Positions 1 to 64,000 of a stretch of 64,000 nucleotides of DNA are shown here, piece after piece. The notes under the pieces were generated by a model that was not told the origin of the DNA, made no database searches, and was given only the letters and a program-made list of their open reading frames with translations. Position 1 is the stretch's first letter. Each line of letters starts with the position of its first letter. The stretch lies in the NCBI GenBank assembly GCA_964188305.1, contig OZ076895.1; one strand, given 5' to 3'. A program made the position numbers and the translations under genes. This DNA is from Podarcis bocagei (taxonomy: Eukaryota).

Positions 1-92
1 CCCAAAGTAACGTGTTCTATTAAATCTGGGTCGCCGCGGAGCGCAACCTGAAAACGCTCAACCTGAAGCAACTTCAACACGGGGTATGACTG
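1..92. mobile_element. Tigger/pogo-like MITE, one end only (cut by window start)
   Basis: Ends GGTATGACTG|TA. Its reverse complement matches the start of the MITE at 37588-37826. Confidence 0.7.
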
Positions 93-212
93 TATATGGT
101 AGTTTATGGACCTAATGGGTATCTAAAACCATTTGCACATAACAAAATATGTATTTTATCAAAGTAATTGTTGAACTGAAATACAATTAAGAAGTATATT
201 AATAGTGAAATA

Positions 213-454
213 CAGTGGTACCTCGGGTTAAGTACTTAATTTGTTCCGGAGGTCCGCTCTTAACCTGAAACTGTTCTTAACCTGAAGCACCACTTTAGCT
301 AATGGGGCCTCCTGCTGCCGCCGTGTCACTGGAGCCCAATTTCTGTTCTTATCCTGAAGCAAAGTTCTTAACCCAAGGTACTATTTCTGGGTTAGCGGAG
401 TATATAACCTGAAGCATATGTAATCTGAAGTGTATGTAACCCAAGGTACCACTG
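213..454. mobile_element. Tigger/pogo-like MITE (242 bp, family A)
   Basis: TIRs CAGTGGTACCTCGGGTT / AACCCAAGGTACCACTG with TA TSD. Near-identical copies at 2242, 37874, 42522, 44871 and 51182. Confidence 0.9.
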
Positions 455-669
455 TACAATTAAGAAGAAGTATATTAATAGTGAAATAATTATTAAGCTC
501 CAACTTAACATTTTGGAAATGTGCACCCAGTTTTTTTGGGGGGGCCAAGAGAGTGGGGCCTTAGGCTATAGCTTGTTTGGCTTATACGTAAATCCGGCAC
601 TGGGACTTCTCACTATCCTCTTGAAAAGCGCAAACTCGGTAACTGGAAAATGCATTAAGAACAAAACTA

Positions 670-1210
670 AGCGCCCGGCGCTCTTGCCTTGCCGAAGGTT
701 TTCCGGCCCCTTCCGGCCCGCGCTGGAAATCACGGGCATCGCCGACACTTTCTGGAGCAATGTGGGGGCGGCCGCCCGGTGCTCCTGCCCTGGACGGACA
801 TCTCCCCGCTTTGCCCCGGCTCCGGCTCCTCCCTCGCGCCCCCTTCTCGCTCGGTAAACGCAGTAGCAGACGCCGGCCCCGACCGCCAGCCCCGCCACCA
901 GCCCCGTCACCGACGACCCTCCGCGCTCCCTCATGGTCACGTCTCTCTCGGCCCCTCAGAGATCCGCCGGGAGGAAGCGGCCATCAGCGACATGGCTCCG
1001 CCTCCCTCGCTCCGCGGCCTGGAAGAGAAACGGCGCCTCGGCGCCCCCTTGCGCGCGCGGCGCCCTCCGCATCCAGACCTCCGCGCGCAGGAAGCGCGCT
1101 GGGGAGATCTGGCGCCGGCCCCCCTCCCCGAGTTTTTTATTTTACCGCCCACTGCCGCCTCAGAAGTAGGCGAAGCAACGGAATCCCGAGTAAAACATCC
1201 ACTCGCTTTC
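670..1210. promoter_or_regulatory. CpG island / ARMC10 promoter and exon 1
   Basis: Very GC- and CpG-rich stretch covering the exon and upstream region, with GCGC-rich NRF1-like sites at about 1050-1100. Confidence 0.75.
688..934 (-). CDS. ARMC10: ARMC10 (armadillo repeat-containing 10) coding exon 1
   Basis: MRERGGSSVTGLVAGLAVGAGVCYCVYRARRGR matches the ARMC10/ARMCX N-terminal membrane anchor (xAGLxxGAGACYCIYRL). It is head-to-head with FBXL13 as in mammals. The likely phase-1 donor is CAAG|GCAAGA at 688/687. Confidence 0.88.
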
Positions 1211-1572
1211 TCCCTTCAGAGCCTGTTTTAACCCCGCTCTTCATCCAGGGCGGCTCTTTTTAGTGCAGTTCGTAGGACGAGGAGATAAGGACTTAAAAGC
1301 GCAATCCTAAACCCAGAGAGATGGGGCCCCAGGGCGCGCTTCTCCAGGGGAGGCTGGAGCCGCAGGGCGGAATGCGCCTCCCCCCCCCCGCCTGCTGTAA
1401 CGGCCCCCACCAACGGCTGGATTCTTCCATTTGCCCCTCGCGCTCCATCCTCAAGCGTTGCTTTGGTGCCCCCCTTGCAGCTGCCCTGGTCGGGACGCCC
1501 TAAATCCGCCTCTGCCCGGATTCTTGCCTACTCTGAGCAAGAGGGGAGAGGCGCAATGTTTGCGCCCCCTGG

Positions 1573-1742
1573 CAGTGGCGTAGCGTGGGTTGTCAGCACC
1601 CGGGGCAAGGCAAGTAATTTGCGCCCCCTAACCCGTGGATTTGCGCCCTCTAACCCGTGGATTTGCGCCCTCTAACCCTAACCCCCAGATGTTGCACCCG
1701 GTGTGGCCGCCCCCCCCCCTGCACCCCCACGCTACGCCACTG
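1573..1742. mobile_element. hAT-type MITE with internal 22-bp tandem repeat
   Basis: TIRs CAGTGGCGTAGCGTGGG / CCCACGCTACGCCACTG and a perfect 8-bp TSD CCCCCTGG (1565-1572, 1743-1750). Confidence 0.85.
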
Positions 1743-2241
1743 CCCCCTGGTCCTGCGCTGTTGGCGAGGGCCAATCTGGCCAACTTCTAGGTATGCCCCG
1801 GGGCCAGGCTCTGTGGATGGAGTGGCTGGATCAGCATTCCCCCCCCCCACAGCAGAGACCATGGAGCTCAAAAAGAAGCTCAAAAAGGTTGTTTTGGGTC
1901 CCCTTTGGCCCTCTGCCAGTGACTCCCCCCCCCCCACCATAGGGGTTGGGTCTGTTCTGCTGCGCCCCCCCCCCGCCTGCTGTAACAGCCCCCACCAACG
2001 GCTGGATTCTTCCATTTGCCTCTGGCACTGCATCCTCAAGCGTTGCTTTGGTATCCCCCTTGCAACTGCTGATTTTGGAGTTCATGGGAACTACAGGGGA
2101 AAGGAGCAGTAACTTTGCATGAGTCTCTTCTGGATACAACTCAAAAGTGGGGTGGGGATGGAGATCAACACCTGACATTTAATCTCATCACCTTCGCACA
2201 TTGTCTGCTGACCTGTGTTGCCCCTTCTAGGTTGCTGAGTA

Positions 2242-2483
2242 CAGTGGTACCTCAGGTTACAGATGCTTCAGGTTACATACGCTTCAGGTTACCGACTCTG
2301 CTAACCCAGAAATAGTACCTCGGGTTAAGAACTTTGCTTCAGGATGAGAACAGAAATTGTGCTCCAGCAGTGCAGCGGCAGCAGGAGGCCCCATTAGCTA
2401 AAGTGGTGCTTCAGGTTAAGAACAGTTTCAGGTTAAGAGCGGACCTCCAGAATGAATTAAGTACTTAACCCAAGGTACCACTG
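2242..2483. mobile_element. Tigger/pogo-like MITE (family A), opposite orientation to 213-454
   Basis: CAGTGGTACC...GGTACCACTG termini with TA TSD. Confidence 0.9.
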
Positions 2484-2948
2484 TACTGCAGTCCCAGGAG
2501 AAGCCACAACAGGCAAACTTCCTTTCCTGCCTAACTGTTCCTTGTCCTCTTTTGTCAGGATCAAGTTACCATTGCATGTGGATACATAAAAAGCAGCATT
2601 TTCTTTAAAATGAAAAAAGCAGCTTGAGAGGGGCCAGTTTAGGAAAAAGCATCAGTGTGAGGGCTGTTTTAGCCTTTCTCTGCCTGCCACTTCTCCATTC
2701 CTATCTACCCCCAACTGTTTCTCCCTCTCTGCGGTGCTGAACCCATGTTTGTGAGGGTAGAGTGTGGAAACAAACTGGAAATAGCTTGAGAGGGAGGAAT
2801 CTCTTAGCAGAGAAGGAGGGTAGGGGGGCTTTTCCTGCTCATTCTCTACTTAAACCACCCTCTTCCAACAGTGTTCTTTTAAAATAAGTAGTAGATTACA
2901 ACTTTTACTTTCATGCATCTGCTTGCAATGTTGATGTGCCTGCTATTC

Positions 2949-3217
2949 CAGGGATCAGCAAGGTTTACCTCGCCTGGGCCGGTTCACTCCCGCAGAGATC
3001 GCTCCATGGGCTGGATGACGCGATTTCAGGCATCTCCACATGCACAGACGTGATTTCCAGCATCGCAGTAGTGAGTCCCCACTCCGCACTGCGCCAGTTT
3101 AGCGCAGCGTGCGGGGACCCGACAAGCGTGTGGCTCAGTTCGGGGGTGGCTCGTGGGCTGTTTAAATGACCCCCGTGGGCCGCTTGTGGCCCATGGGCCG
3201 CAGGTTGCCGCCCCCTG
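2949..3217. mobile_element. hAT (Charlie-like) MITE
   Basis: CAGGG...CCCTG termini and an 8-bp TSD TGCTATTC / TGCTGTTC (one mismatch). Confidence 0.75.
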
Positions 3218-3695
3218 TGCTGTTCTGTGAGGTTTGGTCTCATTTGCGCTTTCTCCTCCAGCTCCAGCAGTCATTGTTTCTTCAGAACTCTGTTATGCAC
3301 CCTGTTCCCCCCTCCCATAGGATAAATGTATGTGTCAGCTAAGTGTAAACTTGGAGATTGCAACTTGAAATGTTGTCTGTGGTATGGTGCAATGCAGCTT
3401 ATCATGTTCTTCAAAGTTCCTTCTCTCACTGGTAACTTCTTCGCCTGTTTCTCTGTCTGTGCTATGCTTTTCCTCAAGTCTCACTTCCCAGCTGTTTTCC
3501 CAGGTTCCTCTTTTTTCCTTCCAATGCCTTGCTGCATGCTTCCACCAGCCACCTTGCCTCTGGTCTCTCCACCCCTTCGTTTTACTATCTCCTATGATCT
3601 CTTTCTAGTCCTCAACCTTCCCCAAAAAGCCCTGCCTCTCCCTAGGGCCTATGTGGTGTTTTAATCTGAGCCAAAATGACAAAGTTCCTTTTCAG

Positions 3696-4600
3696 CCTAG
3701 AAGTTGAACTGAAAATATTCTGGCAACGGTGCTCACTCAGCTGTTTGATAATAATCTGTCAAAAGTGCAATACGATATAGTGAGTATCCCCCCTTTTAAT
3801 TAAAAAAAAATTATAGGCATAGTTTCTATTGGCATATCAATGTCTTTTTTCAGTGAACAAATGTGCTTGAGTTGTGTTATCATTAAAATGATTGGGAATG
3901 TGACAATTTCTGAACACATTTTGGAGGTGCTATCATTATTGCGGTGTTAACATTGTAATCTTCTCAGGTATTTAATTACTTTCCCAAAGACATCTATAAA
4001 TTAACTTCCTAAGCAGTGTGCCATCTGAGACATTAAAATATAACTTTTAATTTGGAAAGTTTGCTGAAAAATAATTCATTCTTGTGGTTGGATTTCTTAT
4101 TTTAGTCTATTACCTCAGCCTGTCAAAAACCAACCTCTCTTTAATCTGTATTAGCCACGGAGGTGTGTTGTGAATTGGAAGAAACACATCACTTACTCGG
4201 GCTAATATATATTTTGTGTCTACGAGCACAATATTTAAAAATAATGCATAGGCAGTTTTTAGCAGCGGTTACAGGTGTAAAAGCTCAGTTGCAAATGGCA
4301 TATTCTAGTTTTGTGTCATGCACTAATGCTTTAATTGAGAAGAAGCTATGTTTTCATGATGTCTGTCATTAAGACAGGAGGTTCACAAACTCTCTTGGGG
4401 TGTTGTTTCTTTGAGGTACAGGATATCTTTGAGCTTCACACAGTACACTGCTAATGCACGAAGGTTGAAAATAATGCACCTTTCTTTGACAGATCAGGGG
4501 TTAATTTGGGTCTCATAATCTGCCTGTTCTATCTGGGGATATACTCACAGCTTTGTAGTACAGCAGCTGTTCTGCATTTTGGGCAGTCGGTTCTTGGATT
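3696..4600 (+). pseudogene. Possible decayed Tctex-type dynein light chain gene (3 exon-like segments: 3696-3779, from 4106, from 4493)
   Basis: Exon-like segments with AG acceptors (the first also has a GTGAGT donor) read PRS*TENILATVLTQLFDNNLSKVQYDI / SACQK..LATEVCCELEE / DQGLIWVS*SACSIWGYTHSFV. These resemble Tctex-domain motifs (L..V.YD, LA..I...V.E, QG...S..IWD...SW/FV). Similarity is weak and judged by eye. Confidence 0.35.
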
Positions 4601-6181
4601 TGCAGATTCAGGAAATCCCGTCCACTGAGAGCATGCTGCTCTGTTTTCATAATGTTACTTCAAAGCCTTATTCTCTGATGGTTAAGTAACAAGATGCCAT
4701 ATCATGTCGACTACTTTTTGCACAGCTGAGTAGTCAAGTTTGGATTTGCCGCTGGGTGTGTGTATTTTATTAACAAAGAATGTGGGCTTTAGAATCATGT
4801 GACTCTGAAGCATCTTCTTTGGAAAGATTTATTTTGCTAAGCTAATAAGATACCTAAGGATGGAAAGAAATGAATCAAGTGCCTGTGATGAAATATAATA
4901 GCTTTTTAGTGTAAGTGAGAGATGAGTAGTAACAACAGCAATAACTGCAGATGACAGCAAAGTCATGGCCTCTGGGGAAAGTGGTTTCCTAGTAGTATTC
5001 AACTTGGTGCTCATTTGGCTGAGAATATTTTTGAACTTCATAGAACAAACCAAAGTTGCATTTTTGCTTTGCATCTTCAACTAGTTGAGAACTCTTGCAA
5101 ACACCCAAAGGAAAAATACTGACTCTTCCTAATGGTACATCAATATTGAAATGGCCAGAAATGAGGCCAGTTGGGGACTTCCGGAGGCGGCGCGAAATAA
5201 GTAATGGTGGTCCTCTTTGCGCTGCGAAGAGGGGCTCCGCAGAAAAGGGTCGTTCGCTGCGGCAAAGCGACGACCCATTAAGATAAACCACGAGCAGAAC
5301 GAGCTCGTGGCCGTGGGATCCGGCGGGCACCTAGAGCGACCCCCAAAACGAAGAAGGGTCCCCGTAAGGGGGTCCGGAAGCGCGGAGGGGAAGCGGTGCT
5401 GTGGATTCATCGCTCTTTCTGCGGGAGTGAAGCCACGCGGCTGTTGCTGATGAGCGCCGACCTTTCTTCCTTAAGAATTGGATTCTAAATCATCTACTCG
5501 TGAGTAGGAAGAGTATTAATTTCGGGACTACAAAGTAAAAATTTGGCTGAAAGCGGGAGACGAGAAAAAGGAAGTCCGTCTCCCGGTAGTGCTTAGAGAT
5601 CAAAGGCAAAGGAACTGACAAGCTGGAAGCAATAAAAAGGGATTTAAAGACGGGAAGCTTCATGCGTCTGGTGGAGTTTGGTAACTGAAGGGAAAGGCAA
5701 GCTTTTATTTTTTTATCTGCTACTGTTCTGACTTTACTTGAGGATCCTCTCCCTTACTGGACTTTTAAAACCTTAAAAACCCCAGTCCCGGGCTTGCAGG
5801 GGGTAAAAAGCTTCTTTGCGGATACATATACAAAGTTGAAACGGATACATAGAGGCATCATTGGTGGATACAATTAAATAACTGTATCTTGCATCTTCAG
5901 ATAAACTATTGGGACAATATTGAAAGGGCTCTGCCAGTGGAAAAAAAGTTTTCTTTGAGGACTATTGTTAATTTACTTAACTGCAGGAACTTTAATGGCG
6001 ACTGAACCTTCTTCCTTCTTTCCTGAACTGTAACAACACTCCCTCTAGTGGAGTTTGGGATTTACAAATTCCTGAGAACCAACTTTGTTTTGACTCTCTG
6101 TGGCTTGGTTATCTACTTTGAGGCCTGTCTTTCACATGGAACATTTGACAGTTTGACCTTGAATCCAAAGGCAGGTGTGGA

Positions 6182-7228
6182 ATGAGTGGTCCACCGAAAA
6201 CAAGAGCTGCGTCGAAAGCAGGAAAAGGCCAATTAGTACAAACAACTCTGATTTCCCAGGCTCGCAGATCTTCAGTCCCTGCTGTTTTACAGGGAGCTGT
6301 ACCCTCAACAACAGCTCCATCTAAGGAAGCTGAACAGCCAACAACTGAGGATATGGCAGCAGGGGGATCTGGAACTCTTTTAGAGGAAATGCTACAACAA
6401 TTTGCAATTTTGAACAAAAAGGTTGACGATCAAACTGCTAAAATTGACCTAGCTACATCCTCAATTACTAAACTTTCTGAACAGGTGGCTAAGCACTCAC
6501 AAGATATTGGGAGTTTAAAGGACGCTACATCTGAAAATCGGAAATTGGCCGAGGCTGCGAATGAAAAAGCAGGCCAAGCAATTCAGAAAGCGGATGAATT
6601 GAAAGGAGAAGTAAGGCCGCTTTACAAACACGTCAGCGACCAGCAGGCCTACCTGTCTATGGTGGAACTGAGAAACAGGGAAAATAATTTGAGATTACGC
6701 TCTATCCCAGAGATTGAGAAAGAGGATTTGACTGGCTTTTTGACAGCAGAATTTTCTAAATTCTGGGGTATAGAAGAAGATACAGATTTTAAAATAACAA
6801 CTGCATTCAGACTGGGAAGAGTTGCCAGGAAGGACAGGCCTAGAGACTGTTTGATCATCTTAAGGACCAAGCAAGAGAGAGACAAACTACTTGACCTACA
6901 TTTTAATAAAGCACTTGAGATCCAGGACAGAAGAGCTCAAATTTACAAGGATATCCCTAAACAACTACTGGATCTCAGATCAAACTACACTGAACTAGCT
7001 GGGCTTTTGAGAAGCAACGGAATACCCTACAGGTGGGAGTTTCCACAAGGCCTATCATTCAACTACACAGGAAAGAAGATTAAAATCAAAACGAAAGAGG
7101 ATAGCCAGAAGTTTCTGCACGACCACGGAGAAGACCTGCAGAAGGGAACAGCAGGTCCTTGGCCTCCACCTGAGTCTGGGAAAGTGCCAGCACCCTCGGA
7201 TTTAGACAAGAAAGAAGACACCCCATAA
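6182..7228 (+). CDS. L1 ORF1p (coiled coil, RRM, CTD), 348 aa, intact
   Basis: Heptad-rich N-terminal half followed by ELRNRENNLRLRSIPE, AFRLG..RPRDCLI, IYKDIP and YRWEFP motifs typical of L1 ORF1p. Confidence 0.92.
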   Translation: MSGPPKTRAASKAGKGQLVQTTLISQARRSSVPAVLQGAVPSTTAPSKEAEQPTTEDMAAGGSGTLLEEMLQQFAILNKKVDDQTAKIDLATSSITKLSEQVAKHSQDIGSLKDATSENRKLAEAANEKAGQAIQKADELKGEVRPLYKHVSDQQAYLSMVELRNRENNLRLRSIPEIEKEDLTGFLTAEFSKFWGIEEDTDFKITTAFRLGRVARKDRPRDCLIILRTKQERDKLLDLHFNKALEIQDRRAQIYKDIPKQLLDLRSNYTELAGLLRSNGIPYRWEFPQGLSFNYTGKKIKIKTKEDSQKFLHDHGEDLQKGTAGPWPPPESGKVPAPSDLDKKEDTP

Positions 7229-7252
7229 AGAGCAACAACAGATTAATACAGG

Positions 7253-10200
7253 ATGTCTCTACAGCTGTATAGTTGGAACATTAATGGCGCGAATTCCCCG
7301 GAAAAACGCAAAAGGATTTTTCATATTTTGAAGAAGGAACATTTGGATATAATCTGTCTGCAAGAAACCCACGTGACCAGGCTTCACAGGAAAGTGTTAA
7401 TAAACAAAAGACTAGGCCAAGAATTTATCTCATCAGACAGAGTTAAAAAGAGAGGAGTGGTGATCTATGCAAAAGAGAACTTATCACCAAAATTCTTGTT
7501 TAAAGATGAACAAGGAAGAATCCTGGCAATTGAAATACAAATCCAAGGAGAAAAAGTCTTGATATTAGGAATTTACGCACCAAATGAGGGGAAATCAGAA
7601 TTCTACAAGAAGCTTCATGAGACATTACTGGATTATCTGGACTATTCTAACATCATTATGATGGGAGACATGAATGGGGTGGTCTCTACCTATATGGATA
7701 AGTCACAGAACCAGAACCTGACCAAAGATGGAAGACTACCAAAGACTTTTTTCGAACTAACTGACAATATGGATTTGATTGATCTATGGAGGACGAGAAA
7801 CCCCCTAGGTAAAGAAGGAACTTTCTTTTCTGAGGCCCATCTGTCATGGACAAGAATCGACCAAATTTGGACAACTAGAGGTCTGGCACCTAAGACCACA
7901 AGAGTAGAAATCTGCCCAAAGACATGCTCCGACCATAACGCTATGAAAATAGAAATGAGATTTACTACTGCCGATTCCTTCAGATGGAAAATGAATGACA
8001 ACCTGCTAAGAGATCAAGAGATTGTAAAGAAGGCCCAAAAAACTTTAAAGGACTACTTTGAAATTAACCTCAACACCTCGGTGGAAAAAAGAATAATCTG
8101 GGACGCAAGTAAAGCTGTTATGAGAGGGTTTCTGATACAACAAAATACGATCAAGAAAAAACTTTGGAATGGGAAAAAGGATAAGATATTAGAGAAGATA
8201 ACAGCCGGAGAGAAAAAATTAAGACTGAATCCAAAATCAAAAGAGACTTTAAGAGAAATTAAATTTCACCAGTCACAATATATGAAACTGATCAACCAAG
8301 AAGTGGAATAGAAAATTAAACAAATGAACCAAAGATCTTTTGAATCTGCGAATAAATGTGGGAAGCTGTTAGCTTGGCAGTTGAAAAAGAGACAAAAATT
8401 AAACTATGTTACCAATCTAGAAGTGGAAGGAAAAAATATTCAGAAACCAGGAGAAATTAGAAAGTGCTTCCAGAAATATTTCAAAAAACTGTACACCCAA
8501 GGGCCTGAGGAAGTGACTGAGATAGAACAATTTCTGAAAGATAATGGCCTACCAGAATTATCTCAAGAGAAGAGATCAATCTTGAATTGTAAAATAACAC
8601 AACAGGAAATTGAGGTTGCCATACAGAACATGCAGTTAGGCAAATCCCCAGGCCCTGATGGACTTACCTCCAAGTACTACAGGATGTTAAAGGACTACTT
8701 GACACAACCATTAGTGGAGGTTTGCAACCAGATTATGGGGGGAGGGAGGGCACCAGATACGTGGAAAGAAGCATTCATCACTTTGATACCTAAAGTGGAA
8801 ACTGAAAAGACTCAACTCAAGAATTACCGTCCCATCTCACTCCTGAATGTGGATTACAAAATATTTGCAGACATTTTGGCAAATAGATTTAAAAAGGTTT
8901 TAAATGAAGTAATTCATAAGGACCAAGCAGGCTTCCTCCCTGGTAGACATTTGTTTGATAACACCAGGAACATTATTGATATTCTGGAACTTTTACAAAC
9001 AAACATCAACACTAAAGCAGTGTTAATTTTTATTGATGCGGAGAAAGCCTTTGACAATATTTCTTGGAAATTTATGAAGAGAAACTTGGAAGGGATGGGA
9101 GTGGGAAGGGGGTTTGAGAACGGAATAGAAGCAATCTATTCCGAACAAAAAGCTAAGTTGATAGTGAACAATGTGGTGACAGAAGAACTTCAGATTGAAA
9201 AAGGAACACGTCAGGGGTGCCCCCTGTCCCCTTTATTGTTTATTTCAGTCCTGGAGGTTTTGCTGAACATGATAAGGAAGGATCGGCAGGTACAAGGAAT
9301 ACGGGTCGGAGTGAAACAATATAAACTGAAAGCATTTGCAGATGACTTGGTTTTAACATTACAGGAGCCAGAATCTAGTACAAAAAGAGTTCTAGAACTG
9401 ATACAGAAATTTGGTCGGGTGGCGGGTTTCAAGTTGAACAAACAAAAAACTAAGGTGTTAGGGAAAAATTTGACAGCTACTGAAACAGAAGAGTTTCAGA
9501 AGGAAACAGAACTAAACATTGTTAAAAAAGTGAAATACCTGGGGGTCAATCTCTCTTCCAAGAACTTGAACCTATTTAAAGATAATTACGAGAAATGTTG
9601 GTTAGAAGTTAAAAAAGATTTAGAAATTTGGTCAAGACTGAAGTTATCCTTGTTAGGCCGAATTGCAGCTATAAAAATGAACGTTTTGCCAAAGATGTTG
9701 TTTTTGTTTCAGGCCTTACAGATTGTGGACAGAGTGGAATGTTTTGGAAAGTGGCAGAAGGATATCTCTAAATTTGTCTGGCAGGGCAAAAAGCCCCGAA
9801 TAAAGTTTAAAATACTAACTGATGCAAAGGAGAGAGGGGGATTTGCCCTGCCGGACTTAAGGATATATTACGAAGCTGCAGCCTTCTGCTGGATGAGAGA
9901 TTGGATTTTGTTGGAAAACACTGATGTCCTGGATCTGGAAGGCTTTAATAACTCGTTAGGTTGGCATGCGTATTTGTGGTATGACAAGGCAAAAACACAT
10001 GGAATGTTTAAAAACCATATTGTCAGGAGAGCAATATTTATGGTCTGGAAAAAATACAAAGACTTATTAGAAAGCAAAACTCCGAGGTGGGTATCACCAA
10101 TAGAGGCCAAGGCTCGGAAAAAACCCAATATGGAGGCCGGATGGCCGAAATATTGGGAAATAATAGAGAACATCGGAGACAACTGGAGGTTGCAGAGCTT

Positions 10201-10993
10201 TGAAAGGTTAAAGGGTAAGGTGCAAGATTGGTTTCACTATGCCCAAATCAATGAGGTTTTTAAGCTAGATAAAAAAACAGGATTCCAGGTGGAAAAATCG
10301 AAACTTGAGACAGAATTGTTAGAACCAAAGACCAAGCTATTATCGAGAATGTATAACTTGCTGCTTAAATGGAACACTCAGGACGAGACAGTTAAATCAG
10401 CCATGATAAAATGGGCTCAGGACATTGGTTATAACATCATGTCTGAGGACTGGGAAAGGTTATGGACCACCGGTATGAAGTTTACGGCATGTAATGCCTT
10501 GAAAGAAAACATTATGAAAATGGTATACAGGTGGTACATGACCCCAGTCAAGCTTGCTAAGATTTACCATTTGTCCGATAATAAATGCTGGAAATGTAAG
10601 GAGGCTGAAGGGACATTCTTTCACCTCTGGTGGACCTGCCCAAGAGTGAAGGCCTTCTGGGAAATGATATATAACGAGTTAAAAAAGGTGTTTAAATACA
10701 CTTTCCCTAAGAAACCGGAGGCATTCCTCCTGGGCATTGTCGGCCAGAAGGTGTCAAAGAAGGATAGAACTCTTTTCATGTACGCTACTACTGCAGCAAG
10801 GATTCTTATCGCTAAGCATTGGAAGACTCAAGATTTGCCCACACTGGAGGACTGGCAGACGCAACTGATGAACTACATGGAACTAGCCGAGATGACTGCA
10901 AGGATCCAAGATCTGGGAGAAGAAGCTATGGAGGAGGATTGGAAAAAATTTAAGGACTATTTGCAAAAGTACTATAAGTTATATGAATCTTAA
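7253..10993 (+). CDS. L1 ORF2p (APE endonuclease, reverse transcriptase, CCHC), interrupted by one in-frame TAG at 8309-8311
   Basis: EN motifs SWNING, LQETH, IYAPN, GDMN, RIDQI and SDH. RT motifs YRPISLLN, DAEKAFD, GTRQGCPLSP and FADD. C-terminal CWKC...HLWWTC. ORFs 7253-8311 and 8324-10993 are in the same frame. Confidence 0.95.
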
Positions 10994-12549
10994 GACGCCG
11001 TATGATTTGGAATGTTAGCCCCAGCAACAAAAGTGGTATATATAAGAAATTGGTTAATTTTTATGAAAGAATTAAGGTTTAAATGGGTAAAAATGACAAT
11101 ATGTTATATTTTAAGAGTAAATGGAAAACAAGAGATTTAAACTTAAACTGCAATTGAAAGTAAAAAAGAAACACATGAAACAAGGTTATAATTTGCTGAT
11201 AATTTTATTGTTAAGAATGCATTATGCGGGAGATGTGGGGAAGTCCGATAGAATTCTGAAATAAGTTGATGAAATGGTTGAGATTCTCTGTTTTTTTTCT
11301 TTCTTTTTACTGTCTATGTTCTTTCTTTTCTATCTGTAATTTGGAAAAAACGCAATAAAAATTATATAGAAGACCATTCCAGAAGCGGGAGTGCCATTGG
11401 GTGGCATGTTAAGTGTGGGATTGAAGTGCTTTGGTGGGAGAATGTTGCCATATGTGAAATGGCCCTTAAGTGCTGTAACTTCATTGCTATTCTTCTGTCC
11501 TCTCTATGAGAAAATGAGTTAACTTTAGGTGTATCCAGAATTTTTCCAGAAAACCAGTATATATATATAAAAAAAGATACAGGAGGTAAGTGGCAAGATA
11601 AGGCTGATGCAGTTGCTTATCGCATACCAGCTTCTTTTCCATATTTGTTCTAAGAAGGTATGGGACCCATTTGAGCTCTTGGGGTTAATTCTTAATGACT
11701 GGCAAGTCTTCCAACGTCCAGTTAGCCAAATCCTCAGTTAGCACTTGTGTCCATTTTTTGAATGAGAAACTCTACCAATTTGGGGAAAATGCTAAAGGTG
11801 CTTCCTCCCTTTCTTTTACAGAACTTTTCGTGTATGGCTGAAGAAAGACAGTGGTCAGTATTGACCTAACACATACCACCCACTGACTTGTAAGTATTTG
11901 CAATACTTGGTCCATTTTAATTCTCATCTTTCAGGCCCACTCCTCACTTTTTCTTCATCAGCACTTCCACCAATAATTAGCTGTTGAGAGTACAGTGTGG
12001 ACCTTCCATAATTCTGATGGCATTTAAATACATTGAACATTTTTAAACAAGGGATTCTGGTGTGTGGCAAATATAAACAATGTGACACCCATGTTACTGG
12101 ACTCCATATTTCTGCATGTGCGTTAACCCAGAAACAAGAAAGCTGTCTGTCGGTCCAGATTTATAGAAGCCATTGTGACACCTTCCTCTGCTGGCTCACT
12201 GGTCACCAGAGTGCTAAAAGACCTGGTGGGCTCCTACGGTTGGATCATTTCATCTGTGTGAGAGAAAGGAGATGGAAATGTAAGTAGGATTTCTCTCAGC
12301 ATCTGAATTTTGTGATGATAGTGAATTCCTCTTGAGCATAGATGTGTGAATGCCAAAACCAGTTTAGGGACAGGAGAGCACATTTTTCTCTTTCTTTTCT
12401 AGGCTTTCAAGGCTGAGGAAAGTGTTATCCCGGTTGGGAAGGTGAAGTAAGATTTCGCCTCTCCCTGAGACCTCCCTCTCACCCACAACATTCTGTACCC
12501 CTCTTTCAGAGGACAGAAAGGGTAAAACCCTTCAGCATATAGATGTTGC

Positions 12550-13146
12550 TGTGATGCACCGGATCCTTTGCCTCAGGCATCATCTGAACCAAGTCTGGGG
12601 CCTGATCCTGAGGATTCCCAGTCTGCACAGGTTCCCCTTCAACAAACACCAGCTGGGCCAAGTCAGGGGCATGAGCCTACCCTGGCTCCAGATGCGGGGA
12701 TTACCAAACCGGTAGTGCCTTCAGCTGGGCCATCACTTACAGCTGCTCCACTACCGGTTTGGTCAGGGGAGGCTGAGGCGGTTCCTGGGTCTAGTAAGCC
12801 ACCAACGTCTCCCGAACTGCAGAGACTAAGGTCTAAGAGAAGGAGACACCTGAGTACTCGCAGGAGGAGTGCTCGCCTTCAGGCGAAACAGGGAGGTGAG
12901 TCGCCGGGGGATCTGGACTGGCCGCTACCCCGATAAAGATAAAAGGCTGTCGGACCCTGCCCCAGGTTGCAGGAGCAACATTGCTGTATGCTAGATCCTG
13001 CCTGAGATCCTGTACCTGTCCTTGCTCTTGCTTGGTTTCCTGCCTCGTGTCCTGCCTTGGCCCTGTCGGACTAACTCCCAGCAGAACCTTCGGATTCTGG
13101 ACCGGCCCTGGACTGTACTTCACGGGTTACCCCCAGGCCCAGCACA
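12550..13146 (+). mobile_element. Solo LTR (597 bp, probably Ty3/Gypsy)
   Basis: TGTG...CACA termini, perfect 5-bp TSD GTTGC (12545-12549, 13147-13151) and a TATA-like GATAAAA at 12938. Confidence 0.85.
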
Positions 13147-13780
13147 GTTGCTTCCATAGTCATATTAGTCCCTAAGGTTTCTTAAGAAAGGTCTCTCTGT
13201 AACTGTCTGAGGCCTAGTTCGAGGTTCTGAAAAATAAAAATATCCCATGTAGCTCTTTGTTTCCCTGTAGGCTCTGCATACCTCCTGCCAGAAGGGGATG
13301 GCCCAGGAAAAAATAACGGTAATGTCTATTTCCAAATATATGTTCAGTGTATATAAGAAAGTCCCCCAAGCAGTTCTAATTGCTAGGCTTCTCTTCTTTT
13401 CCATTTAGATGACATAGTCCTAGAAGACCTGGAGGGAGAGCAGGGGCCCATTTTCTGTGAGCAGCAGGACAGCTCTGGAAGAAGATGGTGGAAGAGCTCC
13501 TCCGTCAGAGGAGCTCAAGAAATGCCCAAGAAAACATGAAGACAATGTCTATTTCCAAGGATATGTTCAGTGTATATAAGAAAGTCTCTAAAACACCTAG
13601 TCAATGTCTTCCCTGCTAGGGTGAGAAGCGCCGCATTTCCATTATGCTAATTATTTCTAAACTTGCATGTGTGCATTGAAATTAGCATATGCAAATCTGT
13701 CCCCCCATTTGGCCACCCTGATATCCTCTCTTCTTTCTCTTCCAATAAAAAATTCAGAAACAATTAGCCTAAGCCAAATA

Positions 13781-14109
13781 AAGTGGTGCCTCGCAAGACG
13801 AAAATAATCCGTTCCGCGATTCTCTTCATCTAGCGGTTTTTTCGTCTGGCGAAGCAACCCTATTAGTGGATTAGAGCTATTAGCGGTTTAGCGGCTATTA
13901 AAGGCTTAGCGGCTAAAAGGCTATTAGCGGCTTAGCGGCTTAGAAAAAGGGGGGGAAGCGGAAAAAATCGCAAGACTCGCAAGACGTTTTCGTCTTGCAA
14001 AGCAAGCCCATAGGGAAATTCGTCTTGCAAAGCGCATTGAAAAACGGAAAACCCTTTCGTCTAGCGGGTTTTTCGTCTTGCGAGGCATTCGTCTTGCGGG
14101 GCACCACTG
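13781..14109. mobile_element. Tigger/pogo-like MITE (family B)
   Basis: TIRs AGTGGTGCCTCGCAAGACG / CGTCTTGCGGGGCACCACTG, TA flanks and internal TTAGCGGC repeats. Confidence 0.8.
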
Positions 14110-14454
14110 TAATGGCAGTAGGGATGACAATTTAGGTAAACCACTTTCCTCTCATGAGATCCTTCATAGTAAAGGTTCAGGGTGAGGGGCCATGAAACTC
14201 CTTGGAACTTGCGGGAGGGCTATACCTCGGTGGTAGGCGGTCTGATTGACATACAGAAAGCGGACTGATGTAGAAGGGATGGAGCAGTTGCCCCTTCTCA
14301 AGTGGGCTGCAAGAGGAAGGATGCTCCCTCCAACCAGCATAGAAACGCAGCTCTCCACCTCTCAACTGCCAGCCCCTGACACGTTAGTAAGACTTTTTGC
14401 AGGCTAGTATCTTTTGTGGGTTATTTCATGAAAAATCCTCTCATTTTCCTTTCA

Positions 14455-16965
14455 TTAGAGGATTTTTCATAAAAGAAAATGCCCATCAAAGGAAAATAAA
14501 AGAAAGGAAATCTGGGAAGAAATACAAAGAAATGAAAAAGAATTACTTAATAAACCAGACAATGAAAACATTAAACAATATAAAAATCCTTCAAACACAA
14601 TTCTCAGTGGTAATAAATGAAGAGCTGGAATGGAAGATCAAATGGCTAAAATAAAAACATTTTTAATTCGGAAATAAGCCGGGCAAACTCTTGGCCTGGC
14701 AACTAAAGAAAAAAATGAGATGAAAGATTAATAAAATCAGAATGGATGATAAATGGTCTGATGATCCAAAGGAAATCAGTAGATGTTTTGCCAATTACTA
14801 CAGAGTTACACAAAGAGGGGTCCGAAAAAAGTGAAAAAAATGCAGAATATTTGAAGACGAATGGACTGCCTAAGATCTCAAAAGAGAAATCCAGGATATT
14901 AAACTCTCCCATTGCCCCTTTAGAGGTACAAGCAATTCAAAGAGCAAAAATATTATCAATTTTAAAATTTAAAAAATGATAAAAAGAAAGGAGGTGCGAC
15001 GGAGATTTCAAAATTTGAATCCGACCTGGTAAACTCTAAGACCAAAACTCTTTATAAAACATACAGACTCCTCCTTGACTGGGAAGTCAAGGAAGAGGAG
15101 GTCAAATCAGCAATGATTAAATGGACTCAAGCCTTTGGCCACAACATAGACATGAGCCAATGGGAACACCTATGGAAAGTTAATTGGAAATTTGCAGCAT
15201 ATTTTACGCTAAGGGAAAACCTCCAAAAGATGCTATATTGATGGTATTTAACCCCCTGTAAACTTTCCAAAATGTACAAAAATGTTCCAAATACATGCTG
15301 GAGATGTGGAGAACCAGGTGGAACTCTCTTCCACATATGGTGGGTGTGTAAAAAGTTTAAGACCTTTTGGAATGATATATAGAGAGAGCTCAAAACAATG
15401 TTAAATGTATCCTTACTGAAGAAACCAGAATCATTTTTATTGGGCATTACAGGTCCAGACATTGTTAGGAAGATAAAAGTCTTTCTGTATGCCACCATTG
15501 CCGCAAGGGTATTTATAGCAAAACATTGGAAGAGTGACAAAATTCCTACTAAATCTGAACGGTTACTAAAGCTGGTAGAATATGCTGAATTAGACAGTCT
15601 CTCAGAAAAGATCAAAGATAAGTCAAAACAGGAGTTCATTTCAAACTGGGAACTTCTAAGGAGATATTTGAAGGATAATTGTTGCAATCTGAAATCATTA
15701 GCAGCCTTTGAGTAATCTCTGTGAGTAATACAGATTAAAAGGGAGAAAACAGATTTACACCGTATTTTTCGCCCCATAAGACGCACCGGCCCATAAGACG
15801 CACCTAGATTTTAGGGGGGGAAATAAAGGAAAAAAAATGTATTTCCCCCCCAGGTGCGCTGCACTAATCCAGAAGCTTGGGGCAAGCTGAGGTCAGCGCG
15901 CCCCAAGCTTCTGCGTGCCGGCAAGCAGTCCGCTGCCGCCCCAAGCCTCCCGCACCCGGCAGGAGGTCCCGCTGGGTGCGCAAGGCTTGGGGCGGCAGCG
16001 GACTGCTTGCGCGCACCTAGAAGCTTGGGGCGTGCTGAGCTCAGCACGCCCCAAGCTTCTGCATGCCGGCAAGCAGTCCGCTGCTGCCCCAAGCCTCCCG
16101 CACCCGGCAGGAGGTCCCGCCGGGTGCGCAAGGCTTGGGGCGGCAGCGGACTGCTTGCGCGCACCGAGAAGCTTGGGGCCAGCTGAGCTCAGCACGCCCC
16201 AAGCTTCTGCATGCCGGCAAGCAGTCCGCTGCCGCCCCAAGCCTCCCGCACCCGGCAGGAGGTCCCGCTGGGTGCGCAAGGCTTGGGGCGGCAGCGGACT
16301 GCTTGCGCGCACCGAGAAGCTTGGGGCCAGCTGAGCTCAGCCCGCCCCAAGCTTCTAGGTGCGCGCAAGCAGTCCGCTGCCGCCCCAAGCCTCGCGCACC
16401 CAGCGGGACCTCCTGCCGGGTGCGGGAGGCTTGGGGCGGCAGCGGACTGCTTGCGCGCACCGAGAAGCTTGGGGCGGGCTGAGCTCAGCTGGCCCCAAGC
16501 TTCTCGGTGCGCGCAAGCAGTCCGCTGCCGCCCCAAGCCTCGCGCACCCGGTGGGACCTCCTGCCGGGTGCGCGAGGCTTGCAGACACTCGCCCGAAGCA
16601 GGGGGAGCCCTCCAGAGGGCTCCCCGTGCTTCGGGCGACAGGCTGCCGCCCCAAGCCTCGCGCACCCGGTCGGACCTCCTGCCGGGCGCGTGAGGCTTGC
16701 AGGCATTCGCCCCATAAGACGCACCCCGATTTCCCCTTCATTTTTGGAGGGGAAAAAGTGCGTCTTATGGGGCGAAAAATACGGTATATAGGTTTATCAG
16801 AGTGGAAAAATTGGGAAAGGATGGGAAGTCAATCTTATGTACTAAATATATTATAGAAGGACTTGTACTTTTTTATTTTTATTTTTGACAAAACTGACAC
16901 GTAAAATAAGGAAGATATGTCTTTGATGTAGATGCAAGTATGAACAAAAAAGCAATTTTTTTAAA
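14455..16965 (+). mobile_element. Degraded L1: ORF2 linker and C-terminus with the RT domain deleted, plus 3'UTR interrupted by a MITE
   Basis: IRGFFIKEN...EELEWKIKW...GKLLAWQLKK aligns with the intact L1. It then jumps at about 14945 to KSAMIKW...CWRC..HIWWVC..KKPESFLLG (stop 15715). Stops and frameshifts are present. Confidence 0.88.
15760..16784. mobile_element. Tc2-like (TcMar) non-autonomous element with 148-bp hairpin-repeat interior
   Basis: TIRs CCGTATTTTTCGCCCCATAAGACGCAC at both ends, TA at the right flank and CA at the left. The internal repeat has period 148. Confidence 0.85.
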
Positions 16966-18177
16966 AAACCCTTACAGGTTATTCACAACGCTGTGTTCGT
17001 ATTTGGTTCAATTGTCATTGGTGTTGGTGACTGACTTTCCCCATTGCTGGTTGCTATGCAGGCTTGAGGCCATCTTTTGGCAGATCTGCCTTCATGCTGT
17101 CATTTTCCAGCACTACCCTCCTTCTGTCACTTGGTTCCTCGAACGTTGGGGACAGCAAGCACAACCATGAACCGCAGAACCTGAACACGGAGTTTGCCCT
17201 CTCTACGAATGCTGGGCAGAGCTCAACCATGGAACCGACCTCGCCATTTCCCCAATGAGCGTGTCTCTCTCTTTGGGGCTCAAGGGAGCATATTAGCCCA
17301 GCTTCACCATGCTCTGGGATACAGCACTCATGTTAAGGCAACCCTCTGAGAAACAGCTTTTTGGTCATGAACTTCACCTAACAGCTTGGACTGTCCTGAG
17401 AGGAAAGCATTAAAAAAAACGCAAGTCGTACAAGGGGACGTACTTGTGAGTTAACCCCCTTTCATTCCATGTTCTTCAATGGGCTTTACATGTGCATGCT
17501 ACACCTTTAAAGTACATTCTTTCCCCCAAAGAATTCTGGGCACTGTAGTTTATTCCTCAGAGTTGCCATTCCCAGCAACACTTAACAAACTGCAGTGCCC
17601 AGAATTCTTTAAGGAAAGAATGTGCCTTGGCGGTTGGACTAGATGACCCTTGGGGTCCCTTCCAACTCTACAATTCAGTGATTCCATAAATGCATATGGA
17701 GCCATGTATTGGTGTGCACTGAATGTTAGTCACACTTTGGTTCTGTTGAAATCAGTCACAGCTAAGTCCCATTGATTTATGAAAGTGTGGCTAATTTGTC
17801 TAAGAGATTGATAACCCCAATAAATTACTTTGTTCTTAGATCAGGGCGTATAAGACTTCCTGCAAACTGTGTACAGAAAAGTGACCAACTCAAGCCAAAG
17901 CCGGAATGCATCTTTTTCTGCAGTTTGTTCAGCATGCTGCACTCTGGGCAAACAACACAGCACACCAGGCTAACTTTAGTGAGCCTAACAGGACTGCAGC
18001 TCAGATAAATGAATGGTTTCCCACAAGCATTGAAGGTAAAGTGACAATGCCCCCCTTTAGCACCAGGACTTTTGAGATGTCAGCTAAACAGACTGCAGGA
18101 CACCTCCTTTCAGGAACCAAGGTTGATAAGAAGCACATGGGGAGACACTGCAAGAAAAGGGAACAGCTGCTCTCACG

Positions 18178-18356
18178 GTAGGAACATGAGAAGCTGCCGA
18201 GTCAGACCACTGGTCCATCTAACTCAGTATTGTCTGCACTGGTCGGCAGCCCCTTTCTAGGCAGTTCTAGGCAGGATTCTCTCCCACCTGGAGATGTCAG
18301 GGGTTGAACCTGGGAGTTTCCGTATGCAAGCAGATGCTGTACTTACTACTGACCTT
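18178..18356 (-). mobile_element. tRNA-derived squamate SINE (Squam2-like), degraded
   Basis: Minus strand has a tRNA-like head (AGCATCTGCTTGCAT...CCCAGGTTCAACCCC) and a 3' end TGGACCAGTGGTCTGACTCGGCAGCTTCTCATGTTCCTA. Confidence 0.7.
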
Positions 18357-18441
18357 TCCTTTTTATTATTTGAAATATTTATATAACCAGGTTCTTGGAC
18401 AGCTTACAACAAGGAAAGGAACACATGAAAACTTACATATA

Positions 18442-18933
18442 CAGTCGTACCTTGGATGTCGAATGGCTTAGTTGCCGAACACTTCGGCTCTCAAACGTCA
18501 AAAACCTGGAAGAAGAAGAGTTTGGATTTGATGTCCTGCTTTATCACTACCTAAGGAGTCTCAAAGTGGCCAATAATCTCTTTTCCCTTCCTCCCCCACA
18601 ACAAACACTCTGTGAGGTGAGTGGGGCTGAGATACTTCAGAGAAGTGTGACTGGCTCAAGGTCACCCAGCAGCTGCATGTGGAGGAGCGGGGAATTGAAC
18701 CCGGATCACCAGATTACGAGTCTACCGCTCTTAACCACTACACCACACTGGCTTTCCGGAAATGAGTGTTCCAGTTTTCGAACGTTTTTTGGAAGCCAAA
18801 CGTCCAGTGCAGCTTCTGCTTGAGTGCAGGAAGCTCCTACAGCCAATCAGAAGCCGCACCTTGGTTTTCAAACAGTTCCAGGAGACAAACGGACTCCCAG
18901 AACGGATTAAGTTTGACAACCAAGGTACGACTA
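18442..18933. mobile_element. Tigger-like MITE interrupted by a SINE
   Basis: TA|CAGTCGTACCTTGG ... CCAAGGTACGACT termini. Confidence 0.75.
18511..18753 (-). mobile_element. CORE-type tRNA SINE (Squam3-like), full length
   Basis: Minus strand: AGCCAGTGTGGTGTAGTGGTTAAGAGC (A box), GGTTCAATTCC (B box), GGGTGACCTTGAGCCAGTCAC core and (CTT)n tail. Confidence 0.85.
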
Positions 18934-19706
18934 ATAAAGAAAGCATATATGTATCTACCCCTTTCCCGTAACAAATAAATTGATTGTATTTTCCTTTTTA
19001 CAGCAGGTTAAGAGAATGCCCTATTCAAAACCATTTTCTTCCTTTTAAAATTTTAGACCACCCTTAGATCTCAGGGTAGTACCTGGATTAGCAGTTCCTC
19101 CTTCTGTTAACCCAGTTATATAAATATAACGGCTACCTACCTGAATATAAATATAACATTTTATAATTTTTGTCTAGAAGTGAAGGCTGCTAATGAACAT
19201 CTTTCCCATTTCCACTTTCCATATGTGACTGACTTTCATTAATCATCCCCACCCTGTTCTATAAAAATAATTAAATTTAAGTTACATCAGTGTCAGCATT
19301 TATAAAATGAAGTTGAATAAATAATAATAATTTCTTTTCAATTTTTACAGGTTCAGCTTTGTTTATAGGAAGACTTACAAATGCTACAGAGTAAACTTGT
19401 CCTATCCATGCTTCCATATATCTGCATTCCTAAAAAAATTAAAAAAAAAACATTAATAGGACATTTTAAGTCTTGTCTCTATCAAGAAGAAGTTGTGTGA
19501 AACTTATGGCTGTAAATAAAAAGAGATGCTTATTGCCATTTCTGTGGTGGTTCTGTTCTGTTATAGCAGTTATAGACTTCTGAAAAATGCCTTAGGGCTC
19601 CTGCGTTCGAATCCTACTTGTGGTTTTCCCACAGTCATTTGGTTCGCCGCTGTGAGAACAGGATGCTAGAGTACATGGTCCGTTGGTCTGATCCAAAAAG
19701 CTCTTC

Positions 19707-19855
19707 AACAGCTTAGCTCAGTTGGTTAGAGCACAGTGCTGATAACGCCAAGGTGGCAGGTTTGATCCCCATATGGAACAGCCATATATTTCTGCCTTGC
19801 AGGGGGTTGGACTAGATAACCATGGGATCCCTTCCATTTCTACAATTCTGATTCA
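19707..19855 (+). mobile_element. tRNA-Ile-derived SINE with CR1-type 3' tail
   Basis: TTAGCTCAGTTGGTTAGAGC...TGCTGATAACGCCAAGG..GGTTTGATCCCC head followed by the CR1 3' end GGGGGTTGGACTAGAT...CCCTTCCA..TCTACAATTCT. Confidence 0.75.
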
Positions 19856-20259
19856 TTGCTGCATCTGTACATGTTGCACCTCCACTTATTGTGAGGTATT
19901 TCAATGGAAAGAGTTATACCAGGACTGTTCTCACCTGGTAGCTTCATTATAAACCTTAAGGTATGAAGTTGAAGGAAGAAAGGTCCTTTCAACCAACTTC
20001 AGATGATATATGCTAGTTTCCATAAGGGCATTTCTACCCAAAGTACCTACCAGGGAAATAAAAGGATCTGGAAAAGTTAACCTCGCTCAGAGTTGCCAAG
20101 GCTGCATCACTCGGGCTGATAATAGTATTTTGTATCCATCTCTTAATAAACAACACAACAGGATGTCCTTTCAACCAACTTCAGATGACAGAGAGGAGTT
20201 AAGTTTGAACCATTTATTTACACACTTTTGACTTTCCTAAATTTAAGCAGGAGTGTTAA

Positions 20260-21480
20260 GTCTAAGATCTGCTCGGCCAGGTGGAGGAGTCTGGCTCTCC
20301 GGAGCCCGCCGTGACCCGGGAGGGCGGCTGTCTGGGAGGAAAGTGAGCCGGAGGGAAGGACGGGGCGCAGGCCGGGCGGGAAGTTCTTGAGAACCGGCCC
20401 TTTGTGGAATCGTCTGCGCCTGGCCCCTGGCAGATCCAGGGAATTAGGCTTGCCCTGTCCGAAAAGGGGGTGAGGAGACTGAGGAAAGCGAGCAAAACTC
20501 AGCGCGCCAGGCAGGAGAGAAGCATCGGAGCCGCAGAGCCAAGCATAATGAGAGCGGAGCTTCCCAAAACATTTGTCACTTCGCCTTCCCAAGCTGTGCA
20601 AGACAGCGCAGAGCACGGGAGACTCTCGAGCTCAGGGCTGCGGGTCGAGCTGCAAGCGATTCTTTGCATTGCTAGGGGTTGGACTAGATGACCCTCGCGT
20701 CCCCCTTCCCGCTCTACAATGAAAAAAACGGGGGGGGGGCAGCCTTTGCCCAGGCCTTCTCCACGCAAATCCAAAGCCCACGAAGAAGGCGCGCTGCGGC
20801 CTAGATGCTGAAGAAGACGCAAACTCGGCAGGCGCAACTCGGCCCGCTGCCACCGACCAGAGGCTAAGAGAGGCGGCGGCGCACGAGGTCGGCTGGCAGC
20901 CCTCGGTGACTGGGCTGCCGCGCGTGGGTTGTGAGGCGAGCTGCCCGCTCATGGAGGGGACGTGGGGCCTTCCTTCAGCCGCTGGCCGTTGGCGAGCTGA
21001 GGCGAATGTTCTCCCTCCCGCCCGCGTCCCAGAGGCGGCCGTTGGCCAGAGAGCGCGCGCTGACCGCGTGACGGCCTGTCCAGGGGGCAGTGGTAGGTCG
21101 GTCGCTAGGCAACCGCCAAGCGGTCACTGCCGGGGTCCGGAGAGCGGCCGCTGGACGGAGCGCGTGTCTGGAGGGCCCCTTTCCGACCATGGAGGCGATT
21201 AAGACCACGGCCGTGTTTCAGAGCGTGGACCCCTCGCTTAGGGCCTATTTCAAGAAACACTCCATACCCGACATCTATGAGGTAAAGGCCCCGCTGAAGG
21301 GCCGTTGGGTCACAGTGGCGGTGAACACGGGTGTGCGTGTGAATGGGGGTTTGCGGGGGGACTGGCCCTCTGCCTCCTGCTCTGCTCTGAATTACTCACT
21401 CACCTCTGGTCCCGTTAGACGCTAGTGATACTCCCTGTCTCATCCCGTCTTTCTAGTCGACCTGAGTTTCGGTGCACACG
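20260..21480. promoter_or_regulatory. CpG island / FBXL13 promoter
   Basis: GC- and CpG-rich block spanning exon 1. It contains an RFX X-box-like site GTCGCTAGGCAAC at 21101-21113. Confidence 0.75.
21189..21281 (+). CDS. FBXL13: FBXL13 (DRC6) coding exon 1
   Basis: MEAIKTTAVFQSVDPSLRAYFKKHSIPDIYE with ACCATGG Kozak and GAG|GTAAAG donor. Similar to the long-form FBXL13 N-terminus (LRSYF...IPQICE). Confidence 0.85.
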
Positions 21481-24400
21481 TCGTCCAGGGACCCAGGGGT
21501 AACTTAGGAAGAACAAAGCTGGAAGGAGAGAAGACGAACGAACCCATATCATAAAAATGCTTTCGTTGCAGAAAACTGGCAAGATATAGAATATATAGAG
21601 AATTTAGTTTCGGGCAAGCACTGCAGTTTAGGAGATCTTCATTTGTCTTTTCACTAGGGTGTTGGGGGGTGGCATCATTTAAACTGTAATCACGAGGGTA
21701 GAAAAGCTAACTCCATCTATACTAAATCCTCTTTTAGGTCACAAAATCTGCCTGCTTGTTTATTGGAGTACCACACACACACCCTCCCTCTCACAAAGCT
21801 TCAGGTTGCATCATAAAGATACATCTAAAAGCAATATAAAACCATCATTAAAATATTACTATCAAAAGCTTTCAAGATAAAGGCTAGAACCCCAAACATA
21901 TTTATTATAGAGTAAGGCCCTTTGGGGCTTAGTTTTGGATCAGCATCCATAGGATTACAGGCAAAATGAGCTGTCTTTCGAAAACCAGTTCAGTATAGTG
22001 TTTGCCTAAAGGATAGACCCATTGAAAAAGTAGTCCCATTGAAATCTACGGATTTATGTAGGGTGAATATCACCCTCTGATATTAAGCCTGCAATCCTAA
22101 CACCACTTATCTGGGACTAAGCCCCATTTAATTCAGTAGGAATTACTTCTGAGTAGACATTATTAGAACTGTGCTGTAAGTTAGGTTTTAGAAAAGTGCT
22201 TATTCTCTGGCTTAAACTTTTCTAGGAAACTCTTTCCTTAGTTCTTCTGTAAGTGTTCCTCAACTGCCTTTCCATAATGCTTCAACCATATCATGTCATA
22301 CTAATGCCTGGAGAAAATGTAATCTCAAGGGAAGATAGGGAATTATGATAGACACTTGTCAATAATTGCCTTGCATTTTGATTATACTTCCTTGGAGCAT
22401 TGGAGTTTGGGAGCATTTTATGTGCATCTGCCCCCACAAAAGGGGTGTTTTGGGTAGATTTCAGATATTCATATTGAAATAAGATTCAGGTTAGACTGGA
22501 AGAAGTTCTTCAATTTCTGAATTCCTAAGTAGTAAGCCTTTTATTATATAAAGGGTATCAATTCATATTCTGCCAAACAGTAGAAACTTTTCCTGGACAA
22601 TTCTGAAAGATGTTCTCTAAGGTGTTAAGAGTAATATAGGGCACTAATTTGGACCAAGTCAAGTACCAATAAATTGTTGGGAAGATTGTACATGTGATAC
22701 AAGTAGGGATTTTTGTTATCACACTATGGACAAATAAACTGGCATATATAGGCAGAATCTGGGAAGACTAAAATAATTAATTTAACGCAAATGAAATTTG
22801 AAATTCAAGTAATATGGCTTGGGGCCAAAACAAGAAGATGTTAATGTTAAATTCTGCTTTTAAATTGGAAATACAATGTATTTTTAACCCCTCAGGAAAA
22901 AACAGCTTTCTGTTTAATTACTCTCTTGAAAAGCCTCTTCAGTGTTAAAATCGGAATACCAAGTATGTGAGCAGCCATATATTCTTATGAAAATATAAGA
23001 ATACAGTACAAACCCAAGTGGGGTAATCTTATTTGATACCCAGTTAACATCTACTTGGGATTGGGTTCACGTGACGAGGGGTAGCTAGGGAGAGAATAGG
23101 GAGTGCAGTTTAATATATAGGCAGTAGGTGGCAGTTACAGACTTAGAGCGCTACATCGTTGTCAAACATGAGCTTAAAGATGATGAGCTAGAGAACTGGA
23201 AAGTATAACTAAAGAATTATGTGCTCTGATTGAATAAGAGATGCTCTCTTCCAAAGGTTGATAGGTGGATCTGTTATTTTGTCAGAATGGAAGTTTAGAG
23301 CCGAGTTGTAAGCTTGCTGTGTGTCTCCCCAAAGGCTGACTAAGATGTGGAGTGCATAACACAGACACAATGCTCTCAACTCACCTTTCAGTTTTTGACC
23401 ACAGTTAGTTGAGCACTTGACTGAGTTTTAGTTACGAGCTTGATGTTGCGCCTGTGGCAACGGGTAAAGATCAGGGATGGGGGCTTTCCCCAGCATTCCC
23501 TCACAGGCAACTTTCCAGCCAGTAGTAGGTGAGGCCATGTGGATTTGGCCAGAGACAAAAGCAGATAGCTCCATGGATGTGACTCTTACCTTTGGACAGA
23601 AGGCTACATTCCAGTCACACATCACAAGTTTCTACCCACACAACACTCCATAGTTGATCCAGACAAGCAAGAGGCATTATCACATTTCAAGGACACATTC
23701 CAAACAGGCAAAAGCATTTGAGGCTGATGCAGAGCAGAGCTGGTGGGAGATGTGACTGGGGAAGAAACTAAAAGCCGGATAGTGGGGCCTGGAGCGCTGC
23801 ATTTGGCCTCTCTCCAAGAAGAGAGCTTCCTAGCATTTAAAATCACACCACTACTGTAGCTACTCTCCTTTTACAAGCTTGTGATTTTGCACTGGATTCC
23901 TCATACTGGCTCTACATTTTTAAAAAATAGCTTAACATTTCATGAAATGAAAAATATACCTTTCTTTGGTAACTGAAATGTTCAGTTTGTGAGAAAGGGT
24001 ATATGTTAAATGTTGGTTTTTTTAAATGTGTTTTTTGTAACGGGTTAAAAATGAAAATAAAAGAAGAATTCGCAGAATGCTTAGGTCCAGGTTTTGGGAC
24101 AAATACTCTTGGTGAAAGAGCCCCAGTAGAGATTTATAATCACAAAACATGCAGCAAAATAAAGCGTGGAAATATAGGCTGCTAGACCTTTTAACCCAGT
24201 CAGATATAAAACCAGGTACTGTATTATTATTATTATTACCCTTCTAATTTTCTTTCCCCTAGCTGTCAAAGAGACCACAGGTTTGGTAAATTAAAAATTG
24301 GTTTACTTACAAACTCTTTAAAGGTCAAATTTATGTGCTTTTCCAAGGAGCAGCAAGGAAACACACAGTACAGTTTAGTTTCAAAATTGGTAAATGTTTC

Positions 24401-25123
24401 TAAATTATTTGATAGAAACACAAATATGGCTTGCTTAATTCATGTGGTCTGGGCTTTAAGTGATCAGCCCAGATGCCCTTTCTGGTTGGATTCACATGGT
24501 GGAAGAGAATGAACAAAGGCTTTGCTAACCTTTTCTGCCAAGATGTTGGGGTGGGACCTAGCTAAGCCTGAGAGGACTGTTTACTCCATGGCCTCAACCA
24601 TTAACTAGAGCTAAGCATGCTGGTTATTTGAGGCTGATATTGATCCCACAAAAAGGACATGTCCAGTAAGAATCAAGTTATGATTAAAGAACACAATTTA
24701 CAGACTAGCTTTTGTAAATCAATGAAGCAGGCATCAGAGGATCATGGAGCTGCATGTTAGTTGAAATCACAGTGTAACTGGTTTAGTTTGTATGATAGCT
24801 TTGATGAGAGGAGCTGGATGAGGGAACTATTCTGAAGAAAGCAACTGTAAAATAAAGACGTTTTTATTTATTTACCAAAATGAAATGGCTTAGAAAAATA
24901 TTGTCTATTCAATTTAAATAGGGACAAAATATTTTTATATCATTTTACTTTTATTTTATTTATTTTATTTGTACCCCGCCAATCTGATTGGGTTACCCCA
25001 GCCACTCATAATGCTTTCAGAAGAATGTATAAAGGTAATAATATTTAAAAGTTTGTCTTATACTTTTATACAAGTATATTTGTTATATTTATTACAATTC
25101 CAAATGTGGATTTTTCATTGCAG

Positions 25124-25227
25124 GCCCTGTTGTGTGGTCTGCTAGCTATGCGTCCAGATGATCCACTCAGGTTTTTAGAAGAAAAGCTCAAAGAAGTAAT
25201 GGAAAAAGGTCTATATAGTATTTTATG
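25124..25227 (+). CDS. FBXL13: FBXL13 exon 2
   Basis: cag|ALLCGLLAMRPDDPLRFLEEKLKEVMEKGLYSILW|gtatgt. Dimerization/docking (RIIa/Dpy-30-like) motif. Confidence 0.9.
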
Positions 25228-27097
25228 GTATGTATGATATTTTGTCTGTGTAGACTATAAATAGTGTGGCAAGCTGTAGAATACTGAAATATGGGGAAAT
25301 GTTATTTAGGGTTCAATCCTGAAGTGAGTGGGAATACAAAAAAGTTCTACAGCTTTATCCTACTCTACTGCAGAGATGAAGTGAAAGCAGAGGAATGCTT
25401 TTCTGTTCTTTTTGTTTTGTGTTAATGTTTTTCTTACATTTTTCACTCTAATTGAAAACAAGTCATTGAGTTTGGGGTCGGAGGAACCCAGGAAAAGTAG
25501 TTCTGGTTAACTTCAGCATCCATGGTGAGACCACCTCTAGTTCTACTTCAGATCTCATTACTTCCATGGCAACCATAAGACAGTCTCAAGTTGCCAGTGC
25601 TCCCAACATACAAGACAGAACATATGCCATTGTTCTATATAGTGAGATGGTTGTCTGAATGTAGGGGGCATCTCTGTGACCATCATTGTCATGATCAGTT
25701 CACTTCTAGGTGAGGTTTAGAATTTTGGCATCTACTTCCCCCTGCAGTACTAGTACCATGAAGTGCTCTTGACCTGCTGGTTTAAGCATAATTTCCATGT
25801 AGATGAGACCTTGTGGGAAGGCCCCTCCAGGGACATGTTTTATTTCTGAATTTTCTGCTTAGAAATGCAAATTAAGTCGTATATAGATGTCTTAAAATAG
25901 TAACTAAAATAAATGTACACTTTGAGTCACTACATTGGCAGCCCATGTGTTAAAGTTTGAGATAAGATGAAAGAAACCAGATTGGGAACATAGTGATGAT
26001 GAACTGTAGTTCAATTTCTGAATTGTTTCAGTTTTTAATTGGTTTTGTGCCAAGCAACAAAAGCGATAATTTAAAAGTTATTTCTGCAAGTTATTCTTGG
26101 AGAGTGCTTGAATGTATTTCAGAATTGTTCAGAAATGAGCAATATTTAGAATGGTTCTGTCCAATTTGCCTCATTCCTCCTCCCCAGGCCCGGCAAGGAT
26201 ATGCAGACAGAGGCTTTACATTTTATCTATACAAAAAACTTTTTTCAACATTACCATAGAAGAATTGGAATTGTCAAAATAATGGACTTGTTTAAAATAT
26301 ATAAGCAGTAAAGTTGGATTTTTGGAAAACAGTGTTTCCCATGATGTAGTAACATTTATTGTTTTTATTTCATTCCATAAATATTTAACAGTGGCTGCAT
26401 TCATGTGTAATGATATGCCAGACTTTCTGGCTTATTGCAGTTTATTAGGAATAAGCAGTGTGCTGGTGAATGCTGCCTATTCGTTGCTCCTCTGGCAAGA
26501 GTCCAAGCAAACAAACCAGGAAGCATCATTATTTGTTGCTCCAGGGTTTCAGGCTGGTTAGGATGTAACAGAGGACCAAAGCTTTTAGGTTTGTCTATCC
26601 CAATCACACCAAGGGTGGTATGCACCAGCATGCTGTTTATTCCTAATAAACAGCAAAAGTTTGGCCTATAATTACATACAAATGTGACCAATGTCTCTGA
26701 ACACAACATTAAGTGTTAGTTACCTGAAAAATTGTTTGGGGCACTTCCAAACACACACTTTGAGGTTAGGATTCAGTCACATACTAGTAGAATCAGGTTG
26801 CACAAAATTGATTGAGTTCAGTTGCACAACAAATCTGCTTTCCCTTGTCTCCCATTCAAACTGTTTACAAGGAAAATGACATGGGGAAATGCACTGGAAA
26901 GTGTGGGATAACATCATCTAATTGCAAATAAATCAAAATGAATGCTCAATAAACAGATCATCTGGAAATCACCTTTAAAACTATGGTTCACTAATACAGT
27001 ATAATTTAATAGTGGTGCTATTAGTGTTAACGGAAAATGGAAACTTATGTAATCATGTGATGCATACAAAAAGTAATATTATTATACCCCCCGCCAG

Positions 27098-27191
27098 GGA
27101 CACGTGTATTGATCCAGACCTAAGTCTAAGACTAAAAGCGATTTCAGATACATATTTACACACCCTTTTGGGACTGGATGATGATCAACTA
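27098..27191 (+). CDS. FBXL13: FBXL13 exon 3
   Basis: DTCIDPDLSLRLKAISDTYLHTLLGLDDDQL|gtaagt, with consistent phases. Confidence 0.9.
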
Positions 27192-27562
27192 GTAAGTATT
27201 TCTAAACCTTTTTGGCTAACTCTGAGTGGAGTAAGAACAGTTGCTATCCTCAAATGTATTTTACAAAGAATTATACTTTTTTTTGGATTCATACTTTGCT
27301 TTGTCTGAAAGTATTGAGAGGAAAAAAGATCCCCACTAACAAAGACCTCATAATATAAAGCAGCAGTCCTTAACACAGCTACTCTGTACCCATTAAACTC
27401 AGAGGGACATCTGGATAAACATGATCAAGATTGTGCTGCCAGAAAATATGGCATAAGGAAATAATTTAATAAAATTTCAAGTTAAATCTTACAGTTGGTC
27501 CTTCAGATTGTTGGCATCCTTTTCATTTTAGGTTCTGAAAATGGATTGTGCAATTGGAACAG

Positions 27563-27696
27563 TAAAGCTAAAGCTAAAGGACCCCTGGACGGTTAAGTCC
27601 AGTCAAACTTGACTATGGAGCGCAGCACTCAATCTTACTTCAGGCTGAGGAGCCAGCGTTTGTCCGCAGACAGCTTTCTGGGTCATGTGGCCAGTA
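27563..27696 (-). mobile_element. Sauria SINE 3' fragment
   Basis: Minus strand CTGGCCACATGACCCAGAAAGCTG...GGGGTCCTTTAGCTTTAGCTTTA. Confidence 0.65.
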
Positions 27697-28224
27697 TAGT
27701 TCCCCTGATGGGCAAAAATGCACCACCAATAATTTGGGCTTTCCGGTCCTCTTTTGCTGCCTCATATGGACCTTTTGAGCACATCAGTATTGTGGAGGGC
27801 AGTTTAACCCTTTCATAATCTCAACTAGCAGTAAGTGATTGGAGGGGAAAGTGTGCCCAAAAGAGAGTAGAGGCAGGTGGCTTTTATTTTTTGTTTTTGT
27901 AAAACAATCATGGACAGACACCAGACTTTCGGGTTCAACCTAGTTATTTTACTATAACTCTGAGATCCATTGACCAGAGCAAAGTGCAAAATAGTGGCAG
28001 GAAAGAGGGCAGCATATTCTGAACTAAAAGGCAGGATGTTTCTGAGCAAGCCCATTCTCAGCTTAGTCCAGGATTTTATTTTCTATACCAAAGCTAACTT
28101 CAAAGTCCTGTCACAGAAAAATCTATTTCTGTTCCACCCCACTCCACCCCAAAGCTTTTTTTCATCTCAACCACCTAGTTTAGAGGAGGGAAGCCTTTTT
28201 GTGTGTGTCTATAGTTATATAGTT

Positions 28225-28573
28225 GGGACGCGGATGGTGCTGTGGGTTAAACCACTGAGCCTAGGACTTGCTGATCAGAAGGCCAGCGGTTCGAATCCCC
28301 GTGACGGGGTGAACTCCTGTTGCTCAGTCCCTGCTCCTGCCAACCTAGCAGATCGAAAGCACGTAAAAGTGCAAGTAGATAAATAGGTACCGCTCCGGCG
28401 GGAAGGTAAACGGCGTTTCCGTGCGCTGCTCTGGTTCGCCAGAAGCGGCTTAGTCATGCTGGCCACATGACCCGGAAGCTGTACGCCGGCTCCCTCGGCC
28501 AGTAAAGCGAGATGAGCGCCGCAACCCCAGAGTCGGTCACGAATGAACCTAATGGCCCTTTGCCTTTACCTTT
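28225..28573 (+). mobile_element. Sauria SINE (Squam1), full length
   Basis: GGGACGCGG..GTGCTGTGGGTTAAACCAC head, GGTTCGAATCC B box, GTAGATAAATAGGTACC core, (ACCTTT)n tail and TSD ATAGTT. Confidence 0.9.
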
Positions 28574-28682
28574 ATAGTTAAGCAATTTGGAGTCTGAATC
28601 CTTGCTGATCTACTGCAAGTTACCCAAGAGATCTACCAGTAGATCTTGATCTACCTACCCTGGTGTAAAAGGACAAGAAGTA

Positions 28683-30283
28683 CCGTATTTTTCGCTCTAT
28701 TGGACGCACCGGACCACAGGACGCACCTAGTTTTTAGAGGTGGAAATCAAGGAAAAAAATATTATCCCCCCCCCCAGCCCCAAAGAGCAATGGACAGGCT
28801 ACATGCAGCCTGTCCACTTCTCCCAGAGCTTCTCGGGGCTGCGGGGGAAGCCCGGGTCCCCCCCCCCAGCCCCAAAGAGCAAAGAAGCCAAGACAGTGCG
28901 CGGGATCCATAGCCGCGCAACCTCTCCAGCCAGGAGCTAAACCTCTCCAGTGCAGCTAAAGAAGACAAGGCAGCAAGCGTGATCCATCCCGCTCACTGCC
29001 TTGGCTTCTTCTTTAGCCTTGCACAGCATCTTTAGTCTTGCGCAACGGGATGGATTGCGCCCGCTGTCCACCGGGGCTGGACTAGATGACTCCTGGGGTT
29101 CCCTTCCAACCCTGCAATTCTATGACCTCGGAAGGTGTTTGGGGTCTCCACCACTGGAGGCTTTTAAGCAGCGGTTGGGGGACCATCTGCCTGGCGTTCT
29201 TTAGCTGTGATTCCTACATTGTGAGGGGGCTGGGCTAGATGACCCTTGGGTGGCCCTCCCAACTCTATACAGTCCTACAGTTCTGTGGCAGGAGATCCAC
29301 AGCCACTTCACACAATGCCCACCCCCAATTTTCATCTGAGAGACATGTGTCTCTCAGTACCCCCCCTACCTGCCACACTTCCCCCACCCCACTTAAGCTG
29401 AGGGAATTCCTGCCCAGAGAATCTCCCAGCAATCAAGGAGGAGGAATCCGCTGCAGCCTCCAGCAGCGGAGGATCCATGGTCCCCTTCCTTCTCTCCTCC
29501 GTAGTTGCTTTGAAGCAGGAAAGTGGGAGAGGAGCTGCTTACACGAGTGTAAACTGCCCCCCTCCCACTTTCCTGCTTCAAAGCAATTACGGAGGAGGAA
29601 TCCGCTGAAGCCTCCAGCAGCGGAGGATCCATGGTCCCCTTCCTTCCCTCCTCCGTAGTTGCTTTGAAGGAGGAAAGTGGGAGAGGAGCTGCTTACACGA
29701 GTGTAAGCTGCTCCCCTCCCACTTTGCTGCTTCAAAGGGAGCCCGGGAGGAGGGAATCTGCTGCAGCCTCGAGCAGCGAAGAGGATCCATGGGTCCCCTC
29801 TTTCCCTCCTCTGTGGTTGCTTTGAAGCAGGAAAGTGGGAGAGGAGCTGCTTACACGAGTGTAAGCTGCTCCCCTCCCACATTGCCGCTTCAAAGGGAGC
29901 CCGGGAGGAGGGAATCTGCTGCAGCTTCCCCCAACTCCCGCGGAAGCCGCACGCTCTTTAAAGGGGCTGTGCGGCTTCTCCTGGCTTTTCTGGGAGGTGG
30001 GGGGATTCCCCCACCTCGTAGAAAAGCCCGCAGGAGCCGCGCAGCCTTTAAAGAGGGTGCCGCTCTTGGGGGCTTTTCCCCCAGGAGGGAGAAGGGACTG
30101 CTGCAGCCAGTCAGTCCCGTCTCCCTCCTAGAGAAAAGCCCGCAAGAGCGCACGAAGCTTGTGTGCGGCTCTTGAGGGCTTTTCCCGTCTGCCTCCCCCC
30201 TGCATTCGCTCCATAGGACGCACACACATTTTCCCTTGCTTTTTAGGAGGGAAAAAGTGCGTCCTATGGTGCGAAAAATACGG
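28683..30283. mobile_element. Tc2-like non-autonomous element with ~153-bp hairpin repeats and CR1 3'-tail fragments inside
   Basis: TA|CCGTATTTTTCGC ... GCGAAAAATACGG|TA termini. Confidence 0.85.
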
Positions 30284-30659
30284 TAACTGCCTCTGTGGTT
30301 ATTACTGTTATTACAAATGCATAGGCTCATGTGTATTGTACTTACTTCCTCAAACAATGAACTGCTTTAACAATGGCTGAATTTCCTTTTCCTTCACAAT
30401 CTAAACTATTTCAGTTGCATTGGTTGCATTATTGTTTGATTTCATGCAATCAGAATATTGTAACAGCTGACGATGGAAGTGAAGTTAGTTATAATTATCT
30501 GGAGGGGGCCGAATCTAGTGTTCAATCTCTTAACATAACTGTCAACAAATGTACAATTACATTTTACAATTAATTATATGACAATACCAACATAGAAAGT
30601 TTTACTTGTGTACATATTCTCCATTTTGATGCAATTTTATTTATGCATTTACATTTTAG

Positions 30660-30727
30660 ATGACTGAGGATTTATGTGATAAAGCATGGGACTTTTATAG
30701 CATTAACTTAAAGAGAATGTGCTTTGA
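30660..30727 (+). CDS. FBXL13: FBXL13 exon 4
   Basis: MTEDLCDKAWDFYSINLKRMCF, compared with recalled human MTPELMIKACSFYTGHLVKTHF. Flanked by ag and gtaagt. Confidence 0.9.
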
Positions 30728-31034
30728 GTAAGTATTTGGTTACCTTTAGCGTATAAAAACATTACGTGTACTTCATTTCCAATTCAACATGATCACATAC
30801 TAAATAGGCTATTTAGTGCAAAGTCACATATTGGGTAGTCATGGCATTTTAAGAAAAATGTTAGAAAAAATATATTGTTCCTTCGATTTGCTCCTTACAT
30901 TTTGTTTGAATTAATATATATATATTGATGTATATATTCCCCATATGCTTCCTATGAAATTATATTTTCCCATTTTCTTTCATTCAGGTAAAAACTTCAT
31001 TAATATATTGTTTATTGTGGCTTAATAATTGCAG

Positions 31035-31189
31035 TGCCTGGATAGAGTATTGTTCTATGAGGAAAATTTCTAGGGAAATTTTTCAGAGAAAGATGGCTTT
31101 TGCAAAACACTTCTATGAACAAAAACAATTAAAATTAAGGTTACAGCAGTGGAGAGATTGGGTGAAGTTTCGCCATGAACAACACAAAA
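31035..31189 (+). CDS. FBXL13: FBXL13 exon 5
   Basis: AWIEYCSMRKISREIFQRKMAFAKHFYEQKQLKLRLQQWRDWVKFRHEQHK, phase 2 to 1. Confidence 0.88.
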
Positions 31190-31893
31190 GTAAGTCTAGC
31201 ACTAACAGGTGGCCAATTTGGTTACAACTATTTACTGTCTCATAGATCGCAACAGGTGCTGCTTGGGCCTCTTGAACAGTACCATTAGATGTATTTTCAA
31301 AATGTGAGATTCATTTTGACAGTGGAATTTGACTCACTATAATTGGTTTTATTTGACTGCTACAAAGTCCCAAAAGCATATTTCATTTTTATTCATTACA
31401 GCTTGCCCGGGGTCATTCAAAAATGTATTAGTATAATTCTCTCCCCCCCCCCCACAATGGTTCTTATATCTACTTCACTAGGCTGAAAAACCTTCTGTTA
31501 TTTTACCTTAAAGATATAGCTGCTTTTACTAGTAACTGTTTACTTATCCTACATTGTATATCAGGCAACGGTTAAAGATGAGATTTCTATCAAATGACAT
31601 CAGTTTTTTATATTTTATATTGTATAGATATGTGTGTGTGTGTATTCCACACACACACAAACAGTCAGCATATGCAACAGAACATGTCTCCAAGCATCTT
31701 CACCAATATGATAAATATGATAAAACATTGGTTGAGTGAGAATACCACTGATATAAACCCTTCTTTCATATCTACGTGTATGAGTAGGCAAATTACAGCA
31801 CCGTAAATCTGAATCCATTTTGTTAAAAAAGAAGGAAATAATACCCAATTTTTCATCAATTTCCTTTGAGGCCTGGTTCAGAAGATCAAATTA

Positions 31894-32459
31894 CCGTATT
31901 TTTCGCTCCATAAGACGCGCCAGACCATAAGGCGCACCTAGTTTTTGGAAGAGGAAAACAAGGAAAAAATATTCTGAATCCCATAAGCCAGAACAGCAAG
32001 CGGGATCGCTGTGCAGTGATCCCGCTTGCTGTCCTGGCTTATGGGATAGCCGCCCGCAGTCTCTCCCGGGCAGCGGGATGAAGGCTCCCACTGCCCAGGA
32101 GAGGCTGCCCGCGGCTAAGCAAGAAGCCAGGACAGCCAGAGGGATCGCAGTGCAGTGATCCCGCTGGCTGTCCTGGCTTATAGGATAGCTGCGAGCAGCC
32201 TGTCCCGGGCAAGGGGAGCCTTCATCCCCTGCCCGGGAGAGGCTGCGCGTGGCTAAGGCTCCCCTAAGAGCCACGCTCCCTTTAATGAGCCGCGTGGAGC
32301 GTATGTGCGGTTCTTGGGGGCTTTTCCCCGAGGAGGGCAGCCCTCCTCCCTCCTCTGCTGAGCAGAGCCTCCTGCCTGCATTCGCTCCATAAGACACACA
32401 CACATTTCCCCTTAATTTTTAGGAGGGGAAAAGTGCGTCTTACAGAGCGAAAAATACGG
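31894..32459. mobile_element. Tc2-like non-autonomous element (third copy, different interior)
   Basis: TA|CCGTATTTTTCGCTCCATAAGACG ... CGTCTTACAGAGCGAAAAATACGG|TA, with internal hairpin repeats. Confidence 0.85.
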
Positions 32460-32961
32460 TAGCCATCTTTATTATGGTTAGTTAAAACAGGGCAGGATAA
32501 AACTGTGGTTTGCTCAGGGTCCCTAATGGAATGCCTGTGGCACCCTAGTGCCCTTGGACACCTCTCCTCTTTGTAAATGCCAAGGCCCCACTACTATTTT
32601 TTTTAAAAAATGTGTTTATTTGACTGTTTATTTGTTGGGGGTTGTCTGCTTTTGGGGGAGGCGTGGCCTGCTTATTTTTGGTTTCGTTTATTTGTTTCTG
32701 AGTATATTTATGTCTTTTACCTGGTTATTTGTGAGTAGATGGGTTCTGAACATCACCAGTTTTTTTGTCAATGAAACTGATATTTTAGAATTCCCATAAC
32801 AGCCCCCAAACTCGAAAAGTTTGGAGAGTGCTGGTTCAGTTAGTGATCACTATCTGAACCAGCTTTGAGAGTCAACCAACTTCCTTGCTTCAGTCAAAAG
32901 GTAATGGAAATTACTGCTTGTTAATAAAGTTCCTGCTTTTCCATTTATGTTGTTTATCCAG

Positions 32962-33071
32962 CAGCAGCAAAGAGGCTTGGGAGAGTCTTTGATTTCTCTT
33001 TACAGATGATTATCTTAAAGGCTTGGCGAAGACAGACTGGCTTTACTAAAAAGGCTAAAAAATACAGTGAG
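32962..33071 (+). CDS. FBXL13: FBXL13 exon 6
   Basis: TAAKRLGRVFDFSLQMIILKAWRRQTGFTKKAKKYSE|gtatgt, phase 1 to 0. Confidence 0.85.
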
Positions 33072-33135
33072 GTATGTTTTCTATGATGTTTTGATTACCT
33101 CTGTTCTCTTCCAATTCATGTTTTAGAAATTCATT

Positions 33136-34025
33136 TTTGTTGTTGTTTAGTCGTGTCTGACTCTTTGTGACCCCATGGCCCAGAGCACGCCAGGCACTCC
33201 TGTCTTCCACTGCCTCCTGCAGTTTGGTCAAACTCATATTGGTAGCTTCGAGAACACTGTCCAACCATCTCGTCCTCTCTCGTCCCCTTCTCCTTGTGCC
33301 CTCCATCTTTCCCAACATCAGGGTCTTTTCCAGGGAGTCTTTTCTTCTCATGAGGTGGCCAAAATATTGGAGCCTCAGCTTCACGATCTGTGCTTCCAGT
33401 GAGCACTCAGGGCTGATTTCCTTCAGAATGGATAGGTTTGATCTTCTTGCAGTCCATGGGACTTTCAAGAGTCTCCTCCAGCACCATAATTCAGAAGCAT
33501 CAATTCTTTGGCGATCAGCCTTCTTTATGGTCCAGCTCTCACTTCCATACATCACTACAGTGGACACTCGGGTTGCGAATGTGATCTGTGCGGGATGCAC
33601 GTTCGCAACTCGCAGTGTTTGCAACTCGCACAGCACGTCGTTGCACGCGCAGGTTGCAATTCGGCACTTCTGCGCATGTGCAAAGTGCGATTTAGCGCTT
33701 CTGTGCATGTGCGACCACCGAAACCTGGAAGTAGCTCGTTCTGGTACGTCCGGGTTTTGGCAGGCCCGTAACCCGAAAAAGCACAACCTGAAGCGTCTGT
33801 AACCCAAGGTATGACTGTACTGGGAAAACCATAGCTTTAACTATACAGACCTTCATCAGCAAGGTGATGTCCCTGCTTTTTAAGACGCTGTCTAGGTTTG
33901 TCATTGCTTTTCTCCCAAGAAGCAGGCGTCTTTTAATTTCGTGACTTCTGTCACCATCTGCAGTGATCATGGAACCCAATAAAGTAAAATCTCTCACTTC
34001 CTCCATTTCTTCCCCTTCTATTTAC
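33136..34025 (-). mobile_element. RTE-BovB LINE, 5'-truncated
   Basis: Minus strand encodes EIKRRLLLGRKAM..VKAMVFP / VMYGSESWTIKKADRQRIDA.ELWCWRRLL.VPWTARRSN, typical of the BovB C-terminus, with a (CAA)n tail. Confidence 0.92.
33558..33817. mobile_element. Tigger-like MITE inserted in BovB
   Basis: TA|CAGTGGACACTCGGGTT ... AACCCAAGGTATGACTG|TA. The BovB sequence is contiguous across it. Confidence 0.85.
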
Positions 34026-34734
34026 TACATTTTTCCAGCTGCTCTGATCTGAGTGGGTATGCACAGTGGAAAGTGTGAAATTAAAAATGCTAGTGAACAA
34101 ATACTGATTCATTTCCATAGAAACTATGTGCCTCATGACTGCCCAGTAGTCCATAGATTAGGAGATTTACAGGTTCAGCACAGATGGGGCAGTTTACACA
34201 GAAAAAAAATTGGCCACCATGATATCTCATTCTGAAACCACTTTGTTTTGCTATAAGACCATGCAGCAGGCTTTACTACAGGTTGGAGGGTGGAAGATTT
34301 AATTTGGCTTAAAAAGTTGGTTAATCCTAACCCTTCACAGTTTCAAAGTTGTAAATAAAAATAGTTTGGGTTTGCTGTGCCCATGTGTTTTCATGTGAAG
34401 GCCTTTTTTCCAGTGCAAATTATATTAGCTGAGAGATATGACAACTAATGGGATCCAAGCTGTAGTGGAAGCGACAGCTTCAAAAAAGCAATTTTCCTCA
34501 TGACCACGGTAGGGGAGGAAAGTTACTTTTCCCTTTGAGGCCTGTTCTGTGCCCATTAATTATCACCTCCCTTAACTGATGAAATTTACATTTAAAAAAA
34601 ATCGTGTTAGATGCAAAGACACATTTAAAGTCTCATGTAGTTTGAGAACTGATTTCTTACATTTGTCAAAACCAGACTGTAGTTTGAATAAAGAAAATGT
34701 TAACTTTGTTGTCCTTTTTGTGTACATTTGGCAG

Positions 34735-34950
34735 CAAATAGTAGAAGATTCTGAAGATTTTCTTAGTGTTGACTATCATGGTGAAAAACGTGAAAAACGT
34801 GAAAGGCATGAAAGACATGAAAAGCATGAAAAACAGGAGAAAGAAAAAAGTCACTTTTTAAGACATTCACATGAAGATTATATATCAGCACCACCTATAA
34901 AATCAGGCAGAGATCATATGGCAAAGCTGCCAGAAAGAGCAGTGGCCCAG
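34735..34950 (+). CDS. FBXL13: FBXL13 exon 7 (start of F-box)
   Basis: QIVEDSEDF...GRDHMAKLPERAVAQ|gttagt. LPERA is the F-box start. Confidence 0.88.
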
Positions 34951-35813
34951 GTTAGTATTTAATATTTTTAATTCAAGCTTCTCTGAAGGCTCAGGTATGT
35001 CCACAAGGGAGAAACCTAAAGGCAGCAAAAGGCACAAAATTGACTAGCAGATACCAGCTTCCCACTGCAGATATAGTAGGTTTGCCAGAACCTGGAAAAG
35101 TGCAGGGCAGGAGCTTTGATCAAGTTGTTGGAGCCATTTGAGTCCCAATTAGTGGAGCCTCAGACATAGTTCTTTTTATCTGTTATGGACACTCTCCAGT
35201 TAGAATGTTCTATCTGCATTATTAAGTTTTTAAACAGTACTAAGCTACCACTTATGTATACTTTATCCCAAAGCAGCAGGGGCAGTGGGTAGGGTGGGGA
35301 GTGAAATGAACATATATATTTCCTACTGTTCATTGGGTTTTTCAATGGCAAGCATCCACCCTGTGCACTCCCACCAGGTTGGAGAGGTGGAAGTGACCCC
35401 CTGCTTAAGTTGGGGGGGGTCATTAAGACAGAGGAATCCTTTCAAGTGTTGATCTTGTGGAGAAAATGTGAGTTGGGGTGGTTGAGAGAGGGATATTCAC
35501 TGTAAAATGACAAGAGGTGAATCACTCCGAGTAGTTACCCTAAATGTCATAGGATTAGATATCCTAGTCACACTTTAGAGTGATGAGGCATCTGAAAAAG
35601 GAATATTCGGATACAATGCTGCTCCAAAAGACTTATCAGTGGTGGGAGAAACATTACATGCAGGAATTGGAAATGGGCATGGATTGCAGAGCACTATGCA
35701 GCAGCTATATTTTTTGAACCAAGAGAAATCTAAAAGCTAAAGATCAACAGTGGACAAGTTTTAAGCTTAAGTAATGCTTTGCATGTTACTGTGTTTTTGT
35801 GTTTTGAAATTAG

Positions 35814-35909
35814 GTCTTCCATTATTTAACTATAATCGATTTGGCAAGATGTGCTCAGGTTAACCGAAATTGGAAAGCAATGACACAAATGGGTTCAGTA
35901 TGGAGTAAT
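35814..35909 (+). CDS. FBXL13: FBXL13 exon 8 (F-box)
   Basis: VFHYLTIIDLARCAQVNRNWKAMTQMGSVWSN|gtaagt. Confidence 0.93.
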
Positions 35910-37381
35910 GTAAGTACAGATGCTTGAAACCAAGATTTAGTACCAATTTTTTTTTTTAAAAAAAAAATGAATTGAAGAGAAAACCCAATAAATAATGGTT
36001 CTCCTTGTTAAATTAGCCTATTGTCCTTCAAATTTAATAGTGCTGTCAGAGAATAGTTATGTATCATATGATAATGATTGCTTTGGCTAGAATAGTTGCA
36101 CGGACGTAATTTTCTTATAGTCTCTTATTTAAACATATGCATTTTGGATAGAGATAAACTAATTTTGGTTTGGCTATCTAATATTCCAATTACAATTAAT
36201 CAAAAATTGTATTTCCCTTATGTTTGAGGGATTAATGTTAATTAAATTGATGGCAAAGTTTTAGAGTCTGAGGGCCCCCTTTGTTCTTGAAAAAGGGCTT
36301 CAATCCAACAGAGGCGGGAGATTTTTATCCAATTCTCCCTTCCCCATGCAGCCGCCCATGCCTTTTCCAGGGCTGTTCAGACAGGAGTGTCAAAAAAAGC
36401 ATGGGGTCTGAGCCCAGAATCTTTTGTGCAGAACCCTAGATCTCAGTCAAGGGCTGGGGGGACCACTGCTGCTTTAGCAGGTGCTGAAGATTGCTGGGTG
36501 GGAATCAGCATTCATTGGCTGTGCACACTACCACTGTGCAAAAGCCAGCCTCAACATTACTCATTAGCTGCGGGAAGCCCAAGAAGGCAGAGAGCATTAT
36601 GACTGGTACATTGTTGTAATAGTAGGACTCATTAGTTGAATCTGGCCCACAACTAAATAAGTAGAAGACTGTAAAAAAAAAAACCAAAAGTGATTAGAAA
36701 AACAGTGAAAGACAGATGAATAATTTGTGAATAATAAATATGGAAAATGTGAATGATTCCTAACAATGAACATTTGAAGGGCTCTGCATAATCCCCCCAC
36801 TTCCCTAGAATATCATCTTTCACAAGTTTGGGAGAATTTCTCTCTTCAAGCTTAAAACTAAGCTAAGCTGCTTCTTCAAGTGGCTGTTTAGCTGTGCTCA
36901 GTAGCTAGGCTGCCAAGCACTTTGGAAATTGGGGCCAGAATGTTTCATGGAAATGACATCAAGTGCAGCTGACTTGGAGTAGTGACTCAGCTTTGTTTTA
37001 AATTAAGAAATCAAATCTTGTGTCAATCTCATTGAAAGATTACACCCAGCCCCCCCAAAAGTACTATCCCAATGTGCCACAATATTGCGGGCTGAAACTT
37101 TACCCCAGTACTAGGCATTTGTAGGCATATGAAGCACATAATTTCTGCCTCTGTATTGGGAAGATTCCTAGATTTAGCATAGATATTGTCCTGTACATCT
37201 CTACCCATATCCTGTTGTCATTGGACTTCAATGTATTTTCATTTGATTCTCCTGAACTACTCACCTTCCAGAAGTGAAACAATTGTTTGTATTTTTAGGA
37301 TGACAGATTTAATGAACCTTAACATTTGTAATGTATAGAACTCTTTGTTGTTAATTATATCGAAATATATTTTCTGTTTAG

Positions 37382-37517
37382 ATTAATTTTTCTGCAGTAA
37401 AAGAGAAGATTAAAGATAACATAGCCGGAAATATTTTGCTGAAGTGGCATACTAATGTGCTGAATTTGAACCTTCGTGGTTGTTCTACTCTTTATTGGTT
37501 TACTTTTAAAAATATTG
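37382..37517 (+). CDS. FBXL13: FBXL13 exon 9
   Basis: INFSAVKEKIKDNIAGNILLKWHTNVLNLNLRGCSTLYWFTFKNI|gtaagc. Confidence 0.92.
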
Positions 37518-37587
37518 GTAAGCATTTTATTAAATTTCTAATTTCTTTTAATTGTCTTGCTGTTTATGTGTCCATCTTTTTGAAATA

Positions 37588-37826
37588 CAGCCATACCTCG
37601 GGTTGAATATGTTTCAGGTTGAGCATTTTTGGGTTGCGTTCCACGGTGACCTGGAAGAAACAGAATGCGTTACTTCTGGGTTTCGCTGCTTGCGCATGCG
37701 CTCAAAAATGACATCACGCGCATGCGCGGAAGTGGCGAGTTGTGACCCGCAGATGCGGGGTTCGTTTGCTTCAGGATGCAAACAGGGCTCCGGAATGGAT
37801 CCCGTTCGCATCCAGAGGTACCACTG
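37588..37826. mobile_element. Tigger-like MITE
   Basis: TA|CAGCCATACCTCGGGTT ... GAGGTACCACTG|TA. Confidence 0.8.
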
Positions 37827-37873
37827 TATTCAGAAAAATGTATAATAGGTTTACAATTATGTAAATTCACATA

Positions 37874-38115
37874 CAGTGGTACCTCGGGTTACATACGCTT
37901 CAGGTTACATACACTTCAGGTTACGGACTCCGCTAACCCAGAAATATTACCTCGGGTTAAGAACTTTGCTTCAGGATGAGAACAGAAATCGTGCTCTGGC
38001 GGCGCGGCAGCAGCAGGAGGCCCCATTAGCTAAAGTGGTGCTTCAGGTTAAGAACAGTTTCAGGTTAAGAACGGATCTCCAGAACGAATTAAGTACTTAA
38101 CCCGAGGTACCACTG
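37874..38115. mobile_element. Tigger/pogo-like MITE (family A)
   Basis: Same TIRs and TA TSD as 213-454. Confidence 0.9.
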
Positions 38116-39755
38116 TACTTTGAGGCCCCAAATGAAGTTCCCAGATGAGGGTTATCCTTTTGTAACTAGCAAGGGGTAAGGAGAAGGAGCCAAGCTACCT
38201 GTAGGCCAGCACTGTTGGAGATCACTCAACTTGAGACTTGTGAGACAACCACACTTTCAACTGCAGCTTCAGACAGTCATCTCGGTGTTGGTTGGCCTGG
38301 AGAATAAGCAGCAAGGGCAAAGTGCAGATAGTGTAAATAATCCAAGTGAAGGCTCAGAATTTGTTTTTCTTCCCACCTGACAATCTTACCCAGTTTTGGG
38401 TTTTTGCTGTCTTTGTAGCAAATTCTTCTTCTTATGCTCTGTGGTTGTTTGTGGGGGTTTATTTTTACATTTTCATTTCTCATAACTAGAGTGGACCTCA
38501 GACTGGAACCATAGTTAAAAGTAAGCAGAGGTGGGTGCCTTTTTGATGTTCCCACTTTCTTGGGCATATTGTAATTAATTAATTATTCATCCATGAAGTG
38601 CCAGTTGAAGAAGGTTACTTAAAGAGCTACGTTATCTTTTCAAAGCTATTTCTCATTCAAAATTCCAGTTTCTGAACTTTTCTTTGGCCTATTAGGAAGA
38701 ATAATTATTTACCAATTTAGCCATGAATCTTTCTAGTAAATAAAAATGTACCTCTGCTTTAACAGAATTCTGCTGCCTGTTTTAGGTTCCCATTTCCTGC
38801 TCTAGCAATTCTATGGGGCCATTCAGGATTCACTCATTTTTCTGTTTCAGCAGTTTTAGACTTTATTAGCCACTGAAGTAACACTTTATTCCCCTGGAAC
38901 TTGTTTGGCTTTTGGGCTGCAGCTTCAAATGTCAACCATTAGATCCCTCCCATTTTTCTTTTACTCTGTAATGTTGCAGACTCTCTTCTTGCAGCAACTG
39001 GCTTCAAGTTGCCTGTAAATCCAGCCCACCCCCAACAGCAACAGCTGTGTTATCCTAAGTCCAATATCTGCCTTGTCATCCTTTCCTGTCTTTCTATACT
39101 GTGAATAACTAAGACCATTTGCGGGGGGGCGGGGATCATAACAGATATTTAAAGTGAGGAATTTTGTAAGTTTCAAATTTAGCCAGGCCCCTGCATCTTA
39201 CTTTGGACCCACAGGAAGGTCTTTCCCTCTCAGTAGTCATTTCTTCAATACTTGAGATCACTGTAGGAAATAATTCTGTGGCTGCAATCCTGTGTCACAT
39301 ATCTAGGAGTATACCCCACTGAACTCATGGGGACTTCTGAATATATGTGTATAGGATTACAGTGTAAAGGAATAAAAGTAAAAAAAAACAGGAGGTGTTC
39401 CTGGACAACTTTACAGAAAATTTAAAGGTAAGTTGCCAGTTTTCCGTCTATTTCATTTTAATTTGGAGCGGTGAGGGAGGGAGTGTAAGTGTTACACACA
39501 CAACCCTAGCTAGCTATTCCCTCTTCCTGCCAGAGCTCCTTGTGCCCCACCCGAAGGTGTTCCTGAAGGACTGAGGATCCTCCAGAGCAATATTCCAGGG
39601 GCTTTAGCTATAAAGATAAATCAGCCCCGAGTATATTTCACGTAGGCTCTTCGGATTCCAGAAAATGATTTTCAAGCCAAATAACACATGTGAACCTTTA
39701 GGGTTATTGGAGGAGGATTTTCAGTTTGTGAAGCCCTGCTAGAGTTTACAAGCAG

Positions 39756-40067
39756 CCAGTCGTGTCCGACTCTAGGGTTGTGCGGCCATCTCACTTAAGA
39801 GCCTGGGGGCCAGCGCTGTCCGGAAACACTTCCGGGTCACATGGCCAGCGTGACGAAGCTGCTCTGGTGAGCCAGCACCAGCGCAGCACGTGGAAACGCC
39901 ATTTACCTTCCCGCTATAAAGCGGTACCTATTTATCTACTTGCACTTAAGAGTGCTTTCGAACTGCTAGGTGGGCAGGAGCTGGGACTGAACGACGGGAG
40001 CTCACCCCGCCGCAGGGATTCGAAGTCCTAGGCGCTGAGGTTTTACCCACAGCGCCACCCACGTCCC
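39756..40067 (-). mobile_element. Sauria SINE
   Basis: Minus strand GGGACGTGGGTGGCGCTGTGGGTAAAACC...GTAGATAAATAGGTACCGC. Confidence 0.85.
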
Positions 40068-40394
40068 ATAGTACAACTTACTTCTGGTTAAACATGGATT
40101 TCAAGTTTTAGGATGTTTAAGCCCAACTCTCTAAAGAGGTTTAGTTTATTACACTGCAATAAATCATATGCCTTTGCGTTAAAAATTTGCAGATGGTTGC
40201 TAGTTAGGCAAAAATGACACAAAACAGATTAAAAAGAGTAAGTTTATAAGGAAACAGGTAATATCATCATGTGATTAGTACCAAAAATATTTTAACAGAT
40301 AATCCCTCATGAACATACACTGCATTTAACAAAAATATAAACTACCATTTTTTCTTACAAAAATATTAAAGGATTGAATGTGGCAGTGATCAAA

Positions 40395-40798
40395 TTAACC
40401 TATTACAGTGACAATAACCCCATGTTTCTTTCCTGTTTGAACTGGATATTCTTTGTGCTTTTCCCATTCTTCATCGTCGGTATCCTGTTCAAATGTTTCT
40501 GGGTAAATAGGAAGCTTATCTTTGGGACACTCTTCATAATAGCTTCTGACATATTTCCCAACAAACCAGCCTTTGAATTCCTCAGGTTTTCTACATTCTA
40601 AACCATGGTAGTGAACACTGTAGTGGTGCTTCAACCAGTAGAAAAGATAATGAATGTTGTAGTCACATCTCCAAGGATTTTCTCTAAGCCACAGTATTTT
40701 CAAAAAGTACAAATCTTCTAATACTCCGTATTCGAAATTTTGCAGGGAGTTGTTTGATAAATCCAATTCTTCCAGGTTCATGAGTCCTGCAAATGCAG
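40395..40798 (-). CDS. LRRC17: LRRC17 last coding exon
   Basis: AAFAGLMNLEELDLSNNSLQNFEYGVLEDLYFLKILWLRENPWRCDYNIHYLFYWLKHHY...VIVTVIG*, with acceptor ttttgaacag. Confidence 0.95.
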
Positions 40799-41278
40799 CT
40801 GTTCAAAAAATGTAAACACTAGGATTACATATCTACTGCGTAGAAATAACAACAACCATAGAGTTATGTGTTAGTACCATTAAACCTTGGCTGAGATTCA
40901 CTGTGGTTGTGTTTTAAAGAAACAAGAGAGGCACAATGTTCTGAACATTATTGTGAGTCTTCTGTACCAGACCCATCATAGAGATTAACAGTGTAATCCC
41001 ATACAAATTTATCTAGGAGTAAGTTGTATTGAATTCAGTGGGCTTGCTTCTAAGAAGACATGCATAATATTGCACTGTAAAACAATCTGATTAATCAGTG
41101 ACTGTTGTTGCTTCCCGTAGGTGGAATTCTCTTAGATTTGATAGATATTCAACTTGTATTTATTACTATTTCATAATTATTAAAAATGACATTTTGAGGA
41201 AATGAGCCACCTTTTGTATCATGAAAGCATTTATTAAAACTCACTATAGTTTGATATATCATAATAAAGTTTACTCAC

Positions 41279-41434
41279 CTGGGTCTATGTGAACTATTCC
41301 ATTACTACTGAGGTTTAATACCTTCAGGTCATTCATGTCTTCAAATTCCTTGGGTCGTAGCTGGTTGATTTTATTGTTAGATAGATCAAGTTTAACTACA
41401 TCTGGAGGGATGTTACCGGGAACTTTCTTTAATT
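41279..41434 (-). CDS. LRRC17: LRRC17 middle coding exon
   Basis: ELKKVPGNIPPDVVKLDLSNNKINQLRPKEFEDMNDLKVLNLSSNGIVHIDP|gtgagt, phase 1 to 1. Confidence 0.95.
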
Positions 41435-42521
41435 CTTGAGAAGGAAAGAAGAAATATATATATACATATATATTATGGAAAGCCGTAGTCCCCGCCACTA
41501 CATAGTTTCCCATCTATCCATATAACAACATAGACTACTCATGTGCATTCTTAAGTCTTCTTTTGTTTTTAAGACAGCTTTTAAAAGTTATTGTCTTCTA
41601 TTTATACCCCACCTTTCTTCCATTATGGAATCCCAGGTAGCATACATGTGGTTCCTACATGGTCTCTCATCCAACACTGACCAGACTCAGACCTACTTAG
41701 CTTCAGTAAGGTGGTAGCCTGGTGTGCATATCCTATTCCCAAATACATTGCCCATTACTCCTTTAGTTTGTGTATCACCAACTTCAGAGAATTAATGTAC
41801 CCACTGAGAGTTTGAAACAAAGTAAACCAACTGACGTGCTAAAGAAACCATCTTAAAAATCTACAAGTAGTACAGATTGTGCCAAAAAGTGTCCTTTCCC
41901 TGTTGTAGACAATGTAGAGCATTGTTTTCTGGCTGCCTTATTGAATTAATTTTTATGAAGAATGATGCTATTGATTCACCAATTCACATATTGTCTTTCT
42001 GTCAAAACAACATTGAGAAGTTTGTCTTCCTCTGCACTTTGTGGCTTGGGTCACTTTTTAAAACTCATCTGGTGCTATTTATTTAGATAGCTTGTGTAGT
42101 TGTCAGGTGTGGGGGTTGCAGTTTGACAGGTTGGTGGATGAATGGTCTTTTAGAGCAGGAGTTTGAATGTGGATAACATTTTGTTGCCTTCCAGATATTA
42201 TTCCCTGATTTCTATTGTTTTTAAATTTGTCTAGGCAGGGAACCTAGGGGTGTACAAACATCCCTAAATCCAATCTAAAATTAATTCAAACTTTCATCTA
42301 GTATTTTACATTCTGCTACCATTGGTTTAATTTGCACAAATCTTTTTTCCATTTAATCTGCTAATGCCAATATATGAATATTTTAAACATTTTTATTTAT
42401 CATTGTACATGATAGACATGCATGTCTCAGGTATCAGCAAATATTTGCAAATCAGTTACTTTCCCTGTGTGTTTCTTTTCGAAGTTAATGAATCTAGAAA
42501 GACAGCGTGCAGAAACAAATA

Positions 42522-42739
42522 CAGTGGTATCTCGGGTTACATACGCTTCAGGTTACAGACTCCGCTAACCCAGAAATAGTACCTCGGGTTAAGAACTTTG
42601 CGTCAGGATGAGAACAGAAATCGTGCTCCGGTGGCAGCAGGAGGCCCCATTAGCTAAAGTGGTGCTTCAGGTTAAGAACAGTTTCAGGTTAAGAACGGAC
42701 CTCCGGAATGAATTAAGTACTTAACCCAAGGTACCACTG
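42522..42739. mobile_element. Tigger/pogo-like MITE (family A)
   Basis: Same TIRs and TA TSD, with small internal deletions. Confidence 0.88.
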
Positions 42740-43775
42740 TATCTTGCGGCAATTTAAAGACCAAGTTAATTAAATGACTAATAGCCCATCATAAAGACAT
42801 CTCTGGCTGCAGTTCTAACCCTGTCTACTAAGAGGCAAGTCCCATTGAATTAAAAAATGGGGGAAATGATCTCTTGAGCCAAATGTTAATCCCATGAGCC
42901 ATACCTCTGGCCAGAGGTTCTCTACCCCTGTTTCAGGGAATGGGTAGTAGCCAAAAAGTAGCAGTTGAATTCAGTTGGTTCTTCCTGCTTTACTAAAGAG
43001 CTTTGGAATGTAACTGAGGAGTACAGATAAAGTCTACAGGTAACAAAAGAGATAACTTCTTTCCATTTGAAAATAGCAATAATGAACAATGCAGTTCATT
43101 GGTTTTTAAAATTCAAGTAGAAACAAATTAAGGCCTCAATCCTAATTCCACTTACTTGGAGCCCATCATTGAATACAATGAGGTTTATTTCTGAGTAGAC
43201 ATGGGTCAGTTACAAGACATGGGGCTTGAAAGATAAATTACTCTAAATTATTTTTATTATAAATTAATTTCCTTGTAGTCATGGGTGGTAAGTAGATGCA
43301 GGCTTCTCCTATATGATGGCACAATTTGTTTGATTAAATCACTAATATTTTAATGCTAAATGTATTATAGGGCTACATGCTCATCCTACTTCCAGGCTGC
43401 TTGCATCTGACACACTTAAGGCACATATGCCTACTTTTGTTATTTTGTAATCAGGATGCTATAAGTTTTTATCAGTCTATTGATTGAAGTCTATTGATTG
43501 TTATGGATAATAATAATAGTGGATAATGGATAGGTGAAAAATTCCACCGCTTGGGCTAGATAACCACCAACTGTAATCTTCTGCATGTCTACTGACAAGT
43601 AATTCTTTGAATTCAATTTGGCTTACTCTCAGGTAACAGTCAGAAGGCTTACAGCCTAAAATATTTTTTAAAATACACCGCACCTTTCCATTACCTTGGG
43701 TGAAGTTTCATAATGATAACTTTAATTGTCATTAATGAGCAGCTAAAAAGTAACATGTATTTGGCTTATACAGAC

Positions 43776-44532
43776 CTTTTTTTCTGCAGTCCAGTGTCCG
43801 TACAGGAAACATGTAAATGTGGCAGAGAGAAGAGTCAAATTCAGGTCTGATGGGTTTAGGTTTTGGAATAGGAGGGTCTGGTCTTTCTCCTTCAATGCAC
43901 AGCTGCTCTGAGTTTACTTGCTTGAGCTTTTGACCTTTTAGTTTTGTTGGGTGTACACATTTAGCATAATTTCCCAAGTTCCTGTTTCTTGGAAGCTGCA
44001 GCATCGTTATAAGGGTTTCGATCTGACAGTTGCAGTCCCATGGATTATCATACAGGCGTAAATAAATTAAAAGAGGCATGTAAATAAACACCTCCTCAGA
44101 CAGGATTTTCAACTTATTGTGCTGCAGTAAAAGCGTAGTGAGTTTATTTAAACCAAAAAAAGCTTCATCCTCAATTTTTGATATCTCATTCTGTTGTAAA
44201 TCTAGACTTTTTAATTTTGTGAACTTGGAAAACATGTTGTTCTTCAGCTTGCGAATTCTATTTCTTGCTAGGAGCATGTGTTTTAAATCTTCTGGCCAAT
44301 CAGACAATACAAATGTCAGTTTCCTTTCTTGGCAATCTAAGTATTTGTCATGAAGATAGGTGTACACATCACATGGGGGGCCTGGGGTGTAGCGCTTGAC
44401 GGTGCCAGATGCTCTTCTTAAGCCGTTTGACTTTCCATTATTTGCTTTGTTTCTTGAACTTCCATTTCTTGTCTTCCTAAAGTCAGCTGCTTTACAAAAG
44501 AAAAGTAGTATTATAATTGTAACCACTTGCAT
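43776..44532 (-). CDS. LRRC17: LRRC17 first coding exon (signal peptide, LRRNT, LRRs, LRRCT); exon acceptor at 44670
   Basis: MQVVTIIILLFFCKAADFRK...PCDVYTYLHDKYLDCQERKL...LRLYDNPWDCNC...LDCRKK, donor AAG|GTCTGT. The three exons total 1317 nt, giving 438 aa. Confidence 0.95.
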
Positions 44533-44724
44533 CCTGACATCCAGCTGGTCCCAATTATTTTGTACAACAGCTGGAACAGTCAGAGTATTCCTTTGAAATC
44601 TGAGTTTGGAAGCCTTTAACTAGTGTGGTTCTGAATCAAGGAGGCACAGCAAGGGTTTGAGGAATCACTCTGTTGGAAGAAAAGCAGAATATTAGTGAGA
44701 TATTACCCTAGAATTAATAATAAC

Positions 44725-44776
<52 letters not shown>

Positions 44777-45275
44777 TCCACCTATCTGACTGTGTTTCCC
44801 CAGCCACTCTGGGTGGCTTACAACATATATAAAAAATTGTAAAACATCAGACATAAAAAATTTCCTGATACAGTGGTACCTCGGATTAAGTACTTTATTC
44901 GTTCCACTGCGCCGCCGGGGCACGATTTCTGTTCTCATCCTGAAGCAAAGTTCTTAACCTGAAGCATTATTTCTGGGTTAGCTGAGTCTGTAACCTGAAG
45001 CATATGTAACCTGAAGCGTATGTAACCTTCAGATTGTCTTCTAAAGGTCAGTTGTTTATTTCCTTGACATCTGATGGGAGGGCACTACTGAGAAGGCACT
45101 CTGCCTGGTTCCCTGTAACTTCACTTCTTGCAGTGAGGGAACCGCCAGAAGGCCCTCGGAGCTGGACCTCAGTGTCCAGGATGAACAATGGGGATGGAGA
45201 CGCTCCTTTAGGTATACTGGACCGAGGCCATTTAGGGCTTTAAAGGTCAGCACCAGCACTTTGAATTGTGCTCAG
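44725..45275 (-). mobile_element. L2 LINE 3' fragment with (AAT)n tail, interrupted by a truncated family-A MITE (44871-45027)
   Basis: Minus strand LVLTFKALNGLGPVYLKERL...TLRSS..LLAVP..AFSV is the L2 ORF2 C-terminus. (TTA)n lies at 44725-44775. Confidence 0.85.
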
Positions 45276-46840
45276 AATTGTAGGTCTTTCACGACTGGTG
45301 TCCTAAATTATAGTGAATTAAAGCTGACATTTCAATATGTTTTCCATAATAATCAGCACATTGTGTATTGAAAATAATTTCGGCTGTGATAATAATGGTG
45401 AGCTTCCCTCCTAAATGGAGATATAAATAATTTATTTATTATCAAATAATGATGATGTCACACACCATTATACCTGATACAGGGAACTCAGGGAATGAAT
45501 TTGTAAGGGCATTTAGGTCAACAAATGGAACCCAGATAATTTTGCCATGGTCTGATGATTATTGGCTTGTAGTAAACATGGAAGAAGCTGTTTTCATTAG
45601 TGACAGCAGTGCTAGGAATGCCCTTCTTGGCTGAAATATGCAGTGCCCCATCAGTATTGGCATTCCATTGACTCCTGAAGATACACTTGCTTAAAAAGCA
45701 TTTCCCTGATCTCCTGACTCTCATCTCTTGTAGTAATTTCTTTTTAGGATGGCTCACGGTTTGGTTTGGTTTGGTTTGGTTTTGTTTTATTAATTTTTAA
45801 TGGGGGGGTTGTGGTACAAAGCAAATGGAAAAACAGGGAACTGTACACCTGTTTTCTGAAAGTCAATTCATAGTCCTTTTCACAGATGTTTGGTGAGAGA
45901 CATTTTTGTCAGACGTCTTGCAGTTGGGGGAAAGGAGAGGTGAGGAAAGAGATGAATATATTGTTCTTTCATTCTGCTGCCTATTCTTAGTGTGTGTGTG
46001 GGGGGGGGTTGCGTCAGCATCACATGGGTAGGTCCTTTGTGTATTTATTTATTTATTTTTATTGATATTGTGGAAGGTTAGGGGTTCCCAAGCTTGCTTG
46101 GTTGTGTTTGGTGGTAATTGTTGTTGTAACTCTTATGCTGTTTTAAGGGGTTTATCATATATTTTAATTATGGGTATTTGAATGTAGCTGTTTTACAGTG
46201 TGTTTTTATTTTTGGTAGCTATATTTTTATTCTTGTTATTTTGCTGTTGACGTTTGTTTGTTTGTTTGTTTGTTTGTTTGTGAACTGTCTTGTATTTCTT
46301 CTTGAAATGAAAGCGAGTGAATGGGAATTACATTGAATGGCATTCACTCTTTTAAACAAGTGTTAAGTGATGGACACTGGGAAAAGAAATCCTACCTTCC
46401 CATATATGTTAATAGTCTGAAGTAGCAGTGACTACACAGGAAAGAGACCTTGGGTCTTTGTGGATAGCTTGATTAAAATGTTGACCCAGTGTGTGGCACC
46501 TTTGAAAAAGGTGAATTCCATATTAAAGATAATAATACCATGTTACTGGTTTACCTGGTGGTCGTTGTGGTCTGACATGACTGTTGGGCAAGGAGTGGGA
46601 AGACCAGGAATCTACCTGATGTGGCTGGGCAGGGCGGCGGAGTCTGGCAGTGGAACTGGAGTTAGCTAGCACCATCAATGGCCAGAGTTGATGGGAGTCA
46701 TATTGTCTGGCTCCCAGGGAGAAGGGCTTCCGAGGCAGACCAGAGAAAAGACTATGAAGGTTTGGTCTGCCCTTGGAACATAGAAGGTGGACCTGCCCAG
46801 CCTGTCCAATGCCGATGCTGCTCTTGAACCTCTGGCTTTC

Positions 46841-47197
46841 TGTTATGTACTGAGTTGAATAGGATCCAAACTGAAGCAGTCTGATTGGTCCTAGAACAAT
46901 AGGATCCAAATTGCAGCAGTCTGATTAGTCCTAGAACAATAGGATTCAGAATGCAGCAGTCTGATTGGTCCTAGAACAATGCAGCAGTATGATTGGTTGG
47001 CAGGAACCACCCAATCCTGCTCCAGATAGAAGTGAATCCACAACCTGATTGGCTTACAGTAGAATTCTGGAATTAGCCAATCATGTGCAGCCCATTGTGT
47101 AAATAATGTATATAAGCAGATACTGTGAGGGGACTTTCATTCATTCCTCCTCACCACTATGAGCTTGAAATCACTTTGCGACTCTGAGTATATTTCA
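46841..47197 (+). mobile_element. Solo LTR (357 bp) with 40-bp CCAAT-box tandem repeats
   Basis: TG...CA termini, 5-bp TSD CTTTC on both sides, repeated CTGATTGG and TATATAAG at 47109. Confidence 0.82.
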
Positions 47198-48306
47198 CTT
47201 TCCATAGGCCAGAAGTTTTCCAGCGCTGGTTAATGACTGACAGCCGAGTTGCAGAGTCTCCACGGTTTCATATTTTTTCCTAGCTCAACCTAGAGATGCT
47301 GGGGATTGGACATGGGACTTTCTGTACACATGCAGAGCAGATGTTCTACCACTGAGCTTTGCCCTCTCATGATCTTATGATTCTTCTTAGCCTGCTTCTA
47401 AATATTTGCTCTACTGCCTTGGCTGGTACAATACCATGTTCTATGAAAATACTGTCTGGGATTGCAGCCTAACAGCATGGGTGGGAAAGTGGCCCTCCAG
47501 ATGTCATTGGACTCCATTTCAGTGTCTGCTAACACCATCAATGGTCAGAGGTGATGGAAGTCATGTTCAAGCAGTATCTGGAGATCACAGGTTTCTTATC
47601 CCTGGTGTACAGGATAAGATGCTGATTCACTCTGTCCTGTACATGTAGGCTTCAATCCTATACAAATTTACCTGGGAGAGAGCCCCATTCACCTCTAGGT
47701 TCCAGTGTTATAGTAATATGATCTAGTTCTAAAACTAAATGGACAAAGAGGTTTGCCCAGTAGTCTGCATTATCTTCTCATCCTGGAGGCAAGGGGATCA
47801 TAGGAAAGTGAGGCCATTAAACAAGATGGACCCTAGCATGGGCTGAGATGTCACAGGACAAAACCTTAGTTAAGAAAAAGGCTTGTAATGTCTCTATTCA
47901 CTCATAGTATCAACACTCATTAAGTTTACATTCTTGACCCAATCAAGTCTAGGAGCTGTCAGAGGAGTGACATGCTGTCACAGGCATCTTGTCCAAGCCT
48001 CAGCAGGGTGGCTTATCTTACTGTTTGAGAATGTGTGTTAACAGAGCAATAACTATATTCCTTTGGTGATGTGTGTGTGTGGGGGGGGTGTCCCTGGAAA
48101 AAGCAAAACTATCTTTTAACAATGAAAACATTGTGTAATCCCAATGAAATGACATATCTCCAGTGTTACTGACCATTGGTATAAAATATATTTCATTCTT
48201 TCCCATTGCATTGCTGATTTTGGGTTTATGTTACTGAAAACTGCTAGATATTAGCTGATGTTTTCAAGTAATGCAAGATACTGATTTGGTGTTATATTTA
48301 TTTTAG

Positions 48307-48359
48307 CTCACTGTAAGAATTTGCAAGACTTAAATGTCACTGAATGCCAAGGGTTAAAT
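48307..48359 (+). CDS. FBXL13: FBXL13 exon 10 (LRR)
   Basis: AHCKNLQDLNVTECQGLN|gtaagt. Confidence 0.93.
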
Positions 48360-48917
48360 GTAAGTATTCATACAACAAATTTGAAATAGCCTTAATGTAA
48401 TTCAGATATAGTAAATTTTAGTTCTAATTTTGATTTCTAGAGAAGACACAACATTTTTAAAATGAAAAGCTGTGCTCTATTTATGTAGCATAATATGGCT
48501 AAAGTCCAAATATTACTAAGTTTGAATAGGAAACCCATCTGATTTCATGGTTTGTAATCAAGGAAAAGCTGTATAGACTTCTAGCTTCAGTCTACACTGG
48601 TGTGAGGAGCCTCCAATGGGCCAAATATGGATCAGAAACAACAATTCAAGGAGGCTATTTTCAAAACCAAAAGAGGTCATTTATTCTACCTAAAGATTCT
48701 GGTTATTTTAGTTACATTTATATGTTGTATTATGTTAAGATTGTGGTTACAGCAGATGATGCTAAATATTATTATTATTGCATGTCCAATTTATTATCAG
48801 ATGTCTAGGTGTGTTGTTGAAGTATAGTGTGAGCTGAAAAAATGCATCTGATATAGAGCCATATTATTTACTTTAAAAATGAAGCCAATTTCATTTATGA
48901 TTTTCTTTATTGAACAG

Positions 48918-49018
48918 GATGATCTAATAAGGCTTGTAACAGAAGGTTGCCCAGCAATCCTTTACTTAAATTTATCTCACACAGATATCACAAATGGAAC
49001 ACTAAGACTTCTGTCAAG
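48918..49018 (+). CDS. FBXL13: FBXL13 exon 11 (LRR)
   Basis: DDLIRLVTEGCPAILYLNLSHTDITNGTLRLLSR. Confidence 0.94.
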
Positions 49019-49514
49019 GTAAAAACAATCTGTTTTATAAATAAATTCTGAATTTTAGTGTAACAGTAGAAGAAAGATTCCACCTTTATAAAGATCAGCT
49101 GCTCTCTCTCGCTGACTATCACTGTAATATGGAAACAAGTGTCCCCCAACTTTTTGGACCAAGTGACACATTTGAAATTGTAGGAAACTGCTGTGGGTGC
49201 CAGAAAACAACAACAATTTCACAGCAGAAAAGTTGGCAGTGCTGAGCACCCCCCTTAAAAAAAAAGGGGGCAAACTACTACAACCCTCTCCCAAATAAAA
49301 CAGTGATCAAAAAGCAGGGGCAACACCCTCCCTCCAATAAGACATTGACCACTGGTTTTGAGAGACTTCAACATCCCTGCCAAGGCAACTGGCTCTGGGG
49401 TGGCTGAGGACTTCATGGCTGAGGTGGAACTGACAATAGTAAGGCTTGAGAATATGGACTGATAAAAACTTGCAGAGAGGGGACAAGTAGCTGGGCCAGG
49501 GAGGTTATTATTGC

Positions 49515-49640
49515 CTCCTTGCAAGAGGGGGTGGTCCTTCCCTGCTTGAAGGAGGCAGTGGTAAAACCACTCCTCACGAAACTCTCCCTGGATTCAGGAA
49601 ATCTAAGTCATTACTGGCCAGTTGCTAATCTCCCCTTCAT
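49515..49640 (+). mobile_element. L2 RT fragment
   Basis: LQEGVVLPCLKEAVVKPLLTK.SLD...LSHYWPVANLPF. Confidence 0.7.
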
Positions 49641-49930
49641 GCTCACAAACACAAGTCTGACAGATGACATGTTCACAGCCCGATCCTATAGATGCACTCA
49701 AAAATAAGTCCTATTGACTTTCTCCCAGGTATGTATGTATAGCCTCAGTTATTTGTACTTCTAAACAACAGATTGGGAAAGGACCATGAAATAAATTTGG
49801 TTAGAGCTGAATAGAGCACCATGATTACCTTATTATACACCTGATTAGGCACTTTGGAGCTATTTGGACAATGAAAGAGAACTGTGTTAATGGCATGTTT
49901 GATTTTACTGCAGTTTACCCCAAGATGTTC

Positions 49931-49975
<45 letters not shown>
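49931..49975. repeat. (TAGT)n microsatellite
   Basis: About 11 perfect tetranucleotide units. Confidence 0.95.
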
Positions 49976-49976
<1 letters not shown>

Positions 49977-50974
49977 TTCATTTATTTGGAATAGTTATAG
50001 CCCACCTTTCTAGTTCAATCAGTTAAGGCAGCTAACAAAGACAGCTATTTAAAAATACAGCCACAACAACAACATTTTAAAATTCAGCAAAAGATGGACA
50101 GTTAAAATATAACAACAAACAAAACAAAACAAAACAAAAACTTAAATGGATAATCAGCAAAAAGAATTGCCTAAACACAAAAGTTTCAGGAGGTAGAGAT
50201 GAAGCTGTATAGAATTACTGAGGTTGTGACAAATGTAAAGTAGCTGCTGTAGTTGAGAAAGCCCTCTCACCATGCATTGCATGGGGGTGATGCACATCAA
50301 AGCACCTCACCTAATGATGTCCATGAATAGGTCGAGGGAGACAGGACCATGCAGGAGGAGATGGGCAGAACAAATCCTCTATGCCAGTGGTTGCAAGGCT
50401 ATACTGGCAAATTAAATGCTTATCCATATACCAGGGTTATCAAATTGAAGGAGGCAGTTCACATCTTCTAAAGGTAAATTGCAATGAATTTAATTAAAAT
50501 AGGCCATTAAATCCAGTTCTCTGTTACTTTCCCTGAAGCTCACAATGTGCCTGATTAATCCCCTAATATGCGGATGCATGGTAAGACATGATGAGGCTAT
50601 AATAGGAAAGTGTGAGATACTGGACTTCTAAAAGGTTCTTGGCAGGAATTTCAAAAATACTGACAAGTCAACCCTTGTGAAACATCTTCTAGCTGCTTCC
50701 CTGCTCCCTTCTGTATTATGCATATACTTTAAGAATCATAGACACAACACAAGCTAGTCTAAATCTTATGTCTGAAGCTCCCTACCAGTTGTGAAGCATA
50801 AGGCTCCCTGAGTTCAATGAGACTTCTTGTATTGGGAACTTGCAGCCTTCCAGATGTTGTTGGACTATAACTACCATCATCTCTGATAATGGGCCATGTT
50901 CACTAGGGCTGATGACAGCTGCAGTCTAACAACATATGGAGGGCCACATGTTTTCTATTCAAGTTCCACATACC

Positions 50975-52110
50975 TATCTTGCACCTAGGCCTCACCAGTA
51001 GTGAGGAACTGATCAACAAAGTGGAAGTACAGTGAACATTGAGAGGAAACAATAATATCCTCTTGGGTTTCATTAGATAGAGGCAAGGGAAACCTGAGTA
51101 TCGTTGGACTTGCACTGCGGACTTTAAGAAGGCTGATTTCCTTAACAAACTTGAGGAACTACTGTGTGAGATCCCACTATACAGTGATACCTCAGGTTAC
51201 ATACATTTCAGGTTACATACGCTTCAGGTTACAGACTCTGCTAACCCAGAAATAGTGCTTCAGGTTAAGAACTTTGCTTCAGGATGAGAACAGAATTCGT
51301 GCTCTGGCGGCTCAGTGGCAGCAGCAGCAGGAGGCCCCATTAACTAAAGTGGTGCTTCAGGTTAAGAACAGTTTCAGGTTAAGAACAGACCTCCGGAACG
51401 AATTAAGTACTTAACCTGAGGTACCACTGTATGTCAGAAATACTCAAAGAGAAGGAAGTCCAAGATGGATGGAAGTTTCTTAAAGGTGAAATATTGAAGG
51501 CACAAATGCAGATGACTCTAACAAGAAAGAAAAATGGGAGGCATTTGTTGGTAAACATTTTTATAAACAACTTGGATAATGAAACTGAGAAGATGATCAT
51601 CAAATTTGCGGATGACACCCAAACTGGGAGAGGTATCTAATGCTGTAGAAGTATTGAAGACAGAATCAGGATTGGAGATTACCTTAACAGAATGGAGAAC
51701 TGGGCCCAAACTGCCAAAATGAAATTCAATAGGGATAAATGTAAGGTTCTACACTTAGACAGGAGGAACGAGCTGCACAAATATAAGATGGGGGACACCT
51801 GGTCTGGGTGTAGCACATAAGAAAAGGTCTAGGGGTTTTAGTAGACTACAAGCTTAGCAGTCAACAGTGTAATGTAGCAGCAAAGAAGCTAATGCTATTC
51901 TAGATTGCATCAACAGAAATATAGTGTCCCAATCATGGGAATGTCATAGTACTGCTCTATTCTGCCTTGATCAGACCACACCTGGAGTAATGTGTTCAGT
52001 TCTGAGCATCACAATTTAAGAAAGATCTTGACAAGCTGGAACGTGTGCAGAGGAGGCAACCAGTATGATCAAACATCTGGAAACCAAGCCTTCAGTATGT
52101 TTCACCTGGA
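50975..52110 (+). mobile_element. CR1 LINE ORF2 fragment, internally deleted, with family-A MITE inserted
   Basis: DFKKADF..L.ELL.EIP / SEILKEKEVQDGW.FLK.EILKAQ / NIFINNLD..IIKFADDT..G / FNRDKCKVLHL. Confidence 0.88.
51182..51429. mobile_element. Tigger/pogo-like MITE (family A)
   Basis: TA|CAGTGATACCTCAGG ... CCTGAGGTACCACTG|TA. Confidence 0.88.
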
Positions 52111-54686
52111 CTCCTTCCTTATGCATTTCAGCTGGTCATAATTTGCTTGAATGAAATAAAGTATGTTATATAGGTAGTTTGTTAAATAGCTAATTTGTTC
52201 TTTGTGCCCATGTTCCTGGCGGTACACCAGCAAATGAAAGCTGGGTTAATTCTTGCTGTGAGCTAGAATCAGCTCTAGTATGACAATCTCCTTAAATGTC
52301 TGATCTGTATAGTTTTATATCCTTATGCCATTTTCTAGTGTCCAATGTGGCCTAGTGGTATTTTCAAAGTAGCCTCCAGGTTCATAAAGCCTTTTCAAAT
52401 GCTGACATTTCCCCCTGCAAAAATAATATTCCATTTAAATATAGCTAAATCATCTTTTGCTTCTCTGTCTCAGCACTAATGTGTTTGGATCAGTGTGAAT
52501 GAACTTTCTGTTTTCAGCATACCATATTGTAGTTTTCCTATCTGAACTTTGCAAAAGTTCTATCGCCTGCCAAGCTATGCTGTCCTAATCACATTATCTC
52601 CTGCAACCACAAAAAGAAAACAAGCAAACAGCTCAGATTGAAATTTCCTTTAAGAACCCTCCCACAAAACCCTTAGTTTTTGCACCAGTTTCCTGTTGTT
52701 GGCAGTCTCAACTAGGTGCAGCTTACGTACTATGTTATATTTTAACACAATTCTTCAGTAACATTTATAAATCATACAGTTGGTTATGTTACGATGTTGC
52801 TGGGCCAAACAAAGCTCATTCATTGTGAGCCTGCACTTCCTTAATAAACATTATCCCCACTTTGAACCCTCCTTTGCTGTCAGTATAATTGGCTACACTC
52901 AGTCAGGGCTTTGAAAAGATTCACACAAAAAACACTGCCACGTGAATGCCAAGTATAGGGGATGCAATACATCCCATATGTTGAGACATCTAACAGAGCA
53001 TCCCTCCAAGGGAAATAAAATGACCTAAAAGGTAACCTAATCTCCCTTCTCTTTGAAAGGTATGCACTCACACATTTTCATAGAAATATATTGTTGTAAA
53101 AAGCTTGTTTCAATTCAGCCATGCGTTTGGGACTCCAGAATACCTATTTGTTTATTACATTGTTATATTAAGAGACACCTGAAGTCTAGAAGAACAAAGT
53201 ATAATTAAAACCCATTGCAGGGATTGGCCCTATGACCCTCCAGATGTTGCTGTGCTACAACTCCCATCATCTATGACCATTGGCTGCGCTTGGCTGGGAC
53301 TGATGGGAGCTGGGAGTCTAGCAACATCTGTGGGACCACAGGTTCCCATTCTTGCCATAAAGAATATTAGATACTGACTAATACAAGCTGGAGCATTTTA
53401 ACTTTGCCGAGAGAAGATGAAGCCTGTTACCATTCATTGTTACTTGTCATTGTCATAATGATGTACATACTGAGAATATAATCCACAGTTTGTACACCTA
53501 AAAATTAATGTGCTATCACTGGAAGATCTTAGGTGTTTATCTTCTCACAGAAAAGTTTATCTGAATGCCTTTTTGTCTTAATACAAAAATAAATATTTAC
53601 TGTTTATATTTCTTTCCATATGTCTTTAAATTTAACCCTTATTATCTGCAAAGTTTTCCCTCTCTTATTCATTAAGAACACAAAAGTCCAAGTCTTACAA
53701 GCAGTGGTCATGATGTCATACTTTCATCACGGTGGGTGTTCCCAGCTTAGCTTTTGCTGACTTGTGAAGTTGCCTTAAATGTTTTCCTGAACTAAAATTT
53801 GTTGCAGAGCATGTTGTCTACTCCTAATCATACAGTGTATTTTTTCTTCTGCAAGCTTTCATTTGTGGTAATTGTGGCATTGCATCTCTTAATTTAGTTC
53901 AACTACTTTATAATTGTATAAAATTAATACTCTTCAGTATGATAATGCCTAAATACGTATTATAAAATTGAAGTTGTAGAGAGTACAGTTTCAGAGTATT
54001 CATTTGCTGTGTATATTGTCTAACCCACTTCCTTTGTCTGTCCCTGGATATATGTTATAAAGGTTTCCTATTAATAAGTCACAGTGCAATCCTGTGCATA
54101 TTTACTCAAAAAATGCCACCATGCTCAATGAGGCTTACTTCCAGATATAGCAAAGTATTACAGCTTTAGGTTGTTATGTGAGCACACAACTATTTTGTAT
54201 TTTTGTTTTGTTAGAATAGCTGTGTCAAACCTTAATGGAAACAATTGCACAAGCAGGGGTGGTTTAACATGTTTAATTTTTTATGCTTTTAATATCCTTT
54301 GATAGAGTTCTGGTTTTCATTTTGAACACAAAAAGCTTAAAAAACAATGTGAAGTTAACGTTACAACTTGGTCCTTAAAATGGTTGAGAGTCATATATTT
54401 CTAATTTACTGCAAACGTTTGAGTTTACAACCAAGGAAATTCATTTTAAAATCAGGTTTCATTTAAGATGACTTTGGTTCGTGAATAATCTTATTAAACA
54501 GTGTAAAGTACATGCAACAAAGAAAAATGAAACACATTTTTTTTTGTATTCAGGCAAAGTGAATATTCCCATTAAATTCCAGTATCCACCCATGTTCTTA
54601 GAAAGCTTTTTAGCTACAGTATCAAATTGCACCAGAAATCTGTATGCAACATCTTAGTAACTGACTTCTTCTTTTATCTGGCATAG

Positions 54687-54816
54687 GGGATGCCCCAATT
54701 TACAGTATTTAAGTTTAGCTTATTGCAGAAAATTCACAGACAATGGCTTACTGTACCTCGGCTCTGGAAGAGGGTGTCACAAGCTCATCTACTTGGATAT
54801 TTCAGGCTGCCTCCAG
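54687..54816 (+). CDS. FBXL13: FBXL13 exon 12 (LRR)
   Basis: GCPNLQYLSLAYCRKFTDNGLLYLGSGRGCHKLIYLDISGCLQ. Confidence 0.95.
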
Positions 54817-57238
54817 GTTTGCATTTCAGTTTTCTTTTTCATATTGTAGCGAAGTGATTCCTTTAGAGAACTGACGGCACCAAGCACTCATGGTATAATC
54901 AAGTAGTACAGGCACTGCAGCAAAGTTTTGAGAGGTTTTAAATTACATTACCACAGCTGCTTAAATTTTCCTGAGGAATAGCACTATAGGCTTTTGGCTT
55001 TTGTCCAGTGGGCGTCTTTAACTATAAACAGCCAGTCCTTATTGCATAATGAAAGCATGCATTGCTGTTGGAGGTGGACTGAAAACATGCTTGCTTTGTG
55101 CTTTTGCTTCCATACGTACAATTTGCAGACATTAACAATACTCAAGGGTCCTCTGCTGAGCAAACAGAAATAAAGCTCCTTGAAAGGGACAGGATTTCCT
55201 GAAAAGGAAATCAGATTGTCAGCGAGCTTTCTAATATCACTTTCCTTCTTTTGTAAAGTGTAAGTATGTAGCATGGTAACATACTACCACCCTTCCACTA
55301 AGAGAGAGAGAGGGAAATATATAGAGAGAGTGTTACACACTCTTTCTCTCTCTCTTGGCCCCCAGCCCCCAACAGTCTTTTTTGTTGTTGTTGCAGGGAT
55401 GTGTACAGCTATTCTTTCAAGCTGCTTCATTTAGGCAGCCCACTGTCGGATGTGTAAGAATCTATACAGTGGGGACATCCTGTACCATCGTAACGTAACT
55501 TCAAATTCATAAAACAATAATTGGAAACCATAGGAGGATCCTGCAGGTGATGCCAAGGCACACTTTGAACCTTGCTCCATTCTCACTAGTGCAGACATAA
55601 AGGTGAAATATAAAAGCATCTAGGAATGAATTGCAAGAGCTACTGCAGAAAATTGGATTCCTTGGGAAGAAGAGGGGGAAATAAATTTAATAAATAAATA
55701 AACATTGGATTTCCCCTTCTTCAGTCCCTTCCCACTAGCACCACATATGCATGCAAAAGACATAAATCAAGTAGTAAAAGCAGGTGAAGTTCTCTGCAGA
55801 AGAAAGGAAGCTGCCCAGCCATGCACTCACTTTGCGTGTTATTTCCCAATTTCCAGCCACCCTGTTTAGGATATAGTGACCTATTGCACACCCTTCCAGG
55901 TCCCCCTCTGTCCTATCAGCAATGGTAGGTCATTCCTTTCCATTTCCATGTCCCTCATCTGGGATCAGGTGAGACTTCATTGACAAGTTCACATACCAAA
56001 CAACCCTTTCCAAAAGAATTTGCTTCTGTGTTAAAACTGAAGCAACAGCTTCAGTGATTGCTGGAGTAGCTGAGAGCCAAGAGAAGGATCTGAGACCTCC
56101 TTGGTTTCCTATCTGCTACTGAGGCTTTTGCAACAGGCCTGTTCCTGTTATTTATTTGTTAATATTTTTCTTCTACCCCGAAACAGGATGCAATAAATCA
56201 GCAAAATACAAACAGAACAAATCTAAACAAAGTGTAAAAGGCAGAAAACCTACATGCTTACCAGGTTATAGAAGCTATGGTGAAATGTAAAGGGGCAGGA
56301 ATGAGGGTGTTAATTGAGTGAAGTTAGGAAATGGAGATACAGACTGGGTGAAAGGCCAAAGCAAGGAAGCTAGTGGAGAGGTAATGGTAGAGGAAAGAGC
56401 TTTACAAAATATCCTGCTTGAAAAACATCTATGAACCCCATCTGTGAAGTTCAAGGGCCCTTAATTTGTCTCATAATAAAAATAATTTCAATGTAATAAT
56501 TTTAAAATTAAAATGCACATCGTATGAATGCAAGTTAAGAAGCATTGATCCTTATAGAAGTTTGAGCTGAACACTCCTTGGATAGACCCATCCTGTCTAT
56601 CCTAATTGCATTCTCCCTTCCTTAACAATGTGGATCACTTAAATCAGTGTCACTGGATTCACTTCAAAAGTTTGAAGGCTACTTCATACTTGCCACTTTT
56701 CTCCATAGGGGTATTCTCTTTATGGGGGGGAGAGAGAATCATGTGCATATTACATCATCAAGGGTCATATATTTCACCATTAGCACATGAATATGAAAGT
56801 AGAATAAGCAGTTTTTACCAGCTATGGTGATTTTTAAACAGGGACCGCTTAGCTACAGTAGTCCATGAGGGACTTCCCTTACATTGGGTCTGGAAGCTGA
56901 AACTAGTTCAGAATGAGGTGGCATGGCTTGTAATACCAGTGCTGAGGGAAGTGCACTGTCTGATAGCATGCCTCTGGGCCCTTTAGAACTATATAGCACA
57001 ATGGCAGAAGGTTGCAGAAAGACGGGCAAGAAAACAGGTGTCCTTTCCTCTTAGTGAAACTTCCCCCACCCTCTTCAAGTCCCAGACAACACTACAGGGT
57101 TCCTGATTCAAGCTGGTTGAAGTCTTAGACAGAAGAACTTTGCATTATAATGCAACATCATGTTGTAACTGTGCCCCACTTATTTTAATTTCTAGTCAGT
57201 GTGTTTTTGGATAAAAAATGAGGTACTGTTACTCATAT

Positions 57239-57240
<2 letters not shown>

Positions 57241-57289
<49 letters not shown>

Positions 57290-57452
57290 CCAATAGGATG
57301 TTAAAAACACAATAAAAAATCAATCATTAGAAACGTTCCTAAACAGGCCTACCTTCAGATGTCTTCTAAAAGTCAGATAGTTGTTTATTTCCTTGACATC
57401 TGCTGGGAAGGCGTTCCACAGGGCGGGCGCCACTACCGAGAAGGCCCTCTGC
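57241..57452 (-). mobile_element. (AAT)n microsatellite plus L2 3' fragment
   Basis: (TAA)n at 57241-57289. Minus strand QRAFSVVAPALWNAFP..VKEINNYLTFRRHLK. Confidence 0.8.
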
Positions 57453-57914
57453 TGTGGGTGCCAGCACAAAATGGACAGCAAAAAGGGGGGGAGGGGAAGA
57501 TGCCAGTACTCCATACCAGTGAGTATTAGACTGTCACGGAAAAAGCTCTGCTTACGCTTCACATGCCAGATTTCTTTTGTTGGGTGTACTCGCAACTGAT
57601 TGCTTTCTCTCTCATTGTATTGATTTTTAGCAGAAAATATGGACATATTTCAGAGCTAGGGTGAAGAATAGCTTAATGATCTAATAAATTTTATTGGCTT
57701 GCAGTGAGACACGAGACCCAGGAGATAGAAGAATAATTTACATTGCTGGTTGTAAACACAATTTTGTTGAAGTGAGAACTTCCAAAAGTTGGTGTAAATT
57801 GGTCAGGAAACAGGCAGTTGTTGCTGACCATCTGACTGCAGGCAGAATAGCCAGCCAGCTTGTCACCAGGGCAATGAAATACCCAGATTGGCTAACTCTA
57901 TTAAGGGGTGACTT

Positions 57915-58510
57915 AATGTAAGAGCTGTACTGGATCAGACCAAAGACCCATCCAGTCCAGTTCTCATAATCACCAAGCAGTTGCCTATGGGAAGCCCCCA
58001 TGCAGACCTGAGTGCAGCAGCACTCTCCCTACTTGTGATTCTCAGCAGCTAGCATTCAGAGGCCCAGTGCCCCAACACTGGAGGTAGAATGTAGCCACTT
58101 ACAGTCTTGTCTCCCATGAATTTGTCTAAATCTCTTGAAAGCCGTCCAAGTTGGCAGCTGTCACTACAACTTCAGATAACTTCAGATAGTTACTATGTGC
58201 TGTGTGAACAAGTACTTTCTTTAGCCTGTCCAGAATCTTGCAACATTTCACTTCATTGGATGCCCTCAGGTTCTGGTATTAGAGAAGGAGAAAACCATCT
58301 CTCGGTCCACTTCCTCCACACCACGCATAATCTTATATATATGTCATGCCCGCCCCCCCCCCCTATTATTTTCTTCTAAACTAAAAAGGCCCAAACATTG
58401 CAACCTTTCCTCTTGGAGTAGTTGCTCCAACCTCTTGATCTTTTTGGCTGCCCTTTTCTGAACTTTTCCCCCAGCTCTTCAGTATCCTTTTTGAGCTGAG
58501 GTGACCAGTC
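57915..58510 (-). mobile_element. CR1 LINE 3' fragment
   Basis: Reverse-oriented CR1 C-terminus and 3'UTR (GGATCAGACCAAAG.CCATC...GAATTTGTCTAA...GAACTTTTCC). Confidence 0.7.
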
Positions 58511-61500
58511 TCATGACTACAGGCTATGCAGGTCAGACTCATCTTCACCTCTTCCCCCCTCCCAATTTCCAACTAATCTTCAAAGCAGGCTGATTTCCCC
58601 CAAGCCTCTGACCCTTGAAGGCGACTCTCTGAAGCCAGTTTGGCACACACACAAGCATTTTGTACATACACACACACAGGCTGAGAGCTTCAATGGCACC
58701 CCTCTGGAGGCTTCACCTGGGGCAAAAACCACCGCTGTGGCACTGCTGAAGGGGTTTGCCGGAGACTAGCACTCCTTACTCTCAACCTAAAATCCTTCAG
58801 TGATGAAAAAGCACCACTGAAGGCCAGGAGCTCCTTTAGTTTGCTCAGCTCTCCTGCCAAACCACAGAAAGCTCCAGCCAGTCTACAATTGTGGGCAACT
58901 GAGAGATGCTGCTAATACTAGGCGTAGTGTAATCACAGAAGCAAATTGTTTCCAGCCTAGTTGAAAACCCAGCTGATAAGTTTCTAAAACTTTGTACACT
59001 ATAATTTCCATATATCTATTTCCAGCATAGGAAGAAAATACCCTGCTGATTTAACGGGGGTCAAAGCAGCCTGGAGAGAGACTTAATACTTTGCTATGTT
59101 CCAGAATATAGTTGTTATTTGCAGATAGGGTTGGATTGCCCCAAGACAGAGTCAGCTGGCAATGTTCAGGCCACCTCACATTTCCTGGAGGCTGTAGGAG
59201 GCAAAGTGTCATCACAGCAATGCCTCTGCGGGCATATCTGCCAGACTGATTTGAACACCTGGCATGATGGCTCTTCCAGCGGCACTAATCCCAAAATTAG
59301 AAAATCTATGTAGAGGAGTAGGAGTAACATTATGGAGTGTTCTGCCTGTTCTTATCTACAAATTAAGCTTCGTTCAAAGCTAGGAGGCCCTAAATGGCAA
59401 TAATTCCAATATGCGGTCCATTTTATGTTTAACAGAAATATTTTAATTCAAGCCAAAAAGATGTATTATAATGTACACTTGGGCTGCAATTTGTGCATAC
59501 CCATGATATACACACATGATATATACACAATTCTGTAGCAAAATCCATTGTATATGTTAATAGCTGTTGATAGGATACCAGTCTTGGTCCAACTGACTAG
59601 ACATTGCCCAATTAGTTCCACATATCCAGAGGGGATTTGGACTTGAGTTTTTTCCACTATCACCACAACCCCACATATACTACAAAGCAAACTGCTTTTA
59701 GAATACTGTGGAGTTTCAGAAGTACTTCATGAAATAGTACAGGGAACAGTTGTTGAAAAAGCAAATATTGAAAGTGACAATTATATTGATTTTGTTTGTT
59801 CCAAAGCAGCTACAATACAGTGTATTGCTAACTCTCAAAGAATATGAATATGAATTAAAGGATAGTTGTTACCAGTAAATATCAAGTCAAACGTGCTTTC
59901 TAAAATAATAAAATAGGTTGGGATTGGGAAGTCCCAGCCATGAAAAAAATAAATAGCCAATACTCCCAGTATCTCCCAATTAGAACAGTGGTCTTTTGTG
60001 TGTGTGAGAGGAAAAAATGTAATAATTACAATGTATCAGGAAACAGTAATCAGATTTTCAACTAGTTTCTTGCCGACTTCTTGGAAACAGTTTCAATCTA
60101 AAAGGGAAGAAAGATAAGATAAGGAAACATGGCTCCAGATTTTCCCAGTCCTCAAGAGTTTCTAAGCTTACATTTCAGGAAAAGTCCAGAAACTGATATT
60201 TGGAGGAGCTTGTTGCAGTTCTTCATACATTTTCTATAGTGATTAGTTATCTTTTCGCAGCATGAATTGGGAATGCTGTATTTAAATTAATAACATCTGA
60301 ATGTACTTTCTCAAGGAGCATTCACCCCCTGGGAATTGTTCAACATGACCTTCTGTCCTCTTGTGAACTGTTTCCTATGCCGAGATAGAAAATGGCACAA
60401 AAGCTGGCATCCAATTCTTATACCATGTGAAAGATGATATGTTATCTTTATTTAATAAATTTGCAATTTGGCAGTGGTTCTTACATTCCACTAGATTTGC
60501 ATCATTCAGGCAGCCCAGAGAGAACAAAACCAAGAAAGAATGTGTTACCTAAGGCAAGTTATTTATGGAAGCAAACTAGCTATTGTTAATAGTCCATAAA
60601 TTAGAAATGCATGCAACTAAGATATTTTGTATGCAGTGTAAATTCAGTACAGTAGAGCAAAGCTATATGGAAGCCTTTTAAGCTGGATATTTAGGCATCT
60701 TTGTAGGCATACTATAGATATTCTTGAGCAATTGGTGGGAAAGCAGAGAGGCAGAAGTTAAAACGATGGGTATCACATATTTATTTGCTATATTTCATTT
60801 GAAAATAAGAACTGTGAAGTTTGTGCCTTAAATAAGTTTCTATTTTTGTGTCTTCTCCAGCCTGTGCCCCACATTTATCATTCCAAATTTACTTCTTCCT
60901 CCCATGTCTAAAATAAATTCTAAAATTCAATGTTACTGGCCACTTTCAAGTAAGCTTCTACTTATGGTATTAAGCTTACTCTTCTTTCTGAGCTGTTTTT
61001 AAAATTTGGAGTCCTAGCATACTTATTTTAGTGTTCATGTTGGCATTGTAAATAAACCCACAGATGTTAGTAGCTGACTAAGAGGCTAGTGTCCTGAATG
61101 TCCATTCAGGCAGCAAAGGAGAGAAGGCACCCCCCTCCTCCTTTGTGGCCTGCATGGAAATACAACAGCAGCAACAACATCTTCTTCCAAGCTGATTGAA
61201 GGTATCAAGCCACCCCATTCCTTCTCCACATGCTTACTTAGTTTCCATGTTGGTTGCAGAAGAAGGGCTTGTTCTTCCTCCATGACCAATTCAGAAACAA
61301 AGTGAGCTGGCAGAGGAGAGAGAGTGCCACCTGTTGCTTATCTACATGCCCTGCTCACTTGCCAGCATGGAATTTCATTCACTCACTGGCAGTGACTTCC
61401 TGGTCACCTATGTCTATCAGTTGTTAGATATGAAGTTGTCTTACAGACCTTCAAAAACTTGGAAGAATTGTATTGGTGCTGCCCGATCTAGAATTATTGA

Positions 61501-61829
61501 ATTTAAAAATTGGTGCTGGGAGGAAAGTGATCTATCTCTCAGCTGCAGTGATACTAAAGTTACATTTCTAAGCACGCTTACTAGTGAGTAAGTCCCACTG
61601 AATATTCATATTATTATATCCTTTTTTTATTCATTTACATCCTACCCTTCCTTCCAAAGAAGCCCAGGGCAGCAAACATACTAATCATATTAATCTTAAA
61701 ACAGTTTTAAAACATTCTAAAAACAGTTCTAAAAGAGTTATATGCTAGTATTAAGAGCAATTTGGCCTGGTAGCTCACTGGCAGCCAATGCAGTACTTTC
61801 AAGACAAGGGGTCCTATCAGCTGCCCTAC

Positions 61830-62238
61830 TTACTTACTAGCCCTAGTAGCTGCTGCATCCTGCACTAATTGCTCTCTGGTGCTCTTCAATAGCTGCTTCA
61901 CACACAGCACATTACAGTAGTCCAGATGGGAGGGCAGCAGTGCATGGACAACTGAGGCCAGGCCATCCTGAGCTAGGAACGGTCAAAGCTGGCAAATCAG
62001 CCTTAGCTGAACATAAGCGCTCTTAACCACAGAAGCCACTCCAGGGATAAGTCAGAATCCAAAAGTCCTTCCAGACTATAAACCCTTCCAAAGGAGTGCA
62101 ACCCCTCCCAGGACATGTCATACACCTAATTTCTTGGTATGGGAACCACCCATTCACAGCACTAACAGATTATCAGGTCTCCGCCTCAGTTGATTAGCAG
62201 CAATCCAGCCCTTCTCTGCCTCTAACCACTGGTCCAAC
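61830..62238 (-). mobile_element. L2 ORF2 fragment
   Basis: Minus strand ASVVKSAYVQLRLICQL.PFL...LASVVHAL..SHLDYCN.L. Confidence 0.7.
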
Positions 62239-62354
62239 ACTCACCTCAGAGTATTTGTTGTGGGGGAGGAAGGGAAAGGAGATTGTTAGCCGCTTTGAGA
62301 CTCCTTAGGGTAGTGATAAAGCAGGATATCAAATCCAAACACTTCTTCTTCTTT
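62239..62354 (+). mobile_element. Squam3-like SINE 3' half
   Basis: Matches the reverse complement of 18511-18625, with a (CTT)n tail. Confidence 0.8.
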
Positions 62355-63037
62355 ACAGCTTTCCATGGCTTTCCATATGTTATTGGACCCCAATCACATC
62401 AGCCCCAGTCAGCATTGCCAATGGGTGGTGGGAGTTGTATTCCAGCAACATCTAAGGGCCACTGATTCCCCATGTAGCAACAAACGATGTCTTGCCATGA
62501 TATTGGAAGGCAGGGAGAGTTTGGGGAGGAGGGGATCATGCAAGCCACTCATTTAGCTCTAAACTATAATTTTGTGTTATATCTGAACGAGCCTTTAGCG
62601 GGAAGAACATAGAAGGGCATTCTCTATAGCACCTATTTATTTAACATAGGCTTCATTTGAACTTTAAATTTTTATTAATTTTCCTAGACTTCTTAACCAG
62701 AAATAGCATGCATTCATAAAGGCATTGCTATGTATAGGATTAACTTTCCAAAATTAATATTTAAATGGAAAAAGACGTTTGACATGTACACACATACCCA
62801 GTATTTATGAAGCTGGGAAATGCTGTGAATCTGGAATCAGAGATTTTCAGACAGACTGTTTTCTTATGGATTCTCTTGAAACTAACCTTCTTTTGTCCCA
62901 GATAATATATTTTGTAGTTTTCCTTTACTAGCTTGAAAATAATGTATAATAATTTTCTCATAATATAGATGTTAATAAAGATTTTCAATACTGGCATACA
63001 GTTCATGTTTTCTATTTAAAATGTTTTTAAAAATCAG

Positions 63038-63136
63038 CTTACAGTGGAAGGCTTCAGGAATATTGCTGACAGCTGCAGTGGTATCAAACACTTGATCATT
63101 AATGAAATGCCCACTCTATCAGACAGATGTATTCAG
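63038..63136 (+). CDS. FBXL13: FBXL13 exon 13 (LRR); gene continues beyond window
   Basis: LTVEGFRNIADSCSGIKHLIINEMPTLSDRCIQ|gtaaga. Confidence 0.94.
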
Positions 63137-63747
63137 GTAAGAAACTGAAATGGTCATATATTTGTTCTGTAAACATATATTCTGTTAATTTCCAGACATG
63201 AAAAATATGGCATTTTACAGCAAAACTAAAGAAAACTATTCTAGAAGTTAGCTTAGCTCTATTTTGGTTTTGTTCCCAGATTAAAAAACAATTGAAGCCA
63301 CAATGGCTTTTTACTGGTGAAGTAACAGTGTTCTTCTGTTGGGCTGGCCCCACAACTGAGCAGTCCTACAAGTGGCATATTATATCGGGACTCTGCACCT
63401 ACCACCTGGAAAAGAATGAAGCATCTGAGGAACAGGGTCCTCTTCCCTCCACTAGAATGCTGTGTGCCATGTAGTGCAGGCCATACAGTCTAATTTTCCT
63501 GCTGAAAGAAAGGAAAATTCCCATTCCCCGTTCCCTTTTTTTGCCAGGCAGTAGATGCCATGAGAGAGTTTACTCTTTGAAATCACTCTTCCACCCCTGC
63601 TTCATTTGGCTGGGAAGAAGATGTAAAAAAGTGCTCCCCTTTACATAGGATGACTGCACTGCTTACTTCTTTTTTGGGAGCCATTCATGAAATAAACGGA
63701 TGAAGCTCTCTACCTCCATTTTCACTTTACACAGGGGATTTCCGTAT

Positions 63748-64000
63748 TGTTACAGGCCCCCTCAATCCTAACCAAGCCATGCACAGGATTGTGGGGGTCT
63801 TTGCCCTCAACCAGGGTCTGTGCTCCTTTGGAGCACTGAAGACGCAGTGGAGGCTGTCATAGCTTTAAGAAATATGTTTTATTCACATATTTACACCTGA
63901 ATTTAGATGGAGGGAGTCCAGATCTTACAGCATGGTCATCTCAAGAAGGGCTTATTCCCTGCACCAGTGCAGCACTGGAGTCCAAGGCATCTCTCCCAGC
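63748..64000 (-). mobile_element. Possible LTR in reverse orientation, cut by window end
   Basis: Abrupt TGTTACA start and a minus-strand AATAAA at about 63878-63883. The other end is not visible. Confidence 0.35.

Follow-up and report, generated by a model that had tools for sequence, protein, structure and literature searches.

The choice of integration site by retroelements depends largely on tethers of the integrase: lentiviruses use LEDGF, gammaretroviruses BET proteins, Ty5 Sir4, and chromoviruses chromodomains. Short arginine anchors on the H2A-H2B acidic patch are known from the chromatin-binding sequence of foamy virus Gag and from the N-terminus of KSHV LANA. In Ty3 of yeast, the POL3 frame ends inside the downstream LTR. 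In plants, centromeric chromoviruses of CRM clade group A carry an LTR-encoded CR motif on the integrase in the place of the chromodomain (Neumann et al. 2011, PMC3059260). HMGN2 grips the acidic patch with R23 and R26, located within RRSARLSA (PMC12487698), and HMGN-like motifs have been found in tardigrade Dsup and yeast Dot5 (PMC12487698; bioRxiv 10.64898/2026.01.14.699602). The cryo-EM paper on the HMGN motif speaks of an "untapped realm" of acidic-patch binders (PMC12487698).

Here, we analysed a solo LTR in a 64-kb stretch of DNA (the window, meaning the whole stretch) and compared it with related squamate elements, in which the LTR appears to encode an integrase tail. The parallel with CRM drawn in the initial annotation holds for the architecture, as the integrase C-terminus is encoded by the 3' LTR in both, but not for the module: the CR motif replaces the chromodomain, whereas the squamate elements keep a canonical chromodomain with the tail added after it. 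The hosts also differ (plant versus vertebrate), and the CR motif and the squamate tail do not appear to be alike in sequence. As in Ty3, the polypurine tract and the beginning of the 3' LTR lie within the pol frame; the Ty3 overlap, however, comprises a few codons with no known module, whereas the squamate overlap covers 70-140 residues that are under selection. By analogy with foamy virus Gag and KSHV LANA, the squamate tail may present an arginine-anchor peptide on a flexible region that tethers the integrating complex, although in those viruses the motif lies in Gag or LANA, not in an integrase, and is not LTR-encoded. Our literature search returned no vertebrate report of an LTR-encoded integrase tail, vertebrate chromoviruses included, and nothing combining retrotransposon integrase, the acidic patch, and HMGN.

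Results

The window contains a solo LTR

A 597-bp unit that begins with TGTG and ends with CACA was recognized by sequence inspection on the plus strand, with GTTGC present on both sides as a 5-bp target-site duplication (Table 1). When contigs of three related species were aligned to the window, the summed depth was several-hundred-fold higher exactly between 12550 and 13146, and the LTR family is repeated hundreds- to thousands-fold in related lizards. No second copy of the LTR was detected within the 64-kb window, and gag and pol were absent beside it. Based on the target duplication, the multi-copy edges, and the lack of adjoining gag/pol, the unit was assigned as a solo LTR. Contigs joining 12544/12545 to 13147/13148 with 5-6 shared letters were also obtained and correspond to an empty site, as the 602 skipped letters equal 597 plus 5. 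The flank of the LTR is a low-copy repeat (13301-13372 and 13524-13595 form an 83% duplicate, 223 bp apart, where contigs "go back" by 220-227); because the flank is itself repeated, the empty-site contigs may stem from paralogous copies and not from an allele. A highly repeated element has thus inserted here with duplication of 5 bp and persists as a solo LTR, and its termini, duplication, depth edges, and empty-site contigs bear out the earlier designation.

The same LTR sits at the orthologous site in Podarcis muralis (locus L001), which is collinear with the window at 90-97% identity and represents the orthologous region of a close relative. Two other repeats were noted in the window. Four tandem 148-bp units at 15860-16600 are G+C-rich, and the unit is at the same time an inverted repeat of itself, with 88-95% complementary arms of up to 328 nt. 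An interspersed, SINE-like repeat of ~250 bp occurs in both orientations with copies 83-96% alike, and is present in L001 too.

Table 1. Positions of the LTR, its coding remnant, and neighbouring features in the window
Feature	Position	Strand	Evidence
SINE-like repeat copies	206-457, 2240-2494, 37872-38126, 42532-42750, 44904-45028, 51180-51440	both orientations	sequence likeness
Target duplication, left copy GTTGC	12545-12549		sequence and empty-site contigs
Solo LTR, 597 bp, TGTG..CACA, lacertid chromovirus family A	12550-13146	+	termini, depth edges, P. muralis orthologue
Apparent remnant of LTR-encoded integrase tail frame, 128 codons and stop	12550-12936	+	open frame, dN/dS, relatives
Site of missing 46 bp (tail codons 2-16, M-A-W-D-W-D...)	12554-12555	+	orthologue alignment, loose ends at 12555
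Basic block LQRLRSKRRRHLSTRRRSARLQAK, best conserved part of the tail; predicted helix in orthologue	12817-12888	+	copy comparison, AlphaFold2
RRRSARLQAK codons, HMGN-like core; 18 nt for RRSARL identical in 5/5 lacertid LTRs	12859-12888	+	alignment
GTGAGT splice donor of P. muralis model LOC114604991; not kept in family B	12896-12901	+	gene model, alignment
Stop codon(s) in TATA-like TAAAGATAAAAG; GATAAAAG invariant in families A and B, ends coding U3	12934-12945	+	alignment
Block conserved between LTR families, ~20-45 nt past TATA-like box	12960-12989	+	alignment
Target duplication, right copy GTTGC	13147-13151		sequence and empty-site contigs

The U3 frame is truncated in the window copy

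The initial annotation had described a 128-codon frame that is open from the first LTR base, has no in-frame ATG, and stops just before a TATA-like box. The 128 open codons followed by TAA are real, with a chance of ~1% per frame by base composition (58% G+C), but the frame does not begin at the first LTR base: in the window, openness extends upstream to 12526, and the true start is base 2. Alignment with the P. muralis orthologue revealed that 46 bp are missing from the window copy immediately downstream of TGTGA. Loose contig ends were observed at 12555 in all four mapping runs, indicating that the bulk of the family carries the 46 bp. The P. muralis LTR opens with TGTG-ATG-GCC-TGG-GAC and encodes M-A-W-D-W-D-S-G-S-E-P-E-E-T-Q-S, then A-P-D-P-L-P-Q, the latter being the effective beginning of the window's frame. 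In intact copies, the frame runs from LTR base 2 and reads V-M-A-W-D, with the ATG at bases 5-7. The opening from base 1 and the missing ATG are therefore by-products of the 46-bp deletion, and both are peculiar to the window copy.

At the other end, the window's stop falls inside the TATA-like GATAAAGATAAAAGG. Most copies have C at 12934, and the family stop is a TAA inside GATAAAAG, two codons further on. The conserved block beyond the box is likely to be the start-site region. The codons of the reported RRSARL motif were confirmed and read RRRSARLQAK. With no pol attached, 46 bp missing at the 5' end, and neutral drift since insertion, the window copy is an inert relic.

The frame shows the substitution pattern of coding sequence

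A second solo LTR was found in L001 (12942-13671, minus strand, duplication CAGAA). It is alignable to the window LTR only over ~200 bp, at 69% identity, and was assigned to a sister lacertid LTR group; hereafter, the window's group is called family A and the sister group family B. This family-B insertion is specific to P. muralis, and the window species has an empty site at 15426-15431. The family-B frame in L001 is open, starting with M-A-W-D-S-E-S-E and ending with L-Q-R-L-R-A-E-R-R-R-E-L-V-S-P-R-R-S-A-R-L-K-A-K.

We then compared dN/dS in all three frames of lacertid LTR pairs by Nei-Gojobori counts, a comparison that the initial annotation had proposed together with that of frame conservation. 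Between diverged copies, dN/dS was 0.18-0.37 in the tail frame and 1.2-1.7 in the others. For two family-B LTRs, the value was 0.37 in the tail frame versus 1.4-1.5 in the other two, with 16 synonymous and 18 non-synonymous differences distributed 8/7/19 by codon position (Fisher p 0.006). The comparison of family A with family B gave 0.18-0.25 in the tail frame versus 1.2-1.7. The orthologous solo-LTR pair of the window and P. muralis gave 0.69 versus 1.05-1.48 elsewhere (9/8/12 by codon position); this pair is near neutral because it has diverged only since insertion. Arginine codons of L-Q-R-L-R-x-E-R-R-R carried synonymous changes between families A and B. Taken together, the substitution counts indicate that the LTR frame is under purifying selection and that U3 is coding up to the TATA-like box.

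The 18 nt for RRSARL (12862-12879 in the window) and one preceding base were identical in 5/5 lacertid LTRs, and nearby synonymous sites vary. This nucleotide identity may reflect an added DNA- or RNA-level constraint on the RRSARL codons.

In full-length relatives, pol enters the 3' LTR

The closest annotated pol fragments were those of the gecko Heteronotia binoei; no lacertid pol model was returned with the RT query, and exact-pattern scans of metagenome and viral contigs gave no match. A complete family-B element was present in Podarcis lilfordi (L002, 9997-15638), with the duplication CATAG and LTRs 99.4% identical. It contains Gag (PF03732, DUF4939), PR, RT, RH, IN, a chromodomain (14719-14993), the polypurine tract GGGAGGGGGATGG, and the LTR. 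Further Gypsy copies in L003 and L004 were too decayed for their pol ends to be read.

The read-through of pol across the polypurine tract and into the 3' LTR, as proposed in the initial annotation, was observed at 4 of 6 junctions. In L004 (H. binoei), where the LTRs are 100% identical, a 1229-codon open pol frame enters the 3' LTR by ~220 nt and encodes, in order, the chromodomain, G-G-P-G-G-G-D-S, and V-M-G-A-G-D-P-S-E-E, with R-R-R-A-A-R-S-Q-A-R-R-S-L-S-P-E-F at the tail end. In L005 (Gekko japonicus; LTR pair 99.3%), pol is in frame with the LTR and the tail has 111 residues. The junction is also in frame in L006 from the rattlesnake Crotalus adamanteus (LTR pair 95%), where the tail is decayed. 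The fourth case is P0006, a P. muralis Ensembl model known as protein only, in which the chromodomain (PF00385, E 5e-15) is followed by P-G-P-D-P-R-L-R-G-G-P-G-R-G-D-G-V and directly by M-A-W-E-S-D-S-E; we infer that it is an uncorrected transcript-based model.

The frames were not joined in L002 and L003. In L002, the one lacertid copy compared as DNA, the chromodomain frame closes at a TGA formed from LTR bases 3-5, and the tail frame is one position off; this copy weighs little against fusion because its gag-pol carries at least seven frameshifts. In L003, a second H. binoei copy (LTR pair 98.8-100%), pol ends at the border of the LTR, whose tail frame is open but in a different register. 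Both differ from the fused copies at the polypurine G-run, which is 10 long in L004 (12840-12890) versus 8 in L003 (42015-42060) and also deviates in L002 (14975-15000). This variation could be plain decay or a variable switch. Judged from the junctions, the U3 coding sequence of full-length relatives is a C-terminal continuation of the integrase past the chromodomain. A junction of this kind would also be expected in family A, as the first 15 nucleotides of its LTR and the frame are identical.

Regarding classification, Ty3-type Gag domains (PF03732, PF19259, and PF16297) were detected in P. muralis Ensembl models P0003-P0005, the RT/RH/IN order was established by a tblastn map of L002, and the chromodomain was found at the integrase C-terminus in family B and in the gecko and snake relatives. 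The same LTR flanking gag-pol was seen for sister family B (L002). The best hits of the RT search were named RTL1, PEG10, and Gypsy integrase-like, and the placement by RT follows these best-hit names. PEG10 and RTL1 derive from the Sushi-ichi/Tf1-sushi group. The PF03732/DUF4939 Gag, the RTL1/PEG10-like RT, the integrase chromodomain, the size of ~5.6 kb, and the 5-bp duplication resemble this group, and the window LTR probably comes from a Sushi-like retrotransposon, that is, a vertebrate chromodomain-bearing Ty3/Gypsy element. The squamate elements differ from that group in their LTR-encoded integrase tail, of which no description was found for it in the searchable literature, where absence is no proof. 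A tRNA-type primer binding site was not evident past the 5' LTR in L002 (10637-10700, GTTTGCTCCCGCC...) or L004 (8552-8590, GATTGCTTCCACC...). Self-priming is reported for the Tf1/sushi group, which fits the lack of an evident site of this type.

The tail has a conserved layout and an arginine core

Tails of lacertids, geckos, and the snake were compared. They are 70-140 residues long, and all have an acidic first third that begins with a Ser/Asp/Glu stretch, a neutral, Pro-rich middle that forms a Pro/Ser/Ala-rich linker, and a basic last third. V-M was present at the LTR start in 7/7 lineages compared, and the ATG there is flanked by G at positions -3 and +4. The core R-x-x-A-R-x-x-A-[RK] in the basic block is kept in lizards and geckos and partly in the decayed snake copy. 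In lacertids, it reads RRSARL[QK]A[KR] (family A, RRSARLQA; family B, RRSARLKA), and RRSARL was invariant in all lacertid copies compared. Geckos have RRAARS or RQNARM in the place of RRSARL with the R-x-x-A-R spacing retained. A gecko tail and the family-A tail were 45% identical over 33 residues (pairwise E 1e-5), with R-R-A-A-R-S-Q-A-R opposite R-R-S-A-R-L-Q-A-K.

The lacertid core matches 7/8 positions of RRSARLSA, both contact arginines included. By contrast, the Lys/Pro-rich DNA-contact stretch of HMGN is absent after the core, where QGG or RGG is found instead, and no Pfam profile matched the tail at E up to 10, the HMGN profile (HMG14_17) included. A search of PDB sequences at E up to 10 also gave no match. 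AlphaFold2 with a seven-sequence alignment returned pLDDT 52-60 except for a confident helix at residues 101-127, corresponding to the basic block. The flexible, anchor-bearing tail suggested earlier thus agrees with the model as far as the low-pLDDT Pro/Ser/Ala-rich linker is concerned, whereas the basic block is drawn as a helix and the HMGN core takes an extended form. AlphaFold 3 models the interaction between HMGN and the acidic patch poorly (PMC12487698). The tail is a candidate nucleosome anchor by its resemblance to HMGN over 6-8 residues, and it may bind the acidic patch, a possibility that we entertain seriously while considering the opposite more likely.

The LTR frame has entered gene models

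A word search with the translated frame returned one protein, the NCBI "uncharacterized protein LOC114604991" of P. muralis. This model (L001:10001-14293, window 12550-13623) starts at LTR bases 5-7, uses the donor GTGAGT at window position 12896, and continues through exons at ~13270-13318 and 13409-13623. We read it as exonisation of the solo LTR or over-prediction and not as a conserved gene. A donor following the motif was considered as part of the element design and rejected, since GTGAGT is not conserved in family B. A full HMMER search and a second word search showed that the frame is contained in a few gene models of P. muralis and P. lilfordi; with the tail as query, the full HMMER search yielded just two representatives. 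Both are P. muralis models, one derived from the LTR and the other combining LTR and Gag.

An N-terminal extension of Gag by the LTR frame, as drawn in P0003-P0005, was also rejected. The three models make the join at three different points, off GT donors; in L002, Gag actually begins, with M-A-D-Q-A-A, downstream of the 5' LTR, and in every case the LTR frame is closed by a stop at the TATA-like box. We take these LTR-Gag joins to be model artefacts. In P. lilfordi model P0007 (L002:10001-34873), the LTR ATG is joined to exons of a family-C receptor gene (ANF_receptor domain). With U3 coding, thousands of solo LTRs offer an ATG-initiated open frame to gene predictors, and the NCBI and Ensembl models are examples.

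Discussion

We propose that the pol frame of squamate Sushi-like elements passes the integrase chromodomain without a stop and continues via a Gly-rich polypurine tract into the 3' LTR, where most of U3 (in lacertids, up to the TATA-like box) would encode an integrase tail of 70-140 residues. The tail may aid the integration complex in engaging chromatin. The likeliest route would be through an arginine anchor that engages the H2A-H2B acidic patch and complements the chromodomain; nuclear import would be possible too. As a whole, this explanation (a dead solo LTR in the window, an LTR-encoded integrase tail in its relatives, and a role in chromatin) seems to us probable, with good if incomplete confidence.

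The principal alternative concerns what the basic block does. It might serve the integrase as a nuclear localisation signal or as an arginine-rich helix that binds nucleic acids, with the HMGN likeness being coincidental. Ty1 integrase has a C-terminal import signal, and the KRRR and RRR clusters of the tail fit classical import signals. The confident AlphaFold2 helix across the entire basic block, the gecko tails that retain arginines and not RRSARL, and the lack of an HMGN profile match are in line with this view. On the other hand, RRSARL is invariant in every lacertid copy amid varying neighbours, and the R-x-x-A-R spacing of the two HMGN contact arginines (PMC12487698) is kept from geckos to lacertids. 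An import signal and an acidic-patch anchor are also not mutually exclusive. We regard this alternative as possible, though doubtful.

A more elaborate form of our proposal is that the integrase is a two-part nucleosome reader, with the chromodomain for a histone tail mark and the LTR-encoded, HMGN-like arginine anchor for the acidic patch, and that the length of the polypurine G-run decides whether the tail is present, either between copies or by homopolymer slippage. We consider this version unlikely.

Still less probable is that the U3 frame forms an accessory gene of its own, outside the integrase, with translation starting at the ATG of LTR bases 5-7. The V-M and flanking G residues shared by the seven lineages would suit such a start, as would the overlap of the L002 pol stop with the LTR ATG and the end of the L003 pol just before the LTR. 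However, the LTR terminus is under constraint in any case, being the site that integrase recognizes, and the in-frame junctions include that of a copy with identical LTRs and an intact pol. Furthermore, with 5 kb between cap and frame, translation would depend on a subgenomic RNA or on reinitiation, and no sign of either was seen.

That the window frame is a host gene exon, orthologous to P. muralis LOC114604991, is very improbable: XP_077791896/7 do include the LTR frame plus two exons downstream of it, both found in the window as well, but in the window copy the region of the start codon is missing and the last exon is interrupted by an in-frame stop, the dN/dS of the orthologue pair is indistinguishable from neutral, protein word and HMMER searches found no homologues beyond LTR copies, and the splice joint is absent among the joints listed for one RNA run. 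We likewise give scarcely any credence to an open frame arising incidentally from conserved, non-coding signals of a G+C-rich U3, since this idea, which could draw on the chance of openness at 58% G+C and on the nucleotide-level conservation of the RRSARL codons and the TATA region, is largely refuted by the third-position excess and the frame-specific low dN/dS, and the frame is open in 4/5 lacertid LTRs as well as three further squamate lineages, where the charge layout agrees although the DNA is unalignable.

An integrase module encoded in an LTR has its precedent in plant CRM elements, and the squamate version, which is under selection, is common to lacertids, geckos, and one snake. If the tail binds nucleosomes, it would exemplify mimicry of a vertebrate chromatin protein by a mobile element and would provide a compact natural tether.

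Follow-up and report, generated by a model that had tools for sequence, protein, structure and literature searches.

The segment between positions 13300 and 20270 of the window, the 64,000-nucleotide stretch of Podarcis bocagei DNA analyzed here, is with high confidence a non-processed pseudogene of SERPINE3, that is, a DNA-level, inter-chromosomal copy of approximately basal Lacertini age that has since decayed. SERPINE3 is an eye-associated protease-inhibitor gene that has been lost repeatedly in mammals with reduced vision. In related lizards SERPINE3 is still intact where it normally lies, so that the lizard element does not record a gene loss but is a duplicated pseudogene of an ordinary kind.

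The proposal in an earlier note on this DNA that the remnants derive from SERPINE3 was borne out by the names of protein matches, by tblastn identity and by a DNA-level match to the SERPINE3 locus. A phmmer search of 1.84 billion proteins with a 51-amino-acid piece of the second coding exon returned 14 matches, including serpin E3 proteins at E-values down to 1.7e-10. Ten of these were looked up, covering every match above 56% identity, and serpin E3 was the only name among them, in fragments from Gekko, Varanus, Thamnophis and Apteryx; the rest were unnamed "hypothetical protein" records (Naja, Gekko kuhli, Acipenser) or nameless Logan fragments. For Naja, a full-length serpin E3 is also on record (P0122). 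In tblastn searches with squamate SERPINE3 proteins, the top identity was to Podarcis muralis (81–84% for most pieces, lower across the lesions; 38–87% for the other proteins). Since the exon pieces are 80–84% identical to the P. muralis protein and about 2.2 kb of DNA can be aligned to the P. muralis SERPINE3 locus at approximately 90% identity, a chance resemblance is excluded. The Pfam Serpin profile (PF00079) matched the 17840–18035 piece over profile positions 96–141 with an E-value of 6.7e-4 and a sub-threshold score of 19.4 bits (cut-off 27); the other exon pieces had no Pfam match, and phmmer with the best exon piece found no serpin among PDB sequences. The generic profiles are weak because the pieces are too short, and the identity is settled by the large phmmer search. 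The choice of SERPINE3 over SERPINE1, SERPINE2 or SERPINI is based on the names of the matches looked up and on tblastn.

Three exon remnants are present on the + strand. The first coding exon remnant (17062–17332), which contains an ATG at 17094 and the signal peptide, is 89% identical to positions 10001–10259 of the P. muralis SERPINE3 locus (L003), and its protein pieces are 81–84% identical to P. muralis SERPINE3. The second (17840–18035) is 92% identical to L003 11178–11414 and has both splice sites intact, with the donor GT at 18036–18037. The last coding exon (19351–19394), which encodes GSALFIGRLTNATE followed by a TAA stop, is 80–87% identical to squamate SERPINE3 C-termini and starts at the same Gly codon as that of the parent. 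The TAA at 19392–19394 is not a lesion, because Lacerta and Zootoca have the same state. The AG acceptors noted before (17060–17061, 17838–17839 and 19349–19350) are at the acceptor positions of the parent, and the three retained acceptors, like the two donor sites, are in exact register with L003.

The lesions described in the earlier note were all recovered, and alignment to L003 gave their exact extents. In the first coding exon remnant, 4 bp are lost after 17198 (reported at about 17202) and 16 bp after 17271, each shifting the frame, and the donor is destroyed by a change of GT to TT at 17333–17334 (CATG/TTAAGG). In the second, a CAA codon has become a TAA stop at 17851–17853 and a deletion of 41 bp after 17902 again shifts the frame. 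The middle exons are indeed missing: L003 11700–18996, with coding exons 3–7, is absent and replaced by window 18289–18957. Because gap-free contigs of species labels A (same species label, independent sample) and B and E (two other species labels) span the lesions, these are not assembly errors, and the copy is present in several related species. Altogether, five of the eight coding exons are gone, including the reactive-centre loop, the absent exons being those that encode residues ~153 to 387 by tblastn. No complete serpin fold with a reactive-centre loop exists in an open frame, and the copy cannot encode a serpin. What it retains is the start codon, the signal peptide, the splice acceptors, the stop and the polyadenylation signal, the last being the AATAAA at 19515–19520 that had been noted previously.

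The copy is non-processed, because its colinearity with the P. muralis locus over 13300–20270 includes introns and flanks, and the same colinearity is found with the other lacertid SERPINE3 loci (L004, Lacerta agilis; L005, L007 and L008). The inferred DNA-level origin of an intron-containing copy was thus confirmed by colinear introns and flanks and by splice sites at the positions of the parent; the lesions, and an intact parent elsewhere as seen in congeners, complete the picture of a duplicated pseudogene. The upstream flank (13300–14423, + strand) is colinear with L003 5705–9888 at 84–95% identity, and likewise with L004, L005, L007 and L008, and is compressed by deletions relative to the parent. 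It is followed by a later transposon insertion in intron 1 (14424–16976, + strand) at a point where the parent is uninterrupted (L003 9884–9888); this insertion consists of a 5'-truncated LINE-like ORF2 tail and a 148-bp tandem repeat (15871–16581) and is bordered by a 7-bp duplication, GGTTATT. The intron 2 remnant (17333–17839, + strand), colinear with the introns of L004 and L005 up to 17793, is approximately 0.6–1.5 kb shorter than the intron of the parent genes and contains an interspersed repeat at ~17484–17750, where read depth is very high. The 5' part of intron 3 (18036–18288, + strand) is kept, colinear with L003 up to 11700, and gives way to repeat-derived filler (18289–18957), a SINE nested in another repeat, with no match to the parent introns. 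These 670 bp of repeats occupy the place of 7.3 kb in the parent, in which exons 3–7 were located by tblastn at L003 11812–18561; contig depth in three species labels ranges from thousands to ~2 million over 18374–18996, compared with ~500–1,100 in the 18285–18373 bin. Homology resumes with the 3' part of the last intron (18958–19350, + strand; L003 18996–19371) and continues through the 3' UTR with the AATAAA and the copied downstream flank (19395–20270, + strand; L003 19416–19818 and 20345–20611), stopping at about 20267. No poly(A) tract was found downstream of the AATAAA.

An intact SERPINE3 gene of 402 amino acids is annotated in P. muralis, P. raffonei, P. lilfordi, Lacerta agilis and Zootoca vivipara, in one conserved place near one end of a chromosome of 118–125 Mb. 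The expected neighbours of SERPINE3 are on the FAM124A/INTS6 side, and neither INTS6 nor FAM124A was seen within 10 kb of the lacertid parent genes. In Naja, the SERPINE3 locus is overlapped by a guanylate-cyclase gene. The copy has different neighbours, namely LRRC17, nested in an F-box/LRR gene, and a first exon that we tentatively take to be that of ARMC10, called from this one exon and its likeness to the human N-terminus; Pfam found nothing in the presumed ARMC10 and F-box/LRR N-terminal exons. Of the off-synteny location proposed earlier, the LRRC17/F-box-LRR part is shown by the analysis, and the ARMC10 part is putative. On one side of the copy lies the 5' end of ARMC10 and on the other the start of LRRC17's host, the F-box/LRR gene, the two being 20 kb apart; this placement comes from this assembly alone, as the public contigs are too short to reach unique flanks. 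In P. muralis, where LRRC17 is nested within an F-box/LRR gene of 858 amino acids, LRRC17 is on OZ076963.1 (78 Mb) and SERPINE3 on OZ076956.1 (122.5 Mb) of the same assembly. The size classes are alike in P. raffonei, Lacerta and Zootoca, with the LRRC17/F-box-LRR neighbourhood on a chromosome of 70–79 Mb. Gene order around SERPINE3 is conserved between human and zebrafish (PMC9355568).

The age of the copy can be estimated from 1434 non-coding, non-repeat sites, at which it differs from the parent genes by 0.096–0.107, whereas parents from different genera differ by 0.080–0.101 (values from window-anchored projections). Because the copy-parent divergence (~0.10) equals the divergence between lacertid genera, we infer an origin of the copy near the base of Lacertini, at about the time of the basal radiation of the tribe, which has been dated to ~38 Ma with a range of 15–47 Ma (PMC6733905). 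With support of 100/98, the parent genes of Podarcis group together to the exclusion of the window copy, a grouping which implies that the copy coexisted with the parent throughout the history of Podarcis. DNA trees of four, five and six sequences, comprising the copy, the genera and the Lacerta and Zootoca fragments described below, are star-like and give no order among them. Codon changes number 38 on the lineage of the copy versus 6–11 on each parent lineage. The ratio of nonsynonymous to synonymous changes on the copy's lineage, 22:13, differs significantly neither from neutrality (p = 0.07) nor from the parents (p = 0.49), and neither these counts nor the pairwise dN/dS of 0.44 can tell neutral from constrained evolution. 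Since the tests on this ratio are not significant, the case for relaxed constraint is based on the lesions and the raised count of changes rather than on dN/dS, and these suggest that the copy has been decaying without detectable constraint since its origin.

On the favoured explanation, a genomic segment of ~15 kb was copied at the DNA level, taking in the gene with its introns and extending ~4 kb upstream and ~1.2 kb downstream of it. The copy now sits between ARMC10 and the F-box/LRR gene, on a chromosome other than that of the intact SERPINE3. Its decay comprises the three frameshifting deletions, the premature stop, the destroyed splice donor, a 7.3-kb deletion, now filled by repeats, that removed coding exons 3–7 with the reactive-centre loop, and the insertion of a LINE into intron 1.

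Three other explanations of the element have to be weighed against duplication followed by decay. If the only SERPINE3 of the species had moved to this site and then been lost, the remnant would be a unitary pseudogene and a visually oriented lizard would lack SERPINE3, as the earlier note had entertained. The signals that the copy keeps are those of a once complete gene, and the parent was read in congeners (three Podarcis species) rather than in the window's own species, which leaves this reading some room. It is contradicted, however, by the intact gene that five lacertids, including those three, keep at one conserved position; furthermore, the distance between the copy and the Podarcis parents is of the size seen between genera, the copy falls outside the clade of these parents, and label E has a parent-type exon, with sequence absent from the window copy, beside the window copy. 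We regard a unitary pseudogene as extremely unlikely, and the alternative put forward earlier, a relocated DNA-level duplicate, stands, given the intact parents on another chromosome in related lizards. That the element is a processed pseudogene, or that it derives from a different serpin clade, for example SERPINE1, has a practically negligible probability. Taken alone, the Pfam result is a weak generic Serpin match, and ARMC10, FBXL13 and SERPINE1 are all located at human 7q22, which speaks for SERPINE1; but every named close match is serpin E3, the non-coding DNA is ~90% identical to the SERPINE3 locus, and this reading is refuted by the homology of the introns and both flanks, with no poly(A) tract after the AATAAA. 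Finally, the remnant might still have a use, for example if it yields a non-coding RNA, serves the F-box/LRR gene as upstream promoter or exon, or gives rise to a short secreted peptide from the ATG at 17094. The copied promoter-proximal flank, the signal-peptide exon and the polyadenylation signal survive, a 54-codon open reading frame starts at 17094, and the G+C-rich region at the start of the F-box/LRR gene begins ~0.9 kb beyond the end of the element. Against such use, no RNA reads covered the three exons in the single run examined (label E, 12% sampled, tissue unstated), in which the signal was confined to repeats and a handful of ambiguous reads at 19353–19441; moreover, the 2.5-kb LINE insertion parts the copied flank from the exon, and the exons change at or above the non-coding rate. 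Residual use is very unlikely on these grounds.

A further possibility refines the explanation as a direct duplicate and does not replace it. A first duplicate may have been inverted beside SERPINE3 and gained the 16-bp deletion there, the window element being its secondary inter-chromosomal copy or relocation; to this two-step origin via an older partial duplicate we assign a probability slightly short of even. In Lacerta agilis, an exon-plus-intron fragment lying 2.5 kb past the SERPINE3 stop, on the minus strand (L004 24371–24910), has a 16-bp deletion at exactly the position of that in the window and borders on the upstream element, copied in inverted orientation. Window 13167–13301 matches only such downstream inverted copies (L003 24688–24863, L004 25873–26048, L008 22714–22889) and not the upstream flank of the parents, and inverted fragments are located downstream of the gene in Zootoca and P. 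raffonei too. In addition, contigs of labels A, B and E reveal a further exon copy, ~8% different and gapless over the site of the 41-bp deletion. On the other hand, the star-like substitution trees do not pair the window copy with the Lacerta fragment, the distance between these two (0.176) is the largest in the set, and the Lacerta fragment has neither the 4-bp deletion nor the donor change. TTT is found on both sides of the 16-bp deletion, so that its recurrence is possible in principle. In this comparison the ARMC10-to-F-box/LRR interval was read in the window only. More tentatively, and at a probability that we would place below even, the SERPINE3 locus may have been a duplication hotspot that shed partial copies just before the rapid radiation of Lacertini, the window element being a copy of a copy. 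The members of this family would be the fragments beside the gene, some inverted and some direct, the window copy and at least one more copy that likewise lacks the 41-bp stretch.

Duplication followed by decay also fits what is known of comparable elements. Relative to the lacertid parent, the copy is alike in the signal peptide, the helix and strand segments, the C-terminal motif and the retained exon boundaries, with introns and flanks ~90% identical in DNA, and unlike it in lacking five of eight coding exons, in its frameshifts, stop and dead donor, and in its location on another chromosome. As in classical segmental-duplication pseudogenes, there are introns and flanks, a functional parent elsewhere, progressive decay, transposon insertions and an internal deletion; there is no essential difference from these, the notable features being an inter-chromosomal location and a parent locus surrounded by several sister fragments. 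The copy shares with processed pseudogenes the status of a dead copy at an unrelated locus but, unlike them, has introns and flanks copied from both the promoter side and the downstream side, and lacks a poly(A) tail. SERPINE3 pseudogenes have been described in poorly sighted mammals (Indrischek et al. 2022, PMC9355568), with frameshifts, stops, splice-site changes and exon deletions in the same gene. Those are single orthologs that decayed in place within a conserved gene order, with loss of function, whereas the lizard element is additional to the gene, which congeners retain intact, and occupies a foreign site.

The main value of these results is that of a correction: the data do not show a sharp-sighted lizard losing the eye-associated SERPINE3, and the element is a pseudogene without evident functional consequence. 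Screens for loss of SERPINE3 in squamates should expect the window copy and its sister fragments as decoys. The element also represents a cleanly dated inter-chromosomal segmental duplication in lizards, and shared indels might mark the poorly resolved base of Lacertini. If the SERPINE3 locus was indeed a duplication hotspot at that time, the 16-bp and 41-bp indels would count as rare genomic changes of possible help in ordering the unresolved basal splits of Lacertini.

On the + strand, three stretches of the window can be read as serpin exons if frame shifts are allowed. The first (17062-17332), preceded by an AG acceptor, contains an ATG at 17094 and a signal-peptide-like start, followed by typical N-terminal serpin segments spread over three different frames. 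The second (17840-18035) is preceded by AG, ends in an intact GT donor and carries a TAA at 17851-53; the third (19351-19394), also preceded by AG, encodes a 14-residue serpin C-terminus and a stop, and a polyadenylation signal, AATAAA, lies at 19515-20 (+). Generic tools detect little of these remnants: Pfam returned one sub-threshold Serpin match (19.4 bits, E 6.7e-4) to profile positions 96-141, the part of the fold expected for the exon piece, and a PDB sequence search with the exon piece found no serpin. The 51-residue piece 17885-18037 was run through phmmer against the whole of a set of 1.84 billion representative proteins; it gave 14 matches (E down to 1.7e-10), the serpin-like ones with 46-67% identity. 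Ten of the 14 were looked up by name: every one that carries a name is a serpin E3 (Gekko, Varanus, Thamnophis and Apteryx), those from Naja, Gekko kuhli and Acipenser are unnamed 'hypothetical protein' records, and three others are nameless Logan fragments. A word search that started from full-length Gekko serpin E3 produced a list of 120 proteins, of which almost all carry the name serpin E3 or a synonym; among them is a 402-aa Podarcis muralis protein whose 90% cluster also includes P. raffonei, P. lilfordi, Lacerta agilis and Zootoca vivipara. With six squamate SERPINE3 proteins as tblastn queries on the window, most exon pieces were nearest to P. muralis SERPINE3 (81-84%, lower across lesions); the gecko, anole, snake, teiid and anguid proteins matched at 38-87%. 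The named phmmer matches and the tblastn ranking uphold the SERPINE3 identity proposed in the earlier note.

Five SERPINE3 loci were fetched with 10 kb on each side, from P. muralis (L003), L. agilis (L004), Z. vivipara (L005), P. raffonei (L007) and P. lilfordi (L008). Window 13300-20270 aligns colinearly by blastn with L003 5705-20611. On the 5' side the matching parts are the upstream flank, the final part of intron 1, the first two coding exons with intron 2 between them, and the beginning of intron 3; on the 3' side they are the final part of the last intron, the last exon with its 3' UTR, and ~1.2 kb of flank downstream. Because introns and flanks were copied, the window copy is not a retrocopy, and that reading of the element is ruled out. 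Alignment against the parent gene defined the lesions, all on the + strand: deletions of 4 bp (after 17198), 16 bp (after 17271) and 41 bp (after 17902), a donor changed from GT to TT at 17333-34 and a CAA to TAA change at 17851. The copy lacks the parent's coding exons 3-7 (L003 11812-18561, residues ~153 to 387) and with them the reactive-centre loop; 670 bp of highly repeated sequence (18289-18957) stands in place of L003 11700-18996. Sequence and parent alignment thus bear out every particular previously claimed for the exon remnants, AG acceptors, lesions and AATAAA. The TAA stop in the last exon of the window copy is also present in Lacerta and Zootoca; in the Podarcis parent genes it has been changed to TGA.

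Intron 1 of the copy holds a 2.55-kb LINE-like insertion (14424-16976) with a 7-bp duplication on its flanks. To this insertion belongs a G+C-rich tandem repeat at 15871-16581 (148-bp unit, 4.8 copies, 93% matches) that reads without stops in several frames of both strands; short sequences similar to it occur inside parent-locus introns (L003 12769-13140). tRNA-derived SINE copies lie at 19690-19800, assigned from tRNA-like sequence alone, and at 18509-18753, where contigs from public runs under three species labels reach an extremely high depth.

The surroundings of the copy belong to a different chromosome from that of the parent. A complete three-exon LRRC17 (40395-44532, -) is nested in an FBXL13-like F-box/LRR gene of the opposite strand. 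The P. muralis annotation shows this nesting too, and human FBXL13 has the same arrangement; candidate N-terminal exons of the host gene are predicted at ~21.2, 27.1 and 31.1 kb (+). The large exon of LRRC17 is 99% identical to that of P. muralis, and longer blocks around it show 94-99% identity; the encoded protein differs from both the P. muralis and P. raffonei versions. Together these comparisons mark the window as DNA of a wall lizard other than those two. On the other side of the copy, a first exon at 566-940 (-), in which Pfam found no match, is presumably that of ARMC10. Between it and the pseudogene lies a nearly full-length LINE-1-like element (6182-10993, +) whose ORF1 has 348 aa and whose ORF2 is broken into frames of 352 aa (endonuclease side) and 889 aa (reverse-transcriptase side). 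In P. muralis, LRRC17 is at 6.58-6.61 Mb of OZ076963.1 (78 Mb), inside an 858-aa F-box/LRR gene of the opposite strand, and SERPINE3 is on OZ076956.1 (122.5 Mb) of the same assembly. Wherever the gene was read in a lacertid, SERPINE3 sits 5-8 Mb from an end of a chromosome of 118-125 Mb, and LRRC17 is on one of 70-79 Mb. Colinear introns and flanks, together with these separate chromosomes, establish the DNA-level relocation that had been suggested. Among the SERPINE3 loci, that of P. raffonei has a 141-aa CD225-family (PF04505) gene called within an intron (L007 15478-15903, -). That of Naja naja is overlapped on the opposite strand by a 994-aa gene model of the soluble guanylate-cyclase type (L002 1-27111, -; domains HNOB, HNOBA and Guanylate_cyc), in keeping with the mammalian GUCY1B2-SERPINE3 neighbourhood.

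Logan contigs from three public runs, with species labels A (an independent sample under the best-matching label), B and E, were placed on 16950-19600. Over both deletions of exon 1, the donor, the TAA, the 41-bp deletion and the junction of repeat and intron, they show 0-3 differences and zero gaps; the lesions are real and common to several species labels. At 17902, one label E contig has an additional 36 letters, which agree with the parent sequence at that spot, and therefore a parent-type exon coexists with the window copy. With this exon, and with a 402-aa SERPINE3 in P. muralis and its cluster members in four other lacertids, the earlier note's other alternative, a relocated and lost ortholog, is very probably wrong. 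Another set of contigs (labels A, B and E; window 17818-18062) aligns gap-free with the window across the site of the 41-bp deletion and differs from it at ~8% of positions, which points to at least one more, putatively paralogous, SERPINE3 pseudo-copy. In one RNA-seq run (label E, 12% read, tissue unspecified), depth was zero over exons 1 and 2, and the last exon had a few ambiguous reads with letters also present in the parent; these data hint that the copy is silent.

The five parent loci were projected onto window coordinates and, after removal of exons and repeat-rich stretches, 1434 sites were left; a four-taxon version of the comparison was also run. Divergence at these sites is 0.096-0.107 between the window copy and the parents, compared with 0.080-0.101 for parents of different genera and 0.029-0.061 among the Podarcis parents. 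The ML tree groups the three Podarcis parents in a clade (support 100/98) and leaves the window copy outside it, at a base where its order relative to Lacerta and Zootoca does not resolve. A published study places Podarcis as the sister group of the remaining Lacertini and dates the Lacertini crown, with its very short basal branches, to 37.6 Ma (estimates 15 to 47 Ma) (PMC6733905). Taken with the divergences and the tree, these dates would place the duplication at about the base of Lacertini. On the lineage of the window copy 38 of ~145 comparable codons have changed, versus 6-11 on each parent lineage; its N:S split of 22:13 is compatible with neutrality and with the parents' ratio alike, and therefore decides nothing.

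All the lacertids examined have, in the 10 kb downstream of the intact gene, partial copies of SERPINE3 exons and flanks, inverted or direct, in a pattern that varies by species. Exon 8 and downstream flank are repeated directly in P. muralis (L003 27796-29410, +) and P. lilfordi (L008 24848-25951, +); inverted copies comprise the last exon region in P. raffonei (L007 28162-29770, -), an intron-2 fragment in Zootoca (L005 32212-32581, -) and, in L. agilis, a fragment of the first coding exon plus intron (L004 24371-24910, -, 2.5 kb downstream of the SERPINE3 stop), within an inverted stretch given overall as L004 24371-25088 (-). Window 13167-13301 matches only such inverted downstream copies and not the parents' upstream flank, which suggests that the element descended from an older local duplicate beside SERPINE3. 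The Lacerta fragment also has a 16-bp deletion exactly at the position of that in the window copy; however, this deletion has a 3-bp repeat on its flanks, and substitution trees do not join the two sequences. The fragment lacks the 4-bp deletion, and its donor change is unlike that of the window copy. On balance, we consider descent through a local duplicate a serious possibility, at slightly below an even chance. The window element itself is an old inter-chromosomal, non-processed SERPINE3 pseudogene, a fresh example of a well-known type of genomic fossil.
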